A stretch of DNA of 6,398 nucleotides from Vitrella brassicaformis CCMP3155 (lineage: Eukaryota > Protista > Chromerida). The position numbers were made by a program, and so were the translations under genes. The stretch covers positions 1 to 6,398 of the forward strand of contig CDMY01001006.1 of NCBI GenBank assembly GCA_001179505.1, read 5' to 3'. The notes under the pieces are model-generated. The model did no database searches. It was not told where the DNA came from and saw only the letters and a program-made list of their open reading frames with translations. Within the stretch, counting starts at the first letter, position 1. Each line of letters opens with the position of its first letter. Below, one piece after another: positions 1-6,398 of this stretch.

Positions 1-200
1 ACACAAAACACCGAAGCAGCAGCTGACTGAAGCATTTCAACGCTTCATCTGCCTCTTTCGCTGCCACCTTACCCTCTCTGACCGTCTGAGAGCTCCAGAG
101 TGGCAGGTAACGTGGCGGTTATCGTTCACGTTCACTCGTTCCCGTTCACTCTCATTCGAAGTTCACTCTCGTCCTGTCCATGCGAATTTTATTTTTTTTA

Positions 201-513
201 CCTTTGTCCGGAACAATTGCAGCAGCGGTTTCAGGGAGCACCCTAGGCGGCCTGGCGGCCAAGTCCCCTGTCGGTCTGTCCAACATGAAAACACGCACCC
301 GGACACGCAACACGCAACACGCAGCACGCAGAGGGCAGATGCAGCAAACGGGAGGATATGCAATGCGCTGCGAACGACGGCAACATACAGGCAGGCACAC
401 AACGTCGCACACACGCCACCCCAGCAGCAGCTTGGAGGCGGCGTGCATGCGTGCATCCTGCACCATGACTCCATACGTAGATACCGCCCATCCCTTTGTC
501 CGGAACAATTGCA
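201..513. repeat. 21-bp perfect direct repeat CCTTTGTCCGGAACAATTGCA at 201-221 and 493-513
   Basis: Exact match of both copies, 292 nt apart; near-dyad TTGT-CCGG-A-ACAA core plus palindrome CAATTG. Confidence 0.9.
303..330. repeat. 7-mer tandem repeat (ACACGCA)3 plus GCACGCA
   Basis: Read directly. Confidence 0.85.
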
Positions 514-807
514 CAATTGCGAGCTATTCCCCGGTGACAACACGGCCGCGTAGAGTGTCGGGCAGATGCCCAAGGAGCTGCTGTGATGCTGTCGATCACC
601 ACAGATGCTGCCGCCATCTCCCTGAGTGACGCCGTTCGGACAAATTGAGGCGGGAGAGGGCAACCAGGGGAAGGGAAGCGAAGCGCTGAGCAATGACAGC
701 CTGTGTGCTTTCTGTGTGTTTATTGGAAGATTTGGTGCCTTTGAGTATCGTTGTGCGGTTGAGCGACAGAGGAGGAGGGCACTCCATCGTAGGTATCTGA
801 GACCATC

Positions 808-828
808 ATGGGCAGCCAAGCAACCAAG
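808..828 (+). other. 21-nt first coding micro-exon (MGSQATK), candidate N-myristoylation signal
   Basis: ATG GGC AGC CAA GCA ACC AAG is followed by donor GTACGG, and the next exon starts directly after GTGTGCAG at 930 in phase 0. It matches the M-G-x-x-x-[ST]-K N-myristoyltransferase consensus. Confidence 0.68.
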
Positions 829-2316
829 GTACGGGAAGCGAAAGAAAGCCGCTCGGATGTTCACATATGAGGCGACACACGTGCATTCACTGATTTGATT
901 TCCGTGATGTGTCTGTCGCGGGTGTGCAGATGTCGGGTGCTGCTGCTGCTGGAGGTGGTGGAGGCTCTGTGGCTGACGAGCCATCCTCGTCGGCTGCGTC
1001 TGCCGCCAATGGTAACCAACACGTTCGCTGCAGAAGGACACGACAATGCCGGCACACAGCTGTCTGTCTGTCTGTCTGTGTGGCGTTTTGCAGGTGCGGC
1101 CAGGGCATCGTCGGCGAACCAGCAGCAGCATCAGCGCACCATCGATGCCTCTCATGTGCCGCAAGATCTCGCCCCGACGGTTGCCGAGTGCGTCAGGAGT
1201 TACTCACAGCTGGAGGCCCTCATCGACGCCCATCCCACCCAATTCACCGCCGCCGTCCTCCTGCCCATTCTCACCCGGCTGCTGCCCGGCGTGGTGGCCG
1301 CCATCTTTGGTGGCATGGTTGAGGTGCCATTGCCCCAGCTGGCCCTGGAAGTGGCTGCTTCGATGACTTCCCCTCATCGCAGCGCCGTAAGTCGCGCCCT
1401 CCTGCTTCTCGCGATGCGTCTGCTGGGTGTGCTACTGCCCATTGTCGGCCTCGGCTCATTTCTGATGCGCATCATCCCCCAGCTGCCCCTCCCTCAGTCA
1501 CTCAGCCACGGCTGCCGCATCGCAGTTGCCATCGAGCGGCTGACCCGCCGGCTGAAGAGGCTCGAGAGGGGCGGCGATTGGGCGAGGTGGAAGCCGCATT
1601 TGGAGATGCTTTATCTACTGAGAGGCAAGAGGCCTGTGGTGTTGGGCGATGAGCATTTCGACGCGTTTAGCAGCTGGGCGGCCATTATCGGCGAGAGGGA
1701 GGCCGTGCGGCAGTGGAAGGTACTCAGCCGGGGGGTCACTGTCGACCACAACGGCCAACAGAGACAGCTGATGGACGGCGACGGCATCCTCTTCGACCTG
1801 AGCTACTATGTTCCCGCCCTCCTGGCCTCTGCCAGCCGTCTCTTCCCTCACCACACATTCGACCCCGCCGACCCGCCCACAGAGCTGGGCTCCGCGACGT
1901 ACCCCAGCTACACATCAATGGTGGCATTCGAGCTGTTCTTCCGGCTTCGTGACGGCCACTTCCCCCGTTACATCAGAGAATTCCAGTCTCATCGTTCTGC
2001 TTCTGCTGCATCTCAGCGTGTGTGTGAGCTGCTGGCGGCCTCTCCCAGCGATGAGACACAGTGGGGGGCGGGGGCGATCGTGTTTGACAAGCAGTACTCT
2101 GACGGAGGGGGGCAGGTACGGCGGGTGGTGTTTGGGAGTGAGGTGATAGGCGAGGGGCACATGGTGGCCATTCAGCTGTGCGAGTGGGGTCATTCTCGTG
2201 ATGTCATTACATACTCAACCGAGTCGGCCCCCCACGACAAGACGCGCAATGTCGTGATGAGAGTGATGGGGGAGCACCTGGAGGGAAAGGTGTGGCGGGG
2301 GGAGAGGGAGCGGTGA
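808..2316 (+). CDS. Uncharacterised lineage-specific family protein, copy 1 (complete, 441 aa); exons 808-828, 930-1011, 1094-2316
   Basis: Read from sequence: ATG 808 (catcATGG) gives MGSQATK. Intron 829-929 (GTACGG...GTGTGCAG, phase 0) leads to MSGAAAAGGGGGSVADEPSSSAASAAN. Intron 1012-1093 (GTAACC...TTTTGCAG, phase 1, G|GT=Gly) joins exactly the frame of ORF 895..2316. Spliced length is 1326 nt = 442 codons. Splice sites are conserved in copy 2 and partly in copy 3. Copy 1 vs copy 3 differences after ERGG include many synonymous changes. No known domain recognised; hydrophobic segment at about 1387-1482. Confidence 0.82.
1060..1079. repeat. (CTGT)5 microsatellite in intron 2 of copy 1
   Basis: Read directly; absent from the same intron in copies 2 and 3. 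Confidence 0.9.
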
Positions 2317-2364
2317 GATGGTGGTGTGGTTGAGGGCAGTGTACAGGATGTCATTTTCAAGCAG

Positions 2365-2387
2365 CAGACAGACAGACAGACAGACAG
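2365..2387. repeat. (CAGA)5 microsatellite downstream of the copy 1 stop
   Basis: Read directly. Confidence 0.9.
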
Positions 2388-3045
2388 CAAGGCAGGCAAT
2401 GGGTTTTGTCTCTCTGCTTGTCTGCAGACCAGACGATGTCTACCTTTTCTTCTCTCTGTCTTGCTTTTCTTCTTGTGCGCACGAGTAGGAGAGAAAGGCC
2501 GATTCTTGTGCATGGTGTCTGCTGTGAGTGGACGGCTGCTGTGGTGTGGGTGAGTGACCGCTAGGCTTCAAATATATTAAAGACTGCTCAATGAAGTAAG
2601 AGTTTCTGCCCATTGGGTGGGCCGATCAAACACATTGATTGACACGGCAGACTCTTCAGCCCTCACAGGCCACCTCACTGCCTCCTCGACGAGCGGCGGA
2701 CTCCACACAGGCAGCCCATTGACACAGACAACACACACGCCACCTGACACGCACACATACACTGACCTGTTCGTCGAAAGGAATGCGCCATTGTCTGAAG
2801 TATTGTCTGAGGTCATGTTTGGCCGCCCGGCTGAGCCGCACCACCCACTGCCCACGCCTGTCCATCGCTAGCCGGCAAATAAGACACACATAAGCTTCCA
2901 GCAGAAACTGACCAAAGGACACGCACACAAATCACAGAGAGAGACAACCGTGTGGAACTCTTTCCCTCCATCCATCCCTCCCTCAGTGTCCCTTTTTGTC
3001 TGTCTCTCCGGTGTGTGTGTCCGCACGGCGGTGACTGATGCCATG

Positions 3046-3082
3046 GATGTGTGTGTGTGTGTGAGAGAGATAGATAGAGAGA
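3046..3082. repeat. Compound (TG)n/(AG)n microsatellite
   Basis: ATGTGTGTGTGTGTGTGAGAGAGATAGATAGAGAGAG read directly. Confidence 0.85.
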
Positions 3083-3393
3083 GGCAGCGGCTTTCCCTCT
3101 CCGAATGTCCGCATCCGTGGAGCTGTTGTTCGTGTGTGGGTTTGTGGACGTCAGACAGCATATTGGTGAGTGGGGTCGATCAGATGACGTGAGGCTTGAT
3201 GAAGTGGCCAATGAATGCGGTCCACGCACCACTTTCATGATCATTACCCGCCCTCGAGCACTACAAACACACACACTCTCTTGACAAAGAGCAAAAAGCG
3301 GCGCAGAGCGAGCCATCCATCCAGGCAGACAGGCAAAAAGTGCTGGCCTGCTTCACCAACCGAAGCACCCACAAGTGCAAAACACAATGAATA

Positions 3394-4270
3394 TCAGCGA
3401 CAAAGCCGAACAGACCAAAACTCTCTGTCGGTGCATTTCTTTTCAGCATCTGCCACAGCACATGGAGTCAGAAAGATAAACAGCAGGGCCGATGAGGTCT
3501 CCCAACGGCGGACCTTCACAGGACACACTATAGACCTGCACTCGAGTACCCACACAATCAATGAGCGAGGCAGCCACACGATGCCGTGGTCCCATTCCCT
3601 CCCTCTCTGTGTGTCCATACTCACGTGGTATCCGCCGCGGCATCCTTGGTAGTCGGCGTCTGCATGTGGGCCGCCAATGCAGTTCTCGTCAACGTCGCCG
3701 AGGTCGCACGTGACTACACAGCTCTGGAGCTCCCGCAGCTGCGGCTCTCCATCAGCCACGGCAGCAGCAGCAGGGTGGCCCTCCTGCCCATCGCTGCTGT
3801 CGGCAGCATTCACCTCCTCAAGACGGTGTCGTCGCGCAACGCACTCCGCAGAGCAATCGCTGATGCACGAGTCGATGCACTCGCCCCCCAGGCCCGACTC
3901 AGAGCAGAAACCGCCACAGAAGGCGCCTGCAGCCAAGTGCGAACACATGTGAAGTCATACAACCGATGAGTGGATGATGATCTCGAGCATTGACCATACC
4001 GCACAGATCGATGCATAGGGCCTCCGGGTCGACCTGAAGGCGCCGCGCCACAGCGCCGCCTGCCGCCACTGACGAGTCCTCTCTCTCTTGAACACCTGCA
4101 GCCACGGGCCATGAGTGGATGATCGTACCACCATGGGATCTCTGTCTGTTCGTGTGTGTGTCTGTGTGTGAGTATGTGTGTGTGTACCTCTGATGGCGGA
4201 TTTAGGTAGCTGTTGATGCGACGGCGAGGGTCAGCAGCATCAGGGCAACCGTCGAAGAGCAAGAGGCCAT
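3394..4270 (-). CDS. Secreted cysteine-rich precursor (about 185 aa if repaired); exons 4270-4188, 4095-4000, 3926-3625, 3535-3514, 3449-3394; 1-nt frameshift in exon 1 as given (pseudogene or sequence error)
   Basis: ATG 4270 in gcaATGg context gives signal peptide MASCSSTVALMLLTLAVAS. Introns are 4187-4096 (GTACAC..CTGCAG), 3999-3927 (GTATGG..CTGCAG), 3624-3536 (GTGAGT..GTGCAG) and 3513-3450 (GTCCGC..TGGCAG, weakest). Phases 1,1,0,1 all join and rebuild a regular Cys pattern across an exon boundary (LCIDLC|GAFCGGFC). The signal-peptide frame hits TAA at 4204-4202, while the frame needed for splicing (QLPKSAIRG) is offset by 1 nt. Confidence 0.72.
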
Positions 4271-4426
4271 TGCTGCTGTGGGACTGGTGGACACGGGGGC
4301 AAAGGTGTGTGCCGGTGGGAGGAGTGAACAGAAGCTGAGGCCGATGGCAAGGAGCCAAGGAGGGAGGTGTGCAGCTGGAGAAGTCGGTTGGCGATGGTTT
4401 GTTGTCCGTCTTTGAGCGCCTCATGG

Positions 4427-4460
4427 GACAGTAGACAGCAGGGGACAGCTGTCTACTGTC
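4427..4460. repeat. Perfect 13-bp inverted repeat (GACAGTAGACAGC / GCTGTCTACTGTC) with 8-nt loop
   Basis: 4427-4439 is the exact reverse complement of 4448-4460; two further G-T pairs flank it. Confidence 0.92.
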
Positions 4461-4626
4461 TTCGCATTGGAAAAATCCCTTTCTCCGCCCTTGCGAGCTC
4501 AGAGAGGTCAATCTGCATCGTGGCGCTAGCTGTGTTTCCAATTGTGTGTTGTCGATGGGCAGCAATGACGGCTGGCGGAGCTGAGATGGCCTCTGGGTGC
4601 AGGTTACCTCTCTCTCCTGACGCTTG

Positions 4627-4832
4627 GCTGACGAAAAGAGGTACGAGAGGACACTGGCGTGACACTGTGTGTGATGTATTTCTGTGTGTGCCTGTGGCAG
4701 ATCTGAGGCCTTCTTGCTTCTGACGCTGCTGAGTGAGGGAGGGCGAGAGAAGTCTGTCACAGCCAGCTGACTTACTGACATCCCCAGGAGCCGACTGAGG
4801 TGCGGTACACGAAAGAAAGCCACTCGGATGTT
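4627..4832 (+). repeat. 206-nt block A, near-identical to 5532-5737
   Basis: Base-by-base comparison at offset 905 found one mismatch (4659 G vs 5564 A). Confidence 0.93.
4641..4799 (+). other. Probable spliced 5' UTR of copy 2 (introns 4641-4700 and 4733-4787; exons 4701-4732 and 4788-4799), duplicated at +905 for copy 3
   Basis: Sites read GAG|GTACGA...CTGTGGCAG|, then GA|GTGAGG...CTGACTTACTGACATCCCCAG| with branch-point-like CTGAC motifs, then 12 nt GAGCCGACTGAG and donor GTGCGG at the position of the copy 1 micro-exon donor. The spliced exons give stops in all three frames, so they are non-coding. Confidence 0.45.
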
Positions 4833-4942
4833 GTCAGAGCGATGGCTCATGGCCCGATGCCGTCGGTAAGCATAAACTTGGGGCGCCACACATTCACTCA
4901 CTCATCTGACGTCTGTGTTCTGCCTGTGTGGGTGCGCAGATC

Positions 4943-5536
4943 ATGTCGGGTGCTGCGGCGGCTGATGGAGCTGGTGGCTCTGCTAACGAGCCATCCTCGT
5001 CCGCTGCGTCGGCCGCCGATGGTAACCAACACTTTCGCTGCCCAGAAGGACAACCCTGCAGAAGCACATGTGCGTGGCGTGTTTCAGGTGCCGGCAATGC
5101 ACCTTCTGCCCACCACCAGCAGCAGCATGATCACCTTATCAGTGCCGCTGATGTGCCTGAGGAGGCAATGGCAACAGTTGCCGAGTACGTCAGGAGCTAC
5201 TCACAGCTGGAGGCCCTCATCGACGCCCATCCCACCCAATTCACCGCCGCCGTCCTGCTGCCCATCCTCACACGACTGCTGCCCGTCGAGCTCAGAGAGG
5301 GGAATCTCGCATCTTCGGAGTCGCAGTGGCTTTGTGTGTGTCTTGGGCTGCTGCATTCGACTCGGGAAGGTTGCCTCATGCCGCGGCTTGGCTGCATTCG
5401 ACTCGTCATGTCTGTGGCGCTATGCTGTGTTTCCCCATGGGTGTTTCCATGTGTTGTCGATGGGCAGCACCGACAGCTGGCGGCGCTGAGAGGGCCTCTG
5501 GGTGCAGGTCACCTCTCTCTCTTGACGCTTCGCTGA
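4943..5536 (+). pseudogene. Family copy 2, 3'-truncated; homology ends at about 5286 and the frame reads on into duplicated upstream DNA to a stop at 5536
   Basis: Acceptor GCGCAG at 4939, then ATC ATG 4943 gives MSGAAAADGAGGSANEPSSSAASAAD. Intron 5022-5087 leads to GAGNAPSAHHQQQH...SYSQLEALIDAHPTQFTAAVLLPILTRLLP. From 5287 the DNA (CGAGCTCAGAGAGG) matches 4494 onward instead of the family CDS. Confidence 0.75.
5350..5405. repeat. 15-nt direct repeat GCTGCATTCGACTCG (5350-5364, 5391-5405) within the extra segment of duplication unit 2
   Basis: Exact match; lies in about 110 nt present in unit 2 but not unit 1 (offset changes from 793 to 905). Confidence 0.8.
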
Positions 5537-5737
5537 CGAAAAGAGGTACGAGAGGACACTGGCATGACACTGTGTGTGATGTATTTCTGTGTGTGCCTGT
5601 GGCAGATCTGAGGCCTTCTTGCTTCTGACGCTGCTGAGTGAGGGAGGGCGAGAGAAGTCTGTCACAGCCAGCTGACTTACTGACATCCCCAGGAGCCGAC
5701 TGAGGTGCGGTACACGAAAGAAAGCCACTCGGATGTT
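5532..5737 (+). repeat. 206-nt block B, near-identical to 4627-4832
   Basis: 205/206 identity by manual comparison; identity stops abruptly after GGATGTT. Confidence 0.93.
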
Positions 5738-5812
5738 CACAGGTCGATGAGGCGCCACCAATGGATTCATTGATGTGACGTCTGTCTTATGCTGTTTGTG
5801 AGTGGGCAGATC

Positions 5813-6398
5813 ATGTCGGCTGCGGCTGATGGGGCTGGTGGAACTACCGACGAGCCGTCCTCGTCGGCTGCTGCGTCGGCAGCTGCCAATGGTACCAAAG
5901 ACTTTTGCTGCGCAGAAGCACAACCATCCAGAAGCACATGTGCCGGGAATGCACCTTCTGCCCACCACCACCAGCAGCATGAGGGCCCCATCAGTGCCGC
6001 TCATGTGCCGCAAGATCTGGCCCCGACGGTTGCCGAGTACGTCAGGAGTTACTCACAGCTGGAGGCCCTCATCGACGCCCATCCCACCCAATTCACCGCC
6101 GCCGTCCTCCTGCCCATTCTCACCCGGCTGCTGTCCGCCGTGGTGGCCGCCATCTTTGGCGCTTTCGTGGAGGTGCCGATGCCTCAGCTGACCCAAGGTG
6201 CGGCCATCATTGTGGTCATCACACGTCGGCTCTTCATCCTCGAGAGGGGCGGCGATTGGGCCAGATGGCGGCCGCACTTGGAGATGCTGTACTTGCTGAG
6301 GGGAAGGAGTCCTTTGGTGCTGAGTGGCGACGACTTCGGTGTGTTCGCCACTCGCGCGGCCTTTGTGAGTGAGACGGAGGCCGTCCGGCAGTGGAAGA
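5813..6398 (+). CDS. Family copy 3, partial (open to window end)
   Basis: Acceptor GGGCAG at 5809 and ATG 5813. The frame is open to 6397: MSAAADGAGGTTDEPSSSAAASAAANGTKDFCCAEAQPSRSTCAGNAPSAHHHQQHEGPISAAHVPQDLAPTVAEYVRSYSQLEALIDAHPTQFTAAVLLPILTRLLSAVVAAIFGAFVEVPMPQLTQGAAIIVVITRRLFILERGGDWARWRPHLEMLYLLRGRSPLVLSGDDFGVFATRAAFVSETEAVRQWK. It is collinear with copy 1 apart from indels and is absent from the ORF track because no stop falls in the window. Confidence 0.8.
   Translation, partial: MSAAADGAGGTTDEPSSSAAASAAANGTKDFCCAEAQPSRSTCAGNAPSAHHHQQHEGPISAAHVPQDLAPTVAEYVRSYSQLEALIDAHPTQFTAAVLLPILTRLLSAVVAAIFGAFVEVPMPQLTQGAAIIVVITRRLFILERGGDWARWRPHLEMLYLLRGRSPLVLSGDDFGVFATRAAFVSETEAVRQWK

Follow-up and report, generated by a model that had tools for sequence, protein, structure and literature searches.

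A Vitrella brassicaformis locus that is probably a transcribed, frame-broken copy of a family of secretory cysteine-rich modular precursors

Plant alpha-hairpinins, which are made as modular precursors, have the pattern C1X3C2-Xn-C3X3C4 with four Cys (rarely five or six), and fold as a helix-loop-helix with disulfides C1-C4 and C2-C3 (PMC11591084). In Apicomplexa, cleavage of secretory proteins after the Leu of RxL by plasmepsin V, or of RRL by ASP5, is established, and TgASP5, which requires a strict RRL, left RELLD uncut in a case comparable to the sites discussed below (PMC4764566). In diatoms, silaffins, cingulins and silicanin-1 have an RXL domain that is removed after the signal peptide (PMC5525289). 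These are the described systems that come closest to the gene reported here, which combines repeated CX3C spacing with RxL-type motifs in front of its modules.

The window, that is the whole stretch of DNA that was analysed (6,398 bp), is one entire scaffold (C1006) of Vitrella brassicaformis CCMP3155. Vitrella is photosynthetic and free-living, and is kin to Apicomplexa. A preliminary description of the window had proposed a hidden gene of five exons for a secreted precursor carrying two disulfide-rich modules. The locus is a genuine gene, transcribed and spliced, which lies on the minus strand from 4270 to 3443 and has four exons, since the fourth proposed intron is contradicted. Nor is it hidden, because it had already been deposited in truncated form as CEM38888.1 (A0A0G4H519, 138 aa; hereafter P0001), which was the sole match in a word-index protein search with exon 3. 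The features of the locus are as follows.

4188 to 4270, minus strand: coding part of exon 1 (leader), with ATG at 4270-4268, a signal-peptide-like stretch and the frame break
4202 to 4204, minus strand: in-frame stop TAA, which follows codon 22 of the ATG frame
4096 to 4187, minus strand: intron 1, 92 nt, GT..AG, phase 1; a transcript contig of run X5 joins 4188 to 4095
4000 to 4095, minus strand: exon 2, with an acidic pro-piece, RRLQ (4045-4034), and Cys1 and Cys2 of module 1
3841 to 4015, minus strand: module 1, from the Cys1 codon (4015-4013) to the Cys8 codon (3843-3841), spanning intron 2
3927 to 3999, minus strand: intron 2, 73 nt, GT..AG, within module 1 between Cys2 and Cys3; seen in the X5 contig
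3946 to 3948, minus strand: ATG used by CEM38888.1, inside intron 2 and absent from the spliced contig
3625 to 3926, minus strand: exon 3, with Cys3 to Cys8 of module 1, RRHRLE, an acidic linker, RELQ and the first half of module 2
3817 to 3834, minus strand: RRHRLE site in exon 3
3724 to 3735, minus strand: RELQ site in exon 3
3446 to 3720, minus strand: module 2, with 8 Cys, from the first Cys codon (3720-3718) to the last (3448-3446), spanning intron 3
3536 to 3624, minus strand: intron 3, 89 nt, GTGAGT..CAG, phase 0, directly after GGYH
3443 to 3535, minus strand: coding part of exon 4, with the second half of module 2, the end SMCCGRC and the stop TGA (3445-3443)
3394 to 3513, minus strand: fourth intron (3513-3450) and fifth exon (3449-3394) of the preliminary description, contradicted

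The sequencing runs were examined as Logan contigs, in which rare variants drop out. A 240-nt contig of X5 maps contiguously to 4295-4188, 4095-3999 and 3925-3891 with 0 mismatches and 0 gaps; its second joint, which skips 73 nt between CT..AC borders (cut +1), is the removal of intron 2. Introns 1 and 2 are thus removed at the borders that had been proposed for them, and exons 1 and 2, which were the real contribution of the preliminary description, are confirmed by a transcript contig, while the translations of exon 2 (4095-4000) and exon 3 (3926-3625) agree with those given there. This spliced evidence is a single contig of low depth (4.7); its run is RNA-like, with no type recorded for it. 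The transcript begins upstream of the ATG, at 4295 or beyond, and a further X5 contig (3431-3239) extends the 3' UTR to at least 3239. The position of intron 1 is common to the window copy and its paralogues, in all of which this intron opens with an (AC)n microsatellite; the family intron after the leader exon begins GTACACAC..., and this beginning is present in the window copy as well. Intron 2 splits the Gly codon that follows Cys2, and is absent from the paralogues, whose coding sequence is uninterrupted at that point.

The X5 contigs leave 3432-3890 uncovered, and intron 3 rests on paralogues and the database model: it is spliced in P0001, and an intron at the homologous position is found in the P0002, P0006 and C340 genes of the family described below. 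One contig of X4 passes unspliced through intron 3, from 3909 to 3328, and was not counted against it because X4 has contigs of 104 kb and is probably a DNA run. The deposited model P0001 starts at the ATG in intron 2, splices intron 3, has no fourth intron and ends with SMCCGRC. The fourth intron of the preliminary description would leave an exon of 22 nt, whereas uninterrupted exon 4 gives the SMCCGRC end, which matches the CCGxC C-termini of P0002, P0006 and deposited P0001. Positions 3513-3446 therefore belong to the coding part of exon 4, the TGA occupies 3445-3443 and the remainder to 3394 is 3' UTR, so that the 24 C-terminal residues proposed earlier were the product of a false intron. 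It is the alignment of module 2 sequences (A4), the shared intron site and the deposited model that settle intron 3 by homology and lead us to reject the fourth intron.

The database model needs correction at its other end, because its start lies within an intron. That the deposited 138-aa protein, lacking a signal peptide and starting at the ATG at 3948, is the real product of the gene seems to us extremely improbable: the model has the authority of a database annotation and its frame is open from an ATG, but both this ATG and the initial 8 residues fall within intron 2, and the transcript contig lacks that intron. Such a product would also have module 1 cut after Cys2 and would miss the leader that all paralogues carry, and a cytosolic protein with 16 Cys is implausible. 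The intron-2 start is probably an annotation work-around for a broken frame, and it was because of the frame break that the annotators left the leader exons unjoined.

The family to which the locus belongs was searched for with individual exons and the deposited P0001 and P0002 as queries. DNA and protein searches of the Vitrella genome revealed relatives, and at least seven family loci are seen, only in Vitrella-like genomes, the members being P0002, P0005 and P0006 and the loci on C456 (309 kb), C382 (39 kb and 40 kb) and C340 (99 kb). The leader exon of the window copy has 76-78% nucleotide identity to four paralogous loci, with the same phase-1 intron position. When used as a protein query, it matched family members only, and no evidence was seen in this search of unrelated genes sharing the leader. 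P0002 (C456 at 88 kb; 196 aa) is fully intact, our hand-built model being the same as the deposited protein, and displays the family plan: a leader exon with a signal peptide, a phase-1 intron, a short acidic pro-piece up to RxLQ and module 1, followed by a basic RR(R)RL[QE] site, an acidic linker, a second RxLQ and module 2, which across the family has 8-10 Cys and a CCGxC terminus. P0006 (C456 at 304 kb; 283 aa) has a signal peptide, LRKLQ, module 2, a transmembrane helix and a Pro-rich tail, and the member on C340 has the two modules in swapped order, module 2 and then module 1. A further intact-looking member with a different downstream exon, P0003, lies on the metagenome contig L029 (ERZ893784), which has 82-93% identity to Vitrella loci. 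Homologues that conserve the Cys spacing thus exist, and the two distinct Cys-rich modules that had been described are present in the window.

When 1.84 billion representative proteins were searched with the family's HMMER profile, all matches bar one were Vitrella or Vitrella-like, and no homologue appeared in Chromera or apicomplexans. The family is thus a real one, small and fast-evolving, and within these databases it is confined to Vitrella-like organisms. The single other match, a Spiroplasma repetitive lipoprotein, was spurious, having been aligned to the low-complexity linker. Pfam gave only sub-threshold matches to TIL and plant CR domains for the exon translations, P0001, P0002, P0003 and P0006; TIL (PF01826) reached 15.6 and 14.8 bits on a paralogue, with a cut-off of 24.5, and had no match in the window exons. 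No match was obtained in a sequence profile search of the PDB at E up to 10, nor any usable match for P0002 in the ESM Atlas. The remark that no named family could be recognised therefore stands, as nothing usable was obtained outside Vitrella from Pfam, PDB sequence and fold searches, HMMER or the ESM Atlas.

In the window copy the frame is not continuous from the leader ATG through the modules as it is in intact family members. The ATG frame from 4270 encodes MASCSSTVALMLLTLAVASTAT and is then terminated by the TAA at 4204-4202. The protein rebuilt in the preliminary description joined AVAS to QLPK, which requires the omission of base 4213 and so evades this stop; it is not encoded as written, the frame being closed after 22 codons. 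Accordingly, of the secreted precursor that had been proposed, the leader exon with its signal-peptide-like stretch is present and the full protein is not encoded. Scanning the frame that enters exon 2 found no upstream ATG and two TGA codons, and no obvious near-cognate start was seen upstream for the Cys-rich frame. Alignment of exon 1 with the paralogous leader exons (A1) shows a 3-nt gap and a 4-nt surplus, and it is this net gain of 1 nt that creates the TAA. Exon 1 in the spliced X5 contig is identical to the genome, stop codon included, and X1 and X3, from two studies, cover the whole stretch as DNA contigs with no difference from the window, although the assembly may itself have been made from X1 and X3. 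With one exon 1 sequence in the DNA contigs of both studies and in the spliced contig, an assembly error is unlikely.

Downstream of the break everything is intact, including 16 Cys, both RxLQ sites, the splice sites and about 170 open codons. Considering that the downstream part is undamaged and that transcription and splicing continue, the frame break would be recent, and the window copy is probably a young pseudogene. With the only available ATG, translation would end after 22 codons and the modules would most likely not be made; we consider it quite likely that this copy yields no Cys-rich protein and would thus have lost its function. Gene decay is a habit of the family. In the tandem pair on C382, the copy at 39 kb has lost 10 nt of its leader, which gives a TGA, and the other copy, P0005, enters an assembly gap; in the copy at 309 kb on C456, the frame of module 1 is not that of module 2, one Cys has gone with a 10-nt deletion, and further frame shifts occur in the last exon.

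It is unlikely that the window copy is functional, with the full precursor produced by +1 recoding at ACC-TAA-A or by a minor intact transcript or allele. The undamaged Cys, motifs and splice sites of a gene that is transcribed and spliced would agree with such a possibility, shifting the frame by +1 at the stop would yield an exon-1 product of 28 residues, equal in length to that of P0002, and rare variants are dropped by the contigs. However, the site offers no slippery P-site codon, three independent contig sets carry the identical sequence, other family members are plainly decayed, and the annotators likewise built no full model; we know of no such +1 recoding in chromerids. The reading that we retain, and which is probably right, is that the locus, although transcribed and correctly spliced, is a frame-broken member of a family of secretory Cys-rich modular proteins that is restricted to Vitrella. 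As a separate observation, the intact downstream part and the splicing may signal continued use of the locus by some unseen mechanism.

Module 1 has the Cys pattern C-IDL-C-GAF-C-GGF-C-(8 aa)-C-IDS-C-ISD-C-SAE-C. The twin CX3CX3CX3C with an 8-residue loop, split by an intron (intron 2), had been pointed out before; it is real and is kept in paralogues, where the loop has 6-8 residues. The pattern is conserved in P0002 and P0003, and the decayed 309-kb copy on C456 has CX2C at one step. In shuffled sequences, a CX3CX3CX3C run was reproduced with P=0.003 for exon 3 alone, and two runs with a probability of 5e-5 for P0002; together with the Cys spacing kept in the paralogues, these tests exclude chance as the source of the pattern. 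An AlphaFold2 model of P0002, computed from a shallow family alignment and with a mean pLDDT of 49 overall, has a helix at 24-60, a turn at 61-62 and a helix at 63-88 in module 1 (pLDDT 70-77). The earlier idea of a helical hairpin is thus borne out at moderate confidence by a helix-turn-helix in the model, in which we infer that the Cys stripes of the two helices may face each other and could form up to four disulfides. Foldseek searches with both AlphaFold2 models (P0002 and window module 2) gave no match at E <= 0.001; with the P0002 model, Luffin P1 appeared at rank 13 with E 5.9, which is a curiosity only.

Eight Cys with strict i+4 spacing on two predicted helices might also suit a metal-binding module of a metallothionein-like or copper-storage-like type rather than a disulfide-stapled hairpin. 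We regard this as very unlikely, because the secretory route favours disulfides, His and Met are not enriched in module 1, and CX3C...CX3C in a helix-loop-helix is the classic motif of the disulfide-stapled alpha-hairpinins (PMC11591084).

In module 2, the alignment of the window protein P0001, P0006 and P0002 (A4) has 20 invariant columns, which include RxLQ, GH, YxGC, GY and CCGxC, and both this signature and the phase-0 intron after GY-x are present in the window copy. The AlphaFold2 model of window module 2 is beta-rich, with a short helix and three or four strands (pLDDT 61); the best result of a wide VIA-align search with it (Z 3.0) was not significant. In P0006, a type I membrane protein, module 2 alone constitutes the ectodomain; the module is thus a domain, and need not be released as a peptide.

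Among the family members examined, RxLQ is located 1-6 residues ahead of the first Cys in 13 of 14 modules, the sole exception being RCQLGS before module 2 of P0003. It precedes module 1, module 2, a different third module in the copy at 309 kb on C456 and a different second module in the C382 copies. None of 20,000 shuffles reproduced the three RxLQ sites of P0002, and the probability for the two sites of the window exons was P = 1.5e-4. In addition, P0002 and P0003 carry a basic RR(R)RL[QE/H] site downstream of module 1, with RGRRLQ in the 309-kb copy on C456 and RRHRLE in the window copy; in the C340 member, the basic site is found after module 2. Because RxLQ borders unrelated modules and survives the swap of their order, a signal for boundaries or processing accounts for it better than a role within one fold would.

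On the other hand, the proteins might not be cut at all and might serve as extracellular multidomain proteins of a wall, adhesion or binding type, in which RxLQ would be a domain N-cap or the end of the pro-piece. We judge this possibility to be on the unlikely side. It would be in line with P0006, where module 2 with its LRKLQ flank is a membrane-bound ectodomain, with the invariance of RxLQ in the module 2 alignment, as if it were a structural element, and with the swapped module order of the C340 member, which resembles domain shuffling. However, RxLQ stands ahead of two unrelated module types and also of a third (on C382 and in the 309-kb copy on C456), and a fold-specific cap is unlikely in front of several unrelated modules. 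Moreover, a separate basic RRRRL site is located after modules, and the motif falls within low-confidence flanks of the AlphaFold2 models.

Processing of the precursor at RxLQ, judged from sequence, is plausible. In the Vitrella genome, 17 pepsin-family matches are spread over roughly a dozen loci. One of these (G000:C688:132600-133091) matches plasmepsin V structures only (4zl4, 6c4g and 8tyf; E 1e-22), and two others match ordinary pepsins and cathepsins; by these matches, a plasmepsin-V-type aspartyl protease gene is present in the genome. The fit of the sites to such a protease varies. In the window, RRLQV fits RRLxx, and RELQS and HRLEE fit neither the PEXEL nor the TEXEL consensus fully, while RRLQQ of P0002 fits RxLxE/Q/D. 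Most family sites are RQLQ or RELQ, unlike the strict RRL of TgASP5, and P2' is often not the E/Q/D preferred in Plasmodium. For the intact members we infer secretion, disulfide formation and cleavage: the proteins would enter the ER and then fold oxidatively, the plasmepsin-V/ASP5-type aspartyl protease of this genome would cleave after the Leu of the RxL sites, and cleavage would strip off the pro-piece and free the modules from each other for a role outside the cell.

The window locus alone matters little: the copy is probably dead, and it was in the database before, under a faulty model. The interest lies in the family, with its predicted 8-Cys version of a disulfide-stapled helical hairpin and the strictness with which RxLQ marks its module borders, in a free-living relative of apicomplexans that has a plasmepsin-V-type gene. 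Two further kinds of protein resemble parts of it. Small Tim proteins share a helix-loop-helix with CX3C on each helix; however, they are mitochondrial intermembrane-space chaperones with two disulfides and no signal peptide. Pfam gave no match to them, and the resemblance is an analogy only. UniRef names P0002 'ShKT domain-containing', and ShKT domains are likewise small, secreted and Cys-rich with a C-terminus of the C-x-x-C type, like CCGxC. The ShK fold is helical. In contrast, module 2 is predicted to be beta-rich and has 8-10 Cys, against 6 in ShKT, and with Pfam at E up to 10 neither P0001, P0002 nor any exon translation matched ShKT (PF01549). An ShKT identity was rejected on the basis of the beta-rich model and the absence of a Pfam ShK match.

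As for the systems introduced at the outset, the plant alpha-hairpinins, such as Luffin P1 and EcAMP1, have CX3C on two antiparallel helices with a short loop, as predicted here, and are likewise derived from secretory precursors with several Cys modules separated by processing sites, which are putative in Vitrella. Module 1 contains the pattern C1X3C2-Xn-C3X3C4 within its own, but differs from them in having eight Cys, and hence four possible staples, instead of four or rarely six, and the two share no sequence homology; moreover, Vitrella is a chromerid alga and not a plant, and RxLQ takes the place of plant-type sites. The diatom RXL pro-pieces resemble the Vitrella arrangement in that a short stretch behind the signal peptide ends in RXL, in proteins that are secreted or wall-associated and often Cys-rich. 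However, diatoms belong to another lineage, there is no silica context here, and the Vitrella motif is extended to RxLQ and recurs before modules.

The PEXEL and TEXEL substrates of apicomplexans also have R-x-L shortly after the signal peptide, and the Vitrella precursors, in which it is found internally too, occur beside a plasmepsin-V-type gene. Unlike parasites, free-living Vitrella has no host cell for export, its sites are mostly RQLQ or RELQ, P2' being Gly or Ser, and several candidate sites are present in each protein, at module borders. It might be that the RxLQ sites are natural substrates of a plasmepsin V/ASP5-type protease of Vitrella, that PEXEL/TEXEL cleavage predates parasitism, and that module 1 is a hitherto undescribed helical hairpin with a four-disulfide 'ladder'; we put this combined proposal forward tentatively and consider it rather unlikely as a whole. 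If it were true, the PEXEL/TEXEL system would originally have acted broadly as a pro-protein convertase on modular precursors that are secreted. The family makes the role of this protease before parasitism a testable question.

The first two introns of the Cys-rich gene resemble each other. They have in common an exact 13-nt element (window 4111-4123 and 3966-3978), and their 3' ends are alike (GGCTGCAG; window 4095-4109 and 3926-3940); when the shared element was searched as a 14-nt pattern with at most one mismatch, two matches occurred in none of 200 shuffles. The paralogues are uninterrupted where intron 2 lies, and this suggests that intron 2 originated by copying of part of intron 1.

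Intron 1 begins with GTACACAC... in all members of this Vitrella-restricted family, such that an (AC)n microsatellite lies directly at the donor site:

Window 4139-4187: (AC)n at the start of intron 1; also found at loci L011, L009, L010, L012, L037, and L029.

This position has been kept across diverged paralogues and in a second Vitrella-like organism. The latter is represented by L029, metagenome contig k147_3842651 (ENA ERZ893784), whose identity of 82-93% to the Vitrella family loci implies that such an organism exists in public data. In the family member on L029, modules 1 and 2 are joined to a different downstream exon, which matches G000:C356 (~57.4-58.1 kb) in the V. brassicaformis assembly.

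Two further members differ in module arrangement:

G000:C456, ~309.1-310.1 kb: L009, a decayed multi-module member.
G000:C340, ~99.3-100.0 kb, minus strand: L037, a member with swapped modules.

L009 carries several frame breaks, a third, RQLQ-led Cys module 3' of CCGTC, and an expanded 15-nt tandem repeat between modules that encodes, according to the frame read, SDSGG or QRLRR. The gene for P0006, the membrane-anchored relative, is 4 kb away from L009. The order in L037 is leader, RELQ, module 2 ending in SMCCGTC, RRRRLHQ, linker, RELQ, and module 1. Since module 1 of L037 changes frame for its second half, this member may be broken too.

The Cys-rich gene is located between copies of an unrelated plus-strand gene: a full-length copy, a truncated one, and a third that is cut off by the end of the scaffold. 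The 407-aa main exon of this plus-strand gene had no Pfam match:

Window 808-2316, 4850-5342, and 5810-6398, plus strand: three tandem copies.
Window 1118-1345, 5115-5342, and 5967-6194: repeat common to all three.
Window 4545-4844 and 5450-5749: 300-nt block upstream of the two downstream copies, 96% identical.

An aspartyl protease gene was also detected in the assembly:

G000:C688:132600-133091, minus strand: exon of this gene (L050).

Among solved structures, the exon matches plasmepsin V only (E 1e-22), which indicates a PMV/ASP5-type enzyme in the free-living chromerid Vitrella.
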